A DNA stretch of 64,000 bases from Gemmatimonadales bacterium (GTDB lineage Bacteria > Gemmatimonadota > Gemmatimonadetes > Gemmatimonadales > GWC2-71-9): positions 40,215 through 104,214 of the forward strand of contig JBFJCP010000016.1 in the NCBI GenBank assembly GCA_041615815.1, in the 5' to 3' direction. The notes beneath the pieces were generated by a model. The model was not told the DNA's origin, made no database searches, and worked only from the letters and a program-made list of their open reading frames with translations. Each line of letters begins with the position of its first letter. Position 1 is the stretch's first letter. The translations under genes were made by a program, and so were the position numbers. Below are positions 1 to 64,000 of the stretch, piece by piece.

Positions 1-147
1 ATCCCCGGCGTGGGCCCGCGCATGCTGCACGAGTTCAAGGAGTATCGCCCGTACCGCCGCATCGAACAGTTTCGACGGGAGATCGGGAAGTACGTCACCG
101 AACAGGAAGTCGCGCGCCTCGAGCGCTACGTGACGATCAGGCCCTAG
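1..147 (+). CDS. C-terminal part of a helix-hairpin-helix (ComEA-like) protein; 5' end outside window
   Basis: Frame 1 reads IPGVGPRMLHEFKEYRPYRRIEQFRREIGKYV...* (TAG 145-147); IPGVG is an HhH signature. Confidence 0.65.
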   Translation: MPGVGPRMLHEFKEYRPYRRIEQFRREIGKYVTEQEVARLERYVTIRP

Positions 148-154
148 CGAGACA

Positions 155-877
155 ATGCGGGACGTGCGAATCCTTCTGCTCCAAGCACGGGACCAAGACG
201 ATCCCATGCGTCGCGAGGAGCGCATCTCGTTTGCCACGAAGGCCGGACTCGACCTTGCGCAGTTCGTCCCGCACGACCTCCTCGGTGGTCCACCCACACT
301 AGGCCAGATTCGTGCGCACGACGCGATGATGGTGGGTGGGAGTGGCGACTATTACGTCTCCAAGCGAAACTTGCCGGCATTCGACGAGTTGCTCGACGTC
401 CTGCGCGACGTGATCGAAGTTGGATATCCCGTCTTTGCATCGTGCTTCGGTTTCCAGCTGATCGTTGCCGCCCTCGGCGGATCCATTGTGCATGACCGAA
501 GTGCAGCGGAGGTGGGTACGTACGAGCTGATGCTCACCGAGACCGGCGTCCAGGACGAGCTGCTGGGGACCCTTCCGAGACGGTTCCGCGCACAGCTCGG
601 CCGGAAGGACCGGGCAGCCACGCTGCCCCCCGGCGTAGCGCACTTGGCCTCGAGCGAGCGTTGTCCCTACCAGGCACTCCGCATTCCGGGCAAGCCCATC
701 TGGGCGACCCAGTTTCACCCCGAGCTCAACGTGGTGGAGAACCGCGCGCGGTTCATCCGCTATATGGACGGTTATGCCCTGACCGAGGACATCGATCGGG
801 ACAGGATTTTCGAGCGTTTCGTCGCGTCACCGCATACCGCAGCGCTGATTCCTCGGTTCCTCGAGCTGATTCGGTAG
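155..877 (+). CDS. Class I glutamine amidotransferase (GMP synthase-like GATase)
   Basis: GGSG, FASCFGFQ nucleophile elbow, QFHPE catalytic His-Glu. Confidence 0.9.
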   Translation: MRDVRILLLQARDQDDPMRREERISFATKAGLDLAQFVPHDLLGGPPTLGQIRAHDAMMVGGSGDYYVSKRNLPAFDELLDVLRDVIEVGYPVFASCFGFQLIVAALGGSIVHDRSAAEVGTYELMLTETGVQDELLGTLPRRFRAQLGRKDRAATLPPGVAHLASSERCPYQALRIPGKPIWATQFHPELNVVENRARFIRYMDGYALTEDIDRDRIFERFVASPHTAALIPRFLELIR

Positions 878-1109
878 ACCCACACCTGGACGTGTTCGGC
901 CAGCGGGGCGGCGTGAGTGTTGGCCATGGCAATACGCCCGTGCGGTGCTCTTCTTCGCGATTCAGGTCGTGCCCTGCGCTCTGGTGGGCCGGGGAATTAC
1001 GTTTCGGACCCGCCGAGTGGCTCTGGCGCCGCGTGATGCACTGGCATCGGCAGTCCATTCGGGAAGCCGCGTGATGTAGGTATCCTGAGGCTCAATCGAA
1101 AAGGAGAGA

Positions 1110-1436
1110 ATGGGAATGGGTCGCATCGCCATCGTCGGGTATCGCCCGCGCCCCGGCAGGGAGCGCGAGCTGCATGCGCTCATGAAGACACACGTTCCCA
1201 CGTTGCGGCATGAGGGACTCGCCACCAAGCGCGAATCGATCGTCATGCTCGCGGCCGACGGCACGATCGTGGAGGTGTTCGAGTGGAAGTCACGGGAAGC
1301 CATCGAGGCAGCGCACTCCAATCAGGCCGTCCTCCAGATGTGGAAGCGCTACGAGGCAGTCTGCGAGTACGTGCCGATCGGAACGCTCGCGGAATGCGCC
1401 AACTTGTTCTCCGAGTTCGAGGCACTCGACATTTGA
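1110..1436 (+). CDS. Small dimeric alpha-beta barrel (ABM-like) hypothetical protein
   Basis: AAGGAG RBS; YRPRPGRE...VEVFEWKSREAIEAAH pattern. Confidence 0.7.
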   Translation: MGMGRIAIVGYRPRPGRERELHALMKTHVPTLRHEGLATKRESIVMLAADGTIVEVFEWKSREAIEAAHSNQAVLQMWKRYEAVCEYVPIGTLAECANLFSEFEALDI

Positions 1437-1489
1437 GTGGGTGGGGGCTCGCGAGCACACTGAACGCCAGCCGAGGGACCGCTTGGCAC

Positions 1490-2140
1490 TCAGTCGGCTT
1501 GAAACGCTACTCGGTTGTGGCTCCCGTCGCAGAACGGCTTGTTCTGCGATTGCCCGCAGCGGCAGCACCAGGCTTGCTCGGTGAAATGGCTCGATTGCTC
1601 ACCGTCGTGACTGCGGAGGTGAAACGATCCCTCGAGGAGGAGCGGACCGTCGGGCTGCGGTTTTATGGTTAGGCGGCCGGCGCGACGCTCGGTCGTTGGC
1701 TCGTTCGGCACAGTGAAGTTGCCCTCGTCCTCAAAATCGACATCTAAGTGGCTGTTGTCACAGAACGGTTTGTTGTGCGACGCACCACACCGGCAGAGCG
1801 CGGCACGTGTCTGTTCCGACACACCTTCCGGCGTGTAGATCTCGAGATCGCCACGCGCGTACAAGGGCCCGTCCGCCTCGACGGTCACTTCGTTGGCCCT
1901 GGGTGGGACTTCCTCGAGCCCGCCGTCCTGGCGGGTGTACTGGAGGGCGCCCGTGGGACACGCCATCACGACATTCGCGATCTCGTCCGCATTGGCCTGC
2001 GACAGGTCCACCCAGGGCCGCCGCTTGGGATCGAAGACCCGCGGTAGTCCCTTCACGCACTCCGCCGCGTGAATGCATCGTTTGACATCGTAGCGGATGA
2101 CGATCGCATCCGACTCGTAGGTTCGGATCGTTGGTGGCAT
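1490..2140 (-). CDS. Fe-S protein: divergent 4Fe-4S (Fer4_19/YjdI-like) domain plus two CDGSH 2Fe-2S domains
   Basis: CIHAAEC...CPTGAL; LCRCGASHNKPFCDNSH; CCRCGQSQNKPFCDGSH. Confidence 0.9.
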   Translation of the reverse strand: MPPTIRTYESDAIVIRYDVKRCIHAAECVKGLPRVFDPKRRPWVDLSQANADEIANVVMACPTGALQYTRQDGGLEEVPPRANEVTVEADGPLYARGDLEIYTPEGVSEQTRAALCRCGASHNKPFCDNSHLDVDFEDEGNFTVPNEPTTERRAGRLTIKPQPDGPLLLEGSFHLRSHDGEQSSHFTEQAWCCRCGQSQNKPFCDGSHNRVAFQAD

Positions 2141-2166
2141 CTCGATAATTGGTGTGTGCGTAAGAG

Positions 2167-4827
2167 CTAAATCAACAGACTATCCGCCATCACTTCCACC
2201 ATCGCCGGGCCGTCATACGCCAACGCATCGCGGATGGCTCCTCGTAACTCCGATGGCCTCGTCACTCGACGCCCCTGCCCACCACAATTCTCAGCGAACT
2301 CCGCAAAGTTGGGATTGTGCAGCTCGGTCTGCCACACCGGCCAGGAACCGGCTCGCTGTTCCTTCGAGATCTTCCCCAGCTCGCCGTTGTTGACGAGCAA
2401 ATGCGTAATGTTCATACCATGTTTGACCGCGGTCGTAAACTCTCCCATGTACTGCCCAAATCCACCATCGCCCGTCACGGCAATGACCGGCCGCTCCGGT
2501 GCCGCGGCCCACGCGCCCATCGCCGCCGGAAATCCAAACCCGATGGAACCAAGATAGCCGGACATCAGCACCGACTGGTCGCGGCACTCGAAGTAGCGAC
2601 CAAAGGAGTATGTGTTGTTCCCGACGTCCACCGCGACGACCGCGTTCGCGGGGGCCTCGTGGGTGAGCGCATCGAAGATGAGCGCTGAGTTGATTCCCTT
2701 CCCTTCGTCGTTGGCCCTCCGACGCTGCTTTTCGTCGCGCCACAGCTTCCAGCGTGCGGCCACCGCTACGCGTTGGTCCTCGGCGGCGAGTTTCTTGGGA
2801 AGCAGGCCCTCGATCTGTTCGGCGGTTACCCCGATCTCGCCCCACACCGGGACGTCGACCGGATGGAACTTCCCCAACGCCAGGCGCTCGAAATCGACTT
2901 GAATGATCCGCTTGGTGTCATCGATCCCAGTGTGATGCGAGAAAGATGCGCCGAACACCAGCAACACGTCTGCGTTGTTCATGAACCAGCTGGCGATGGG
3001 CGTGCCGCTTCGACCCAATACACCCGCCGCGAGCGGGTGGGCGTCCGAGATCTGACCCTTGCCCTTGAAGGTGGTGAGGACAGGGGAGCCCAGCCGTTCT
3101 GCGAGACGGGTCACGGCTTCCATGGAGCCCCGGGCACCGTATCCCACGATAATCGCGGGTCGCTTGGCCCCTGCTAGTACCTTCACGGCTTGTTCCACCG
3201 ATTCCTGGGAGGGCGCGATCTCGACGCGGCCGAGGCGGCCCTCGAGGCTCGATGCGGCTGCATCCTTCGCGGCGGGTAACACCTGCACTTCGTCCGGAAA
3301 GATCAGGTGCGCAACATCGCGCCGCACGATGGCATGTTTGAGCGCTAGGGCCATGAGCTCGGCGTGGCTCGAGTCATGAAGCACCGTCTGGCTCCACGCC
3401 GAGACCGCGGCAAACGCGTTGGCCAGATCGATCTCCTGAAATGCCCCGGGACCCAAGACTTGGGTCTGTACCTGCCCGGTGAGCGCCAGTACCGGTGCAC
3501 GGTCCACCTTCGCGTCCCAGAGACCGGTCAACAGGTTGGTAGCCCCCGGACCCGCGATGGTCAGACACGCGGCGGGTCTCCCGCTCAGCTTGGCAAAGCC
3601 GGAGCATGCAAACGCCGCTGCTCCTTCGTGGCGGATGCCGATATACGTGAGATGGCCCTTCTCGACCTGGCGCCGGAGGGCGTCCGTGAGCCCGAGGTTG
3701 GAGTGCCCCACCATACCGAAGACATGGGTCACGCCGCCGTTCACCATGGTCTCGACCATCACGTCACTCACGGTCGTGACATGCCGCACCACCTCCTCCA
3801 CCTGCACGTACACGCCGTCGTCCCGTAGTGCCACCGGGAAAGTGGCCACCGCCTCATAGTCTTCCGAAGCCGCGGCGCCCGTGAGCGCATCGAACGCCCA
3901 TCCGTGCCAGGGACACCGCAGCACGCCATCCGTGATCGTGCCTTCGCCAAGCGGTCCGCCTTGATGGGGACAGGCACCGCTCAGCGCCGCATGCTGGCCG
4001 TTCACCCGCAGCACCGCCACCCGTCGCGTGCCGGCTACAACGGCGCGGACCTCGCCGTCGACGAGATCGTCCACACCCGCCACGCGATGCCACCGTTTCG
4101 CCGTTTCCCCCCCTTCTGCCCTTTCCACCTTGGCTTCACCGGCAACCCCGGGGTCCGCGAATCCGATGTAGTAGTGGGAGCCGTCGCAGAAGGGCTTGTT
4201 CTTGGAGCCTCCGCACCGGCACAACGTGTAGTGCTCGAGAGAGGCACCCTCGCCGCGCGGTTCCTCCTCCAACACGACCCCCCCAGTCACGTAGTAGGGC
4301 CCTGCACCGGTCACTTGAACGGTGGGTGACCGATCCTGGTCGCGGTGCTCGACCCCGTCCACCGAGTAGGAGAGCGCGCCGGAGGGACACATGCGAATCG
4401 TCTCGATCATCTCGTTGGGCGCCGCTCCGTCGGGATCGATCCACGGTTCCACGCCCATCTTCCACACCTTCGGCAGATTGCTCGTGCAAAAACCGGCGTG
4501 CGCGCAGATACCACGGTTGTCATGGACGGTGATCGCCTGCCCCACGTAGTTCTCGCGGAAATCCCACGCGCCGTCAGTGGTCTTTGCGGAGTTGAAGCCG
4601 AACTTCTGATGCGTGCCGTCGCAAAACGGCTTGGTCTTGGATTGGCCACACCGGCACAGCGCCATGGTGCGCCGCGTCTTCAGATCCTCTCCCTTCGCAT
4701 CGAGCAGCCTCGTCAGTCCCTTGATGACGTACGGACCGTTCGGCTCCGGGTGGATGGTGGGCCGTGAGGACGCTGCTGGCTCCGTTCGGCTCTTCGCTTT
4801 CTTGCCAGACTTCTTCCGAGCCATCAA
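2167..4827 (-). CDS. CDGSH-Fer4_19-CDGSH-Rieske-ThDP-dependent enzyme (pyruvate oxidase-like) fusion
   Basis: LCRCGQSKTKPFCDGTH; CAHAGFC...CPSGAL; LCRCGGSKNKPFCDGSH; Rieske CPHQ...CPWHG; ThDP motifs RHE, GPGATN, GDGG...NN. Confidence 0.9.
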   Translation of the reverse strand: MMARKKSGKKAKSRTEPAASSRPTIHPEPNGPYVIKGLTRLLDAKGEDLKTRRTMALCRCGQSKTKPFCDGTHQKFGFNSAKTTDGAWDFRENYVGQAITVHDNRGICAHAGFCTSNLPKVWKMGVEPWIDPDGAAPNEMIETIRMCPSGALSYSVDGVEHRDQDRSPTVQVTGAGPYYVTGGVVLEEEPRGEGASLEHYTLCRCGGSKNKPFCDGSHYYIGFADPGVAGEAKVERAEGGETAKRWHRVAGVDDLVDGEVRAVVAGTRRVAVLRVNGQHAALSGACPHQGGPLGEGTITDGVLRCPWHGWAFDALTGAAASEDYEAVATFPVALRDDGVYVQVEEVVRHVTTVSDVMVETMVNGGVTHVFGMVGHSNLGLTDALRRQVEKGHLTYIGIRHEGAAAFACSGFAKLSGRPAACLTIAGPGATNLLTGLWDAKVDRAPVLALTGQVQTQVLGPGAFQEIDLANAFAAVSAWSQTVLHDSSHAELMALALKHAIVRRDVAHLIFPDEVQVLPAAKDAAASSLEGRLGRVEIAPSQESVEQAVKVLAGAKRPAIIVGYGARGSMEAVTRLAERLGSPVLTTFKGKGQISDAHPLAAGVLGRSGTPIASWFMNNADVLLVFGASFSHHTGIDDTKRIIQVDFERLALGKFHPVDVPVWGEIGVTAEQIEGLLPKKLAAEDQRVAVAARWKLWRDEKQRRRANDEGKGINSALIFDALTHEAPANAVVAVDVGNNTYSFGRYFECRDQSVLMSGYLGSIGFGFPAAMGAWAAAPERPVIAVTGDGGFGQYMGEFTTAVKHGMNITHLLVNNGELGKISKEQRAGSWPVWQTELHNPNFAEFAENCGGQGRRVTRPSELRGAIRDALAYDGPAMVEVMADSLLI

Positions 4828-4921
4828 ACCGTCTCCTGCGAACGGGGAAGAGTATGGGACAAGGTATGCACGACCCAGGATTGTTCCCAGGCGCCCTACG
4901 ATGTGCCTGGTTGAGAGACCG

Positions 4922-5779
4922 TCAGCCGACCATCAACTCCAACACTAACACAAGGGCGCCAACGGCCCCGAAAACCATACCCAGGATCTTCTCCATGAGA
5001 CCCCCGGGAATGTAGCGACCGATTCTGCTCCCAATCGTGCTGCCCACGAGCACCCCGGGGATGCTCCACACCACGACGTTCCAAGCGGGCCGGGCGGCGA
5101 GGGCGTGAATGCCCGCACCCACGACCGCGGTGAGCGCCAGGGTAAACACGCTGGTCGCGATGGCCACTCGCACGGGCACCCGGCAGCGAATGATCATCTG
5201 CGTCGTGGTGATCTCGGGGAGTCCCGCGCTGATGAGACCAGTCAATCCACCCCCGGCGAGCGCCAGCAGGACTCCCGGTACGCGCCAGCAGGTGGGATAC
5301 TCGAAGACGGTGCCGTCGCGGGCTCGAATGACCGTCTTCTTGTTCGGCGACTTGCGCCGCATGAGCGCCGATTCTCTTTCGCCGGGAATGCACTGTTCAG
5401 GGGAGGGCACGAAGAGCAGGAAGAGCGCCAGCATCGCCAGACCCGCTCCGAAGGCGAGCTTCAGCACGGCGGCCGGCACGTAGTGCGCCACCGCCGCCCC
5501 GAGCGCCACCGCCGGGACGGCGCCCAAGAGCAGCCAACGAGCCGTTGCAAAATCGACCAGGCGCTGGCGCATGTAGGACCGAAGCCCGTTGCCCATCCCA
5601 AAGACCTCGGTGAGGAGCCCGGCTCCCACCGCTTGGGCCGGTGCCAATCCCACGACCAGCATGAAGAACGGGCTGAAGAAAAGGGCCCCCGAGACACCCG
5701 ACCCGATGGCAACGGTGGAAAACAGCACCGCGGCAGGAAACACCCACCAGAGATCCAGCCAAGCTATATCCATGGTCAT
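4922..5779 (-). CDS. Sulfite exporter TauE/SafE family membrane protein
   Basis: Multi-TM; GSGVSGALFFSP, AIATS motifs; probable start MTMDIAWLD (ORF-track extension to 5959 looks non-coding). Confidence 0.85.
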   Translation of the reverse strand: MTMDIAWLDLWWVFPAAVLFSTVAIGSGVSGALFFSPFFMLVVGLAPAQAVGAGLLTEVFGMGNGLRSYMRQRLVDFATARWLLLGAVPAVALGAAVAHYVPAAVLKLAFGAGLAMLALFLLFVPSPEQCIPGERESALMRRKSPNKKTVIRARDGTVFEYPTCWRVPGVLLALAGGGLTGLISAGLPEITTTQMIIRCRVPVRVAIATSVFTLALTAVVGAGIHALAARPAWNVVVWSIPGVLVGSTIGSRIGRYIPGGLMEKILGMVFGAVGALVLVLELMVG

Positions 5780-5856
5780 GCCTGACGATTCAAGCAGTCG
5801 AGAAAGGGACCCGGAGCTCGCGGGACGCGCGCTCAGGGAAAGGAGCAACGGCTCGA

Positions 5857-6010
5857 TGTGGATGCCTGTGGAAACCGTGGATCCACACGTCAACACGTGG
5901 TGGAAAAAACGCGGAACGCGGCGTCCCCGTGAGGGATGCATACTCCACAGATCCTCCACACCGTCCTGCCTCGCCCCGAAAAGAGAACGGCGCTTGTTTC
6001 ACTCTGTGGA
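5857..6010. promoter_or_regulatory. Cluster of TGTGGA/TCCACA (DnaA-box-core-like) motifs in a divergent intergenic region
   Basis: Exact hexamers at 5857, 5867, 5882, 5944, 5955, 6005; near matches at 5876 and 5899. Confidence 0.5.
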
Positions 6011-6078
6011 ACGCGTAGTTTGTGACGCCCTCCGTTGGTCAAACGTCACGTCCGTGCCCAACGCGTCCATGGAGTACG

Positions 6079-6360
6079 ATGTCCGATTACACGCCCCTCG
6101 GAATCCAAAAGCTCGCCCGTCATGCCGCCAACGATCTCACCACCGTCCGATGCCCCCGCGATAGCGTCGTCATGCGTTTACTCGCGTGCCGTGCCGAACG
6201 AATGGAAGGTGGCGCGGTGACGCGACAGGAGTTTCACCGTATCCCCAAGGGTGACTGGGAGATCCGCGACGTGGATTTTGAATGTCCGGCGTGCCGGCGG
6301 CGCGCCATGAACGTGCGTCTCGAGCGCAAGACGAGCTCGCCACATGGCATCTGGGCATAG
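6079..6360 (+). CDS. Small putative zinc-binding hypothetical protein
   Basis: GGAG RBS 6071-6074; RCPRD...FECPACRRR. Confidence 0.65.
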   Translation: MSDYTPLGIQKLARHAANDLTTVRCPRDSVVMRLLACRAERMEGGAVTRQEFHRIPKGDWEIRDVDFECPACRRRAMNVRLERKTSSPHGIWA

Positions 6361-6366
6361 CCGCGC

Positions 6367-7182
6367 TCACCCGGTGGGCCCTGTTTGCACCTCCACCAGA
6401 TCCCACACGGAGAACACCGCCCTTCCGCGAGTGAAGTTGATCGCGCGAATCTTGTAGGGTGGCTCCTGCGCGATCCAGAACCACCTGCGGTTGCCGGATG
6501 CGAATGCGACCTGGACCAGCCAGGTCTCGTATTCGCGACCGCCCTCGACGGCGACCGTCTCACGTCCAGCGACTCGCACTTCCGCCCAAAGTGCCTGTGG
6601 ATCCAGCATGTTGTCCCACGCCACGCGAGCAACAAAACCCTCTTCGAGTTGCAGGGCGGCAAAGAGCAGTTCCAGCAAGGAGACTTCGAACACCGGCGAG
6701 TCAAAGTCGTAGGCGAGCTCGTTCTCGGTTCCGTCCGGCTGCGTGAGAGAGCCCCGAACGGCAGATCCTTCAAACGAAATCTGAACTGCTCCGCCGCCCG
6801 GTGTCGTGAAGCTGCGGGCTCGGGGACGCAACGTGCTCTGCTCCAATGAAATGCTGTCCGCGATCCCGTTGGCCGGCCCGAGTGTGATGGTCGCGCTCAT
6901 CAACGAGCTGTCCCCAAGCATCGCCGGCGCAACCGCGAGCGTGGCCGGCTGTGAGCCAAACGGTACGCCGCCCAATATTTTGGTGGTGCGCCGGTAGGTC
7001 GCGCGAAACGCGCCGATTCGGGCTCCGTCCACTCGTGGGTCACCGGCCGTAATCCGGGGCGCATCCTCGGGCACGGCGGTGAACACCGGTCTTCGCGATA
7101 GCACTATCCAGAGCAGGGTGGTCAGCACCGTCACGACGATGATACCGACCAGGACGGCCTTCAGGGCTTTGAGAACAGACAC
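6367..7182 (-). CDS. Membrane-anchored hypothetical protein (beta-rich, DUF3108-like)
   Basis: N-terminal TM helix; C-terminal ETVAVEGGREYETWLVQV...WFWIAQEPPY. Confidence 0.65.
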   Translation of the reverse strand: MSVLKALKAVLVGIIVVTVLTTLLWIVLSRRPVFTAVPEDAPRITAGDPRVDGARIGAFRATYRRTTKILGGVPFGSQPATLAVAPAMLGDSSLMSATITLGPANGIADSISLEQSTLRPRARSFTTPGGGAVQISFEGSAVRGSLTQPDGTENELAYDFDSPVFEVSLLELLFAALQLEEGFVARVAWDNMLDPQALWAEVRVAGRETVAVEGGREYETWLVQVAFASGNRRWFWIAQEPPYKIRAINFTRGRAVFSVWDLVEVQTGPTG

Positions 7183-7362
7183 GCGCGCCTCGCTGTCTAA
7201 TGATTCGAGGACCCGCTCGACTCCCTCCTACGGTCCTCCTCCCGTCAGGTTTCCCCGTATCGCCTTGCGGGTGCTGCGGGCGGGCCGCCGAGGCCGCGCA
7301 GGTACCAGGTGACGTTCCCGCGACGCCGCGGCGCATGCGTACGAGGGCCACGGCTGGGGTCG

Positions 7363-7752
7363 TTACTTCAGTGACTGCTTGAGACTCTCCACCGCGGCGT
7401 CCACCGCGTCCGCTAGTGCCGGGGCCGCTTCGTCCGGCTTCAAGTCCGTAATCCACGTAAAGCGGCTTCCACCTCCGCTCTCGGGTTCGATCTGCATGGA
7501 CGCGTGGTGGTGTGAGAAGTTGAAGGGCGACTCAGTGATCGAATAGGCAAGCCGCCGTCGCTCGTCATCGACGGACACGATGAGCTCGTTGAGCTGGCCT
7601 TGCCCGCCCAGCTCGCAAGTGCGTCGATCGCCGGCGACGGTCACGTCGCCCAGGAACGTGATGAGCTGGTTGATCTTACCGACATCGCGAACTGCCCTCC
7701 AGGCTTCGTCGGGCGACGCGCCGATCTCGAAACTGCGGTGAATCGTGGCCAT
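7363..7752 (-). CDS. SRPBCC / polyketide cyclase family protein
   Basis: MATIHRSFEIGASPDEAWRAVRD...RRRLAYSI...FTWITDLKPD; AGGAG RBS. Confidence 0.85.
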   Translation of the reverse strand: MATIHRSFEIGASPDEAWRAVRDVGKINQLITFLGDVTVAGDRRTCELGGQGQLNELIVSVDDERRRLAYSITESPFNFSHHHASMQIEPESGGGSRFTWITDLKPDEAAPALADAVDAAVESLKQSLK

Positions 7753-8084
7753 CAAGCTCCTCATTTGGCTGGGTCGTGTCACAATCCAATGCCATTCACG
7801 AGCCAAACACCGAGGAGGCCTTTCGGGTTTCCGCCGCCGACCCGGCCTCCAATCCGTGGCGGTCGAACGCGGCTCTGTACGGGGCCGCACGGTCATTTTG
7901 CGTCCCGGTCAATCGGGCTCCAGCATTCGCTCGAACGCGTCATTGCGTCGTGCCGGCTCCCAGCGCGCGAGTTAGATCGGGATCACCCTCTCGTGAATGC
8001 TTCCATGAACCACTCGACGGGAGTTCAGCGCCTTGGCATGGAGGCACCCGGCAATACCCACCCCGCTATCCCCTCCTCAAGGGT

Positions 8085-8113
8085 TTGCCCGTGAAATGTT
8101 GCGAAAGCATTAT
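8085..8113 (+). promoter_or_regulatory. Putative sigma70 promoter upstream of the cassette array
   Basis: TTGCCC (8085-8090), 17 bp spacer, CATTAT (8108-8113). Confidence 0.45.
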
Positions 8114-8201
8114 GGAGCATGGGCCGCAGCCTAATCCTCAGGGATGGCAGCGATTAGGTTGGCGGCACCGCTCGGCGACAGGTTCCAAGCGGTCGGTCTC
8201 T

Positions 8202-8981
8202 ATGAGTTCGGACGCACACGACCACATGACAGCAGTCGACACATTCTACAGTACTCTCGCTCCCTGGTATCACATGATTTTCGAGGACTGGGACGCGAGC
8301 ATTGCGCGCCAGGGTCGACGGCTCAACGCCATCGTCTTGGAATGTTGGGGCGCAAGGCCTCACCGGATACTGGATGTGGCGGTTGGGATCGGGACGCAGA
8401 CGATCGCGCTGGCACAACACGGTCACTCGCTGATCGGTAGTGACATCGCGAGAGGCGCGCTCAGCCGAGCCCAACGTGAGCTACAACTGCGGAACTTAGA
8501 TGCCTCGCTCGTAGCAGCCGACATGGCCGAGATTCCATTAGGTCGGCGCACAGTTGATGTTATCATCTGCTGCGATAACTCGTTGCCACATCTACTGTCG
8601 ACGGCCCATATCGAGCAGGCACTCACCGGTTGGCTGGACTGCGTGCGTCCGGGCGGAGGGGTTGTGATCTCGATGCGGGATTATGGGACGGCAAAGCCGG
8701 TCGGGACTGTGGAGGAACATCCGTATGGTGACCATGTTCTAGACGGTGTGCGCTATGTGTTGCGGCAGGTGTGGACGTGGGAAGAAGACCGACAGTATAC
8801 ACTTCGTCTGGAGATACGTCAGGCGGAGACAAACGAACTGCAAGTAGGGCCAGAGGTTCGGTATTTCGCGATTTCGCCGGCGGAAGTTGGGGCGCTGGCC
8901 TGGCGGGTGGGGTTTGCGGATGTGCGCGTAGAAACCGGCTGGTTTTACCAGCCGATTGTGATCGGATACCGTGCGTCCTAA
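8202..8981 (+). CDS. Class I SAM-dependent methyltransferase (gene cassette)
   Basis: ILDVAVGIGTQ motif I; DNSLPHL; VRPGGG; TAA stop lies inside the attC R'' box. Confidence 0.88.
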   Translation: MSSDAHDHMTAVDTFYSTLAPWYHMIFEDWDASIARQGRRLNAIVLECWGARPHRILDVAVGIGTQTIALAQHGHSLIGSDIARGALSRAQRELQLRNLDASLVAADMAEIPLGRRTVDVIICCDNSLPHLLSTAHIEQALTGWLDCVRPGGGVVISMRDYGTAKPVGTVEEHPYGDHVLDGVRYVLRQVWTWEEDRQYTLRLEIRQAETNELQVGPEVRYFAISPAEVGALAWRVGFADVRVETGWFYQPIVIGYRAS

Positions 8982-9119
8982 CAAGCGCATGGACCTGACG
9001 AGCGCTAGCGTTCTAAAGGATTACGTTGGGTTGTTTTCTGGCCGATGGCTGTGAACCGTTCACTATTCGTGCATGCCGACGAACGAGTCGCTCGCAGGTC
9101 ATGCGCAGAACCGTTAGGT
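8976..9119 (+). mobile_element. Integron attC site (144 bp, intact)
   Basis: TCCTAAC...GTTAGGT ends; arms GCGCATG(G)ACCTG(A)CGAGCG / CGCTCGCAGGTCATGCGC pair with two extrahelical bases. Confidence 0.85.
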
Positions 9120-9127
9120 GGTGGCAC

Positions 9128-9631
9128 ATGGCACAGGCCAAAACACGACCGCATGGGGCCGTCAGAGCGGCGGTCATGGCACTCGGGATCGCGACCTGTT
9201 CCGCAAGCACCTTGTCCGCGCAAAGCCCACCTACGGACCGGAGTCGAGTGTCTGTCGAGGTGGCTGGGAATGGCTTGGTATACTCGGCGAACTTCGAGCA
9301 CACACTGTGGCGCGGACTCGACGTGCGTGTGGGAGCTGGCGGACTTCCGTTTGAGGGGCTGCAGTATGCGTTGGGATTGGCGATGGTGGGATGGCAGGTG
9401 AACCGCGGCAGCCATGGCGTGCGTGTCGCGCTCGGTGCAGGCATCATCCGTTTTGAGGACATATTCTTCTTGGAAGGGCGCCCGAAGACGACTGTGTATG
9501 GGACCGCAGCGTTGGCCTATCGTTTTCAGCCACGCCAGCGTGGGCTGTTTCTGCAGCTCGCCTTCACGCCGGTGTTGGCGGAAGCTACTCTTTCGCCGTG
9601 GCCGGGACTCGCGATCGGCTACGCCTACTAG
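9128..9631 (+). CDS. Secreted / outer-membrane beta-barrel-like hypothetical protein (gene cassette)
   Basis: ATG 8 bp after attC R'; signal peptide; amphipathic strands; C-terminal GLAIGYAY. Confidence 0.75.
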   Translation: MAQAKTRPHGAVRAAVMALGIATCSASTLSAQSPPTDRSRVSVEVAGNGLVYSANFEHTLWRGLDVRVGAGGLPFEGLQYALGLAMVGWQVNRGSHGVRVALGAGIIRFEDIFFLEGRPKTTVYGTAALAYRFQPRQRGLFLQLAFTPVLAEATLSPWPGLAIGYAY

Positions 9632-9662
9632 TCGAGGAACGTGGTCCTTGCGGGGCGCTGCT

Positions 9663-9760
9663 GCCTAACAGGCGCACGAATCTGGCAGGCGTGGCAGGAG
9701 GAATTGGCTGGCCCGCATGGCGAAATAACGAAGGTGCCCGCCGGATCTCTGTGGCCCGAC
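9663..9760 (+). mobile_element. Degenerate attC site
   Basis: GCCTAAC AGGCGCACGAATCTGGCAGGCG left arm; partially complementary GCCCGCCGGATCTCTGTGGC; no GTT R' box. Confidence 0.45.
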
Positions 9761-10077
9761 GCACGCATCTGGATCGAAGACTCTCCCCCACATGTCGCGG
9801 CGGCAGCCGGTTCCGCTGGTGAGGCGCCTCTACCATTGCGGCTTTCATGGCATCGTGGGCATCGCACTCCTGGCGCGATGCCTAACCGCGGCGCATTAGA
9901 CGGCACGTCGAGTTTCGTGTCGGATCTGACATGCCGGAGGGCGCTTCACGCGCGGAGGCGACGAATATCCAGGGATTATCGCTCTGTCGCTTGGGATCGT
10001 ATATGTAAGAGGCGAACCTTCATCGAGGTATGCATCACGCGTAACGTTCTTCTTTGGAATGGCACTTTCACCATGCC

Positions 10078-10113
10078 ACCTAACACGCGCGTGCACCTGC
10101 TAAGCCGTTGGGC
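10078..10113 (+). mobile_element. Internally deleted attC remnant (36 bp)
   Basis: ACCTAAC ACGCGCGTGCACCTGC TAAGCC GTTGGGC: both R boxes and start of left arm present, right arm missing. Confidence 0.55.
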
Positions 10114-10188
10114 AGACAAGAGGGCCGGTGCATCGGGGTTCGACCGGCCCGGTGGATCAGCCTTCGAAGGGCCAGCACGAGGACACTC

Positions 10189-10752
10189 ATGGCACTCGTG
10201 GTTCTTCTGAGGGGAGTCAACGTCGGCGGTCACAAGACCTTCCGACCTACCGTGCTCGCCAAGCAGCTGAAGCACCTGGACGCCGTCAACATCGGTGCGG
10301 CGGGCACCTTCGTCGTTCGGCAGCGAGTCACCCGGGCGCAACTCCGCGCCGAATTGGCGCGCAAGCTTCCCTTTGATACCGAGATCGTGATCTGCCAGGG
10401 CCGGGAGGTTGTCAGGTTGATGTCTCAGAATCCTTTCGCGCAGCGGCCTGTGCGACCTGACATCGTCCGCTTCGTGAGCGTCCTGTCCCGACGCCCGCGC
10501 TCGGAGCCGTCGATGCCTCTGAGCTTTCCTTCCAGCGGCAGGTGGCTGCTGAGACTCCTCGCGAGGGAGGACCGATTCGTCTTTGGCCTCTATCGGCGCC
10601 ACATGAAGGTCATCAGCCATCTCGGCATGGTCGACCGCCTCTTTGGGGTACCGGTCACCACGCGCAACTGGAATACCATTGCCAAAATCGCCAGCGTGCT
10701 GGGTAGTGAAGGGACCTCATCCAGCGGCGAGGAACGCGCTGAGCCAGAGTAG
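10189..10752 (+). CDS. DUF1697 family protein
   Basis: [11 protein letters not shown]-terminus; TTRNWNT C-terminal motif. Confidence 0.9.
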
Positions 10753-10759
10753 CCTCTCG

Positions 10760-11008
10760 AAAAAGGACGCCTTCGTCGAGTACTTCGAACGGATGGCGAT
10801 GGAGTACCCCGGGAAGCGAGTTCGTTTCAAGCGGGCGATCGCTGAGGGGCACCACGTCGTACTACATTGCCACCAAAAGTGGCCGAGCGACAGGGACTGG
10901 GCTGGCATTGACATATTCCGCCTCGATGACAATGGAAAGATCGTTGAGCATTGGGATGTGCTTCAGGTGATTCCGGAAAGGTCGGCAAACGAGAACACGA
11001 TGTTCTGA
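10760..11008 (+). pseudogene. 5'-truncated SnoaL-like / NTF2 family gene
   Basis: [20 protein letters not shown]...[23 protein letters not shown]...NTMF; lacks the N-terminal helix and YIQHNP segment. Confidence 0.7.
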
Positions 11009-11205
11009 TTACAGGACCCTGGCGCATAGCGGAGTCCGTTCATGCGGCGTTCGACCCGCACCGCCTCTCAGCCATCGCGGACGGCATAGCGGGCCCACAT
11101 CGCACCGCTGTACCTTGCAGATGAATGGGGCGTGAAGCTGATTTGCAGAACCGGTAGATAGCAATTCGTCCTTGTTTAATGCGTGTCGCCAATCTGGAGC
11201 CATAC

Positions 11206-11550
11206 ATGTCAGCGCCGATCGTTTTTCTCGACATCGCCGGACCCGACCAAGTGTCACTCCAGACCTTCTATTCGACCCTCTTCGGGTGGGACGCGGGAGG
11301 GGCGGACTTTACGATTCCCGTTGGTACGCCACTCTCCGCCGCGATTCGCGAGGACCCGGCGGAGAAGCGCCTGTACATCGGTGTTGACAACATCACGGCC
11401 AAGCTCAAGGAGGTGCAGGCTCTCGGCGGATCCGTCGATGCACCGCGCTTCGAAGTCCCCGGGGTTGTCATTCTCGGGCTGTTCAAAGACCCGGCAGGCA
11501 ACCCGATGGGCCTGGTCGAGATGGAGGACGGCGCTCCCAAGGTTCCGTAA
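11206..11550 (+). CDS. VOC / glyoxalase family protein
   Basis: PIVFLDIAG...FYSTLFGW...LFKDPAGNPMGL; GGAG RBS. Confidence 0.88.
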   Translation: MSAPIVFLDIAGPDQVSLQTFYSTLFGWDAGGADFTIPVGTPLSAAIREDPAEKRLYIGVDNITAKLKEVQALGGSVDAPRFEVPGVVILGLFKDPAGNPMGLVEMEDGAPKVP

Positions 11551-11623
11551 GAACGACGAAGCAGACGCAGCCCCGCGACTTAATGTGACGTAGAGGCCCT
11601 CGCACTTCTTGGAGATGGATCTG

Positions 11624-12871
11624 ATGCGCGTAGGCGTCGTCGGAGGATCGATCGCAGGCTGCTCAGCAGCGATCGAGCTGAGTCGAGCGGGACACGAGGT
11701 GACGGTGCTGGAGCGTTCGCGAGGCGGCTTGACAGGACGTGGCGCTGGAATCGGGACGCCGATAGAGACGCTGCAGACCCTGGTAGCTCGCGACCTCATC
11801 AGTGAGGCTACGCCGCGGTTTGTGGTTTCAGACCATCCCCTGGTTGGCCGGAAAGATGAGAGCGACCGCTACGGACATCGCGCCCTGACCCTGTCACTGA
11901 ACATGGCCCTCCTCAACTGGGGCGACCTATGGGGCCAACTCAGGGCACGAGTGCCTAGTGCGGCCTATGTCGAGGGACGAACGATCACGGGGGCAAAGCA
12001 GGCAGACCGAGAGGTTGTGGTCTCGGCAGCGGATGGCTGGAGCGAAACGTACGACCTTGTGTTGTTCGCCGATGGGTACCGGTCTATCGGCCGCCGCACG
12101 CTCTTCCCCGACGCCGGGCTGTCGTATAGGGGCTACGTTCTTTGGCGTGGCGTACTAGAAGAGCGCCGGCTCTCCGAGACTTGGCCGCTTGAGACAGCAC
12201 TGTATCGGCTGCACTACAAGGGGCTTGCAGGCAACGCGGTGTTCTATTTCGTGCCCGGAAAAGACGAATCCACGGATGTGGGAGAGCGGTTCGTCAACTG
12301 GGCGTGCTACCTCCCGGTGGCTGCGGAGGCCCTACCCGACCTTCTGGTTGACAAGAACGGACAGCGGCAAGAACACTCCTTGCCACCGGGCTCGATGCGC
12401 ATTGCTGAGGAGGAGCGACTCAAAGAGATGATGAGCCACCACCTCCCGTCCTACTTCAGCGAGATCATCACTGATTCCCACGACACGTTCGTGCAGCCGA
12501 TTTTCTCTGGAACGGTCCCCGCGTACGCCCGTGGACACATGGCTCTTCTGGGAGATGCCGGTGCTGTCGCCCCGCCCTTCACCGGGAGCGGTGTCTTCAA
12601 GGCGATGATGAATGCCGTGGGGCTCGCAATGGCACTTGCCGAACGGAGCTCAGTGGATCACGTACTGGAGTCCTGGAGTGCTGAACAAACCGAGCGGGGA
12701 AAGCGTTTAGCCGCGCTCGGGGCTCAGATGGAGACCGCTTTTGTATGGAAAGCACCCGACTTTTCTCAGATGACGGAATCCGAGGCGCGCGCCTGGTGGA
12801 CGCGGTCAATAGCCTTCCCTGATGAGTTCACCTACGTGACCGAGCGCGAGGGACGCTCGCCGGCCTCCTAA
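11624..12871 (+). CDS. FAD-dependent aromatic monooxygenase (2,6-dihydroxypyridine 3-monooxygenase-like)
   Basis: VGGSIAG, ADG, YRGYVLWRG, LGDAG...PFTGSG; TAA stop lies inside attC R''. Confidence 0.85.
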   Translation: MRVGVVGGSIAGCSAAIELSRAGHEVTVLERSRGGLTGRGAGIGTPIETLQTLVARDLISEATPRFVVSDHPLVGRKDESDRYGHRALTLSLNMALLNWGDLWGQLRARVPSAAYVEGRTITGAKQADREVVVSAADGWSETYDLVLFADGYRSIGRRTLFPDAGLSYRGYVLWRGVLEERRLSETWPLETALYRLHYKGLAGNAVFYFVPGKDESTDVGERFVNWACYLPVAAEALPDLLVDKNGQRQEHSLPPGSMRIAEEERLKEMMSHHLPSYFSEIITDSHDTFVQPIFSGTVPAYARGHMALLGDAGAVAPPFTGSGVFKAMMNAVGLAMALAERSSVDHVLESWSAEQTERGKRLAALGAQMETAFVWKAPDFSQMTESEARAWWTRSIAFPDEFTYVTEREGRSPAS

Positions 12872-13009
12872 CAAGCGGTTGCACTTGAGAGGAGCGCGCG
12901 TTTTCAAACGAAGCGTTGATCTGTAAGTTCCCAACCTGCGGAGTTACGGTTAGCTGACGGCCCGCTCTTACGGCGAGTCGCCTGCAACTGTAGCGCAGAA
13001 CCGCCAGGC
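12866..13009 (+). mobile_element. Integron attC site (144 bp) with mutated R' box
   Basis: TCCTAAC AAGCG... CGAGTCGC...GCGCAGAACC GCCAGGC; same length and family as 8976-9119, GTT changed to GCC. Confidence 0.75.
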
Positions 13010-13049
13010 AGCAGGTCCCCTTCTTTCGCGTACCCCACCGCGGGTCAAA

Positions 13050-13427
13050 ATGAGGAAGCGACAAGTGACTGTTCCTGAACACACCGTGTACTACCTCGAG
13101 ATCGTGACAACCGACCCCCAGGCCGTCTCGGATCTCTACAGCGAGGCGTACGGCTGGCGATTTCAGCCTATGGGACCCGAGTTGGGGCATTCGTTCGTGG
13201 CACCATTACCCGACGGCTCGCGGTGTGGCATTCGCGCCCCGTTGCACGATCAGGAGAGACCGATTGTGCGCAGCTACCTCCGAGTGATTGATATCGAGGG
13301 CGCTGTCCAGCGGGCGGCACAGCTAGGCGCCAAGATCGCTCTGGAGCCTGTAGAAATCCCCGGTCAAGGAAAGATTGCCATCTATCTGTACGGTGGAATC
13401 GAGCAGGGGCTCTGGCAGGTGCCATGA
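13050..13427 (+). CDS. VOC / glyoxalase family protein (gene cassette)
   Basis: VYYLEIVTTD...YGWRF...YLRVIDIEGAV...EIPGQGKIAI. Confidence 0.85.
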   Translation: MRKRQVTVPEHTVYYLEIVTTDPQAVSDLYSEAYGWRFQPMGPELGHSFVAPLPDGSRCGIRAPLHDQERPIVRSYLRVIDIEGAVQRAAQLGAKIALEPVEIPGQGKIAIYLYGGIEQGLWQVP

Positions 13428-13436
13428 ACTTCTGCC

Positions 13437-13501
13437 GCCAAATACGCGGCTGCACTGGCCGGTCCGCTTGGCGGCCCCAGGTGAGGCACGAGACGCTACA
13501 T
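13437..13501 (+). mobile_element. Degenerate short attC site
   Basis: GCCAAAT ACGCGGCTGCACTGG...CCAGGTGAGGCACGAGAC GCTACAT; attC layout with both R boxes decayed. Confidence 0.4.
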
Positions 13502-13634
13502 CATTCCACGATCACACCGAAGCGCCAGTTGATCTAAGATCGAGCTCATGGAATTCCCGGCCGTTTTGGTAACACCGCGCATGGATATCCGGACCTGCCG
13601 ACCGATCTGATACACCCCATGCAACGGCGCGCCG

Positions 13635-15284
13635 TCACCTGTCTTCGAGCATTCGCTCGATCTCGTCATCTCGTCCCGTCAACTCCCAGCGCACGAGCGA
13701 GATCGGGATCACCCCGGCACCGGTAAACTCATCCATGAACCGCTTCAGGGTAAACTCGTCGCCTAGTTGGATGGCCCGCTCGGCCATGAGCTGCTCGATG
13801 AGCACCTTCCCGGTCACGTAGCTGGTACCGTAGCCCGGCTGTTGGAGGTAGAGGTGCTGCTCGCCGATCACGGTGTTGCCGTCGGCGGGGAGCCAGCCAC
13901 GGGGCGTCCATTCAGACGCGAACTCGGACGCCTGTGCCACGGTCCACTCGTTGGCGTGGAGCATGAGGCCGCCGATGGCGCGGGCCGCCCGCTGCGCCAG
14001 CAAGATGTAGATCAGCTCCCGCACGCGAGGGCGCCCCTCGAACAACCCCGCATGCATCATCATCTCTTCCATGCCCGTGGCCAGGCCCTCCGAGCGGGCA
14101 TCGTAGATGTTGGAGAGCGACGGCACGCTCCGGATCGGGCTTGGGTGTGGCTCGGCCACCATCCGCGCCAGCTCGATCCAGTGGTAGCCATGGGTCCGCA
14201 TCGTCATGGCGTCGCGGTAGCTCACTTCCGAAAAGAAACCGCGCAGGCCTTCGGCGGGCGTAAATTGGCCGATCCGCGCCCTGAGCGCGGGAGCCATGTA
14301 GTCTTTCACCGTCACGATCTCCTCGCGCTCCAGGAACGCCACGAACTCATCCACCGCGGCGTTGAAGACCCGATCGTATTCTTCGGCGCTCGCGACGCGG
14401 GACAATTGGGGCAACCGTCGATTGCGATGCTCCTCGAGCCGCAGAGACGCATGCGCCCGCGCGAGCTCGCGATACATGATCGTGAGCTGTTCCTCCCAGC
14501 TATACGGCACCAGGTGGACGTTCCGGAGATACCAGGTGTAGTTGTCCCTCCCCACGCCGGAGGGCCCGGTCTTGGATGGCAGTTGCCGCTCGAGCCATAG
14601 GCGAAACTCGTCCGTGGCGACCCGCGCACGTTCGATCGCGGCATCCAGCTCGGCGCTGGTGCCCGACACCCGATTCGCAAAGGCCTGGAGATCCCCGCTC
14701 TGCCCTGCCATGTTCCGGATGCCGCCCCGCCACAGATCCGCTGCATCCTCGACCAAGTTTTCCCGTGCTTGCTCGAGCACTGCGGGGATGGCTCCGATTC
14801 GCTGGGCCAGCGCCGCCGCATCGCTCGGTGACAGCGGGTAATCGTAGAGCCAGAGATCGATCCAGCCGTGAATGACCGGGCCTTCGTGCGCCGGCACGTC
14901 ACTCTGGTCCTCGAAGATCATCGTGTAGAAGGCGGGATTGCGTGCCCAGGGTCTGCGGAGGCGGTGATCGAAATCGAGACCGTTCATTTCGGCACGCACG
15001 AGGTGATGGTCGATCTGTTGTGCTACCGGCCAGGCGCTCGGATCGATGGCGGCGAGGCGCCGCCGGTACGCCGCGAGCTCGCGGGCCTGTGCGGCCATCC
15101 CATCTCGGGTGTAGTCCGGCACGCCGTCCACGAACTCGGGGCGCTCGAACTCGCGCCATTCTTCGAACAACGCCACGAGGTCGTCGTAGCTCGTGCTTTG
15201 GACCGGCTGGTCGGAGCTGCATCCAACGGCGAGGAGGGCTGCAGTGAGAAGGACGAGGCCTCGAGGGAAGCAAAACGGGAACAT
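13635..15284 (-). CDS. DUF885 family lipoprotein
   Basis: Lipobox LAVGC; SEGLA...EEMM, YLQQPGYGTSYVTGK, FTLKRFMD. Confidence 0.85.
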   Translation of the reverse strand: MFPFCFPRGLVLLTAALLAVGCSSDQPVQSTSYDDLVALFEEWREFERPEFVDGVPDYTRDGMAAQARELAAYRRRLAAIDPSAWPVAQQIDHHLVRAEMNGLDFDHRLRRPWARNPAFYTMIFEDQSDVPAHEGPVIHGWIDLWLYDYPLSPSDAAALAQRIGAIPAVLEQARENLVEDAADLWRGGIRNMAGQSGDLQAFANRVSGTSAELDAAIERARVATDEFRLWLERQLPSKTGPSGVGRDNYTWYLRNVHLVPYSWEEQLTIMYRELARAHASLRLEEHRNRRLPQLSRVASAEEYDRVFNAAVDEFVAFLEREEIVTVKDYMAPALRARIGQFTPAEGLRGFFSEVSYRDAMTMRTHGYHWIELARMVAEPHPSPIRSVPSLSNIYDARSEGLATGMEEMMMHAGLFEGRPRVRELIYILLAQRAARAIGGLMLHANEWTVAQASEFASEWTPRGWLPADGNTVIGEQHLYLQQPGYGTSYVTGKVLIEQLMAERAIQLGDEFTLKRFMDEFTGAGVIPISLVRWELTGRDDEIERMLEDR

Positions 15285-15546
15285 GGCGTGGGACTCCGAG
15301 ATCGAGGGAGGGGGAGGACCTAATCGTCGCATTCATACGCGCCGGCTGTCAAACGGTAACCATGCCTGGGGGTGGTATCTCGCCAGCTCTCCTGGTGGCA
15401 TTTCGAGATGCACTGCTCTGCGTGTTGCATTGCTGCAACTCTTGTCATCATATGTTCGGCTCAACACGTTCGCAAAACACAGAGGCGACACAGCCCTAGG
15501 AATGTCCTCGTCGCGGCTGGACCCACCGAACTCGAGGGAGAGAAAC

Positions 15547-16176
15547 ATGAAGAGAGGAACCGCATGGATCGCCACAGGCCTCGCCGCGGGCCTCGCCATG
15601 GGATGCGCCGAGACGCCAACCGCGCTGGATCAGGACCAAGAGCTCCCCGAGGTCGCGTTTTCCCACAGAGGCCGCGGAGGCTCCTCGATCGACCAATCGC
15701 AGCCCCTCGCGGACGCGGGCGCAACGTTCACGATCGCGGTCGGTGGAAACTCCAATCAGCTCGTGGCCCAGCTCTTCACCTCTGGCGTTACCGGAAAAAT
15801 GCGCGAGCTCGAGGTACCGGTGGCGTGCGCTGACGGCATGCTGGTGGCTGAGATTCGTGATGTCGTTGCGGGGCTGCCTGGGACTATGGTCATTCGGAGC
15901 GAGACATTCGATCCCTCGGACTTGACCACATTCATTCCGGGCGTGGCCACGTTCAGCGTGCTGCCATTCAGGCCGTCGCCCGACCTCGTGGCGGGGACGC
16001 AGTACGCCATGGTGTTCGACAATCCCACCGGATCGTGCGGCATGCTGCCCGGTCCGCTTGGGGATCCGTACGCCGGTGGAGACGGATATGCGTTCGACGA
16101 TGTGAACGGTCAGTGGGTTCCCATCGAACTGGGCACGGGACGTTTTGATATCCCGTTCTACACGTACATGCGGTGA
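15547..16176 (+). CDS. Secreted lipoprotein, beta-sandwich hypothetical
   Basis: GAGGGAG RBS; MKRGTAWIATGLAAGLAMGC lipobox; AQLFTSGVTG, LVAGTQYAMV. Confidence 0.75.
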   Translation: MKRGTAWIATGLAAGLAMGCAETPTALDQDQELPEVAFSHRGRGGSSIDQSQPLADAGATFTIAVGGNSNQLVAQLFTSGVTGKMRELEVPVACADGMLVAEIRDVVAGLPGTMVIRSETFDPSDLTTFIPGVATFSVLPFRPSPDLVAGTQYAMVFDNPTGSCGMLPGPLGDPYAGGDGYAFDDVNGQWVPIELGTGRFDIPFYTYMR

Positions 16177-16387
16177 GGTGTCCGCCACGTAACGGTGTCC
16201 GGCTGTTGGAACCCCCAATTGGCAACTGACGGTAGCGGCCTGGGTGAGTTCAAACGCGAGTGCTGGAGGATCACGATGAACCACCCCATCCCGTGTGCTG
16301 CCGTCCCGGCCATCGCGCGACCCCGTGGCGCGAATGCCGCACGCGATGACCCTGGCTGGCGAGAGCTACCGACGCTGAGACACCCCC

Positions 16388-18682
16388 TCAACCAACGCCG
16401 ACCCGCTCGACGATCCGGTGGAAACGCGAATCCGTTCTCAAGAAATCGAAACCTGGATCGTGCGCCAGCATCAGCAGCCAGAAGTCGCGCTCCGCGAGGG
16501 AGCGCTCGAGCCAGGCAAAGGTGGCGTCCAGATCGCGAAGCCCGTAATGCACAGTGGCGATCGCGAACGGTGGCACGTACTCACCTCTCGCTCTGTCTTG
16601 GAGCTCGGCGAGGACGGCGCGCGCTTCCGACTCCTGTCCGATACGGGCCAACAACCCACCGAGGTTGGCGAGCGGCCAGAAATGGCGGTTCGAGAGCTCG
16701 ACGGCGGTCTGAATCCCCTCGAACGCCTCCTTCACCCGTTTTTGTTGAAGCTGCGCGAGCGCCATCCATCGGTGCGCCTCGCTGTACCCGGGTGACAGCT
16801 CGATGATGGTGCGGCAATGCGCGATGGCCTCGTCGAAGCGGCGGGCGAGGTAGCTGGTGACGGCAAGGTTGCTTTGGGCCCACATCGAGAGTGGGTCGAT
16901 CTCCACGGCGGCCCGGACGCGGCCGATTGCTTGGTCGAACAGGCCGAGCGCCCCGAAATAATAGCCGTAGCACGACTGGGCGATCGGATCGCTCGGTTTG
17001 AGTTCGACCGCCCGGTTTAGCTGCTGCAGGGTGTCCTCTGGATTCCAATCGTACCACAGGCTCACGTTCGCGAGGACGGTGTGGGCCTCGGCGAGCGTTG
17101 GATCGAGCGCCAGCGCCCGGCGGGCCGCGTTCCGCGCCTCCGGTCCGCCCTCCCGAGGTGGGACGGCCGCGTACAGGGTCAGGAGGAAGTGCGCCTCGGC
17201 GACCCCAGCGTGCGCCAGGGCGAACTCGGAGTCTTTCTCGAGCGCGCGACGGTAGTACTCCATCGCCTTCCACATTCCCTCGAGCCGCTGGTTGAGGAAG
17301 TAGCGGCCCTTGAGATACAACTCGTATGCGTCGACGGACGTCGTCGTTCGATGCGGTTTAGTAGTGATCGGATGTAACCAATCGGCGAGCGCGCTCGTGA
17401 GCGCATTGGCAATCGCGGAAGCGATCTCGTCCTGGATCGCGAAGACATCCTGCAGCTCGCGGTCGTATTCATCGGACCAGAGTTGGTAACCGTCCGAGGC
17501 GTTCAGGAGGCGGGCGGCGATCCGCACTCGTCTTCCCACGCGGCGCACGCTCCCTTCCAGAACGGTGTCCACGTTGAGCCGCCGTCCGATCTCCCGCACG
17601 TCGACCTGCTGCCCCTTGAACGCGAACGACGAGGTCCGTGCGGCTACGCGGAGCGAGCGCACCTGGGCCAACCGATTCAGGATCTCCTCCGTCACCCCAT
17701 CCGAGAAGAACTCGCTCCCGGATTCTTCGCTCATGTTTGCGAAGGCGAGGACCGCCACCGATGGTGTCGCGGCAGTCACGACGACCTCTCCCAAACCCGC
17801 CGTCAGGAGCGCCGCCCCGCTCAGGGCGTGCAACACCTCCTCGGCCGATTGGGGTCGGTCATTCGGCTCCTTGGCCAGACAGCGCATCACGAGGTCGGTG
17901 AGCGCAGCAGGGAGGTCCGCGCGCCGCGCCGTGATTGGCGTCGGTTCCTCGACCACCTGGGCCGCCACGACTGCCTGCGCTGATGGGCCGTGGAACGGCG
18001 GCTCCTCGACGAACATCTCGTAGGCCATGCAGCCGAACGAGTACAGATCGGCCCGGTGATCGAGGATCGGATCGCCGGTGACCTGCTCGGGTGCCATATA
18101 GGCCGGGGTGCCGATAGAGAATCCCGGGCTCGTGAGGTCCGTGGCTGTTTCATCGCGGGCGCTGGCAAGTGCTTTCGCGAGTCCAAAATCGGTCACCGTG
18201 GCGCTGTTCCCGGTCAGCAGGACGTTGTGAGGCTTGATGTCGCGGTGGATCACGCCTCGTCCGTGGGCGTACGCAAGGGCGCGCGCCACGTCTCGCAGGA
18301 TCCCCACGGCCACGGCCGCGGGAAGGGCGCCCTGGCGGGCGAGCCGATCCGCCAGCGACTCTCCGTCGACCAGCGGCATCGTGTAGTACGGCAACCCCCC
18401 GGACTCGCCGGCCGCGAATACCGGCACGATCTGCGGGTGTTGGAGACTCGCGGTGATCGTGATCTCCCGACGGAAGCGCTCGATGTTCACACCCTCTCCC
18501 AGCTCTGGAGCCAGGAGTTTGATGGCGATCCGGCGGTCGAGCGCAACGTCCAACGCCACGAAGAGGCGCGACATCCCGCCGCCCCGGAGCTCGCGCTCCA
18601 CGACGAAGCCCTCACCCAGCGACTCCTGAAGGCGCTCCTTGAGCGTGTCGGTCATTCTGTTGGCCTTCGTCTTGTCGACCAT
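16388..18682 (-). CDS. Ser/Thr protein kinase with TolB_N-like and TPR domains
   Basis: GGGMS, AIK, HRDIKPHN, DFG, GTPAYMAPE; SVAVLAFANMS...DGVTEE; TPR repeats. Confidence 0.93.
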   Translation of the reverse strand: MVDKTKANRMTDTLKERLQESLGEGFVVERELRGGGMSRLFVALDVALDRRIAIKLLAPELGEGVNIERFRREITITASLQHPQIVPVFAAGESGGLPYYTMPLVDGESLADRLARQGALPAAVAVGILRDVARALAYAHGRGVIHRDIKPHNVLLTGNSATVTDFGLAKALASARDETATDLTSPGFSIGTPAYMAPEQVTGDPILDHRADLYSFGCMAYEMFVEEPPFHGPSAQAVVAAQVVEEPTPITARRADLPAALTDLVMRCLAKEPNDRPQSAEEVLHALSGAALLTAGLGEVVVTAATPSVAVLAFANMSEESGSEFFSDGVTEEILNRLAQVRSLRVAARTSSFAFKGQQVDVREIGRRLNVDTVLEGSVRRVGRRVRIAARLLNASDGYQLWSDEYDRELQDVFAIQDEIASAIANALTSALADWLHPITTKPHRTTTSVDAYELYLKGRYFLNQRLEGMWKAMEYYRRALEKDSEFALAHAGVAEAHFLLTLYAAVPPREGGPEARNAARRALALDPTLAEAHTVLANVSLWYDWNPEDTLQQLNRAVELKPSDPIAQSCYGYYFGALGLFDQAIGRVRAAVEIDPLSMWAQSNLAVTSYLARRFDEAIAHCRTIIELSPGYSEAHRWMALAQLQQKRVKEAFEGIQTAVELSNRHFWPLANLGGLLARIGQESEARAVLAELQDRARGEYVPPFAIATVHYGLRDLDATFAWLERSLAERDFWLLMLAHDPGFDFLRTDSRFHRIVERVGVG

Positions 18683-18854
18683 TTTTGCGATATATCGGGC
18701 CGTCTCGAAACGTAGGGGCGGCGTGACCGAGCGAAGCGAGGCCAGCCGACACCCGTGATAGTGCTACTCGGTGAGGAGATAGTCGAGAGTGTGAGGCCAA
18801 TCTGAAGGTGCCGGCAGGGTGCGACGACGGGATCGGTTGATCCGAGGGCTGCGC

Positions 18855-19335
18855 CTACGGGGGCGTCTGCCCGCGTCGTTTGGTCAGCAGTCGTTCGGCA
18901 AAGTCGACGCGCTCTTCGAGATCGGCCACCTGCTCGGCCTGCATCCGTACCAATTCGGCCATCTGCTCCCGATGGCGTTGCTCCATCGACGCCACACGCT
19001 CCTCGAGGCGCGGGGTGTCGAGACCTTTGCCGAGTCGGGCCGCGCGCGCGGTACCACACCGGGATCGAGGAAGCGGCGACGAGGATGCCCCCTATCACCG
19101 CCGCTGTGGACGCATCCTGAGGGGTCCCATCCACCCCAAACCCGATGAGCATGACACCCACCAGCGACCTGGCGGCGACCTGAGCGGCGAGCTTGGCCCG
19201 TTCACGCCACATGCGGCGTTGGCTCGTGTCGTCCGGCGCTGCGGATCCGGTCGCCACGGGATAGGCGCAGGCCGGACACGCCGCCGCGCTGCTCGAGACC
19301 TCGCGGCCGCATTCCGGACATTCGATCAGAGCCAT
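18855..19335 (-). pseudogene. Zinc-ribbon + 2TM + coiled-coil protein, frameshifted in a (CG)5 tract
   Basis: MALIECPECGREVSSSAAACPACAYP, two TM helices, then in another frame ARLGKGLD...LEERVDFAERLLTK*; break at 19041-19050. Confidence 0.75.
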
Positions 19336-19519
19336 CTGTGCCTCCGGATGCGGGGCTCCCTGGGGCTTGGCCTCTGTACGGTCATTGGGGCACTCGAGTT
19401 TCCGAGTTCGCGATGACACGTAGGGCGTGGCCCAGCAGGCCGGGGGCGGACTCGCAACTCGGCCTGGTCTTCAACCACCCAGCGTGTTTGCTGGCTCCAC
19501 CGAAAACGGGATGACGGCG

Positions 19520-20080
19520 TCACGGCGACCGACGCGGGTCTGCATCGGTCTCGAAGGTCAGGCTCCGGACGATCGTTTGCTTCCACTCCTCCATCTGGTC
19601 TCGATGCCTCACGTGTCCGCGGTAGGCGACGACGGCGACGGTGGGGCGATCATGATCGAAGACCATCGCGGCGCACTGCGCCACGCTCTCGTCGGGCATG
19701 CACGTGAAGCCCCGCACGGTATGCCAATATCCCTGTGGCGTGGAACCATCCTCGTCCACATAGACGTGCACGTCACCCCCGGTGTTCAGCGCGGAATCGG
19801 CGGCGAGGGCGCTCAAGAACAGGTTGCCAACGGTGCGCGCCGCGTCTCGTGTCAGTCCGCCCCCCGTGGGAGGATGGAACGCAATCTTGGTGGGTGTGGC
19901 GATTTGCACCACCTCCATCAGAGGTCCCACCATGATGTTCAGCTCCATCAGGTATGCCGGGTTACGCAACCTGACGACCTGCACAGCCCCGAACGTGTCC
20001 ACGCGCGCATCGAGATCGGGGGGCCGCGAGAACACGACGCCGGCGGCGTTGAAGAGTTCCGGATGCTCCAAGGGTTCCAT
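19520..20080 (-). CDS. Hypothetical protein downstream of tRNA-Leu
   Basis: 186-aa ORF with globular composition; no recognised motif. Confidence 0.5.
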   Translation of the reverse strand: MEPLEHPELFNAAGVVFSRPPDLDARVDTFGAVQVVRLRNPAYLMELNIMVGPLMEVVQIATPTKIAFHPPTGGGLTRDAARTVGNLFLSALAADSALNTGGDVHVYVDEDGSTPQGYWHTVRGFTCMPDESVAQCAAMVFDHDRPTVAVVAYRGHVRHRDQMEEWKQTIVRSLTFETDADPRRSP

Positions 20081-20301
20081 GGGTCAGTGAGAAGCGGCGT
20101 GTAATGGGTAGGAGTAAGAGACAGCGAGAGGTACGAAGCCGGAAGGGGTACGGAGAATAGGAGCACCGATCCGTGGCCGGCGTATGTATGGTGAGCAGAT
20201 CGCTCGGAAGGAGGGCTGATCGACGATGGTAACCAATGCCGAGCGCACGTGCCCGGCGTTCACCGCGTTTTGGGGACGCGGCGTAGGTTGCGGGTCGTTC
20301 A

Positions 20302-20387
20302 TGCCCGGGGCGGGATTCGAACCCGCACGGGGACTAAGCCCCAAGGGATTTTAAGTCCCTTGCGTCTGCCCATTTCGCCACCCGGGC
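20302..20387 (-). tRNA. tRNA-Leu (anticodon TAA); CCA not encoded
   Basis: GCCCGGG acceptor stem, TGGCGAAATGGGCAGACGC D-arm, AGGGA-CTTAAAA-TCCCT anticodon arm, long variable arm, GGTTCGAATCC. Confidence 0.95.
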
Positions 20388-20537
20388 CACAGCGTTCTCC
20401 TGTATCAAACTTACCTGCCTTCCACGCCGGTTGCGAAAGTCCATTGCCCCTCGTGATGCCGGGCCAACGAACGCCCTGACCGAGTTGCGCCTACCTCGCG
20501 GAGGCGTAGGTTCGAACGGAGGTCACTCCTCGACGTC

Positions 20538-21197
20538 ATGGCCATATCTCATCAGCAAGTCCTCGGCGTCTTCCCGCTTGGCGCTGCACTCCTCCTTGCA
20601 GGGTGTTCCAAGGCGACGGTCAGCCGATATCAGCCCGGCCCGTTAGCAGAGCCGGTACCCCAGATATTCGTGGTGCTTCCTGTCTTCTTCGAGCTTCCAT
20701 CCGGCGCCAACAGCTGGGATTCCCGCCAAACGAGCTTCACCGTCGAGGAAACCGCCGAGCTCGACGAAGCAGAGGCCCGCATCGTGGAGCGGTTGTCCCC
20801 CGCACTGCCGCAGACAGCCGTGATCTCCCCGCGTTCCTCTGAAACGCTCTTGTGGGAGGCGGCAGGCGACTCCATGACGCCCACGGCTACTGGTTTTCCG
20901 AAACTCGCGATGCAACTCGCCAATGAGTTTCACGCGGACGGCGTGGTCGTCTGCTCGGTGTCCGGCTTGGAATTCGTCGAAGGAGAGAAAGGGTTTTGGC
21001 AGACCGACATTCCCGAGACTACGGGCCGAGTGGAGCTTTCACTGTATCAACCAAACGGCCGCGTGGCGTGGACACTGGTAGCAGATACCAAGAAGATCTT
21101 CACCCTGGGACGGACACCCAAGTTCGTGGACTTCGTCGACTTCGCCATCAAGGAAATGGTGCCGGAGATTGAGCGGATATATCAGGCGCCCAACTAG
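20538..21197 (+). CDS. Hypothetical lipoprotein
   Basis: GGAGG RBS; LLLAGC lipobox; LANEFHADGVVV alpha/beta pattern. Confidence 0.7.
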   Translation: MAISHQQVLGVFPLGAALLLAGCSKATVSRYQPGPLAEPVPQIFVVLPVFFELPSGANSWDSRQTSFTVEETAELDEAEARIVERLSPALPQTAVISPRSSETLLWEAAGDSMTPTATGFPKLAMQLANEFHADGVVVCSVSGLEFVEGEKGFWQTDIPETTGRVELSLYQPNGRVAWTLVADTKKIFTLGRTPKFVDFVDFAIKEMVPEIERIYQAPN

Positions 21198-21269
21198 GCG
21201 CTGACCGCCACCCGAGATCCCTGCGCGGGAGGTCCTCCGCCCACGTTGACCGCCACGCCCCCCGCACCC

Positions 21270-21881
21270 TCAATCACTCCGCTCGCTCGGCGACACCCAA
21301 TCCCGCGGCAATTCCCCCTTCCCCTCTGCCTTCGCAACGATGTCGGCAACACTCTGCACAATACGATCATCGAACTCCCGACCGCGTTGGCGAGCCTCGA
21401 CGCGCAACGCGCGCACGAACGGCCGCATCGATCGAGCCTTCCCGAGCCCTTGAACCGCGGTCATCAGAGCCTGCAGCTGGCGCTCCACCGCCTCGAGCTT
21501 CGGGACCGGTGCAACCACCCGCCCGTCGCGTACGGTCTCCGCGTCGCCCCACGCCCGAAGCAGCTCACGTGCGGACGCCACGATCTCGCCAAATGCCGAC
21601 ACCTCGAGGTAGGACTGCCACTCGCCGAGCCAGGCTGCAGCGCCTGCACTGGCCTCCCAATCTCGTTGGTGGGATTCGTCCAACTGCGCCACGCGCTCGA
21701 TCTCGGACCTGGGGATCCGCCATTCCCGACCGACTTTATCGCCTTTCAAATGGGGCGGCTCGGCAGCAAGCCAGTTCAGCACTGTATTGCGGTGCACACC
21801 CAGGAGCTCGGCTGCTTGCTGTGCGTTCAACGTGGACTGCTGGGCATGGCCAGCGCCATGCACTATACTATGCTTATTCAT
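21270..21881 (-). CDS. Excisionase-type (HTH_17/MerR-like) DNA-binding protein with helical C-terminal extension; start uncertain
   Basis: LNAQQAAELLGVHRNTVLNWL...LKGDKVGREWRIPRSEIER. Confidence 0.8.
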   Translation of the reverse strand: MNKHSIVHGAGHAQQSTLNAQQAAELLGVHRNTVLNWLAAEPPHLKGDKVGREWRIPRSEIERVAQLDESHQRDWEASAGAAAWLGEWQSYLEVSAFGEIVASARELLRAWGDAETVRDGRVVAPVPKLEAVERQLQALMTAVQGLGKARSMRPFVRALRVEARQRGREFDDRIVQSVADIVAKAEGKGELPRDWVSPSERSD

Positions 21882-21951
21882 ACGCACAGGATATGCATTT
21901 TGTTGTAACATGGCAAGGAGGAAACACTTACTGCCATGTTCCCTTCCCAGC

Positions 21952-22510
21952 CTAGATGGCGACCGCCGCGCTGGGCGGCGCGGCGGCCCGGAGCACTCCC
22001 GCTGATCCCACCACACCGGCGCTTCTCAGCAACACACTCAACGTCTCGAACGACGCCCGATGTGGCGACGAGCGGCGCCAGGCGAGAGCAACCGTGCGGG
22101 ACGGCTCGGGCCGTACAAACGGGGGCACCGCGAGGTGGCTCCCGTCCAGGCGGCGACCACCGGTCGCCATGAGCGGAAGCAGCGTCAGCCCTACGCCGTG
22201 CTCGACCATCTGGATCAATGTGCCCAGGCTGGTCGCTCGGAAGTCTCCCAACTCGCAGGCACCGGCCGCGTCGCAAATGACCGACGTCTGCTCCCGGAGG
22301 CAATGCCCGTCTGCGAGCAGGAGCACCTCGGCGCCGTGAAGATCGGCAGCTCGGAGACGCTTCCGGCGAGCGAGCGGATGGTCGGGCGGCATGGCGACGA
22401 CGAAAGGATCCTTGAACAGCCCGGTGGTCTCGAGATCGCCAAGCTCCGACTCCAGGGCAACGAGGGCGAGATCGACCTCGCCTTCCCCTACCAGCTCCAC
22501 GCGCCGCTGG
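21952..22510 (-). pseudogene. oxyR: 5'-truncated OxyR-type LysR regulator (effector domain only)
   Basis: LLLADGHCLREQTSVIC (redox Cys pair 9 apart), FRATSLGTLIQMV, GLTLLP; no HTH upstream before the divergent MFS gene. Confidence 0.75.
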
Positions 22511-22624
22511 TGGCCTCGGCTATAGCTCGCGGCGGTGATAGTTTTTCTCCGCATCGGCTTCGCCCCGATTCCAGTCCCATCACAAGGCGCTGCGCATTAC
22601 GACCAATCCCGGTCCACGTCGTAG

Positions 22625-23884
22625 ATGACGAAACTCATCGTCCTCTTCGTCACGGCGTTCGTGGACATGGTGGGGCTCGCCATTGTGCTGCCCCTCCTGC
22701 CCTACTACGCCACGGATTTCGGGGCCAGCGCCGCGATCGTCGGCCTCCTGGTATCCGCATTCTCCGTGGCGCAACTGGCGTGCGCTCCCTACTGGGGTCG
22801 GTTCTCTGACCGGTATGGTCGTCGGCCGGCCATCCTCACCGGGCTCCTCATTACGGCCGTGGCGTATGTGGTTTTCGCCTTCGCCGATTCGGTGCTGCTG
22901 TTGTTGCTCTCGCGGGTCGTGCAGGGGCTGGGTGGCGGCACGATAGGCGTCGTCCAGGCGTACGTGGCGGATGCAAGCCCGGCACACGAGCGTACCAAGA
23001 GTCTGGGCTGGCTCTCGGCGGTCACGAGCCTGGGCGCCGTCGTGGGACCGGCCTTGGGGTCTCTCACGGTCTCTCTGGGCGGACAAGCGGCCCCCGGCCT
23101 CACCGCCGCCGCCCTCGCAGGACTCGTCGCCGTATTCGCATGGGAATTCCTGGGAGAATCACCCAAAGACGCCGACGGCACGGAACACGACGGGGCGCCG
23201 GCAGCGTCCGAGCTCGAGGCCTTCGGCACGGTCGTGCGCCAGTGGAGAGAACCCGCCCCGCGGCTCATATGGATCTACGCCATCGCGATCGGCGCGTTCT
23301 ACGGCACGGTCCCCGTCATGCCCATCCTGCTGGAGGCGCGTCTCGGGATCACCGAACATACGGTGGGCTACGTGATCATGTATCTGGGCGGAATGGGCGT
23401 GCTGGTGCGCGCGCTCGTCCTTGGCAAGATGGTGGATCGGCTTCGCGAAGCGCGATTGTCTCGCCTGGGTATTCTGCTGCTCGCCGTGGGACTCGCGCTC
23501 ATGACGGTGACTCGCTCCTACCTCGTGCTGGCAGTCTCTCTCACCCTCATGCCCCTCGGCACGGCCTTCCTCTTTCCCTGCATCACCGGCCTTCTGTCTC
23601 GCGTGGTCTCGAGCCGTGAGCGAGGCCTCTACATGGGGATGCAGCACACCTTCGGTGGCATCTCCCGTGTCGCCTTCCCGATGGGGGCCGGCTTGGCCAT
23701 GGATCACCTCGGGCTTGGCATTCCCTTCCTGATCGCCGGCGGGCTCGTCCTGGCGACCCTTCCGCTGACGAGCACGTTGTCCGATTACCTGGGAGACCCG
23801 TATCAGCCGCCACCACCGGCCGAGCGACTCAGTGCGGCCGATGTGACGGCGGAGTTGCCCATCGACCCCGACGACTGGTCGTAG
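22625..23884 (+). CDS. MFS transporter (DHA1/TetA-like)
   Basis: DMVGLAIVLPLLP; motif A GRFSDRYGRRP; about 12 TM helices. Confidence 0.92.
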   Translation: MTKLIVLFVTAFVDMVGLAIVLPLLPYYATDFGASAAIVGLLVSAFSVAQLACAPYWGRFSDRYGRRPAILTGLLITAVAYVVFAFADSVLLLLLSRVVQGLGGGTIGVVQAYVADASPAHERTKSLGWLSAVTSLGAVVGPALGSLTVSLGGQAAPGLTAAALAGLVAVFAWEFLGESPKDADGTEHDGAPAASELEAFGTVVRQWREPAPRLIWIYAIAIGAFYGTVPVMPILLEARLGITEHTVGYVIMYLGGMGVLVRALVLGKMVDRLREARLSRLGILLLAVGLALMTVTRSYLVLAVSLTLMPLGTAFLFPCITGLLSRVVSSRERGLYMGMQHTFGGISRVAFPMGAGLAMDHLGLGIPFLIAGGLVLATLPLTSTLSDYLGDPYQPPPPAERLSAADVTAELPIDPDDWS

Positions 23885-23979
23885 AGGGTTTGGCCCGAGT
23901 TGTGCTAGATTGCGCGCACGTCTCCCGCAGATGCGGTCTTCATAGAACCGACACACGAGCCGAGATCCAGTACGCCGTC

Positions 23980-24534
23980 ATGTTTGACAACATCCGTCAG
24001 GATCTTCAGCGCGCGCGCCGCGTCAACAGCCACAGCCTCTGGAACGAGCTGACCAATCCCGGTACCCAAGCGGTGATGGTGTATCGCTTTGGACACTGGG
24101 CCACCAAGCTCCGGATCCCGGTGATCCGCCACATCCTCATCCTGATGTACATCCCATTAGCCTGGTTCATCCGAGGCTTCGCGGGCGTCAACATCCCCAC
24201 CCAGGCGGAGATAGGGCCGGGACTGTGCATTCACACTTGGTCCGGGGTATTTCTCCCGCCCGGCAAGATCGGCAGCAACTGCCTCGTGCAGCACGGCGTC
24301 GTGATCAACTGGGGCGTCAAAGAGATTGGCGACCGCGTCCGGTTTGGCCCAGGCGCCAAGGTCATCAAACCGGTCCGGATTGGCCATGGCGCCTACATCG
24401 GAGCCAATGCCGTGGTGATGGACGACGTCCCGGACAACGCCGTGATGGTGGGGATCCCTGCCCGGGTGGTGAAGATTCGGGGCCAGCGCATGGACAGCGA
24501 TGCCCTGGAGGAGAACGAGGCGGCAGCAAGTTAG
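23980..24534 (+). CDS. Serine acetyltransferase-like hexapeptide-repeat acyltransferase
   Basis: AEIGPGLCIH, IGANAVVMDDVPDNAVMVGIPARVV. Confidence 0.85.
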   Translation: MFDNIRQDLQRARRVNSHSLWNELTNPGTQAVMVYRFGHWATKLRIPVIRHILILMYIPLAWFIRGFAGVNIPTQAEIGPGLCIHTWSGVFLPPGKIGSNCLVQHGVVINWGVKEIGDRVRFGPGAKVIKPVRIGHGAYIGANAVVMDDVPDNAVMVGIPARVVKIRGQRMDSDALEENEAAAS

Positions 24535-24746
24535 GGGCGGGGAGGCTGCACTCTCACATCCCTCCGTCCACCTCTTCCCCCTGCCCTCCGGCAATCGATG
24601 ATCCCGGTTTGGCCGCGCCCGCGCCTTCTAGGAATGAGGCAACACAGACCCTAGGAGAACCTGGATGCTCCGCATCCCCACGCGGGAGCGGGCGTGATTG
24701 AGTGAGGAGGGCCACTAGGGAGCAAAGCACTGAGGCCTCCCGCTGC

Positions 24747-26069
24747 TTATTTGATGAGGAGCATCCTCTGCACCACCGGATACAGCCATTCCACGCCACG
24801 CTCGGTGACCACGGCATCGTCTTCGATGGGGATTCGCACCTTGGCACCGTCCCATTCGGGGGCCTTGGTATAGGCAAAGAATTCAATGGAGAAGAGGTTG
24901 CTGGGTTTGATCTCGTAGGTCATGCGGACTGGATTGAAAAAGGCGATCGAGGGCCCGACCCCGTGCCCAAGATTCCCCACGGAGTGGGAGCCCACGACCA
25001 CGTCGGTCCGGTCGAGATCCGTGGGCCGGTTGAACTCGATGACGCCAAAGCCCCGCTGATCGAGAGCCCGGTTGATCAAGTGCCACGTTTCCCCGGCCGT
25101 GCGGCCCGGCTTGATCGTCGCCTTGACGACGTCCCGGACGGCAAGGGCCTGCCGAAAGGCGTGTTGCAGCCCCGGCGGGGCGGCGGTCTCGCCGTCGCGC
25201 AGCACGTAGGCGATGCGCTTGACGTCCGTGCACAAGTTCAAGTAACACACCCCCCAATCGATCATCAGCAGGTCTCCTCGCTGGATGATCCGATCCGAGG
25301 AGACGGCTTCGATCCCCGACGGTCCGGTGATGTAGACCGATGGCATGTCGAACGACGATCCCAGACCCCGCACCAGCAGCTGATCCCACATCCACCACGC
25401 GACATCCTCCAGCGTCGTGACCCCCGGCGTGACGACCTCGTTGGAGAACGCGCGTTCGGCAATGGTCCGGGACATCTCGCCGGCCTCACCGAACGCCACG
25501 AGTTCAGACGCCACACGCCGCGAGCGAAAATCCGAAATGAGCTCTTCTGCGGATACCACTCGCACCGCGTAGGTTGCACCCAACGCTTCGACGAGCGCCT
25601 CGTAACTCGTGTGCGAGAGCCCGTCCGCGGCTCCGATGGCCTGGGACATGTTTACCCCGATTCGCGCCGGATCCCTCACGGCCACGAACGCGCGAAGATC
25701 GAACGCGCCCCCGATCACGGTGTCATAGACACCACACCCCTCGAGCATCCGACCGCCCACTCCAGCAGCCACCCGCTCGATCCGCTCACCGCCCCGATCT
25801 GTGAAGATGTAGTAGGCCGTCCCACCCACGTATCCTCGTCCCAAATCCTCCCACAGCGGGTCCAACAGGCCTTCCTTCATCACGGTGATCCACATATCGA
25901 TTCCGTTTTCCCGCATGGCCTCAGGCAGGACGAGGTCGAACTTGTCCGCTCGAATCTGACACAGTCGTTCCCAGCGACGACGCGATTCCTGGGCCGTCGC
26001 GGGCTCGAGGGCGATGACGCCTGACAGCGTCATGAAGATCACGATCGACCAAACCCAGCGAGCCATCAC
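24747..26069 (-). CDS. Secreted M24 family (Xaa-Pro) metallopeptidase
   Basis: Signal peptide; IDWG...TDVKR, HSVG...HGVGP, SIE, IEDD metal ligands. Confidence 0.88.
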   Translation of the reverse strand: MMARWVWSIVIFMTLSGVIALEPATAQESRRRWERLCQIRADKFDLVLPEAMRENGIDMWITVMKEGLLDPLWEDLGRGYVGGTAYYIFTDRGGERIERVAAGVGGRMLEGCGVYDTVIGGAFDLRAFVAVRDPARIGVNMSQAIGAADGLSHTSYEALVEALGATYAVRVVSAEELISDFRSRRVASELVAFGEAGEMSRTIAERAFSNEVVTPGVTTLEDVAWWMWDQLLVRGLGSSFDMPSVYITGPSGIEAVSSDRIIQRGDLLMIDWGVCYLNLCTDVKRIAYVLRDGETAAPPGLQHAFRQALAVRDVVKATIKPGRTAGETWHLINRALDQRGFGVIEFNRPTDLDRTDVVVGSHSVGNLGHGVGPSIAFFNPVRMTYEIKPSNLFSIEFFAYTKAPEWDGAKVRIPIEDDAVVTERGVEWLYPVVQRMLLIK

Positions 26070-26268
26070 GGTCCTCCCCTCCTGAGGGAATCTCGGCGCG
26101 AGCCTGCAGCCAGCGGTGTCACAATCTACGACAGCGCTGTCCCGCGCGCCTTCCGGCTCCCCCTACCTCGGCACTCGTCGCCATTCCCTTTGGCGTGGGG
26201 CCCACGAGATGCTAATTTCCCGCCAGCAGGACGAGCGTCACTTCGGCAAAGACGAGAGGCGAAGCTTC

Positions 26269-26649
26269 GTGAGCGTCATCGAGAGCTTCAACGAGGTCGT
26301 GGAAATCGCACGATCCCTGGGCCATGCGGAGTTGAAGCGTGCTCTCCGAGCGGTTCGCGAGGAGCTCAAGGTCCTTCTAGACGAGATGAAGGAACTGCGC
26401 GAACAAAATCGCGAGCTCCTGACCCGTCTCGAAGCGGAGGGAAAGACGATCGCTCCCAAACGGAGCGTGAAGTTCGAACATGGCACATACTGGCAAGTGG
26501 ACGACGCCGGCATCATGCGCGGCCCTATGTGCGCGAAGTGCTGGGAATCACGCCAGGAGCTGCACCGCTGCATGAAACAGATGCAGTATTTCTTTATGTG
26601 TTCCAAGTGCGGTGCCGTGGCACGGCTCCCCGGCGTCAAGCCGGCCTGA
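26269..26649 (+). CDS. Coiled-coil + zinc-ribbon hypothetical protein
   Basis: Heptad helix followed by GPMCAKCWE...FMCSKCG; GTG start after GAGAGG. Confidence 0.7.
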   Translation: MSVIESFNEVVEIARSLGHAELKRALRAVREELKVLLDEMKELREQNRELLTRLEAEGKTIAPKRSVKFEHGTYWQVDDAGIMRGPMCAKCWESRQELHRCMKQMQYFFMCSKCGAVARLPGVKPA

Positions 26650-26653
26650 GTCC

Positions 26654-27073
26654 GTGGCCGCTCGCCCGTTCACGCCGGCGTGGGCTGTCAACCTCCGCGA
26701 TGCCATCAACGCCAGCGATGAATACCGAGAGGCCGGACGCACCTGGGCGTGGCCCCTGGCCCTGGTGCTGGATCCCCACCCGAACCTGGATTATCCCGAT
26801 GCCGTTGCGGTGGTCCTCGACCTCAAAGACGGGATCTGTCACCGCGTAACGTGCGAGCCGGCCGTCTCCGTGGACGCCCCATTCACGGTCCGGGGCGAGT
26901 ACGAGGTCTGGAAACGCGTCATGCTCGGTCAGCTCGACCCCATCGCCGCCATCGTACAAGGCAAGTTGCGTCTCACCGGCTCGCTCGGCACCGTGGTGCG
27001 ACATGTTGGCGCCGCCCAAGCGCTCGTCGAGTGCGCAACGCGAGTTCCCACCGAGTTCCCAGACGAGCGGTAG
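26654..27073 (+). CDS. SCP2 sterol/lipid carrier domain protein
   Basis: FTPAW...INAS..Y...W, LDLKDGIC, W..VM.GQLDPIAAIVQGKLRLTG. Confidence 0.85.
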   Translation: MAARPFTPAWAVNLRDAINASDEYREAGRTWAWPLALVLDPHPNLDYPDAVAVVLDLKDGICHRVTCEPAVSVDAPFTVRGEYEVWKRVMLGQLDPIAAIVQGKLRLTGSLGTVVRHVGAAQALVECATRVPTEFPDER

Positions 27074-27090
27074 CCAGCCACACACCCACT

Positions 27091-27106
27091 TGTGACAAAC
27101 ATCACA
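27091..27106. promoter_or_regulatory. CRP/FNR-family (or Rex-like) box
   Basis: TGTGA-CAAACA-TCACA, exact consensus. Confidence 0.65.
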
Positions 27107-27202
27107 GCTCGCGTTTGGACCTCGTATTTGTGGTCCGAACGTTGGGCGACTGCACCGTTCTCATGCATGGTCTCTGGGCAATTCGCCACACGCATGCAAC
27201 AA

Positions 27203-27218
27203 TGTGACAGCTGTCACA
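27203..27218. promoter_or_regulatory. CRP/FNR-family (or Rex-like) box
   Basis: TGTGA-CAGCTG-TCACA, perfect 16-bp palindrome. Confidence 0.7.
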
Positions 27219-27330
27219 AAGCGTCTAAGCTGAAAGGGTTTCGCGACTTTCGCGTCCGCGTCGTCCACCGTTTCGGGGCACCCGTCTTGCAACGTCGCAG
27301 CGGCACACGCACCACACGGGGAGCAACCAC

Positions 27331-28005
27331 ATGTTGAAGGTCACAAACCACCCCCAATGGGTCGAGACGCTCGATGCTGCACTCGAGCCGTTGCAGGCGG
27401 AGATCCTCGACTTGCCGGTCGTCGTTCGCGCATCCGACAACACGCTCGAAGAAGCGATGATTCGGAATTTCTGTGTTGAATTCTATCCGATCATCCGCGA
27501 CTTCCCCTACTGGCTAGAGGTTCTGATGAAGCGGTCACCCACGGAAGGTCATGCCTTCTTCCGTGACAATATTCGGGTGGAGCGACGCCATGGCGCGATG
27601 TGGCGTGCTATGGGCGATGGGTTTGGTGTCCCCTCGGAGTGTTTCGAGGGCTACATCCCATCCAACCCGGCGGTGAACACGTTTCACAACTTCCTGACGG
27701 ACATCGGGGCCAACGGTCCGTTTGCGACGGCCGTGGCGGCCACCAACTACGCCGTCGAGGGAGTGGCGCAAAAGATCGCCACCAAGGCCCTGCAGGGCCT
27801 CCAGTACAACGAACGGCTTGGCAAGCGCGGTCGTTGGTGGCTCGAGGAACACGCCAAGTACGACGACGAGCACCCCATTCTGGCAATGGAGCTCATCAAG
27901 TCGTGCATCGACGAACACGATGCGGAGATTTCCAATCTCCACGATGCTTCCATGCGAAGCCTCGAGTTTTTGCACGACGCGATGAAAGAGAGCTACCACG
28001 CGTAG
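27331..28005 (+). CDS. undA: Heme-oxygenase-like diiron oxidase (TenA/PqqC fold), UndA-like fatty acid decarboxylase
   Basis: NIRVERRH (E84/H87), AATNYAVEG (E143), WLEEHAKYDDEHP (H174/D178/H181) match my recollection of Pseudomonas UndA motifs NIRVELNH, AATNYAIEG, WLKMHAQYDDAHP. Confidence 0.75.
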   Translation: MLKVTNHPQWVETLDAALEPLQAEILDLPVVVRASDNTLEEAMIRNFCVEFYPIIRDFPYWLEVLMKRSPTEGHAFFRDNIRVERRHGAMWRAMGDGFGVPSECFEGYIPSNPAVNTFHNFLTDIGANGPFATAVAATNYAVEGVAQKIATKALQGLQYNERLGKRGRWWLEEHAKYDDEHPILAMELIKSCIDEHDAEISNLHDASMRSLEFLHDAMKESYHA

Positions 28006-28010
28006 CCCAC

Positions 28011-29906
28011 ATGGCCGGGACTGCTCGCCGCCCCTCGCGTAAGGACTCCGCCAAAGCCCGTCATCCCACGCGCGGACGTTTGGCCCGGAGTATCGTGGCC
28101 AGTTCCCCTGATGCCATCATCGTCACGGGAATGGACCGCCGAGTGCTGGATGCCAACGACGCAGCAGCAGAGTTGTTTGGCCGAGCCCTCGAGGATCTGA
28201 TTGGTGCCGAGGTCGATGGGCTGGTGATCGAGGAGGAACGCGGGGTCGTCGCGCGTCACGAACGCGAAGCGCTCCGCGGCTTCCCACAGCGATACGAGAC
28301 CAGAATTCTCGTGGGTGACCGGACCCAGCGGACCGTGGCGGTCGCCTCCGCAGCGCTGCAGGAAGATGATGAAGTCGTCGGAACCGCAGCCACCTTGCGG
28401 GACATTACCGATGACCATCTTGCATACGAGAAGATCGCCCGATCCGAGAAACGATATCGGAGTCTGATCGAGTCGGCGAGCGACGCGATCGTGACCCTCG
28501 ATGGTGCGGGCCGGTTCACCACCGCCAATCAAGCCGCTGCCGACATCTCGGGCTACGATCGAACCAAACTCGTCGGGCTATGGTTTGCCCCGATGGTCCC
28601 GGAAAGCGAGCTGCCCAAGGCACTCAAGGAGTTTCAAAAGGCCCTCGCCGGCGAAAGCGGCCAGTTCGAGACCGCGTTCTTTCGCAAAGACGGCGAAGTC
28701 CGATACATCTCCACCACGTACTCCTGCACGCGTCCGGGCGAAGAGGTGTTGTGCCTCATCCGTGATGTGACGGAAGAACGCCAGCTCCAGGAGCAGTTGA
28801 TTCAGTCCGAGAAGATGGCCGCAATCGGCCAGTTGGTCAGCGGCGTTGCCCACGAGCTCAACAACCCGCTGGCGAGTGTATCGGCCTTTGCGCAACTGAT
28901 GCTAGCTGACCCGAAGCTATCGCAAGAAGGCCGGCAATCCGCGGAGATCATTTCGAAAGAGTCGCAACGCGCGGCTCGAATCGTCAACAACCTGCTCACG
29001 TTCGCTCGCCAACACAGCGCGGAGAAGGTGTCCGCCGATATCAACAAAGTGCTGGACGACACCCTCGAGTTGCGAGCATATGAACTCAAGGTGCGCGGTA
29101 TCGACCTCGTGCGAGATTACGATGAGGCCGTGCCGCTTACGATGGCGGACGTGTATCAGCTCCAGCAGGTCTTTCTCAATCTGATCACCAACGCCGAACA
29201 TGCCATGGAAGCCACGGACAGGCAGCGTCATCGGCTGACGGTACAAACGCGGGTGCACGAGCACACGATCCGCGTGACGATTCAGGACACCGGGAGCGGC
29301 ATTCCTGCAGGGTCGCTCGAGCGCATCTTCAACCCCTTCTACACGACCAAACCCACCGGAGCCGGCACGGGATTGGGGCTCTCGATCTCCCTGGGAATCG
29401 TCAGCGAGCACGGGGGACGGATTTGGGCCGACAACGGCCTCAAGGGGGGTGCGCGATTCTACGTCGAGTTGCCGATCGTGCAGCCTTCGTACGAGGATCT
29501 CCACCAGGAGAATCCGAGCATCACCGTATCGGTCCCGGGCCTTCGCGTCCTCGTCGTCGATGACGAGGAGCCGCTCCGCATCGCGCTCGAGCGCTTTCTC
29601 AGCGGCGAGGGCCATTCGGTACACGCGACGGGGAGTGGAACGGACGCGCTGGAGTGTGTGGCCACGCAAACGTTCGATGCGGTGATCCTGGACATGCGGA
29701 TGCCCGACATGTCGGGAAAACAATTCTTCGAGCGGCTACGCGAACGATGTCCCGAGCTCGCGTGCAGAGTCATTTTCACCACGGGCGACACGGTGAGCAC
29801 GGAGCTGCGGACGTTTCTCCAGCAATCCGGCCAGCCGTTTGTGGCCAAGCCGTTCAAATTCGAAGATATCGTTCAGGTGTTGCCGCGAGTATCAGCCGCC
29901 GCCTGA
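28011..29906 (+). CDS. Cytoplasmic hybrid sensor histidine kinase PAS-PAS-HisKA-HATPase-REC
   Basis: Two PAS domains (SPDAII...RDIT; ASDAIV...RDVT), GVAHELNNPL, NLITNA, DTGSG, GTGLGL, REC DMRMP; no TM; ATG 5 bp after the undA-like stop. Confidence 0.93.
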   Translation: MAGTARRPSRKDSAKARHPTRGRLARSIVASSPDAIIVTGMDRRVLDANDAAAELFGRALEDLIGAEVDGLVIEEERGVVARHEREALRGFPQRYETRILVGDRTQRTVAVASAALQEDDEVVGTAATLRDITDDHLAYEKIARSEKRYRSLIESASDAIVTLDGAGRFTTANQAAADISGYDRTKLVGLWFAPMVPESELPKALKEFQKALAGESGQFETAFFRKDGEVRYISTTYSCTRPGEEVLCLIRDVTEERQLQEQLIQSEKMAAIGQLVSGVAHELNNPLASVSAFAQLMLADPKLSQEGRQSAEIISKESQRAARIVNNLLTFARQHSAEKVSADINKVLDDTLELRAYELKVRGIDLVRDYDEAVPLTMADVYQLQQVFLNLITNAEHAMEATDRQRHRLTVQTRVHEHTIRVTIQDTGSGIPAGSLERIFNPFYTTKPTGAGTGLGLSISLGIVSEHGGRIWADNGLKGGARFYVELPIVQPSYEDLHQENPSITVSVPGLRVLVVDDEEPLRIALERFLSGEGHSVHATGSGTDALECVATQTFDAVILDMRMPDMSGKQFFERLRERCPELACRVIFTTGDTVSTELRTFLQQSGQPFVAKPFKFEDIVQVLPRVSAAA

Positions 29907-29923
29907 ACGACCGGTCCACCATA

Positions 29924-29968
29924 CCCCGGGGAGGCCCTCTCGACGGCAGTCGCCGCGCCTCTCCGGGG
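29924..29968. terminator. Hairpin between convergent kinase and HD-GYP genes
   Basis: CCCCGGGGAGGC...GCCTCTCCGGGG stem with inner CGAC-GGCA-GTCG. Confidence 0.45.
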
Positions 29969-30060
29969 ATCCCCCTTCCTCAGGCTCGATCAACCTCCGC
30001 GTCTTTCAACCTTCCCTCGGTCCGACGTTTTCCTTTCCGACCTTCCCACTTGCTGACGTT

Positions 30061-31143
30061 CTAACTGACCCCCACACCGGCGATCCCGCCGGGCACCGAT
30101 CGGCGTGGCTTGGCCGGCGCCTCGATGGGGAGTCCCTGGAGACCTGGATAGGCGTCCAGAAAGGCAGCCACGACCGTGGCATCGAATTGCGCCCCAGCCT
30201 GAGCGCGCAGTTCGGCGACGGCGTCCGCCGGGGGGACCGCGGGCCGATAGGGCCGACCCGAGGTCATCGCATCGAAGCTATCGCACACCGTGACGATCCG
30301 GGCATGCAGCGGAATGGCGTCGCCGAGGAGTCCATCGGGGAAACCACGGCCATCCATCCGCTCGTGATGCGAGCGCACAATGGCCAGGGCCGCGGGCGCA
30401 TTCTTGAACAATGGCGCGAGAATGCGTTCGCCGATAACGGTGTGTTGCGTGAGGTGCTCATATTCTCGATCGGTGAGCCGCCCGGGCTTGAGAAGGACAG
30501 CTTCACGCACGCCGATCTTGCCGACATCGTGGAGCTCGGCACCGAGCTCGATGAGCTCCACATCCAGCTCGCTCAAGCGCAGGGCCCGGGCCGTCTGGCC
30601 CGCATAGGCGCTCACGCGCGCCGAATGGCCGCGGGTGTAGGGATCTTTCGCTTCGAGCGCATCGACGACCGCCTGAACCCCTTCGAGAAACAACTCCTCG
30701 ATCCGTCGGGCTTGCTGCTCGACGAGTTCGGTCAAGTGGCGTTGGTAGCGGCGATTCTCCACCACGAGGCGGCGCCGTTCGAGCGCGTGGGCGATCCGCG
30801 CACGCACCTCTTCGATCTGGAACGGTTTCGTGATGTAGTCCATGGCCCCGCGCCGCAGGCAGGCAACGGCGGTCTCGAGTTCGGCCACCACCGTTACGAG
30901 AATCACCGCAACATCGGGCCACCGCTTGTGGATCAGGGTCAGGAGAGTCGCTCCGTCCAGATGCGGCATCCGCAGGTCGGTGAGCACCATCTCCACCGCC
31001 CGCCGCTCCAACACTTCCAGCGCTTCCGCCCCCGAGGCGGCCTCGAGACAGCGATACCCCGCCCCGCCCAGCACACGCACGAGCGAGCGCCGCAGATCAG
31101 GTTCGTCATCGACGACCAGACAGGTGATATCGGGCTGGAGCAT
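30061..31143 (-). CDS. Response regulator REC + HD-GYP cyclic di-GMP phosphodiesterase (RpfG-like)
   Basis: REC LVVDDE/TDLRMP/KP; YTRGHS, HDVGKIG, HHERMDGRGFP. Confidence 0.93.
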   Translation of the reverse strand: MLQPDITCLVVDDEPDLRRSLVRVLGGAGYRCLEAASGAEALEVLERRAVEMVLTDLRMPHLDGATLLTLIHKRWPDVAVILVTVVAELETAVACLRRGAMDYITKPFQIEEVRARIAHALERRRLVVENRRYQRHLTELVEQQARRIEELFLEGVQAVVDALEAKDPYTRGHSARVSAYAGQTARALRLSELDVELIELGAELHDVGKIGVREAVLLKPGRLTDREYEHLTQHTVIGERILAPLFKNAPAALAIVRSHHERMDGRGFPDGLLGDAIPLHARIVTVCDSFDAMTSGRPYRPAVPPADAVAELRAQAGAQFDATVVAAFLDAYPGLQGLPIEAPAKPRRSVPGGIAGVGVS

Positions 31144-31246
31144 CGCCTCAGGATAGGAGGGGGCGGGTTCGTATTGCTGTGCGGTCTTTCACAAGAGCCC
31201 CCAACCCCCCGGGGGGGCGGCCCTCGCCCAGGCCGCGGCCCCGAGT

Positions 31247-33049
31247 ATGTTTGGTGCCGTGTCCTCCACCTCCCGCATTGCCGCGCGCCAGCGGGCATTC
31301 GCGGCCTATCTGAGTCGACGGGCCGACGCGGTACTGGCCTACCTGACCCAGCGCGGCATCGACGAGACGACCCTCCTCCTCGGGTTCGCCGTCGCCATTG
31401 GCACCGCCGTCGGCCTGGCCGTGATCGTGTTCTACAAGTTGATCGATCTGGCCCAGGCGGCTGCTCTGCGCGTCGCAGCGGGGCTGACGGGCCTCGGGAG
31501 CCTCTCCATCGTTCTGGTGGTGCTCGTCGGGATCGTGCTCACCCGTCTCCTCATCCGCTACGGCGCCGGCGATTCCGACGGCGAGAACGTGGCCGACGTG
31601 ATGCGGGCCGTGGCCAAGCGGGGGGGCGTCATCGACGCCTGGCGCGTAGGCGTCAAGACCGCCGGGGCCGCGGTGGTCATCGGTACGGGGGGATCGGTGG
31701 GGGCCGAGGGACCAGTCGCCGTGGCCGGGTCCGCCCTGGGCTCTCGGATTGGCCGGTTCTTTCGCTCCGGGCCCGGCCGGCTCAGACTCCTCGTCGCATG
31801 CGGCGCTGCTGCGGGAATCTCTGCCGCCTTCAACGCACCCATTGCCGGCGTCTTTTTCGCCTTGGAGAAGGTGATCGGCACCTTCGGCGTGCATGCCTTT
31901 CCGCCCATTCTGGTGGCGTCCGTCATCTCGGCCGTGATTTCCCGAAGCGCCTTCGGCGCCACGCCGGTCATTGAGATTCCCATGGAGTACGGGGTAGGGT
32001 CCCCGAGCGAGTTCGCGCTCTACGCCCTCCTCGGCATCGCCACCGGTGTCGTGGCGGTCGGGTATACCAAAATCGTCCACGGAACCAATGATGTGTTCAA
32101 CCGATTCGGTGCCCTGTGGCAGCGTCTGCTGCTGGCGGGGTTGGTGGTGGGCGGCCTCGACTGGTTTTTCCGCGACGACTTATGGGGCCGCGGCCACGAA
32201 ACGTTGACCATCGAGATCATCGGGACGCGGCCGGCCCTGTTCCTCTTGGCCCTCGCGCTGGGAAAGCTCGTGGCCACGGCCGTGACCATGGCGGCGGTGC
32301 GGTGCGGCGGCGTGTTCACCCCGGCGTTGTTCATCGGTGCCACGCTCGGTGGTGGCCTTGCCGTAGGCACCGAGCTCGTGGTTCCGGGACTCGATCTCGT
32401 GCCCGAAGCGTGGGCCTTGGTCGGGATGGCGGGGCTCGTGGCCGGCAGCACGCACGCGCCGCTCACGGCCATCATGATCGTGTTCGAAATGACGAGCGAC
32501 TACGCCTTGATTCTCCCGCTGATGCTCTGCGGGGCCATTGCGTACATCACGGCGCGGCGACTCCACCCTCACTCGATCTATTCCGAGTGGCTGGTGCGGC
32601 GTGGTGAGACTATCGAATCGGGCCGCGATACGGCCGTGCTCGAGCGCTTGACGGTTCGCGAATCGTACAACCAGAACCCTCACACCATTCACGAGGGTGC
32701 GGACGTGAGTCACATCGTCGCCGCAATTGGCGCGAGCTCACAGACGGAGTTCCCCGTGGTGGACGACGAGCGGAACCTGGTGGGCATGATCTCGTACGAC
32801 GACCTCCGGGCAGTGCTCAGCGATACGGATCGTTATGCGCCGATCATCCTGGCCGGGGACTTAGCGAGTCGACCGTACGAAACCGTCGTCCCGAGCGACA
32901 CGCTCCGTGCGGCCCTACAGCGGCTGGAGGTACGTGGCAGCCACTACCTGCCGGTGGTAGAGGACGGGAACGGGCAACGCCTGCTGGGTCTCATTGGCCG
33001 GCAGAACATCTTGGCGGCCTACGACCGAGCGTTGCTCAGGCCGGATTAG
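31247..33049 (+). CDS. ClC chloride channel / H+ antiporter with CBS domains
   Basis: GSVGAEGP, AAFNAPIAG, GGVFTP, SIY motifs; C-terminal CBS pair. Confidence 0.92.
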   Translation: MFGAVSSTSRIAARQRAFAAYLSRRADAVLAYLTQRGIDETTLLLGFAVAIGTAVGLAVIVFYKLIDLAQAAALRVAAGLTGLGSLSIVLVVLVGIVLTRLLIRYGAGDSDGENVADVMRAVAKRGGVIDAWRVGVKTAGAAVVIGTGGSVGAEGPVAVAGSALGSRIGRFFRSGPGRLRLLVACGAAAGISAAFNAPIAGVFFALEKVIGTFGVHAFPPILVASVISAVISRSAFGATPVIEIPMEYGVGSPSEFALYALLGIATGVVAVGYTKIVHGTNDVFNRFGALWQRLLLAGLVVGGLDWFFRDDLWGRGHETLTIEIIGTRPALFLLALALGKLVATAVTMAAVRCGGVFTPALFIGATLGGGLAVGTELVVPGLDLVPEAWALVGMAGLVAGSTHAPLTAIMIVFEMTSDYALILPLMLCGAIAYITARRLHPHSIYSEWLVRRGETIESGRDTAVLERLTVRESYNQNPHTIHEGADVSHIVAAIGASSQTEFPVVDDERNLVGMISYDDLRAVLSDTDRYAPIILAGDLASRPYETVVPSDTLRAALQRLEVRGSHYLPVVEDGNGQRLLGLIGRQNILAAYDRALLRPD

Positions 33050-33629
33050 CGGGACCCGGTGAGCGCTCCAGCCGCTCGAGGATGAAAAACGACATCTGCC
33101 AGCGGAACGGCCCGAGCGACACGTAGGCCTTGCCGAGGAGGAGATCGGGGTTGTCGTAGTCCGGGTACACGAGGTAGTCGCGACGGAACTGGCGCGCATC
33201 GTACCACGGGTTGTCCGCCCGTCCATAGTGGAGCAGCGCCGCCCGAGGAAACTCTCCCCACCCGGGACTCACGGGAGCCGCCTGCACCACGAAGAGACCT
33301 TCGATGACCTCGCGCCCGCCCCGCCGACGAGGCGTGTACAACTCCTCGGGCCCATTCTGCTCCACCCGGACGGTGTGACCGCCAAGGACCGAGCCGTACC
33401 CCAATTCCAGTTGGTAGAACGTGGTGATGAATTTCCGACGCCTGAGGACTCGGGGAAGCAACCCTGTATGGAGCCCACGAAATCGCCATCCCGCAAGTGC
33501 CTCCCCCGGTGGCCGGCGCCCATCCTGCACGAGCTCGTCCAGCGTGGCCGGGGCCGCGGTCCACAGCTTGAGGGCTCGGGCGCTCGCGGTGGGTGACGGC
33601 CGAAACGTCGAGAGGTGTCGTGCCTTCAC
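33036..33629 (-). CDS. Hypothetical protein, co-oriented with the GMC fusion
   Basis: WRFRG...KF, ALLHYG, RDYLVYP...LLLGKAY, FFILER conserved-looking motifs. Confidence 0.7.
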   Translation of the reverse strand: MKARHLSTFRPSPTASARALKLWTAAPATLDELVQDGRRPPGEALAGWRFRGLHTGLLPRVLRRRKFITTFYQLELGYGSVLGGHTVRVEQNGPEELYTPRRRGGREVIEGLFVVQAAPVSPGWGEFPRAALLHYGRADNPWYDARQFRRDYLVYPDYDNPDLLLGKAYVSLGPFRWQMSFFILERLERSPGPANPA

Positions 33630-33648
33630 GTCGCGATCGGCGACGGGC

Positions 33649-36600
33649 TCACGATCCCTGCTCGATCGAGGTGTGCCACGCGTAATCAGCCAACGCCATG
33701 ACGGAGAGCTGCGGGTTCACCCGCACCGTGGTCGGAAAGATGCTCGCGTCGCACACGAACAGGTTGTCGTATCCGTGGACCCGAAACGTGCTGTCCACCA
33801 CACCGATGCGGGGATCGTCACTCATCGGGTTGCCGCCCTGAGGATGTGACGAAGTGAGCTTGAGGTCGTCGGGTCGCCGGATGTGGCGCTCCAGGAAACG
33901 CCCGATCTTTCCCGGGTTGATGCGCCCCCGCTGCGCGTAGTCGCGAGCCGAAAGCTCCATGTCGCCGACTCCGGGCACGTACACGGCCTCGGCGCCGGCA
34001 GCGAAATACGTCTGGGCCAGCATACCCAGTCCCCGTCGCATGGTGGCAAGGTCCTCCTGCGTCATCCGATAGGCAACCGGCCCGAACCAGTCCCGCAGCG
34101 GGGACCATCGTTTGACTCGCCCGTTGGGAGCCGTGCCGATCAGGACACCCGCCGCGGCAAACCGGGGGTACATGCGCATCCGCTCGAAGTGGGTGGCGAA
34201 CCATCCGGGCAGCGCGGCGGCGAATGCCATTGGCGGGAGGAAGTCGCTCTCCAGGAGGTATTCTCCCGAATCCACGAACGCCCCCATTTGGACACCGTCG
34301 AACCCATGCACGGTCTTTGGAAACCGGGCGGGCATGGCCACGCCCGCATTGAAGGAAAAGCGGCGTCCCACCGGACCAACGACGCCGCTCTTCATCAAGA
34401 GCACACTGGACCCGATGGCGCCACCGGCCAGGACTATCTGCTTGGCCCGAACCGATAGATGTCTCCCATCCACGTGGACCGCGCGTACGGCGCGAGCGTT
34501 GGCCCGCGACAGGTCGAGGCGCACGGCGTGACACCCCGGGACGACCCGCGCCCCACACCTGATGGCATCGGTGATGAAGGTCTCGAGCATCGAGTACTTG
34601 CGTTCATAGGGGCACCCGAAGTTGCAGTATCCGCACCCGGCACACTGATGGTAGTTCTTCCGAAACAGATTGGCCGTAAACGTCCGATCGCCCATCCCGG
34701 CATCGAGGAGGCGTTGCCACCCGTCCAACAGCACACGGCCGTTCTCACCGGCCAACTCCGGGGTGATTCGTTGAACACAGAGCCGCCGTTCCACCCGCTC
34801 GAATGCGTCGCGGAGCCGCGCGCGATCCACCAATGCGCCGAGGTCACGCCAGTCGTCGAGCGTGTCCGGGCCCCCGGGACGCCGCAGATCCGGATCATCG
34901 ACCATGCGAAAACAGACCGCGTTGCTGATGACCGTCGACCCACCCAGGCACCGTCCCTGGAGGATGGTTCTGTCGAAATCGACGGTCGTCTGCAATCCGT
35001 CTTCCTTGTACAGCCCCGCAACCATGCGTCCTTCGTCATGACTGATCTCGCTGGCATGCACGTACCGCCCCTCTTCGAGCAGCACCACGTCTCGGCCCGC
35101 GGCAGCAGCATGAGCGGCCACGACGGCACCACCGGCCCCGGAACCGATGACGCAGAGGTCGCACACGATCGCTTCGCTGACGGGATCCTCGAGTCGGAGC
35201 CGCGAAAGCCCCAAGCGGTCGGGTCGACCGGTGCGGTGGCGCGTGCGCGTGCCCATCGGCTCGAACCCGACGCTCGCATGCACACGTTGGTCACCGTAGT
35301 ACCCTGCCAGCACGAGCGCGCGGATCTTTGCGAGATCGCGACCCGGCCCCCACGGTCTACGCCGCGCCAGTCGCCGCTGCAGCAGCCGCCGTCTCGCCGT
35401 GATGTCCATCCGGGAGAACGGCCGAGGGATGGGTAGTGGCAGGAGGTACTCGATGACAAACAACGCGAGCCTCAGGCGACGTGCACGTTTGGAACGGATG
35501 CGCGCGAGTTGCTGCTCGACATTGGAGGCAATCTCCTGCGCGGTGAGCACTTCCTGTTCGCCTTCAATGAAGACTTCGGCAAACTTTTCGACGGTCCGCC
35601 GCTCGCGCCGAGAGAGAAAGGTACGCGGCTTACGCAGGCTTCGAGGCTGCAGAATCACACTTGGAACGGGTTCGTTTCGCTCATCGTCCCACTCGAGGAA
35701 ACTGAGGTCGTACTCCTCATCAATCCGCTCGAAGTGCAGGAAGGTGTATCGCACCTGACCGGTGAGGTCGGGACGGTCTTCCTGCCAGAGTGGGGTCCAC
35801 GTCCCGGCGTTGACGTAGAGCACCTGGCTTTGACCGACGGATGGGAGCAGCTGCACGTCGGGGCGATGGGTGTGGCCCAGCACGCCGTAAACACGCCTTG
35901 CGGATACGGGAAACTCGAGCCGCTCCACGGCGGTGTAGACGCGCTCGGCAAACAGGTCCTCGCCCATCAACGGTTTGCGGCCCGGAATCGCATCGCGGAG
36001 GACATTCGTGGCATACACCACCGCCGGTCCAAGTAGCGCCAGGGCCAGAATGGTCTCGATCGGCATGCTGTGCCAGCCAGGGCCGAGGAGTGCGACCAGC
36101 AGCAGGAGGAGAATGAGACCGGCCGCGAGGAACGGGACGGCCAACGATCCGAAAAACAGGACGAATGCCCAACGCTCGCGACGCCACTCGGACTTGGTGA
36201 CCTTGCGGAGCAACGGGATACCCCGCCGGAGGAGCTGCGGGGCCTTCAGCGGATGGCGGCGAACGACGGCCCACAACAGCCGCTGCACGGGTTTGATGTT
36301 GTCGAGGAACGGCTCCAGACCGGCCAACGTGTTGATGATGTACCGGTGTACGAACGTCGCGAGCGGCAACCGCAGTTCGGTGCCTCCTTCGAGCGTCGGC
36401 GCACCTTTGACCTGCGAGACGGCATCGAAGCGATGGCCGTGCTCGATGTGCACGTTGTCGACATCCAACCCATGGTCAGCGAAGCGGACATTGTGCTGCA
36501 CGTCGGCCTCGCGATGGGAACGGGCGATGGCCCGTCGAATGCCTTCTTGCACGAGAGGCCAGTGAAGCTCGAGATCGTGATTCCCATGCACGAACGTCAC

Positions 36601-37089
36601 GCGCCCACCACGGTGCACCCACCAACCCAGCGCGTCGAAAAAGGCCCGATGCCCCTGGGCGACGAGCATCAACTTCCAGAGGGACTTGTAGTCGTGGGTC
36701 CGGAGACCAAACTGGCGCTCCCACGGTGACACCGCGGCTTCGAGCTCGGCGGCGCTGCGCTCGACCCCCAGGGCGCTGAGCTTGTGGCTCCAGTCCTCGA
36801 ACTCCGCCCGCTCGGCGGGACAGCGCGTGACACGAACGAAGTCGAAGGTATCCCCGTTCAGGACGAGGTGGGCCGGACCCGTCCGCCGTGGATCGTGGTA
36901 CTCGAGGAAGCGCTGAAACGCGCCATCCGCGAAGAACTTCTCCGCCTGCTGGTAGCGCCCGGTGCGCGGGTCTCGTCCGGCACCCAAATGGAGGTCGCTG
37001 ACGACGAGGAGCGTGCGAGCGGGAGGACTTACTCGCTCGTGCTCGGGTTGGTCGGCGCGCGCGCGGCTGCGTCTGAGTCCCTTGGTCAT
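33649..37089 (-). CDS. Calcineurin-like metallophosphoesterase (with 2 TM) fused to a GMC oxidoreductase (long-chain alcohol oxidase-like)
   Basis: SDLHLG, NGDTFD, GNHD, EHGH, GHTH; then IGSGAGG, GGSTVISN, CAGCGYCNFGC, SSHPQGG, DASIFP...NPQ. Confidence 0.88.
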   Translation of the reverse strand: MTKGLRRSRARADQPEHERVSPPARTLLVVSDLHLGAGRDPRTGRYQQAEKFFADGAFQRFLEYHDPRRTGPAHLVLNGDTFDFVRVTRCPAERAEFEDWSHKLSALGVERSAAELEAAVSPWERQFGLRTHDYKSLWKLMLVAQGHRAFFDALGWWVHRGGRVTFVHGNHDLELHWPLVQEGIRRAIARSHREADVQHNVRFADHGLDVDNVHIEHGHRFDAVSQVKGAPTLEGGTELRLPLATFVHRYIINTLAGLEPFLDNIKPVQRLLWAVVRRHPLKAPQLLRRGIPLLRKVTKSEWRRERWAFVLFFGSLAVPFLAAGLILLLLLVALLGPGWHSMPIETILALALLGPAVVYATNVLRDAIPGRKPLMGEDLFAERVYTAVERLEFPVSARRVYGVLGHTHRPDVQLLPSVGQSQVLYVNAGTWTPLWQEDRPDLTGQVRYTFLHFERIDEEYDLSFLEWDDERNEPVPSVILQPRSLRKPRTFLSRRERRTVEKFAEVFIEGEQEVLTAQEIASNVEQQLARIRSKRARRLRLALFVIEYLLPLPIPRPFSRMDITARRRLLQRRLARRRPWGPGRDLAKIRALVLAGYYGDQRVHASVGFEPMGTRTRHRTGRPDRLGLSRLRLEDPVSEAIVCDLCVIGSGAGGAVVAAHAAAAGRDVVLLEEGRYVHASEISHDEGRMVAGLYKEDGLQTTVDFDRTILQGRCLGGSTVISNAVCFRMVDDPDLRRPGGPDTLDDWRDLGALVDRARLRDAFERVERRLCVQRITPELAGENGRVLLDGWQRLLDAGMGDRTFTANLFRKNYHQCAGCGYCNFGCPYERKYSMLETFITDAIRCGARVVPGCHAVRLDLSRANARAVRAVHVDGRHLSVRAKQIVLAGGAIGSSVLLMKSGVVGPVGRRFSFNAGVAMPARFPKTVHGFDGVQMGAFVDSGEYLLESDFLPPMAFAAALPGWFATHFERMRMYPRFAAAGVLIGTAPNGRVKRWSPLRDWFGPVAYRMTQEDLATMRRGLGMLAQTYFAAGAEAVYVPGVGDMELSARDYAQRGRINPGKIGRFLERHIRRPDDLKLTSSHPQGGNPMSDDPRIGVVDSTFRVHGYDNLFVCDASIFPTTVRVNPQLSVMALADYAWHTSIEQGS

Positions 37090-37266
37090 ACCGAGGATCC
37101 GAGGGCGTCTCTTCCGGCGTTTCGGGGCTCAAGGGAACGGCCTGGGGGTGGGCGCGCTTCCCAGACCGGGCTCATGTGTGTCTAGGATCCCGAGGGGTAC
37201 GTGCGGGTATCCGAGCCTGTAAAATGCAGAGTCGGCGGCGGTCGGGCCAGCCGGCTGCCAGATTCG

Positions 37267-37295
37267 TTGACATCGTTCGGCCGGACCTATAGCCT
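37267..37295 (+). promoter_or_regulatory. Putative sigma70 promoter of fadL operon
   Basis: TTGACA, 17 bp spacer, TAGCCT. Confidence 0.55.
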
Positions 37296-37325
37296 CATAC
37301 TGCTTACAAACGAAGGGGATAGGAC

Positions 37326-38714
37326 ATGCGACGATACCTCGTCGCCGTGGCGGGGGCTCTGGCATACGGCATCGCGGCTAGTTCGCTCACGGCCCAGGGA
37401 TTCGGGCTCTACGAACACGGCTCCTGCGTCATGGCCCGCGCCGGGGCCGGGGTCGCGGCTCCGTGTGACGACGCATCCGGCATTTTCATCAACCCCGCCG
37501 GACTGACTGACCGCCGGGGATGGACGTTCACTGCAGGCGCCACGATCATTTCCGCCTTTGGAGACTTCACCAACGACACCACCGGCGTGCAGTCGGAGTT
37601 GGGCAACGATCCAATCACCGTTCCGCACGTCTATATAGCGTACGGATTCGACGACCGCTGGGCCGCGGGTGTGGGACTCTTCGTGCCATATGGGCTCGGC
37701 ACCCGCTGGCCACTCAGCTTCGAAGGTCGCTTTGCCGGCTACGATAACGACCTCCGGACCGTCTACGTCCAGCCCACGCTGTCCGTGAAGCCCCACCCCA
37801 TGGTGGCCCTCGGGTTTGGTCTCGATGTCGCGATCGGAGAAGTCGAGCTCAACCAACGTCTCGACTTCTTCGACCAAGCGGTCCCCGGTGCGCCGCCAGG
37901 GGTCATCGCCGGCCAGCTCGGTATTCCGCGCAACACGGAGTTCATGGATGCCCGGCTGACCGCGTCGGGGGCCACCGGGATCGGCGCCCATGTTGGCGTC
38001 TTATTCGAACCCACAGAGCAGATCAGCCTTGGCGCACGCTATATCACGCGCATCACCCTCGACTACGACGGAGAGGCGCAGTTCAGGCAGATTGAGACGG
38101 GTCTCATCTTGCCCGCGGACAACCCACTGGCTCCCGGCATGGGTCCGGTCCCGCTCGACGCCATCGTGCTGGGGCTCATGGCCCCCGGGGGCCCGTTCGC
38201 GAACCAGCCCGCCAGCACGAGCATCACCATGCCGGATCAATTCGTCGCGGGCATCGCGATCAAGCCCACTCCGGAACTCACGCTCCTTGCCGACTGGCAG
38301 TGGGTGCACTGGACCGTGCTCGACACGATCGCCCTGAGCTTCGACAATGTGGCCACCCCTACCAGCTTGCCGCAGAACTACCACAACACCAACGGCATTC
38401 GGCTGGGCGTGGATTGGAGAGCCACCGACCGGTGGTCCTTCCGTGGTGGAGTGCTCACCCACACCGAGGCATCCCCAGCCGAGACCGTGACACCGCTCCT
38501 CCCCGAGAGCGACCGCAACGAATTCACGCTCGGGGTCGGTGTTCGGTTTACCCGACAGTTCGCGGGCAACTTCACCTACCAGTTCGTGGCACAGAACGAT
38601 CGGCGGGGCCGTATGCGTAATCCGCTTCCAGGGGAGGACCCGATCGATCTCAATGCCGGGGTGTACGAATTTGCCGGACATCTCTTCGGTATCTCTCTCA
38701 CGTGGAAACCCTGA
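37326..38714 (+). CDS. fadL: Outer-membrane long-chain fatty acid transporter FadL/OmpP1 family
   Basis: Signal peptide; QGFGLYEH...MARAGAG...INPAG hatch; PYGL; beta-barrel. Confidence 0.9.
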   Translation: MRRYLVAVAGALAYGIAASSLTAQGFGLYEHGSCVMARAGAGVAAPCDDASGIFINPAGLTDRRGWTFTAGATIISAFGDFTNDTTGVQSELGNDPITVPHVYIAYGFDDRWAAGVGLFVPYGLGTRWPLSFEGRFAGYDNDLRTVYVQPTLSVKPHPMVALGFGLDVAIGEVELNQRLDFFDQAVPGAPPGVIAGQLGIPRNTEFMDARLTASGATGIGAHVGVLFEPTEQISLGARYITRITLDYDGEAQFRQIETGLILPADNPLAPGMGPVPLDAIVLGLMAPGGPFANQPASTSITMPDQFVAGIAIKPTPELTLLADWQWVHWTVLDTIALSFDNVATPTSLPQNYHNTNGIRLGVDWRATDRWSFRGGVLTHTEASPAETVTPLLPESDRNEFTLGVGVRFTRQFAGNFTYQFVAQNDRRGRMRNPLPGEDPIDLNAGVYEFAGHLFGISLTWKP

Positions 38715-38749
38715 CGATGAGGGGACAACGCATTCGTGAGGACGAACAC

Positions 38750-40006
38750 ATGCGCACACGCGTTGGTCGCCGCGGAGCGAGCCTTGCGCTCCTGACGGCG
38801 ATCGCCCTGCTCACGGCCTGTGAAAGCGCGCCCCTGATCCCGCCCCTCGGCCGGCCCATCCCTTCTGGTGGCGCCCTGTTCCAGCGCTACTTGGCGATGG
38901 GCAACAGCATCACGGCGGGGTTCCAATCATTGGGGATCAACGACAGCACGCAACTCGAGTCGTACGCGGTCTTGCTCGCCCAACAGTTTGGGCTCACCGT
39001 GGGGCTCGATTTCAACGTACCGCTGATGAATCAGCCGGGGTGTCCACCGCCCCTCGTGAACATCTTCACCCAGACACGACTGGCCGGCGGTGGCACGGCA
39101 GATTGCGCGCTTCGGAAGAGACCCATCTCGCCCGTGATTCACAACGTGTCGGTCCCCGGGGCGGCCGTCATCGACGTGCTGAGTCATTTCGACCCGGCGA
39201 GCAGCCCCAATCCCCTCACGACCTTGCTCCTGGGCGGGCAATCCCAGCTCGAAGCCGCCGCGGCGGCCCAGCCCACCTTCGTCACCCTCTGGGTGGGATT
39301 CAACGACGTCCTCGGTGCGCTGACCACGGCTTTGACGGCTCCGGAGCTGGCGGGGGATCCTTCGTTTATCACTGATCCGGCGGATTTTGCCACGCGGTTT
39401 TCCAGCGTCATGGCGGGCTTGGACGCCATGCCGAGCATTCAGGGTGGCGCGCTCATCGGTGCGGTCCAGGTCGTCGCGGCCCCGTTCGTGTCCACCGGTT
39501 TGGCCTATTTTGTAGCCGCGCAGAGCATCCCGACCCTCACGGTACTGGCCAACTGCCTGGATACCGCACCGATACCCGGTGGAGGCCCGAACGACACCGC
39601 GGTCGTCTTCGTGCCGTTCCCCTTCGGTGCGGCCAAACTGGACAGTGCCGTGGCCGGGGTTCCGGTCACCCTGGACTGCTCCGTGCCCGAGGTGATCACG
39701 GTAGCCGAATCCATCAACATGATTCTGGCGGTGGCCCAGTACAACGGGGTGATGGCGTTGGAGGCAGCGGCGCGCGGCTGGGTGTTCGTCGATCCCAACG
39801 ACCTGCTGGGTCCCTTCATCGGAGACCCGGCGTTCATTCGCCCGTTCCCGGCCTTCCCACCGGATCCCGCCGCGGAGACCGAACCCTTTGGCTCGCTCCT
39901 GAGCCGGGACGGGTTCCATCCGAGTGGGTTGGCGCATCGATTCGTGGCCGACGCCTTGATCACGGCGATCAATGCCGCGTACGGCACCAGCGTTCCGAAC
40001 CTGTAG
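38750..40006 (+). CDS. SGNH/GDSL hydrolase lipoprotein
   Basis: Lipobox LLTAC; YLAMGNSITAG, NVSVPGA, WVGFNDVL, DGFHPS. Confidence 0.88.
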   Translation: MRTRVGRRGASLALLTAIALLTACESAPLIPPLGRPIPSGGALFQRYLAMGNSITAGFQSLGINDSTQLESYAVLLAQQFGLTVGLDFNVPLMNQPGCPPPLVNIFTQTRLAGGGTADCALRKRPISPVIHNVSVPGAAVIDVLSHFDPASSPNPLTTLLLGGQSQLEAAAAAQPTFVTLWVGFNDVLGALTTALTAPELAGDPSFITDPADFATRFSSVMAGLDAMPSIQGGALIGAVQVVAAPFVSTGLAYFVAAQSIPTLTVLANCLDTAPIPGGGPNDTAVVFVPFPFGAAKLDSAVAGVPVTLDCSVPEVITVAESINMILAVAQYNGVMALEAAARGWVFVDPNDLLGPFIGDPAFIRPFPAFPPDPAAETEPFGSLLSRDGFHPSGLAHRFVADALITAINAAYGTSVPNL

Positions 40007-40049
40007 CACTCGCGTGCGCCAGGCGCTATCCCGCGGGAGGCCCGCTCCG

Positions 40050-41720
40050 GTGAGCCTCCCGCCTTTCGCGCCAACCGTGGGCGGTGCGGCACGTCGGCGG
40101 CTCGGTGCCGGTGGGGGCGCTGCGGGCGATCTGGGCTGCCGCGCGCGGCTGCTCGTCATCACGGTGGGTCTGGCGCTGGCGGCGGGACCCTCGATACTCT
40201 CGGCCCAGTATCCCCATGCGTTCGTACTTCCCGCCGGCGCGCTGCGATTGAGCTTCGAGCCGGAGCTCACGACGTACGACGAGCGCTTCGGACCCGACGG
40301 CGAGATCGAGCCGCTGGGGCTCGATCTCTCACCGGATTCTGCCGGCCCCAACTTTCTTGTCACGCTCCTGGCACCACAACTCGCGGTGCAGTCGATCATC
40401 GGAGACGCCACCTACCAGATGACCGCCGGCGCCGTCCGGACCAGGCTGGACGCCGATGTCCGACGATTCCCTTTCAGTCTGGCGCTGGGCCTCACCAACC
40501 GCCTCACGTTCACCGCCACCATTCCCATCGTGACGACGCGAATGCAGGTGGATCTCACGGTCGACGGAACCGATGCCAACCTGGGATGGAACCAGACCGT
40601 TCCCGAGGCTGCGAATGCGGGGGGATTCGCTCAGGTCGAACTCCTGCTGAGCGAGTTGGAGGCCGCGGCGGCATCCGTGGACGCGCAAATCGCCGCCGGC
40701 GCGTTCGGATGCCCCACCAGCGCCCAGTGCGATCAGGCCAGGGACCTGGTGAGCCGAACCCGTGCTCTTCGTACCGACGTCATTGCGCTGACGGGGGTGC
40801 TCGCCACCGACGGATCCACGCCTCCCTTTGCCCCCTTGGCCACGTCGGCGGCGGGACAGGCGATTCTTGGCGTGATCACGGCGATCGCGGCCGAGCTCGC
40901 TTCCTTTGGCGCTCCCGCCATCACGGCGTCGCTCCCCCTCCCCGACATGCCCGTCACCGCCGACGACATCAACACGGTGCTCACGTCCGGCACATTCGGC
41001 TATAACGCGTTCCCGCTGGCGTTTGCTAAGCTGCGCAACAACCTGGGCGACGCCGAGGTCGGCCTGCGCTTGGGGGTCCTCCAGGCACCGAATGCTCGGG
41101 CGACCTTGAGCACGACCGTGAGACTCCCCACGGGAACACTCGACTCGCCAGCGCACTTCGTGGATCTGGGCTCCGGCGACAAGCAACTCGACGTGATTGG
41201 TGGCCTCGAGATCGCCCTGGAACCCGGGAGTGCCGTGGGCCTGGCTCTCACCGGTTCGTACACCCTGCAGCTCCCGCACCAGCTCACGCGCCGCGTCACC
41301 ATTCCGGAGCGCCCCATTGCCGTCGAGGCAGCCGAAACGGTGGTAGACCGGGATTTGGGGGACATCCTGGAGCTCGGGGTCTATCCCACTATCCGGCTGA
41401 GCCGCGCGTTCCGGGTATACCTCTCCGGTCATTACTACAAGAAGTTCGCCGACAAGGTGAGCGCTGCAGGAACGCTTCCGCCGTTTCCCGGGTCGGAGCC
41501 GGTCACCGCACTCGAACAGGAAACGGCGATGGAACTGCTATCGATCGGTGGCGGAATCTATTTTCGAGCGGACGAGGATCGGCGAGGCCCACGGCTCCCT
41601 ATCGAGGCTGGGATCGACTACCGCACCGCATTCGACGGGAAGGGCGGCCTCACGCCGAGACCCACACGACTCAATTTCTATCTGCGGTTGTATTTTGGGT
41701 TGTGGTGGAGGGGTCAGTAA
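40050..41720 (+). CDS. Outer-membrane beta-barrel hypothetical protein (start uncertain)
   Basis: Signal peptide; LGDAEVGLR...VRLPTG...GSGD (MetA-pathway-like); C-terminal LRLYF. Confidence 0.7.
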   Translation: MSLPPFAPTVGGAARRRLGAGGGAAGDLGCRARLLVITVGLALAAGPSILSAQYPHAFVLPAGALRLSFEPELTTYDERFGPDGEIEPLGLDLSPDSAGPNFLVTLLAPQLAVQSIIGDATYQMTAGAVRTRLDADVRRFPFSLALGLTNRLTFTATIPIVTTRMQVDLTVDGTDANLGWNQTVPEAANAGGFAQVELLLSELEAAAASVDAQIAAGAFGCPTSAQCDQARDLVSRTRALRTDVIALTGVLATDGSTPPFAPLATSAAGQAILGVITAIAAELASFGAPAITASLPLPDMPVTADDINTVLTSGTFGYNAFPLAFAKLRNNLGDAEVGLRLGVLQAPNARATLSTTVRLPTGTLDSPAHFVDLGSGDKQLDVIGGLEIALEPGSAVGLALTGSYTLQLPHQLTRRVTIPERPIAVEAAETVVDRDLGDILELGVYPTIRLSRAFRVYLSGHYYKKFADKVSAAGTLPPFPGSEPVTALEQETAMELLSIGGGIYFRADEDRRGPRLPIEAGIDYRTAFDGKGGLTPRPTRLNFYLRLYFGLWWRGQ

Positions 41721-41829
41721 AAAAAGAGGCCGGATGGGCATGGACCAACGGCAGCCGATCACAGCCAACGACCCGACGGCACACCGCCGCACCAATCGGT
41801 CGCCGTAGCAGACCGCCGGTCGCGTTTTC

Positions 41830-43551
41830 CTACCGCCCCTCTGCCGCTCCCTGTAACCGATCCCCTTTGCGCGGCGACGTCTCCCCCGCCCCTCCACGTC
41901 CCAACAGATCTGCCGCGTGTTGCCGCACGACCGGATCGTCTGCATCGCCGAGCAATCGAGCAATCTCCTGCTCGCGTTCCGGAGGGTGCAGCACCCGGAC
42001 GGCCGCTGTGGCGATCCCCCGGCGCGCGTGTTTCTCTACCGTCAGGTGATGACCCGCGCGGGCGGCGATTTGCGCAAGATGGGTAATGACCAGGACCTGA
42101 CGGGATCCAGCGACCTCTCGTAACGCCTCGGCCACCCGTGCCCCGACCTCCGCTCCGATACCCTGGTCCACCTCGTCGAACACGAGAGTTCGGATGGCGT
42201 CGTGGCTTGCAAGCACCACCTTGAGCGCCAGCATCAGCCGCGAGAGCTCACCCCCGCTCGCCACCTGTGCCAACGGTCTGGCGTCGAGACCGGGGTTGAG
42301 CTGCGCGAGAAACGTGACGGCATCCGCACCAACGGCCGTGACTCGCGGCGCCGGTATCACTTGGATGAGGATCTTGCCGCCCGGGATACCCAGTCCCGGA
42401 AGCAACTGTCCCACCGCTTTGGCCAAGCGTCCCGCGGCCCGGCGTCGTTTGGCGGTGAGCGCTCGTGCTGCCGTCTCCAGCTCGGCTTCGGCCGCCACCC
42501 GGCGCTCGCTGATCTGGGCGAGGTCCAGATCCGCCGTGTCCAGCAGGTCCAACTCCTCCCGGGCTTCAGCAGCCGTGCGCAGGACGTCTTCGATGGTCGC
42601 GCCGTATTTCTGCGTCAGCCGATACAGGGTGTCACGCCGGCGTTCGACCTGCGCGAGCCGATCGGGATCGTACTCGATCTCGGATGCGTATTGGCGTACC
42701 GTGCGGGCGAGCTCCTCGACATTGGCTTCCGCCGTCTCGAGCAACTCACGCCACCGCGCGACGCTGCCGTCGATGCGCTCGATCGTACGGAAGGTCCGTT
42801 GCGCCAGCCCGAGCCGCGGGAGCACCCCCGCCTCGTCGTCGCCGTCGAGGGCTTCGGTCAGCTGCTCCGCAAGCTGCGTGAGCTCTTCCGCGTTGGCGAG
42901 TCGCTTCCCCTCGACCGCCAAACCATCATCCTCGCCCACCGCCGGCGCCGCGCTCTCGATCTCTCGCACCACGTGCCGGAGATAGTCGGCCCGCCGACGC
43001 ACATCGTCCCGCCGACGCACGAGGGTCGCTTCCTCTTCCCGTAGCGCCGCCGTGCGCTCGTAGGCTTCGGCCACCTCCGTCCGCTCCTGGATGCAATCTC
43101 CAAAGGCATCCAAGATGTCGCGCTGGGTGTTCGCCTTGAGCAGTGACTGCGCCTCGTGCTGCCCATGGAGGTCTACCAGCAGACGGCCCAACGATGCGAG
43201 GACCGCCACGGTGGTGGGACTACCGTTGGCCCAGGCCCGGTTTCGTCCCTGGCTGTTGATCTCCCGCCGGACGATGAGACGCTCCTCTTCCAGATCGACA
43301 CCCAATTCGTCCGCGAGCCGCGCGAAGTCCGGGCTTCCTGCCACATCGAACGCGGCCTCGACAACGGCGCGGCGCGCCCCGGGGCGGACCAGATCGGCGC
43401 TGGCGCGCTCTCCCAAGAGGAGCGCCAGCGCGTCCACGAGCATCGACTTCCCGGCCCCCGTCTCGCCGGTGAGGACATTGAGTCCTCCCTGCAGCGGGAG
43501 CGTGACGTCGGCGATCACCGCGAGGTCGCGGACGCGGAGTTCGGTCAGCAC
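41830..43551 (-). CDS. recN: DNA repair protein RecN
   Basis: LTGETGAGKS, HGQH, ASGGELSR, FDEVD, ITHLAQIA. Confidence 0.96.
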   Translation of the reverse strand: MLTELRVRDLAVIADVTLPLQGGLNVLTGETGAGKSMLVDALALLLGERASADLVRPGARRAVVEAAFDVAGSPDFARLADELGVDLEEERLIVRREINSQGRNRAWANGSPTTVAVLASLGRLLVDLHGQHEAQSLLKANTQRDILDAFGDCIQERTEVAEAYERTAALREEEATLVRRRDDVRRRADYLRHVVREIESAAPAVGEDDGLAVEGKRLANAEELTQLAEQLTEALDGDDEAGVLPRLGLAQRTFRTIERIDGSVARWRELLETAEANVEELARTVRQYASEIEYDPDRLAQVERRRDTLYRLTQKYGATIEDVLRTAAEAREELDLLDTADLDLAQISERRVAAEAELETAARALTAKRRRAAGRLAKAVGQLLPGLGIPGGKILIQVIPAPRVTAVGADAVTFLAQLNPGLDARPLAQVASGGELSRLMLALKVVLASHDAIRTLVFDEVDQGIGAEVGARVAEALREVAGSRQVLVITHLAQIAARAGHHLTVEKHARRGIATAAVRVLHPPEREQEIARLLGDADDPVVRQHAADLLGRGGAGETSPRKGDRLQGAAEGR

Positions 43552-43723
43552 GGTACGGGAAACTTCCGGGGAACCACGGTGCCGTTTGGGCGCGCGAAGC
43601 GGCCGGGCCGGCAGCACAGCCCATGGCAGTCCCCCGCGCCACCTCTGTCGGCACTACCGCCAAGTCGCACTTTGCCGGGAGTGGTCCTGCTCGGGTCATT
43701 CGCCACTCTCGCCACGCAGCCTC

Positions 43724-44590
43724 CTATCGCTCCCGATCGCTCAGGTCGCCCCAGTGTAGCTTGGCGCGCATGCGCGCAAAGAATCCTTCCTTCCCCACCC
43801 GGATCAATCGCACGTCTCCGCTGCCCCGGCGCACCACGACACGTTCCGTTGGCACCAGTTTGGCGCCCACTTGGCCATCGTACGACACGAGGACTTCGTC
43901 GCGCCATGGTGGGACCACGTCGAGGGTGATCTCGGCACTACCGGGGACCACGATGGGTCGCACCGCGAGGGTGTGGGGGCAAATGGCAGTGATTACCAGT
44001 GCGTCCACGCCGGGGACGACGACGGGTCCGCCGGCACTCAGGGAATAGGCCGTCGATCCGGTGGGTGTCGCGACGATGATCCCATCAGCGCTGTATTGGC
44101 TGACCTCTTCGTCGTCTACGAACACTTTGACGGGAATGACGCGGGCCACGCCCGCCTTGTGGACCACGACGTCGTTGAGCGCGGAGCGACCAGGGCGCTC
44201 GGATCCGTCGGCACCGAGGATCCGTGTTTGGAGCGTGCGGCGAGACTCGAGGACGTAATCGCCGGCTGCCACGGACTGGAGCGCGGCTTCCATCGTCTCT
44301 GGGGTTGCGCTGGTGAGAAACCCCACCCGGCCCAAGTTGATACCCAGAATAGGAACGGGCCGGGACTCGAGCATGCGAGCGGCCCGGAGCAAGGTACCGT
44401 CGCCACCCAGCGTGATGAGGTAATCCAGCGCCACCCCGTCTAACGGTGGCGGGGTGGGACGCGGCCACAACGCGGCCAGATCGGGTTCGGCGTACAAGCT
44501 GAAGTCGTGCTGGGGTGCCTCGCCAGCGAGCCTGGACAGGAGCCCGCGCAGTGCCTCGTACCGCGGGTTCCCGACGACGCCGAGCTTCAT
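43724..44590 (-). CDS. nadK: NAD kinase
   Basis: LGGDGT, GINLGRVGFL, ALNDVV, TPTGSTAYSLSAGG. Confidence 0.96.
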   Translation of the reverse strand: MKLGVVGNPRYEALRGLLSRLAGEAPQHDFSLYAEPDLAALWPRPTPPPLDGVALDYLITLGGDGTLLRAARMLESRPVPILGINLGRVGFLTSATPETMEAALQSVAAGDYVLESRRTLQTRILGADGSERPGRSALNDVVVHKAGVARVIPVKVFVDDEEVSQYSADGIIVATPTGSTAYSLSAGGPVVVPGVDALVITAICPHTLAVRPIVVPGSAEITLDVVPPWRDEVLVSYDGQVGAKLVPTERVVVRRGSGDVRLIRVGKEGFFARMRAKLHWGDLSDRER

Positions 44591-46488
44591 CTCGCCGTAA
44601 CCGACTCCTCGGCTGCCCAGGCGCGAACGCGATCGGCGATACCAGGCCCCGTGAGTCCAACCGACTCGAGTTGTCGGGCCCGCGGAGCGTGCTCGTACGT
44701 GCCATCGGGAACGCCGACGACCCGCACTCGGGCCTCGGAGGCCATGCCCTCGACGGTTGCCGCGACGAATGCACCGAAGCCGTTGACCATGGTGCCGTCC
44801 TCGATGGTGACGAGCAGCCGCTGGCGCGCCGCTAGGCTCTCGAGCATCGCGCGATCGAGCGGCTTCATGAAACGACAATTCACGACACTCACGTCGAGCC
44901 CGTCGCGAGCCAGGAGCTCCGCGGCTTCGAGCGCCGGCTGGCACATCACGCCCACGGCGAGCAACGCGCAGTCGCGCCCCTCACGCAGGATTTCCCACGT
45001 TCCATAAGGAATCGTGCCCACTTCCGCAGCCGGCGGCGCCGTCCCCGGCGCGGTATCCCGTGGGTACCGCAGGCAAAACGGACCTGCCGGATGCGCGAGG
45101 GCACACCGAAGCAGGCCGATCAGCTCCGCTCCGTCTTTGGGCGCGGTGACCGTCATGTTGGGCACACTCAGCATATAGGCGATGTCGTAGAGCCCCATGT
45201 GGGTTTGGCCGTCGGCGCCCACCATGCCCGCTCGGTCCATGCAAAAGATCACGGGGAGCTTTTGGATCGCCACATCGTGTACGATGCTATCGTAGGCACG
45301 CTGGAGGAATGTCGAGTAGATGGCCACCACCGGTCGGATCCCTTGCGTGGCGAGCCCGGCCGCAAAGGTGGTGCCGTGCGCCTCAGCGATGCCAACGTCG
45401 AAGAAGCGATCCGGCCATCGCTTCTGAAACACGTTGGTCCCGGTACCGGAGGGCATCGCGGCCGTGATGGCCACGAGCTCCGGATGCTCGGCGGCGAGCT
45501 CGGCGACGGCCGTGCCGAACACCTTGGTCCACGCGGGAGGCCCGGACTTGGACGGCCTGAGTTCACCGGTGACCGGGTCGTACGGTTTTCGAGCGTGGAA
45601 CTTCTCGAGGTCGGGTTCCTTCAGGGGGAAGCCCTTCCCCTTCTCCGTGATCACGTGGACCACCCGTGGTCCCTTGAGGGTCTTCACTAACTCGAAGGTG
45701 CGAACCATCGCCTCCACGTTGTGGCCGTCGATGGGGCCGAAGTACCGGAACCCCAACTCCTCGAAGAGCATTCCCTGTGACCAGAGGTTCTTGACGCTCT
45801 CCTCGACGGTCTTGGCAAACTCGACCACTCGCTGGCCGCCCACGAGATGCGACGCCCGCTCGATCATGTGCTTCACGTGCTCGCGCATCCGGTTGGTGAA
45901 CGGGCTGGCAATCACGGCGCCCAGGTAGCGGCTCATGGCGCCGACGTTGGGGGCGATGGACATCCCATTGTCGTTCAGCACGAGGATGAGATCGCGGTCG
46001 GAGTGACCGGCGTTGTTCATCCCCTCGTACGACAGCCCGCAGGTGAGCGCGCCGTCGCCGACGACCGCCACGACATGGAAATCTTCACCCTTGAGATCTC
46101 GGGCGGTCGCCATTCCCACGGCCGCCGACATCGCAGTGCCGGCGTGGCCCGCCCCGAACATGTCGTGCTCGCTCTCGGTGCGGCGCAAGAAACCCGACAG
46201 CCCGTCTTCCTGGCGCAGGGTGGGCAGACGGTCGTTCCGCCCGGTCAGGATCTTCCACGGGTAGCCTTGATGCCCCACATCCCAGACGATCTTGTCTTTC
46301 GGGGATTCGAAACAGTGGGCGAGCGCGACCGTCAGTTCCACAACCCCGAGACCCGCCCCAATATGGCCACCGGTCTGCGAGACCACGTCGATCAGGCGTT
46401 GGCGCACCTCGTCCGCCAGCGCCGCCAGATCACGGCGGGGAAGCCGGGCGACGTCGTGCGGTGACCGAATCGTATCGAGCAATGCCAT
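44587..46488 (-). CDS. dxs: 1-deoxy-D-xylulose-5-phosphate synthase
   Basis: WDVGHQ, GDGA...NDN, DVGIAE, DRAG, RYPR. Confidence 0.97.
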   Translation of the reverse strand: MALLDTIRSPHDVARLPRRDLAALADEVRQRLIDVVSQTGGHIGAGLGVVELTVALAHCFESPKDKIVWDVGHQGYPWKILTGRNDRLPTLRQEDGLSGFLRRTESEHDMFGAGHAGTAMSAAVGMATARDLKGEDFHVVAVVGDGALTCGLSYEGMNNAGHSDRDLILVLNDNGMSIAPNVGAMSRYLGAVIASPFTNRMREHVKHMIERASHLVGGQRVVEFAKTVEESVKNLWSQGMLFEELGFRYFGPIDGHNVEAMVRTFELVKTLKGPRVVHVITEKGKGFPLKEPDLEKFHARKPYDPVTGELRPSKSGPPAWTKVFGTAVAELAAEHPELVAITAAMPSGTGTNVFQKRWPDRFFDVGIAEAHGTTFAAGLATQGIRPVVAIYSTFLQRAYDSIVHDVAIQKLPVIFCMDRAGMVGADGQTHMGLYDIAYMLSVPNMTVTAPKDGAELIGLLRCALAHPAGPFCLRYPRDTAPGTAPPAAEVGTIPYGTWEILREGRDCALLAVGVMCQPALEAAELLARDGLDVSVVNCRFMKPLDRAMLESLAARQRLLVTIEDGTMVNGFGAFVAATVEGMASEARVRVVGVPDGTYEHAPRARQLESVGLTGPGIADRVRAWAAEESVTAR

Positions 46489-46529
46489 GGCCCCTCACTC
46501 CTCTCCGGTACGCTCCGAGCGAGCCGGTC

Positions 46530-47414
46530 TCACGATCGGCGCGCGAGCATGAACTCCGCTAACGCGGACAGCAGATGGGAATCTAGCCGGGCGGCCCCCA
46601 GGTGGTCCACGGCGCGGGCCACATGCTGCGCTGCGGCGGACCGCGCCGCCTCGACGCCCAGCAGGCCCGCGAAGGTCGCTTTCTGGTGTTGGGCGTCCTT
46701 TCCGGCGGTCTTCCCCAGCTGAGACGATGAGGCCGTGGCGTCCAGGATGTCATCCACGATCTGAAATGCGAGACCGATCTCCTCGCCGTAGCGACGGAGA
46801 GCTTCCACGGCGCCGGCGTTCCCACCCGCCGCCAACCCGCCGATGACCACGCTCGCTGTGATGAGCGCGCCCGTCTTGGCACGGTGAATCTGCGTCAGGG
46901 TTTCCGCGTCGAGCGCTCGACCCTCCGCTTCGAGATCCATGACCTGGCCACCGATCATCCCGGCGGCGCCTGCCGCCCGGTAGAGCTCGCGCCCCATGGC
47001 GCCGAGCACAGGCAGGGGAAGCCCCAAGGCGTGCGCGCCGGCCGCGAGCACCCGGGCGGACAGGGGGACCATGCGGAATCCCGCTTCCACGGCCACTTCC
47101 GGCCCGAACATCCGGTGCGTCGTGGGCCTGCCGCGCCGCAGGGCATCATCGTCCATACAGGGAAGGTCATCGTGGACCAACGAATAGGTGTGGACGATCT
47201 CCACGGCACACGCGAGCTCCCCCGCGTCGCGCTCACCGCCCAGCGTTCGATACGCGGCCAGTACCAACGCCGGACGAAGCCGTTTCCCCGGAGCCGAGAG
47301 GCTATAGACGATGGCGTCGCCCACGGGATCGGGGCGCTCGCCATGAATGCGAGCGCACCACCGCGCCAGCTCGCGGGAGACGGTCTCCCGCGTCCCGGCG
47401 AGAAACGCCTGCAG
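46530..47414 (-). CDS. ispA: Geranyltranstransferase / farnesyl diphosphate synthase (start possibly CTG)
   Basis: GKRLRP, HDDLPCMDD...RRG, KT, FQIVDDILD; homology extends upstream of the first GTG (47324). Confidence 0.93.
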   Translation of the reverse strand: MQAFLAGTRETVSRELARWCARIHGERPDPVGDAIVYSLSAPGKRLRPALVLAAYRTLGGERDAGELACAVEIVHTYSLVHDDLPCMDDDALRRGRPTTHRMFGPEVAVEAGFRMVPLSARVLAAGAHALGLPLPVLGAMGRELYRAAGAAGMIGGQVMDLEAEGRALDAETLTQIHRAKTGALITASVVIGGLAAGGNAGAVEALRRYGEEIGLAFQIVDDILDATASSSQLGKTAGKDAQHQKATFAGLLGVEAARSAAAQHVARAVDHLGAARLDSHLLSALAEFMLARRS

Positions 47415-47415
47415 A

Positions 47416-47640
47416 TCAGACGGAGAGGTCCGTTGCTCTAAGCGTTCCGTCGGCTTCCTCCAACACGCGCTTCACGGTCAACTCGGACTTGGCCAGCAGC
47501 GAGCGGGCAGACTTCAGCCGCCGCACACCCTCTTCGAACAACTCGAGGGCCTGGTCCAGATCGACGTCGGGATTCTCCAGCTTCCGGACAATGCCCTCCA
47601 GGCGCTCGAGCTCCTCGCTGAAACTGGGCGTGGCACTCAT
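47416..47640 (-). CDS. xseB: Exodeoxyribonuclease VII small subunit
   Basis: SFSEELERLEGIVRKLE...LDQALELFEEG. Confidence 0.95.
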   Translation of the reverse strand: MSATPSFSEELERLEGIVRKLENPDVDLDQALELFEEGVRRLKSARSLLAKSELTVKRVLEEADGTLRATDLSV

Positions 47641-48806
47641 TCGGATCGGACCTCGGCCGGTACGTCGCCGTCCACGACGCGAAGCCGGAACCGTTGGCCG
47701 GCAACAAACTGCTCGCGTCTTCGGAGGACACGCCCGTCCGTGTCCCTGGCCACGGCGTATCCACGCTCGAGCACACGGAGCGGGCTCAACGCGTCCAATT
47801 GGGCACCGAGGTGTTCCAACCGTGCCATGCGTCGTTCCAGGTGTCCCTGAACGGCGCCGCTCAGCCGGTCCCCGGTCCGCGCCATGCGCTCGGCCGCCAG
47901 CCGCGTGCGCCCCGCCAGCCCCTTGGCAAGCCGCCGAGCAATGCCGTCCACCACTTCACCGGTGCTGGCCCGATCGGGCACGGCCGCTTCGGCCGCCGCG
48001 GAGGGCGTTGGTGCGCGAACGTCGGCAACGAGGTCGGTGAGAGAGATGTCGGTTTCGTGGCCCACGGCAGAGATGGTGGGAACCTGCACCGCCGCGACGG
48101 CCCGAGCCACCCGCTCACTGTTGAAGACCCAGAGGTCTTCACGGGATCCACCCCCCCGCCCTACGATGGCCAGATCCAGACCTGGTATGCGGTTCACGGT
48201 GGCCAGGGCTCGACAGAGCTGGCGCTCGGCATCGTCTCCCTGAACCCGGGCGGCGCAGACGAACAGCTCGACCGTGGGCCAGCGCCGTGCCACGACGGAG
48301 ACGATGTCGCGCAGCGCAGCGCCCTCGAGACTCGTCACGACGGCAAGACGGCGTGGGTAGGGGGGGAGCATTCGCTTCCGTGACGGGTCGAGCAAGCCGT
48401 CCTTTGCGAGCGCTGCTTTGGCGCGGTCCAGTTCGAGTTGCCAGCGCCCACCTTCGGCGGTCGGAATGAGCTGCCGTACCGAGAGTCGGAATTCGCCCCG
48501 CTCCTCCCACACCGTCGGCTGCACCTCGGCGAACACCTCGGTCCCCTCCTCGGGACGCTCTCCACGGAGCCTGAGGGTATCGCGCCGCCACATGACGCAC
48601 CGTACCTGCGCCTGTGCGTCGCGAAGCGTGAAGTACCAGTGTCCGCTACGGAAGGCTTTGAACCCCGTGATCTCGCCCCGGACCCACAGCCGCGCGAAGC
48701 CAGACTCCATGAGCTGGCGCGCCCGCTGCGTCACTTCCGCCACCGTCCACGCCCGCTCCGACGCTAGGGCCACGCCGGCGGCAGAAAACAGATCTAGGCC
48801 GCCCAC
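47637..48806 (-). CDS. xseA: Exodeoxyribonuclease VII large subunit
   Basis: SGHWYFTLRD, GRGGGS, AVGHETD, TPSAAAE, LSPLRVLERGY. Confidence 0.96.
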   Translation of the reverse strand: MGGLDLFSAAGVALASERAWTVAEVTQRARQLMESGFARLWVRGEITGFKAFRSGHWYFTLRDAQAQVRCVMWRRDTLRLRGERPEEGTEVFAEVQPTVWEERGEFRLSVRQLIPTAEGGRWQLELDRAKAALAKDGLLDPSRKRMLPPYPRRLAVVTSLEGAALRDIVSVVARRWPTVELFVCAARVQGDDAERQLCRALATVNRIPGLDLAIVGRGGGSREDLWVFNSERVARAVAAVQVPTISAVGHETDISLTDLVADVRAPTPSAAAEAAVPDRASTGEVVDGIARRLAKGLAGRTRLAAERMARTGDRLSGAVQGHLERRMARLEHLGAQLDALSPLRVLERGYAVARDTDGRVLRRREQFVAGQRFRLRVVDGDVPAEVRSE

Positions 48807-49678
48807 TGCCGCGCAGCTTGTACCGTGTTGTAGAGAAGCATCGTGATCGTCATCGGTCCCACGCCCCCCGGGACGGGCGTGATGGCAGCCGCCACCCGGG
48901 TCGCGGCCTCGAAGTCGACATCGCCCACCAAACGGTAGCCCTTTTTGGCCGACGGGTCGTCCACGCGGTTTACGCCAACGTCGATGACGACCGCGCCCGG
49001 GCGTACCATCTCGCCCGTCACGAAGTGCGGCCTGCCAATGGCAACCACGAGGATGTCTGCCTGACGGGTGACGGCCGGGAGGTCGCGGGTCCGGGAATGA
49101 CACACGGTCACCGTGGCATCGCCGCCCAACCCGCGCTGGAGGAGCAACGCCGCCATGGGGCGGCCCACGATGTTGGACCGGCCCACGATCACGGCGTGCG
49201 CACCCCGGGTGTCCACGTCACTTCGCACGAGCATTTGCTGGACGCCATACGGCGTGGCCGGACGGAAGCCGGACGGATCGCCGATGCTCACCTTCCCCAC
49301 GTTGATGGGGTGGAAGCCATCCACGTCTTTCTCTGGCTGAACGCGATACAGCACGTTGCGTTCATCGATGTGCTCAGGCAGCGGCAGCTGGACCAGAATG
49401 CCGTGCACGTTGGGATCGGCATTCAGCTCGTCGAGGACAGTGTGCAGCTCCGTCTCCGCGGTGTCGCGGGGTAGCGTGATGGTCCGGCTGTGCATGCCGG
49501 CCTCCTCGCAGGCCCGGCCCTTCATCCGCACATAGACGTGGCTCGCCGGATCGTCCCCCACCAGCACGACCGCGAGTCCCGGCGTGACCCCACGTGCCAC
49601 CAGTGTTTTGATCTCGGGGATGAGCTCGGCGCGCATCTCCTTGGCGATCTCGGTGCCGCTGATGATGCTAGCGGGCAT
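48794..49678 (-). CDS. folD: Methylenetetrahydrofolate dehydrogenase/cyclohydrolase
   Basis: KDVDGFHP, GRSNIVGRP, PVPGGVGPMT. Confidence 0.97.
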   Translation of the reverse strand: MPASIISGTEIAKEMRAELIPEIKTLVARGVTPGLAVVLVGDDPASHVYVRMKGRACEEAGMHSRTITLPRDTAETELHTVLDELNADPNVHGILVQLPLPEHIDERNVLYRVQPEKDVDGFHPINVGKVSIGDPSGFRPATPYGVQQMLVRSDVDTRGAHAVIVGRSNIVGRPMAALLLQRGLGGDATVTVCHSRTRDLPAVTRQADILVVAIGRPHFVTGEMVRPGAVVIDVGVNRVDDPSAKKGYRLVGDVDFEAATRVAAAITPVPGGVGPMTITMLLYNTVQAARQWAA

Positions 49679-51251
49679 ATTCCACGGCCCTCGTCTCGCG
49701 AATGACGACGACTTTGATCTGGCCGGGGTACTGCAACTCCCCCTCGATCTTGCGGGCCACCTGCTCCGAGAGCTCGGCGGCCTTGTGGTCGTCCACCGAA
49801 TCCGGCACGACCACGATCCGCACCTCGCGGCCCGCTTGGATCGCGTAAGCTTTTTCCACTCCGCCGAAGCTCACCGCAATGTTTTCGAGCGACGTGAGAC
49901 GTTTCACGTAGGTATCGAATGCTTCGCGCCGGGCGCCAGGCCGTGCGCCGCTCACGCTATCGGCCGCCTGCACGATAACCGAAACGGGAGACTCGTGCGG
50001 GATGTCGTCGTGGTGGGCACCGATCGCGTTGATCACCACGGCGTGCTCGCCGTACTTCGTGGCCATTTCGACTCCCAGCTCGACGTGAGTCCCATCGTGC
50101 TGGTGTGTCAGGACCTTGCCCACGTCATGCAGGAGCCCGCCACGTTTAGCGAGGTGGACGTCGAGCTTGAGCTCCGCCGCCATGATCCCCGCGAGCCACG
50201 CCACTTCCTTGGAGTGATGCAGGATGTTCTGACCATACGACGTGCGGTACTTCATCCGACCCACGAGCTTCACCAGCTCAGGATGCATTCCGTGAATCCC
50301 GAGGTCGTAGACGGCCTGCTCGCCGGCTTCCACTAGCTGTGCCTCGAGCTCCTTGCGGACCTTCTCCACGACCTCCTCGATTCGCCCCGGATGAATCCGG
50401 CCGTCCGCGATAAGCTGTTCCAGCGCTCGACGCCCCACCTCTCGGCGTATCGGATCGAAGCAGGAAATCACTACCGTGTCCGGCGTGTCGTCGATGATGA
50501 CGTCCACGCCCGTTGCGGTCTCGAACGCCCTGATGTTGCGGCCCTCGCGACCGATGATTCTTCCTTTCATCTCGTCGCTCGGAAGTGACACCGCCGACAC
50601 GACGCTTTCCGTCGTCTGCTCCGCGGCCATACGCTGAATCGCGAGGGCCACGATCTTGGTGGCTTCCCGGTCCGCGGTACGCTTGGCCTCCTCCTTGATG
50701 TCCCGCAGCAGCGCGGCCGCATCGCTCTTGGCCTCCTCCGCCATGGCCTGCATGAGATGCTGCTTGGCCTCTCCTGCCGACATGCCCGCCAGCCGTTCGA
50801 GCTTCGTGCGATGCTCGTCCGCAGCGCGGTCCACCTCCTGCTCTTTCTGCGTCAGATGTTGCTCGCGATCGCGCAACGACTGGGCTTGGCGCTGCAAGTC
50901 GCGCTCCTTCTCGTCCAGGGTGTTGAGCTTGCGATCGACGAGCGACTCGCGTTCTTCGACGCGCCGCTGGTGTCGGTCGAGCTCCTCCCGACGTTCCGTC
51001 GCCTCCGCTTCGAGGCGCTCCCGGGCCTGGATCCGCTCCTCCTTGGCCACCAACGACGCCTCGGCCCGAAGCGACTCGGCATCGCGCCGGGCCTCGGTGA
51101 GCACGCGCTCGGCTTGCTGCTCGGCCGATCGGCCCGCTCGGTCCGCCTCGCGCCGTTCGGCGCGACGGCCAACCAGGTAAAAGGCCGTCCCGGTGATACC
51201 TGCTGTCGCCAGGACGGCCAAAACCACGAAAACCAGCTGTTCCGCTGACAT
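49668..51251 (-). CDS. rny: Ribonuclease Y
   Basis: N-terminal TM, coiled coil, KH KGRIIGREGRNIR, HD HDVGK. Confidence 0.97.
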   Translation of the reverse strand: MSAEQLVFVVLAVLATAGITGTAFYLVGRRAERREADRAGRSAEQQAERVLTEARRDAESLRAEASLVAKEERIQARERLEAEATERREELDRHQRRVEERESLVDRKLNTLDEKERDLQRQAQSLRDREQHLTQKEQEVDRAADEHRTKLERLAGMSAGEAKQHLMQAMAEEAKSDAAALLRDIKEEAKRTADREATKIVALAIQRMAAEQTTESVVSAVSLPSDEMKGRIIGREGRNIRAFETATGVDVIIDDTPDTVVISCFDPIRREVGRRALEQLIADGRIHPGRIEEVVEKVRKELEAQLVEAGEQAVYDLGIHGMHPELVKLVGRMKYRTSYGQNILHHSKEVAWLAGIMAAELKLDVHLAKRGGLLHDVGKVLTHQHDGTHVELGVEMATKYGEHAVVINAIGAHHDDIPHESPVSVIVQAADSVSGARPGARREAFDTYVKRLTSLENIAVSFGGVEKAYAIQAGREVRIVVVPDSVDDHKAAELSEQVARKIEGELQYPGQIKVVVIRETRAVEYAR

Positions 51252-51323
51252 ATCTATCTCCAACACGCCGCCGGTTCGCGCGCTCGGCGGCCTGCGTTAT
51301 CCAAGTTGTTTGCTACCTGTAAA

Positions 51324-51659
51324 TTATGCGCCGTCGGCCGTCGAAGCAAACCTCCCGGAAAATCGCGGATCACGCTTGTTTGGCGGGAGCACGCGCGAGA
51401 GCTCGCCGGCGAGCATCTCCAGGCGACGGGCCATCTCGCCCTGCGACCGCCGAGCCTGAAACAGCTCGTCGGTGATCGCCAAGGCGGCCAAGATCGCCGC
51501 CTTGTGCGTCTCCACCATGGCCCCGCCGGAGAGCACTTCACTCAGCGTTTTGTCCACGTGCTCGGCCACCGTGCGCGTGTACTCGGGTGGGCGGTCGGAT
51601 TTGAGGGTGTACTCATCGCCCCCGATGGTCACCTTGACCGCGTTTTTCTTTGCGTTCAC
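51324..51659 (-). CDS. zapA: Cell division protein ZapA
   Basis: VKVTIGGDEYTL...VAEHVD...AILAALAITDEL. Confidence 0.9.
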   Translation of the reverse strand: MNAKKNAVKVTIGGDEYTLKSDRPPEYTRTVAEHVDKTLSEVLSGGAMVETHKAAILAALAITDELFQARRSQGEMARRLEMLAGELSRVLPPNKRDPRFSGRFASTADGA

Positions 51660-51958
51660 TGCCGCCCTCCTTCGATGGCGGTCTGTTCTTCCAAAAAGCG
51701 AAGCCGGCCCACAAGGCCGTCCAACCGCTTGCGCGCCGAGTCGAGGCGGCGCCGGAGCTCCGCATTCTCGGACTCCAACTTGGTCAGCCGATCCCGTGCG
51801 GCCAGCGGGGACTCGCCCTCGTCCCCCAGCGCGGATTGCTCGGCTTCCGCCTTGAGCGCACGCCGGCGCCACGAGGCCAACTCCTCCGCAACGTGCTGGA
51901 GCACGTCCTCGAGCTGGGACAGCGCTTCGAACTCAGGCCTCTCGTCGTTCGACACCAA
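51656..51958 (-). CDS. ZapB-like coiled-coil protein
   Basis: Coiled coil between pheT and zapA (conserved position). Confidence 0.75.
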   Translation of the reverse strand: MVSNDERPEFEALSQLEDVLQHVAEELASWRRRALKAEAEQSALGDEGESPLAARDRLTKLESENAELRRRLDSARKRLDGLVGRLRFLEEQTAIEGGRQ

Positions 51959-54290
51959 ATCGCTCCTTCAAGGCGGACAGTACACGGTCCACCACCCGAT
52001 CGACCTCAACGTCCCGCAGCGTCCGGTCCGGGGATCGGAACATCAACCGCCACGCCACGCTGCGTCCACCCAACTCCGCACTGCGGTACTCGTCAAAGAT
52101 CGTTGCATCCTCCAGCAGCTCACCAGCCAGATCGCGAATCGTCGCTGTCACCGTGCCCGCCGTCACCTGACTTGGCAGGACCAGGGCGAGGTCCCGTTCC
52201 ACCGGTGGGGTCACGGGCAACGCCCGATACTGGACACCGCTCGCCGCGGGCACCGCAAGATCCACCTCGAACCCGTAGACCGGTGCGGCCCACGCGGGCC
52301 GGTCCGCTTCCAGCCGCCCGGCCCATCCGCGACGGCGGCCGTCTTCGTCGCGCAGAATCCACGCCTTGCCGTCCGACTCGATGGTGGCTCCCGAAGCCCC
52401 ACCGAGTTTCGTGGCAAGCTCAAACATAGCCTTGAGATCCCACAGATCGTAATCCGCCCCACCATCGATGTTCGTCCAATGTGGTGGTGTCCGGGCTCCG
52501 GTCACGATCGCCGCAAGGTGCAACGACTCTTGCGGGAGCGTCTGACCAACGTCGTGGAACACCGCGCCGATCTCGAAGAGGCGGACATCGCGCAGGCGAT
52601 TGGCCCAATTCCGCTCCACGGATCGCGCGAGTCCTGGAAGCAGCCTTTGTCGCAGAAAGGCCTCGTCCGCCGAGAGTGGGTTGAGGAGGGCGGGAGCACC
52701 GTCTCCGCCCTCGGGTACGAGCGGAAGGGTCCGGGCTTCGTGCAGACCCACCCCGGTGAAGGCCCGCCGCAGATTGTCTTTGAGGTATTCGACAGGATCG
52801 TCGGGCACCCCGCTGGGTCGGAACGGATGCAGTTCGACGGGGAATGCGTCGTAGCCCTTGAGTCGGGCCACTTCTTCGATCAGATCGATCTCGCGGGTCA
52901 CGTCGGGACGCCACCCGGGCACTTGCGCGGCCAACCGTCCGTCCTTGGGCGCAACCGTGAAACCCACTTGAGAGAGAAGCGACTCGATTTCACCCTGCGC
53001 GATGGGTGCGCCCAGCACATGCGCCACCCGCTCGGGCCGGAGGAACACCGACCGCATCGGCACCGGTTGTGGGTACACATCCACCGGGGGCTCGCGTTCT
53101 TCCCCACCGGCGACAGCCTTGATCATGGCCACCGCGCGTCGGACCACCTCGGGCATGGCTTGCAGGTCCACGCCGCGTTCAAACCGGTAGGAAGCCTCGG
53201 TGCTCATGCGGAGCAACTTCCGTGTGGACCGAATGCGCTTGGGGTCGAAGTGCGCGCACTCGAGCACGACGTCGACCGTCGCCTCGGTGACCTCCGAGTC
53301 CGCCCCTCCCATCACGCCACCGATCGCCGTCGGGCGCTCGGCATCGCAGATCATAGTCATCGCGGCGTCGAGGGCCCGATGCTCCCCGTCCAACGTGGTG
53401 AGGCGCTCCCCTGCATTCGCTCGCCGCACGACGATCTTTCCACCCCCCAACCGCGCGTAGTCGAAGGCGTGCAGCGGCTGGTTCAGCTCGTACAGGAGGT
53501 AATTGGTGACGTCCACCACGTTGTTAATGGGCCGCGCCCCGATGCTCAGCAGCCGCGCCTGCAACCACGCGGGCGACGGCTGCACCGTGACCCCGCGAAT
53601 GACGGCGGCGATATAGCGCGGGCACCCCTCGGTGTCGTCGATGATCACCTCGAGCCCGTCCACGGTTCCGCGGTCGGGAACGCGCGTCGGCGCGAGACCG
53701 TCGTTGGGCGCGCCCGGGATCGGTGGCAGCTTGACGGGGAGTCCGTACGCCGCCCCCAGCTCACGGGCCACCCCTTTGTGACACAGCAGGTCTGGTCGGT
53801 TGGGGGTGACGTCCACCTCGAGGCGGGCGTCGGCCACGGGAAGCACGTCGAGGAGCGGCGTGCCAGCGGCGGCATCCGTCGCCAGCTCCATGATGCCTTC
53901 GTGGTCGTGCCCCAGCTCCAGCTCCTTGGCCGAGCAGAGCATCCCGTTGGACGTGACGCCCCGGATCTTCCGGGCCTCGAGCTCGAGCCCCCCCGGCAGC
54001 GTCACGCCGACGCGTGCATAGGGGTACTTGTGCCCCGCCCTCACGTTGGGTGCGCCACAGACGACGTCCACGACTCCGGTGCCGTCGTGCACCCGGCAGA
54101 GCGTGAGGCGGTCGGCATTGGGGTGCTTCTCCACCGCTTCCACGTGCCCGACGACAATGTCCGCGAGGTCGCCGTGGATTCGCTCGACGGCATCCACGGG
54201 AACCGCTCGACTGGATAGCACGGTCGCGGCCTCATCGGGATCCACGGTCTGGCCCAACAGCGCGGAAACCCAGTTGATCGAGACGTTCAT
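51933..54290 (-). CDS. pheT: Phenylalanine-tRNA ligase beta subunit
   Basis: MNVSINW, HPNADRL, TPNRPD, FERGVD, DLIEEVAR. Confidence 0.97.
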   Translation of the reverse strand: MNVSINWVSALLGQTVDPDEAATVLSSRAVPVDAVERIHGDLADIVVGHVEAVEKHPNADRLTLCRVHDGTGVVDVVCGAPNVRAGHKYPYARVGVTLPGGLELEARKIRGVTSNGMLCSAKELELGHDHEGIMELATDAAAGTPLLDVLPVADARLEVDVTPNRPDLLCHKGVARELGAAYGLPVKLPPIPGAPNDGLAPTRVPDRGTVDGLEVIIDDTEGCPRYIAAVIRGVTVQPSPAWLQARLLSIGARPINNVVDVTNYLLYELNQPLHAFDYARLGGGKIVVRRANAGERLTTLDGEHRALDAAMTMICDAERPTAIGGVMGGADSEVTEATVDVVLECAHFDPKRIRSTRKLLRMSTEASYRFERGVDLQAMPEVVRRAVAMIKAVAGGEEREPPVDVYPQPVPMRSVFLRPERVAHVLGAPIAQGEIESLLSQVGFTVAPKDGRLAAQVPGWRPDVTREIDLIEEVARLKGYDAFPVELHPFRPSGVPDDPVEYLKDNLRRAFTGVGLHEARTLPLVPEGGDGAPALLNPLSADEAFLRQRLLPGLARSVERNWANRLRDVRLFEIGAVFHDVGQTLPQESLHLAAIVTGARTPPHWTNIDGGADYDLWDLKAMFELATKLGGASGATIESDGKAWILRDEDGRRRGWAGRLEADRPAWAAPVYGFEVDLAVPAASGVQYRALPVTPPVERDLALVLPSQVTAGTVTATIRDLAGELLEDATIFDEYRSAELGGRSVAWRLMFRSPDRTLRDVEVDRVVDRVLSALKERFGVERREA

Positions 54291-55321
54291 CGTGCCTCGC
54301 CGAACTGGCCTAGGAACCGCATGTCGTTCTCGAACAGCATGCGGATGTCGGGAATCCCGTACCGTAGCATGGCGATTCGGTGCGGGCCCATGCCGAAGGC
54401 GTAGCCCGTGTACCGCTCCGGATCGATTCCGCAGGCCTCGAAAACCGCTGGATGCACCATCCCGGATCCCATGATCTCGAGCCACCCGGTGGACTTGCAG
54501 GTGGGGCAGCCACCGCCCTTGCAGAGTTGGCACTGCACATCGACTTCCGCCGACGGCTCGGTGAACGGGAAGTAGGACGGTCGAAACCGGACCGCGGTAT
54601 CGGCAGAGAAGAACTGCTTGACGAAGAAGTCGATTCCCGCCTTGAAATCCACGAAGGTCACGCCCTCGTCCACCACCAACCCTTCGATCTGCTCGAAGAC
54701 GGGCGCGTGCGAGGGGTCGAAGGCGTCGCGACGATAGGCCTGACCGGGCACGACAATGCGGATGGGTGGCTCGAACCGCTCCATGGTGCGGGCTTGCATG
54801 GGAGAGGTGTACGTTCTGAGCAGCACATGCGGACCGAGATAGAACGTGTCCTGCATGTCCGCCGCGGGATGATCGAGCGCGATGTTCAGTTTGGTGAAAT
54901 TGTACTCTTCGGTCTCGACCTCGGGACCGGTCACACGGGTGTAGCCCAGGAGGCGGAAGATCTGACAGATCTCATCGACCACGGCGGTGACGGGGTGGAC
55001 GGCACCGCGCCAAACCTCGCGGCCGGGCATGGTTCCGTCGAAGTCGAGCGCCGGCGCGCGCTCCTCGGCGAGGGCGTGCTCGCGCGCGGCGAATGCGGCT
55101 TCTAGGTCTTTCTTGAGTTCGTTGGCCCGCTGTCCGATCTCCCGACGCTCCTCGGGTGGGAGCTGCGGCAGCGACCGCAGGAGTTGCGTGAGGCGCCCCT
55201 GCTTGCGTCCCAGGAGCTCGGTCCGCAGCTGGGTAAGGGTGTCCCGGTCCGCCGCCGCGACGCGCGCAACAGCCTGGGAGAGCTCTTCCAGCTGACGGTG
55301 AGGGACGGACGTGGTGGACAT
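54287..55321 (-). CDS. pheS: Phenylalanine-tRNA ligase alpha subunit
   Basis: HPAADMQDTFY, FRPSYFPFTEPS, GMVHP; CQLC/CPTC zinc insert. Confidence 0.97.
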   Translation of the reverse strand: MSTTSVPHRQLEELSQAVARVAAADRDTLTQLRTELLGRKQGRLTQLLRSLPQLPPEERREIGQRANELKKDLEAAFAAREHALAEERAPALDFDGTMPGREVWRGAVHPVTAVVDEICQIFRLLGYTRVTGPEVETEEYNFTKLNIALDHPAADMQDTFYLGPHVLLRTYTSPMQARTMERFEPPIRIVVPGQAYRRDAFDPSHAPVFEQIEGLVVDEGVTFVDFKAGIDFFVKQFFSADTAVRFRPSYFPFTEPSAEVDVQCQLCKGGGCPTCKSTGWLEIMGSGMVHPAVFEACGIDPERYTGYAFGMGPHRIAMLRYGIPDIRMLFENDMRFLGQFGEAR

Positions 55322-55339
55322 CGGCAGGGGGCCGGTCCG

Positions 55340-55693
55340 CTAGAGGTTCTTCTTCGCGACCTCCGCCAACTCGCCAAACGCGATCGGATCGCGGACGGCG
55401 AGGTCTGCCAGAACCTTCCGGTTGATCTCGACTCCCGCCTTCTTCAGACCCGACATGAAGCGGTTGTACGAAAGGTCATGCAGCCGGGCGGCAGCGTTAA
55501 TCCGGACGATCCACAGCCGCCGGAAGTCACGCTTGCGCAGCCGGCGGTCGCGGTACGCGTAGCGCCAGCCGCGCTCGACGGTTTCCTTGGCGGCCTTGAA
55601 CAGCTTGCTGCGGCCACCACGCGCGCCTTTGGCCGCGCGCATGATCTTCTTCTTGCGCTTCAGCCTGGCGACGTTGGACTTCACTCTCGGCAT
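55340..55693 (-). CDS. rplT: 50S ribosomal protein L20
   Basis: MPRVK...YAYRDRR...[12 protein letters not shown]. Confidence 0.98.
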
Positions 55694-55702
55694 CGTCGAC
55701 TC

Positions 55703-55897
55703 CTATCCCTGGAGCAGCTGCGCGATTCGCTTGGCATCCGCCCCTTTCACGAGGCCTGGCTGCCGGAGCCGACGCTTCCGCTTCTGATGCTTCTTGGTGA
55801 GGATGTGGCTCTTGTTCGCTTTGAAGCGACGCACTTTCCCCGTGGCGGTCAGTCGAAACCGCTTGCTCGCTCCACGGTTGCTTTTCTGTTTCGGCAT
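55703..55897 (-). CDS. rpmI: 50S ribosomal protein L35
   Basis: [14 protein letters not shown]...SHILTKK. Confidence 0.97.
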
Positions 55898-55958
55898 ATT
55901 CTGCTCACACTCTCGAATTCGTCATTCGCCCCACCACTGGCTGCCATCCCACCCCGTT

Positions 55959-56486
55959 CTATTTGGGCGCAAGAACCATGGTCATGTTCCGGCCCTCGAG
56001 TTTGGGCATCGCCTCCACCTTCGCTACGTCCTGCAGGGACTCATAGACCCGGTTGAGTACGTTTTCGCCGAACTCGGGGTGCGTGACCTGACGCCCACGG
56101 AACATCATGGTCAGCTTCACCTTGTTGCCTTCCTTCAGGAAATTCCGTGCGTGCCGTGTCTTGAACTCGAAATCGTGGTCGCTGATCCCCGGGCGATACT
56201 TCACTTCTTTGACTTGGATGTTGTGCTGCTTCTTGCGAGCCGCCCGAGCGGCCTTGGCCTGTTCGAAACGATACTTCCCGTAGTCCATGATCTTGACCAC
56301 GGGAGGACGGGCCATCGGTGCGACCTCGACCAGATCCAGTCCTTTGGCTCGCGCGGACTTCAGGGCCTCATCGACCGGTACGATCCCCACCTGCTCCCCA
56401 TCCTCACCGATCAAGCGAACCGGGCTCAGCCGGATCTGCTCGTTGACACGAACGCGCACCTCTCGTTTGTCGGGCTGAACGGCCAG
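55959..56486 (-). CDS. infC: Translation initiation factor IF-3 (probable non-canonical CTG start)
   Basis: RVNEQIR...DLVEVAP...MDYGKY...FRGRQ; GGGAGG SD 7 nt before in-frame CTG at 56486. Confidence 0.95.
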   Translation of the reverse strand: MAVQPDKREVRVRVNEQIRLSPVRLIGEDGEQVGIVPVDEALKSARAKGLDLVEVAPMARPPVVKIMDYGKYRFEQAKAARAARKKQHNIQVKEVKYRPGISDHDFEFKTRHARNFLKEGNKVKLTMMFRGRQVTHPEFGENVLNRVYESLQDVAKVEAMPKLEGRNMTMVLAPK

Positions 56487-56520
56487 TGAGATACCTCCCG
56501 TTATTCAGGTTTGCAGTGAC

Positions 56521-56648
56521 AAAAAAAGCGGACTCCACGCCCGCTGACACCGAGTCCATGCGGGCCAGACAGGCCCGCCGGACGAACGGAACCCTCGACA
56601 CTCACGCACGCGCGCGGCAGGAGGGTGAAGCGCGGAGGCGCTTGCTTC
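56521..56648 (-). ncRNA. L20-leader-like cis-regulatory RNA upstream of infC-rpmI-rplT
   Basis: Nested pairing AAGCG/CGCTT, CTCCGCGC/GCGTGGAG, CACC/GGTG followed by a U-run; typical position. Confidence 0.55.
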
Positions 56649-56664
56649 CCAAATTGTCAAATCC

Positions 56665-56693
56665 AAGCTATGCAGGCACCTACGGGGTGTCAA
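56665..56693 (-). promoter_or_regulatory. sigma70 promoter of infC operon
   Basis: TTGACA (56693-56688), 17 bp spacer, TAGCTT (56670-56665). Confidence 0.65.
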
Positions 56694-57558
56694 GCGGCGC
56701 GAACCCGTAGGCCTTGCCGTCCATGATGACCCGGCCCACGGCCCGCCCGGTCTCGTGCTCGAAGATCAGCACCCACTCCTCCGCAAGCGCTCGAGCCAGG
56801 ATCCGCCGCTTTGTTTCCAACGTCACCAGCGGCTCCACGTCATACCCCATGATCCACGGCAGCGGCAGATGGGCGGTGGTAGGCACGAGATCAGCGAGAA
56901 ACAGTGCCGTCGCGTCGCCGCCGGATACGAGCACGGACTGATGGTAGGGGACGTGGCCCGGTGTCGGGACCAACTGAACGCCCGGAAGCAGCGCGACCTC
57001 TCCTTCCACCAACTGCCACCGTCCCGCCTTTGTCACCGGCTCGAAGTTGGGCGGTAGGTAGCTCGCCGCGATTCGCTCGTTGCGCTGCGTCCCGAACTCC
57101 AGCTCGCCACGCTGGACCACGTACGTCGCCTGCGGGAAGGCGAGCTGCGGGGCCTCGCCGAGCCGCTCGACGAAGGTGTTCCCACCGCCGTGGTCGAAGT
57201 GCAGGTGGGTATTCACGACCCATCGAACGTCCGCCGGGTGGTGTCCCAGCTCGTGCAGGGCGTCCTCGAGGCTGGTGGGGCCGTGGCGACCGCTGTTATC
57301 GATGCCGTAGATCTGGTGGAACTTGTCGGACTCCTTGTTACCCACGCCGGTATCGACGAGGACCAACCCGTCGTCGTGTTCGATCAGCAGGCAGTTCAGG
57401 GCCAGGGGAATCCGATTCCGCTCGTCTGGCGGAATGCGCCGCTCCCAGAGGGGCTTGGGTACGACGCCAAACATGGCACCGCCATCGAGCCACTGCCGTC
57501 CGGCGTCCAGGAGGTGACATCGGAAGCGCCCTATCTGGAGTGTCGTGACGCGGCTCAT
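56680..57558 (-). CDS. MBL-fold metallo-hydrolase (YtnP-like)
   Basis: LDGGAMFGVVPKPLW, THLHFDHGGG, GH, D, MGYD. Confidence 0.92.
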   Translation of the reverse strand: MSRVTTLQIGRFRCHLLDAGRQWLDGGAMFGVVPKPLWERRIPPDERNRIPLALNCLLIEHDDGLVLVDTGVGNKESDKFHQIYGIDNSGRHGPTSLEDALHELGHHPADVRWVVNTHLHFDHGGGNTFVERLGEAPQLAFPQATYVVQRGELEFGTQRNERIAASYLPPNFEPVTKAGRWQLVEGEVALLPGVQLVPTPGHVPYHQSVLVSGGDATALFLADLVPTTAHLPLPWIMGYDVEPLVTLETKRRILARALAEEWVLIFEHETGRAVGRVIMDGKAYGFAPLDTP

Positions 57559-58388
57559 AGCTCCTGCATCGAGGTGGGCAGCGCCGTTCGTTTGCGGCGT
57601 TGTTGTTTTCTCGACTGCACGAGCCGGTGGAGATCGACGAGCCGGACTGCGCCGCGATCCTCAGCCACCGACAGCAACCGACAGAGAACCTCCGCTGTGG
57701 CCATCGCGTCCCCAGCCGCCCGGTGACGGGCCGTGATCTCGATCCCAAAGTAGGCAGCGAGGCTGTCGAGGCTTCGGGACCGCAACCCCGTCAGGAGACG
57801 GCGCGCTAGGCTCACGGTGCAGAGCCGGGGACCATCCAGCATCACGTCGCGGGCGCGGCGCACCTCGGTGGACACGAAGCGCCAATCGAACCGGAGATTG
57901 TGCGCCACGAAGACGCGGCCGGCCAGCGCGGCGACGACGTCCTGGGCGATCATCTCGAACGGCGGCTTGTCACGCACCATGTCCTGCGTGATCCGGGTCA
58001 GCGACGTCACGCGCCGTGGAATGGGACGGCCCGGGTTCACCAGCGATTCGAACGCCAGATCCACCTGACCGCCGGTCACGGTCGCGATGGCGATCTCGAC
58101 CACGCGATCCCCACGCGCCGGTCCACTCCCCGTGGTCTCGACATCGACCACGGCAAACGTGCAGTCGCCGAGCAGCGGCGACGCGTACGTTTCGCTCACC
58201 AGCACCCATCGGTCGTCCCGCAGGCGCCCCACTCGGGGATCGGCGCCCAATAGGGCGACGGCGAGCCGCTCCGCCACCGCACGCTGGAAATGGCGCAGCC
58301 CCAGGACTTCGCGGACGAGGGTCCCACTGTCCGTGGGGCCGGCTCGGAGGAGGGCGAGCGCGCGGTCCACGAGCGTGCCGCCAGGCAC
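57555..58388 (-). CDS. DEDDh 3'-5' exonuclease (DnaQ/PolC-like)
   Basis: VVDVETTG, AHNLRFD, HRAAGDA. Confidence 0.92.
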   Translation of the reverse strand: MPGGTLVDRALALLRAGPTDSGTLVREVLGLRHFQRAVAERLAVALLGADPRVGRLRDDRWVLVSETYASPLLGDCTFAVVDVETTGSGPARGDRVVEIAIATVTGGQVDLAFESLVNPGRPIPRRVTSLTRITQDMVRDKPPFEMIAQDVVAALAGRVFVAHNLRFDWRFVSTEVRRARDVMLDGPRLCTVSLARRLLTGLRSRSLDSLAAYFGIEITARHRAAGDAMATAEVLCRLLSVAEDRGAVRLVDLHRLVQSRKQQRRKRTALPTSMQEL

Positions 58389-58408
58389 GGTGCGCAGCCC
58401 GGTGATGG

Positions 58409-59641
58409 TCAGGGGTCGTCCCTTCGCAGGGGAAGCGTCATGCAGCGGGGTCCACCTCCCCCGCGCACCAGCTCACTCCCCTCAATGGTGATCACGGCGC
58501 GATCCCGCTCCTGGATCGACGTGTCGCCCGTCAGGAATTCCACCGCATCGACCACCTGGAAGCCACCCCGCTCCATTTCCCTGAGGGTGGCGTCGTTGCG
58601 CTTGTACCCGACCGACAGACCTGGCCGGAGCGCGAGCATGTTGCACCCGGAAGCGTACTGCTCCCGGTCCTGCACCCCTCGATGGCGTCCTCCGCAGAAG
58701 ATGGGATCGAGGCGCATCCCCAGGCCGTCGAGCGCGGCAAACAGATTGGGCTCTTCCTCAACGGTGTCGCTCCCCTTGCGCCGATGGAGTACGGGGAGCC
58801 GCTGGGGACCGATGAACGAGGGCGGATAGACCACGCATTGTTCGCGATCCACCTGGGTGAAGATCATGTCGAGATGGATGGCCGACCGCACACCGGGCAG
58901 GACCACGACCAGCACGTCGGTGATCGGCGTTTGCTCGAACACGATGTCACACAGGAGGTCGAGCGCGGCCGTGCTGGACCGTGCACTGAATCCCACGAGC
59001 AGCAGGTCCTGCCGGAGGGGATGGACATCCCCTCCCTCGAGATTGTGGGTGAGGCGGCGCTCTTCTGAGCCGTCGTACAGAATGCCGGCGTTCTCGAACT
59101 CGGGATGGAAGCAGAACAACATCTTGATGAGGAGCTCTTCGCTCCACCGCGCGCCGTGACGCATGGACCCCACGACGGCGTGATCGCCGAGCACCATGCC
59201 GAGGTCGCGCGTGAAGAACAGATTGGGAACGGGCGGCAGGGAGAACCCGGCTTCGTTGAGTGTGGCGCTGATGGGTCCCGGCGTGTCCTCGGCCCCCTCG
59301 ATCAACAACGAGACCAGCTCCTTGGGCGGCATCTCTGCCAATCGGCGAGCCAGCGCGTCGGACGGAATGACGTCCCGCGTCTTCGAGATCAAGAAGTCGC
59401 GCACGTCCGGCCGACCCAAGACTTCCCGCAACGTCTGGCCGATCTCTAGCGTCTGGGCAAACCGCTCCAGCACGGCCTGCAGACGACGATGCTCGCGCTG
59501 GGCGAACTCCAGATCCACGATGTCGGAGTAGAGATAGTCTTTGCGAGTACCCGGCGTGACCGCCACCAGCTCCCGGCCTGGCGGATGTACCAAGACGGCC
59601 CGTAACGGGCCGATTTCAGAAGTGACATGTACGGGAGGCAT
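58409..59641 (-). CDS. arcA: Arginine deiminase
   Basis: SEIGPLRAVLVHPPG, NLFFTRD, EGGD, HLD, GGGPRCMT. Confidence 0.93.
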   Translation of the reverse strand: MPPVHVTSEIGPLRAVLVHPPGRELVAVTPGTRKDYLYSDIVDLEFAQREHRRLQAVLERFAQTLEIGQTLREVLGRPDVRDFLISKTRDVIPSDALARRLAEMPPKELVSLLIEGAEDTPGPISATLNEAGFSLPPVPNLFFTRDLGMVLGDHAVVGSMRHGARWSEELLIKMLFCFHPEFENAGILYDGSEERRLTHNLEGGDVHPLRQDLLLVGFSARSSTAALDLLCDIVFEQTPITDVLVVVLPGVRSAIHLDMIFTQVDREQCVVYPPSFIGPQRLPVLHRRKGSDTVEEEPNLFAALDGLGMRLDPIFCGGRHRGVQDREQYASGCNMLALRPGLSVGYKRNDATLREMERGGFQVVDAVEFLTGDTSIQERDRAVITIEGSELVRGGGGPRCMTLPLRRDDP

Positions 59642-59650
59642 TGCCCCAAT

Positions 59651-60271
59651 CTATTGATTTCGTAGGGCAAAGCTCAACGCTTCGAGCTCAAGGGCCATGT
59701 TGACGGTTTTGACCGTCACGCTGTCTGGCACCTTGAGGCGAACCGAGGCAAAATTGAGGATCGCGCGAACGCCGGCTCGCACCAGGCGGTCGGCCACGCC
59801 CTGGGCGCTCTCGGCCGGCGTGACAATGATGGCGATGTCGACCGGGTCCTTGACCAGGTCGCCCTCCAGATCTCGACTGTCGCGCACGCGGAGGCCGTTC
59901 CACATCTTCCCCGTCTTCGTGGCGTCGGAATCGTACACCGCGGCAATGTGGAAGCCGCGCTGCGTGAACCCGCGGTACTGGGCGAGCGCGCTTCCCATCT
60001 TTCCGGCCCCGATCACGGCCACCCGGTACGTACGCCTCAGACCGAGAATGTCGCGCAAACGGGAGACGAGCTCCGGGACCGAGTACCCCAGCCCGCGTTT
60101 GCCGAACGATCCGAAGAACGAGAGGTCCTTGCGCACCTGGGCCGACGTCGTGCCCCCGCGGGCTGCCAGCGCTTCCGAGCTCACGGTCTCCATCCCCTGT
60201 TCCTCGAATTCCTCGAGGAACCGCAGGTAGAGGGAAAGCCTCCGAACGGTGGACTCGGCGATCTTGGGCAT
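59651..60271 (-). CDS. rex: Redox-sensing transcriptional repressor Rex
   Basis: RRLSLY...SSEALA...QVRKDLSFFGSFGKRGLGY; GAGKMG; ILNF. Confidence 0.97.
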   Translation of the reverse strand: MPKIAESTVRRLSLYLRFLEEFEEQGMETVSSEALAARGGTTSAQVRKDLSFFGSFGKRGLGYSVPELVSRLRDILGLRRTYRVAVIGAGKMGSALAQYRGFTQRGFHIAAVYDSDATKTGKMWNGLRVRDSRDLEGDLVKDPVDIAIIVTPAESAQGVADRLVRAGVRAILNFASVRLKVPDSVTVKTVNMALELEALSFALRNQ

Positions 60272-60277
60272 CGAATT

Positions 60278-60295
60278 TTGTGAAAACTTTCACAA
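60278..60295. promoter_or_regulatory. Rex operator (autoregulation), overlapping the rex promoter
   Basis: TTGTGAA-AACT-TTCACAA perfect consensus 6 bp before the rex ATG; minus-strand TTGACG-18-TACATT overlaps it. Confidence 0.9.
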
Positions 60296-60319
60296 TGTAT
60301 AGCCGTCCCGTCGCACGCG

Positions 60320-61138
60320 TCAACGACCAAACGCGCGAAACAGCCGTACAAACATCTGTGGTTCGAGCACTTCCGGACGAGCCGTGGGATCCAGCCCCAG
60401 ATCGTTGAGGACGAGGTCCACGGCCTCCGCCGACCGGCCGGTCTGCGCGCGGAGCACCCGGCGTAGTTGCTTGCGCCGCCGGCTGAACATCCCGACGACG
60501 AAACGCCGAAAGGGCACGCGCTCCGCAAGCTCCACGAGGGGGCTGGGACGCAGGCGGAGTCGGACGACTCCCGACTCGACTCGCGGGGGTGGGCGAAACG
60601 CTCCCGCCGGCACGCTGAACAGACGCTCCACCACCGCCACACTCTGCACGCCCACCGAGAGCGCACCATAGGTCTTGTTTCCGGGTGGCGCGACCAATCG
60701 GTCTGCTACCTCCCGCTGGACCAGAAAGACGGCAAGGCGGGGTTCGGGCGGCTCCAACGTCTTGGCGATGAGCGGGGTGGTGATGGAGTACGGGAGGTTG
60801 CCAACCAGTTTGAAGGGGAGCTGGGAGCGGGGCGCCGGGAGCGGGACTTCCTGGATTAGGTCCCACCATCGCAGCTCTAGCGCATCACCCTCAACGACCG
60901 TCACGTTGTCGGGCACCCTTGCCTGCTCCCCGCGCCCCGCTCCCAGCTCCATGGCTAGCCGCGCATCCTTCTCGACCGCAATCACCCACCCTACCCGCGG
61001 CGCCAGCCGCCGGGTCAGCGTTCCCTTCCCTGCCCCGATCTCGATGACGACGTCGTCGGACGCCGGTTCCAGCGCATCGACGATACGATCCAGGATACTC
61101 GGGTCGAAAAGGAAGTGTTGCCCGAGGCGGCGCGGCAC
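60320..61138 (-). CDS. rsmA: 16S rRNA m6,2A dimethyltransferase KsgA
   Basis: LGQHFL, EIGAGKG, GNLPY, QREVA, FRPPPRVES. Confidence 0.96.
   Translation of the reverse strand: MPRRLGQHFLFDPSILDRIVDALEPASDDVVIEIGAGKGTLTRRLAPRVGWVIAVEKDARLAMELGAGRGEQARVPDNVTVVEGDALELRWWDLIQEVPLPAPRSQLPFKLVGNLPYSITTPLIAKTLEPPEPRLAVFLVQREVADRLVAPPGNKTYGALSVGVQSVAVVERLFSVPAGAFRPPPRVESGVVRLRLRPSPLVELAERVPFRRFVVGMFSRRRKQLRRVLRAQTGRSAEAVDLVLNDLGLDPTARPEVLEPQMFVRLFRAFGR
60817..60950. repeat. 29-bp heptamer-based inverted repeat inside rsmA
   Basis: 60817-60845 vs 60922-60950; outer 19 bp (GGAGCTGGGAGCGGGGCGC) perfectly complementary. Confidence 0.85.
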
Positions 61139-62725
61139 TCAGATGCGCAGGATGAGCATGGTACGATCGTCGCGCCTGCCCGCCTGGAACCCGTCGGACG
61201 CCCCGAGGACCGCATCCACGATGTGCTGGCTCGGCTCGGCTCGGTGGTCGGCCACGAGCGCGAGCACGCGGTCCTCACCGAAGCGCACACCGGCTTCGTC
61301 TTGCGCATCCGTGATCCCGTCGGAGAACAACACGAGCAGGTCCTTGCCGGCATGCCACGGGACCGTGACTCCCTCGATGGTTTCCGCCCCCGCCAGGCCA
61401 AGCGGTGGTGAGGTGGCGGCCAACCGCTCGGGGGGACCGCTGGACGGGAGCCGAAACGCATGCGGATGCCCGGCGTTGGCGTATTGCAGGGTCGAGGCCA
61501 CGCGATCCACGACCGCGTAGAAGAGGGAGAGATGCATCTCGGTTTCTGCGAGATCGTCGCGCACCGACTCGAAGAGTCGTCGCACCGTCCCTGCCGGCGT
61601 TGCTTCTTCCACGGCGTGGATCGCTGCCGCCGAGAGCACGAGGGCCATCACGAGGGCGGCGCTGAACCCGTGCGACGACACGTCGCCGATCATCACACCA
61701 ACTTTTCCTTCCGAGAGCCGGACGAAGGTGTAGAAGTCCCCACCCACCGTTTCCGCGGGGTGACATTCCGCCGCGGCATCTACGTCCGGACCGAGGAGCG
61801 ACGGTCGCGGCAGGAGCTTCATCTGCAGGTCATGTGCGAGCTCCAACTCGTGTTCGAGGCGCTGGCGGGCCGCGTCCTGGGCCACCAAGCGCGCGTTCTC
61901 GATCGCGGCACCGATCTGCGAGGCGATGGCCGCCACCAAACGTCGCTCGCCCCCGCTGAACGCGTCGGTTCCCACCCGGTCGGTCAGGTTGATGACGCCG
62001 ATTGGCTGCGGTGGACCTTCCGGACGCGGGTAGAGAATGGGTACCGAGAGGAACGCGGACCCGCGGTACTCCCGCGCCGTCTCCATCTCGGGCGCCTCGG
62101 CTTTGGGATCGCGCGGATCGAACGACAGGATCCGGCCTTCGCGAAACACTCTGGCGGCGATCGAGCTGGCATCGTCCACGCGTAGAGGGCCGTATCGGGA
62201 AATGTCGCGGCCCAGACCGGCCACCGGACGGAGCACGTTCGCACGCTCGTCATGCACGAGGATGGACGCACGGGTGGCGCCGACCACGGAGCTCACTTCC
62301 TCGAGGATCGTCTGTGCTGCTTCGTCCAGGCGGATAGTGCGACCGAGGATCTCGCTGATGGTATAGAGAAGCTCGATCTCCTCGTAGCGGGACGTGAGCT
62401 GCTTGGCGAGGCGCAGAGTGTCGCGCTCGGCGCTCACGAGGTCGGCGAGGAGCGGCGCCAGCGTTGCTCGTGCCCGTTCGACGTCCGGTCCTGGACTGAC
62501 GATCTCGAACCAGTAGGCGTCGGTGCCTGGCACAGGTGCCACCCACCGGCTGGCATCCGTTGGCGTCACTGGGCCAGTGGGATCGGCCTTCACCGGGGGC
62601 GGGCTGGCACCGTCGCAACCGATGACTGGGCGAAGTCGGCCGCGGCCGAGCCGCCACAGCCGAATGCGGCAACCTACGAGCGCGCCCAGCGATTGGAGGA
62701 TTGCGTCGAGCCGGTCTAGGCGCAA
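61139..62725 (-). CDS. GAF + PP2C (SpoIIE/RsbU-like) phosphatase
   Basis: GAF domain; VGGDFY, GDVSSHG, NAGH, SDGITD, DDRT. Confidence 0.92.
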   Translation of the reverse strand: MRLDRLDAILQSLGALVGCRIRLWRLGRGRLRPVIGCDGASPPPVKADPTGPVTPTDASRWVAPVPGTDAYWFEIVSPGPDVERARATLAPLLADLVSAERDTLRLAKQLTSRYEEIELLYTISEILGRTIRLDEAAQTILEEVSSVVGATRASILVHDERANVLRPVAGLGRDISRYGPLRVDDASSIAARVFREGRILSFDPRDPKAEAPEMETAREYRGSAFLSVPILYPRPEGPPQPIGVINLTDRVGTDAFSGGERRLVAAIASQIGAAIENARLVAQDAARQRLEHELELAHDLQMKLLPRPSLLGPDVDAAAECHPAETVGGDFYTFVRLSEGKVGVMIGDVSSHGFSAALVMALVLSAAAIHAVEEATPAGTVRRLFESVRDDLAETEMHLSLFYAVVDRVASTLQYANAGHPHAFRLPSSGPPERLAATSPPLGLAGAETIEGVTVPWHAGKDLLVLFSDGITDAQDEAGVRFGEDRVLALVADHRAEPSQHIVDAVLGASDGFQAGRRDDRTMLILRI

Positions 62726-63186
62726 CGCATGATCATGCAGATCGAGTTTCCCCGCTCGTTGAAGTGAACTTCGTCCGCCAACTGGCGGATGAGGAAGAGG
62801 CCGCGTCCGTCGATGCGTTCGACGCGATCGGGTTCGGTGGGATCGGGAATCTGCGCAGGATTGAATCCATTGCCCTCATCTTGCACGTGGATGGTCACGA
62901 TGTCTTCGCTCAGCACGACGCGTACATCCACCTGTTTTTGGGGATCCATCGCATTGCCGTACACAATGGCATTCGTGAGGGCTTCGGCCAGCATGACGCG
63001 CAGATGAAACCGGGCACGCCGCGGCGTGAGCCCGCTTGCCACGCAATGCCTGGCCACCAGATCCACGGCTTCCTCGACCACCTCGAGCTCCGTTGGGACG
63101 CGAAGGAAAAACTGCACGGCGTGCCCCGCCGAGGCAGGCGGACGCGCGTCCTGACGGTGCACCACGAGGCGGAAGGGAACCGTCAT
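62716..63186 (-). CDS. Anti-sigma factor Ser/Thr kinase (RsbW-like)
   Basis: EALTNAIVYGN, DEGNGF, GRGLFLIRQLADEV. Confidence 0.9.
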   Translation of the reverse strand: MTVPFRLVVHRQDARPPASAGHAVQFFLRVPTELEVVEEAVDLVARHCVASGLTPRRARFHLRVMLAEALTNAIVYGNAMDPQKQVDVRVVLSEDIVTIHVQDEGNGFNPAQIPDPTEPDRVERIDGRGLFLIRQLADEVHFNERGNSICMIMRCA

Positions 63187-63190
63187 GCGT

Positions 63191-63529
63191 TCAGAAGGCG
63201 GCCAGAGCCTCGTCGGTCGATTCGACGATGGCAAACAACGTGTCCAGCTTGGTGAGCTCGAACAGGGTGAGCAGATCCTCGTTGAGTCCGGCCAGCCGCA
63301 GCTCGCCACCCGCTTCCCCAATCTTCTTTGACAGCGACACCAGGACACCAAGGCCCGAGGAGTCGATGTACCCGGTTCGCGAAAAGTCGATGACGAATTT
63401 CTTCTCGCCACTTTCGAGGGAGTCGAGAATCTTTTGCTTGAGCTCGTGGCGATTGCCGACAATCAGCTGCCCGTCGACCCCGACCACGAGCACGCCCTTC
63501 CGGTCGTCCTTGCGTACGGTAAAGCTCAT
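63191..63529 (-). CDS. Anti-sigma factor antagonist (STAS, RsbV-like)
   Basis: [11 protein letters not shown] phosphorylation motif; LFELTKLD. Confidence 0.93.
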
Positions 63530-64000
63530 AAGTCCTCCGAGCGGGATCCCGTTTGGCCAGCGGCCTGTAGGAGCGCCACCGCCGCAACGTCCACGATGTC
63601 GTCGGCGGAGGCGCCACGAGAGAGGTCGGCCATGGGGCGCGCGAGCCCCTGAATGATGGGGCCCGTCGCGCTGGCACCGGCCAAGCGTTGCACCAGTTTG
63701 TACGCAATATTGCCGCTGTCAAGGTCAGGAAACACAAGGACATTCGCTCGCCCCGCGGCGGGGGATTCTGGCGCCTTCCGATGAGCGATGGCGGGCACCA
63801 GCGCGGCGTCGCCCTGCAGCTCACCGTCGGAGGGCACCCGGGGCATGAGGGCTCTGAACCGAGCCGCGGCGGCTTGGACCTTCTCGACCCGCGGGCCCTC
63901 GGCACTTCCCTTGGTACTGTAGGACAGAAAGGCCACGACGGGCTCATCGCCCACCACGAGCCCCCGGTCCCGGGTCGCGGCCACTGCGATCTCGGCCAGC
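63526..64000 (-). CDS. pta: Phosphate acetyltransferase, C-terminal part (5' end outside window)
   Basis: [35 protein letters not shown]. Confidence 0.93.

Follow-up and report, generated by a model that had tools for sequence, protein, structure and literature searches.

A UndA-like diiron oxidase and a soluble PAS-PAS hybrid kinase as a putative two-gene signalling module in Gemmatimonadota

Pseudomonas UndA converts fatty acids to a volatile hydrocarbon. In the 64,000-nucleotide stretch of a Gemmatimonadales genome analysed here (the window), a UndA-like heme-oxygenase-like dimetal oxidase (HDO) is encoded directly before a PAS-containing hybrid kinase, in a four-gene locus with the order SCP2, HDO, kinase and convergent REC-HD-GYP (ORFs and Pfam; Table 1). 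This arrangement raises the question of which of these genes belong together, and whether the oxidase makes a signal that the kinase reads. The four-gene layout is not an assembly artefact: single contigs cover 25500-31600 in run X1 (possibly the source) and 26919-30883 in run X5 from a separate study (with 3 letter differences and 1 gap).

Table 1. Features of the HDO-kinase locus, numbered from the first letter of the window.
Feature	Coordinates	Strand	Basis	Status
SCP2 lipid-binding protein, 139 aa	26654..27073	+	PF02036, E 1e-7	accessory, lineage-specific
Palindrome 1, CRP-like (or Rex-like), upstream of HDO	27091..27106	.	perfect TGTGA-N6-TCACA; genome-wide enrichment	
Palindrome 2, CRP-like, upstream of HDO	27203..27218	.	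perfect TGTGA-N6-TCACA; genome-wide enrichment	
HDO (heme-oxygenase-like dimetal oxidase), UndA-like, 224 aa	27331..28005	+	PF14518, E 1e-13	core
PAS-PAS-HisKA-HATPase-REC hybrid kinase, soluble, 631 aa	28011..29906	+	Pfam, motifs, hydropathy	core
REC-HD-GYP (REC-HD_5), putative c-di-GMP phosphodiesterase, 360 aa	30061..31143	-	Pfam	accessory, lineage-specific

By sequence, predicted fold and phylogeny, the HDO is UndA-like, with UndA rather than CADD, PqqC or TenA as its closest characterised relative. PF14518 scores over its cut-off, and the best PDB matches in a sequence search are UndA (4WWJ, E 5.6e-16) and CADD (E 1e-4). The best Foldseek and VIA matches of the AF2 model (pLDDT 96) are helical-bundle proteins of the HDO/TenA fold, with VIA Z scores of 27-28 against UndA/PSPTO1738 and 25.5-25.8 against CADD; the structural alignment with UndA covers 221 residues (Z 27, rmsd 2.1 A), and identity to UndA is 20-22% in structural alignments and 27.7% by tblastn. 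Ligands E84, H87, E143, H174, D178 and H181 are in register with those of UndA, corresponding to a 3His/3carboxylate set, and all six are intact in 116/120 close homologues. W170, four residues N-terminal to H174, is the sole invariant column among 44 diverse relatives and aligns with UndA W190, an equivalence that holds if, as inferred, residue numbers in the PDB chain are shifted by two. In the tree (FastTree only, midpoint root, backbone poorly resolved), the Gemmatimonadota HDOs form their own clade (support 96) that is not nested with Pseudomonas UndA. A CADD identity was rejected (26.1 bits versus the TIGR04305 cut-off of 200, with CADD on a long separate branch), as was a PqqC identity, UndA being closer by sequence, fold and tree. 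A first-pass annotation of the locus had described the four genes, the exact ligand set, the 5-bp gap between HDO and kinase, and a UndA-like rather than CADD/PqqC-like enzyme; ORFs, domains, searches and tree all agree with it, and the HDO does not cluster with CADD or PqqC. About a dozen proteins have been characterised in the HDO superfamily, which numbers more than 10,000, and HDOs with an identical 3H/3C set catalyse very different chemistry (PMC13108848); iron binding, substrate and product of the present enzyme are predictions.

The partner kinase comprises two PAS domains (residues 33-134 and 148-258), HisKA (273-335), HATPase (380-489) and REC (513-623) by Pfam, with H281, D561 and K613 present. 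It has no predicted transmembrane stretch (top 19-residue hydropathy 1.02) and no Pfam match to an HPt domain. Searches with the PAS domains gave only generic matches in the PDB, with no sequence match to fatty-acid-binding PAS domains there, and a similarly generic match to the two PAS domains of a GGDEF-EAL protein that is the partner elsewhere. Complex prediction for the HDO with the PAS-PAS fragment scored 0.00 in two runs with controls not folded, and is evidence neither for nor against contact.

Gene neighbourhoods indicate that the robust unit is the two genes encoding HDO and kinase. The kinase is the next gene after HDO in 77/80 related loci, most of them close kin from a few related soil genera (one upstream gene is common to 73/81), and the HDO stop and kinase start overlap by 4 bases in 64/69 pairs measured. 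Among 401 genomes of the phylum, 30 contain the HDO orthologue, 29 the close kinase orthologue and 28 both, so that the pair is complete in 28 of the 31 genomes with either gene, and it is maintained in at least four flanking contexts. One genome (G158) keeps the kinase with no HDO match, while second HDO copies (L038, L039, L041 and L082) retain all ligands and have no adjacent kinase.

The outer genes appear to be local, lineage-specific additions to the pair. SCP2, which starts 4 bp after a gene for a 146-aa hypothetical protein, has homologues in 67/201 family genomes, lying in other gene contexts in all 11 loci viewed. The HD-GYP protein contains D56, H205-D206 and HHERMDGRGFP (HHExxDGxGFP, where F replaces Y; PF13487, E 5e-33), from which c-di-GMP hydrolysis is predicted. 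Its orthologue occurs in 206/401 phylum genomes, mostly without HDO, and lies between metB and glmM in 10/10 loci fetched. In G000, G001 and G002 no such gene lies between metB and glmM; by this comparison the gene departed from that position before the genus split, and in this genus it has come to lie beside the kinase. The adjacent HD-GYP receiver ranks 12/57 for the kinase by a rough specificity score. Neither SCP2 nor the HD-GYP orthologue adjoins the pair in any of the 80 related loci, and both were rejected as conserved circuit members. Conservation of the four-gene circuit proposed in the first-pass annotation is therefore unsupported, whereas that of its HDO-kinase linkage is strong. 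A different REC-HD-GYP, a paralogue, lies divergently beside the HDO-kinase pair of a second HDO family (see below) in 4/16 loci, and a REC-HD-GYP is downstream of HDO in 3/80 distant loci.

The 257-bp spacer between SCP2 and HDO contains two perfect TGTGA-N6-TCACA palindromes, which the first-pass annotation had overlooked. This motif has 21 sites in the genome, all 21 scored intergenic, compared with 0-3 for seven other spacer lengths tried. Palindrome 1 is retained in the sister genome G001, and a two-mismatch form of palindrome 2 recurs upstream of HDO in many soil relatives. The genome encodes two CRP-family genes, and the palindromes also resemble the site preceding rex in the same window (60279). 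The palindromes suggest that the HDO-kinase pair has its own regulated promoter, apart from SCP2. A promoter scan returned no sigma-70 site, and terminator matches were at chance level.

In Gemmatimonadaceae, the orthologous kinase (assigned from a quick tree) follows a second, very distant HDO family, directly upstream of it in 13/16 loci examined. The two families share 17% identity and are related by profile comparison (HHalign probability 97.5, E 8e-12). Single-sequence folding of the second-family protein gave a pLDDT of 35, and its fold assignment therefore rests on the profile comparison and an Atlas lead; a profile search of the PDB found no relative. The re-pairing of the kinase with so distant an HDO would be better accommodated by a diffusible cue than by a fixed interface. 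The sister genomes G001 and G002 are without kinase, SCP2 and HD-GYP, and their HDOs appear to be decaying: that of G001 carries E84G and that of G002 is without the conserved Y177. Ligand loss is found in 4/120 close homologues, all four within the 14 best matches. A single deletion may have removed the adjacent kinase and HD-GYP genes together. HDO and PAS-PAS hybrid kinase very probably constitute a dedicated two-gene signalling module.

Association with c-di-GMP and kinase genes extends to distant UndA relatives in other lineages: a signalling domain lies within 1.5 kb of the HDO in 70/80 distant loci, and GGDEF-EAL, GGDEF or kinase/regulator genes adjoin the homologue in 5/6 plasmid-collection records viewed. 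The neighbouring sensor architectures include PAS-GGDEF-EAL, 7TM-GAF kinases and NarL pairs, and PilZ-HDO fusions exist. A LuxD-type thioesterase gene upstream of HDO in 2/80 distant loci, a START-like gene behind two of the second HDO copies, and SCP2 at the present locus hint at a lipid link. The fusion search covered proteins of 532-2000 residues (7999 candidates). Two candidates from single-member groups with no contig were rejected: an HDO-kinase fusion (P0273) whose HDO and PAS1 are both truncated, as if gene calling had joined two fragments, and an ATPase-HDO fusion (P0274). In Pseudomonas, 1-undecene is described as an (aerial) communication molecule and undA as linked to rbdA, with the role of RbdA named as planned work (PMC10614000). 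No bacterial receptor for 1-undecene was found in the literature searched.

The best explanation, which we hold tentatively at somewhat less than an even chance, is that the HDO uses O2 to make a lipid signal for which the kinase is the cytoplasmic sensor, with a logic like that of RpfF/RpfS. Genes, motifs, fold, conserved coupling, co-loss and partner swap are observed, whereas the product, its sensing as a ligand, phosphotransfer, the phosphoryl acceptor and the output are our inference. The operon would be transcribed from a CRP-family promoter, and the diiron centre of the HDO would bind a free fatty acid and oxidise it with O2 in the manner of UndA. The small hydrophobic product would be a 1-alkene (about an even chance within this explanation) or else another oxidised lipid; it would diffuse to the cytoplasmic PAS domains, which would read it and set kinase activity. 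Phosphoryl groups would pass from H281 to D561 of the kinase REC domain and then to a regulator whose gene lies at another locus; in this genus the adjacent REC-HD-GYP may be the output, leading to c-di-GMP turnover. Against this explanation stand the 20-28% identity to UndA, the separate clade and the diverse chemistry of 3H/3C enzymes, as well as the G158 kinase without HDO, the kinase-less second HDO copies, the generic PAS matches, the reported O2 sensing by RbdA, the close kinship of the loci and the receiver rank.

Known systems offer partial parallels. The HDO shares with UndA (PDB 4WWJ, 4WX0, 6P5Q) the fold, six ligands and W190 equivalent, and in both cases the enzyme gene lies beside one for a PAS-containing signalling protein (PMC10614000); unlike UndA, its alkene activity is predicted at most, and its partner is a soluble kinase encoded downstream rather than a PAS-GGDEF-EAL protein encoded upstream. 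In RpfF-RpfC-RpfG, the genes for signal synthase, hybrid kinase and HD-GYP regulator likewise lie together, while cytoplasmic PAS input is found in RpfS and RpfR, and RpfS, a soluble PAS kinase, binds DSF (PMC4504480). However, RpfF belongs to the crotonase family, with no homology of signal chemistry to an O2-dependent diiron oxidase; RpfC has transmembrane input and an HPt domain, neither of which is present in our kinase (PMC4504480); and the HD-GYP link here is not conserved. HDOs of the CADD/PabS type (PDB 1RCW, 8VA9; TIGR04305) have the same fold and 3H/3C set but are only remotely similar in sequence, and no folate genes were seen in the HDO loci. Hemerythrin-regulated c-di-GMP enzymes (VcBhr-DGC, Bhr-HD-GYP) also tie non-heme diiron to c-di-GMP, but use another fold in fused sensor domains (PMC8846402), in contrast to a free-standing HDO with catalytic-type conservation.

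Other explanations differ in the role given to the HDO. It might instead be a sensor subunit, as the first-pass annotation also considered for O2 and redox: a labile diiron centre would register O2, iron, redox state or fatty-acid occupancy, the protein would control the kinase through physical contact, and any alkene would be a by-product. We consider this unlikely, though it accords with several observations: translational coupling in nearly all pairs points to production in a 1:1 ratio; the metal clusters of HDOs are labile and their helix 3 is flexible (PMC13108848); non-heme diiron hemerythrin domains are described as sensing O2 or redox state for c-di-GMP enzymes, and RbdA, with its heme PAS, appears in a table of O2 sensors (PMC8846402); synthase-sensor contacts are known in RpfF-RpfC (PMC4504480); and the upstream palindromes also resemble the pre-rex site. 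However, one kinase serving two HDO families only 17% alike is not easily compatible with a single interface, UndA relatives serve unrelated sensor architectures, and the tryptophan that serves UndA as a radical relay is conserved without exception, as expected for a catalyst. The full circuit is a narrower version of the best explanation: the HDO would convert fatty acid delivered by SCP2 to a 1-alkene, and the PAS kinase would sense this product and phosphorylate the adjacent HD-GYP. The absence of SCP2, kinase and HD-GYP together from both sister genomes with a decaying HDO, the early departure of the HD-GYP gene from its ancestral site, and the REC-HD-GYP genes near second-family pairs and in distant loci would fit such a circuit, but it is made improbable by the missing adjacency in related loci, the wide occurrence of the HD-GYP orthologue without HDO, the possibility of one deletion, and a kinase without HPt whose neighbouring receiver ranks twelfth.

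Equally improbable is that the HDO is the output, a co-regulated effector of a kinase that senses something else, serving in lipid or amino-acid tailoring or making a volatile aimed at other organisms. In other lineages, fusion to PilZ does put the enzyme on the receiving end of c-di-GMP signalling, G158 has the kinase alone, and 1-undecene has antagonistic roles (PMC11776017), but this leaves unexplained why a distant HDO came to stand in the HDO position upstream of the orthologous kinase and why the enzyme decays after kinase loss. Finally, HDO and kinase could be functionally unrelated genes that have simply been inherited side by side, with the HDO as a CADD/PqqC-like housekeeping enzyme; most loci do come from few related genera, and many database names read 'PqqC'. 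The refilling of the slot by another HDO family largely refutes this; the variety of flanking contexts, co-inheritance of the pair and the weak, distantly branching CADD match also speak against it, and we regard it as very improbable.

The pairing of HDO and kinase in many Gemmatimonadota suggests an undescribed make-and-sense signalling pair. It is possible, though rather doubtful, that UndA-like diiron oxidases in general are synthases of widespread, unrecognised O2-gated lipid or alkene signals wired to lineage-specific receptors; these would include RbdA-type GGDEF-EAL proteins, 7TM-GAF kinases subject to feedback through PilZ, and the soluble Gemmatimonadota PAS-PAS kinase, which has taken on two unrelated HDO families. 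If this were true, the two PAS domains of the kinase would provide the first bacterial receptor through which sensing of a volatile alkene is tractable. A kinase that is co-inherited with the HDO, co-lost with its activity and re-paired offers a clean system for studying HDO products and their readers, which would assign part of a largely uncharacterised superfamily to signalling and supply very divergent candidate alkene-forming enzymes.

The window enzyme is a heme-oxygenase-like dimetal oxidase (HDO) of the UndA-like type. Among solved structures it is closest to UndA and PSPTO1738 (E 6e-16 to 7e-15), with CADD far behind (E 1e-4); with the CADD family model it reaches 26 bits, the cut-off being 200. 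The AlphaFold model (pLDDT 96) matches UndA and PSPTO1738 with Z 27-28 and CADD with Z 25.5-25.8. A FastTree tree built from 72 proteins gathers the Gemmatimonadota HDOs in a single clade (support 96) inside the UndA-like radiation, not nested with Pseudomonas UndA, and puts the CADD-like proteins on a long branch (the clade labels 'beta' and 'PilZ' in the HDO tree are our own). These lines of evidence agree with the first-pass annotation, which had called the enzyme UndA-like. W170, the sole invariant column among 44 diverse relatives, is in register with UndA W190, named as the radical site in a review (PMC13108848). Identity to UndA is 20-28%, and HDOs sharing the 3His/3carboxylate set catalyse varied chemistry (PMC13108848, section 4), so alkene synthesis by the window HDO is a plausible prediction. 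One 5-kb contig with a Gemmatimonadota-type HDO (L082) is in a bin labelled as an archaeon and is possibly mis-binned.

The four genes of the locus agree with the first description in their coordinates, in the 5-bp gap between HDO and kinase and in the six ligand residues. The kinase is soluble, with domain order PAS-PAS-HisKA-HATPase-REC and intact H281, D561 and K613; a domain search of the protein gave no HPt match. The convergent REC-HD-GYP protein has a motif variant with FP replacing YP. Most of the cluster is spanned by a single contig from a second study, and close homologues carry the label Gemmatimonadales, the order to which the host is presumed to belong. The open frame preceding the kinase ATG is probably a high-GC artefact, since the overlap length varies among relatives.

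Coordinates of features in the window and in compared loci (L, locus; G, genome; G001 and G002 are of the same genus as the window)
Feature	Location	Description
Excisionase-like HTH gene and LysR substrate-binding domain	21270-22554	N-terminal HTH of the latter apparently missing
Coiled-coil protein	26209-26649 (+)	146 aa; C-terminal CxxC...CxxC; weak YabA-like match (E 0.004); retained at same locus in G001 (52%)
SCP2	26654-27073 (+)	Lipid carrier
HDO	27331-28005 (+)	224 aa; E84, H87, E143, H174, D178, H181
Open kinase frame	27600-29906 (+)	137 codons 5' of ATG, overlapping HDO in another frame
Kinase	28011-29906 (+)	PAS-PAS hybrid, 631 aa
REC-HD-GYP	30061-31143 (-)	Convergent with kinase
Metallophosphoesterase-GMC protein	33649-37089 (-)	1146 aa; metallophosphoesterase-like N-terminus joined to GMC oxidoreductase; also in G001 and G002
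Presumed rex-like gene	59651-60271	Named from sequence; perfect palindrome just upstream (60279-60294)
Second HDO-like family	L238:6626-7546 (G244), L255-L271	Unannotated; Gemmatimonadaceae, before same kinase
Burkholderia plasmid row	L140:1565-5708	Consecutive Crp/Fnr regulator, PAS-GGDEF-EAL and UndA-like genes, bounded by transposition and recombinase genes

The proposed linkage of the HDO to the PAS-PAS kinase is conserved: the kinase lies directly downstream in 77 of 80 related loci (of the other three, two lie at contig ends and one is a locus of the second-copy type), and of 69 pairs whose junction was measured, 64 have a 4-base overlap between HDO stop and kinase start. A padR gene upstream is common to 73 of 81 loci, marking them as kin, and the pair is found in three further flanking contexts. 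Among 401 genomes of the phylum, 30 hold an HDO orthologue (E <1e-78, leaving out seven weaker matches, three of them CADD-like by tree), 29 a close kinase orthologue and 28 both; the kinase count, like those of the HD-GYP orthologue and second HDO family below, includes one unpublished genome (G175), on which nothing else here depends. G158 has the kinase and lacks the HDO. In G001 and G002 (91% and 94% complete), the HDO occupies the same locus but the downstream genes come immediately after it, and neither genome gives a kinase match at another site; E84 is missing in the former HDO and Y177 in the latter. Ligand loss occurs in 4 of 120 close homologues, all among the 14 best matches, with context seen for one. 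Some soil genomes have a second intact HDO copy without kinase, which argues against an obligate link. Second copies in L038 and L041 precede a START/polyketide-cyclase lipid-binding gene, and receiver-domain genes flank that of L038.

The same kinase also follows a second HDO-like family. Searching the 401 genomes gave weaker kinase matches in 26 genomes of another family; five of six fetched hold a paralogous kinase (followed in three by a sigma-54 regulator), and in the sixth, G244, the kinase is orthologous (53%) and preceded by a gene for a 306-aa protein. Pfam gives no match for this protein. Profile comparison aligns it with the UndA-like HDOs (probability 97.5, 17% identity), and it carries a set of its own (E-x-x-H, E and H...E-x-x-H) in which the last ligands are more widely spaced. 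It also has ∼40 additional residues behind the first ligand helix. It has 292 homologues and its family occurs in 16 of 251 genomes of G244's family. In 13 of the 16 loci examined (from 17), the kinase is directly downstream and 54-63% identical to that of the window; of the remaining three, two stop at a contig end and one retains a deletion remnant of the two genes. In a quick tree, the kinases associated with the two HDO families cluster with each other and are separate from the paralogues.

The first-pass annotation had also placed SCP2 and the HD-GYP protein in the circuit, and their conserved membership does not hold: neither SCP2 nor the HD-GYP orthologue adjoins the pair in any of the 80 loci. 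SCP2 homologues occur in 67 of 201 family genomes, with different neighbours in 11/11 loci viewed. The HD-GYP orthologue, found in 206/401 genomes, sits between metB and glmM in 10/10 loci fetched. G000, G001 and G002 lack the gene at this site, which indicates relocation before the genus split; the gene is absent altogether from G001 and G002. Two readings fit this history: the kinase recruited the gene, or it arrived by chance and a single deletion came later. Scored roughly on five receiver positions taken from the literature, the adjacent HD-GYP receiver ranks 12th of 57, behind two HD-GYP paralogues encoded elsewhere in the genome (2nd and 4th); this is a weak line of evidence. A different REC-HD-GYP (35-38%) is divergent beside the second-family pair in 4/16 loci.

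Signalling partners recur across the wider UndA-like family. According to PMC10614000, citing Rui 2014, undA always adjoins rbdA. Six records of a plasmid collection were viewed. In three of them (Pseudomonas, Burkholderia and one Caballeronia) a PAS-GGDEF-EAL gene precedes the homologue; in Acinetobacter the homologue and a GGDEF gene are divergent; in a second Caballeronia it comes after a kinase-kinase-regulator series; and in the sixth record it is close to remnants of chemotaxis genes. PilZ-HDO fusions are among the nearest full-length relatives in a 50% representative library. In the best 80 of 535 metagenome loci, taxonomically unlabelled and dominated by two clades, a signalling domain lies ≤1.5 kb from the HDO in 70 (raw rate): GGDEF-EAL in 45, 7TM kinase in 19, fused PilZ in 16 and NarL-type in 5. 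Eight of the ten others have <400 bases upstream. Within this set, a PilZ-LuxD-thioesterase-methyltransferase gene is upstream in two loci and REC-HD-GYP downstream in three. A PilZ-HDO fusion precedes a 7TM-GAF kinase in L145, L159, L161 and L162, with REC-sigma54 and REC-HD-GYP also present in L145 and L159, and PilZ-LuxD thioesterase-methyltransferase preceding the fusion in L159 and L161; the likeness of layout to Rpf systems is fuller in these four than in the window.

The SCP2-HDO spacer contains two perfect TGTGA-N6-TCACA palindromes, both retained upstream of the HDO in G001. This motif, which we take to be the CRP consensus, has 21 copies genome-wide versus 0-3 for other spacer lengths, in a genome that encodes two CRP-family proteins. 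Rex recognises a similar site. Given the palindrome before rex, CRP-family and Rex proteins are both candidate regulators of the HDO palindromes. Similar palindromes elsewhere precede an ATP synthase alpha-like gene, among others.

The HDO may release a diffusible lipid product that is read by the kinase, a tentative reading to which we give somewhat less than even chances; such a product would best explain both the acceptance of two distant HDOs by one kinase and the service of unrelated receptors by UndA relatives. These same observations speak against its main rival, a contact-based O2/iron sensor, which we consider rather unlikely. That the enzyme is output rather than input is less probable still. 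The exact four-gene alkene circuit, a narrower sub-case of the diffusible product, is equally doubtful: the observations behind it stand, and its interpretation holds in part: the HDO-kinase link is conserved, the SCP2 and HD-GYP links are not.

In titles and abstract openings, a literature search found no report of the HDO-kinase pair, of UndA in Gemmatimonadota or of a 1-undecene receptor; the texts and supplements of Rui 2014 and Zhang 2019 may hold neighbourhood surveys or distant-homologue assays relevant to novelty and to the substrate channel. Term search of bioRxiv 2020.02.11.943704 gave no mention of TenA or oxygenase. The module would resemble the synthase-receptor pair of Rpf systems in logic, yet is not an Rpf member. 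The HDO and PAS-PAS kinase show an enzyme-sensor pair under selection, and together form a conserved and apparently undescribed module.
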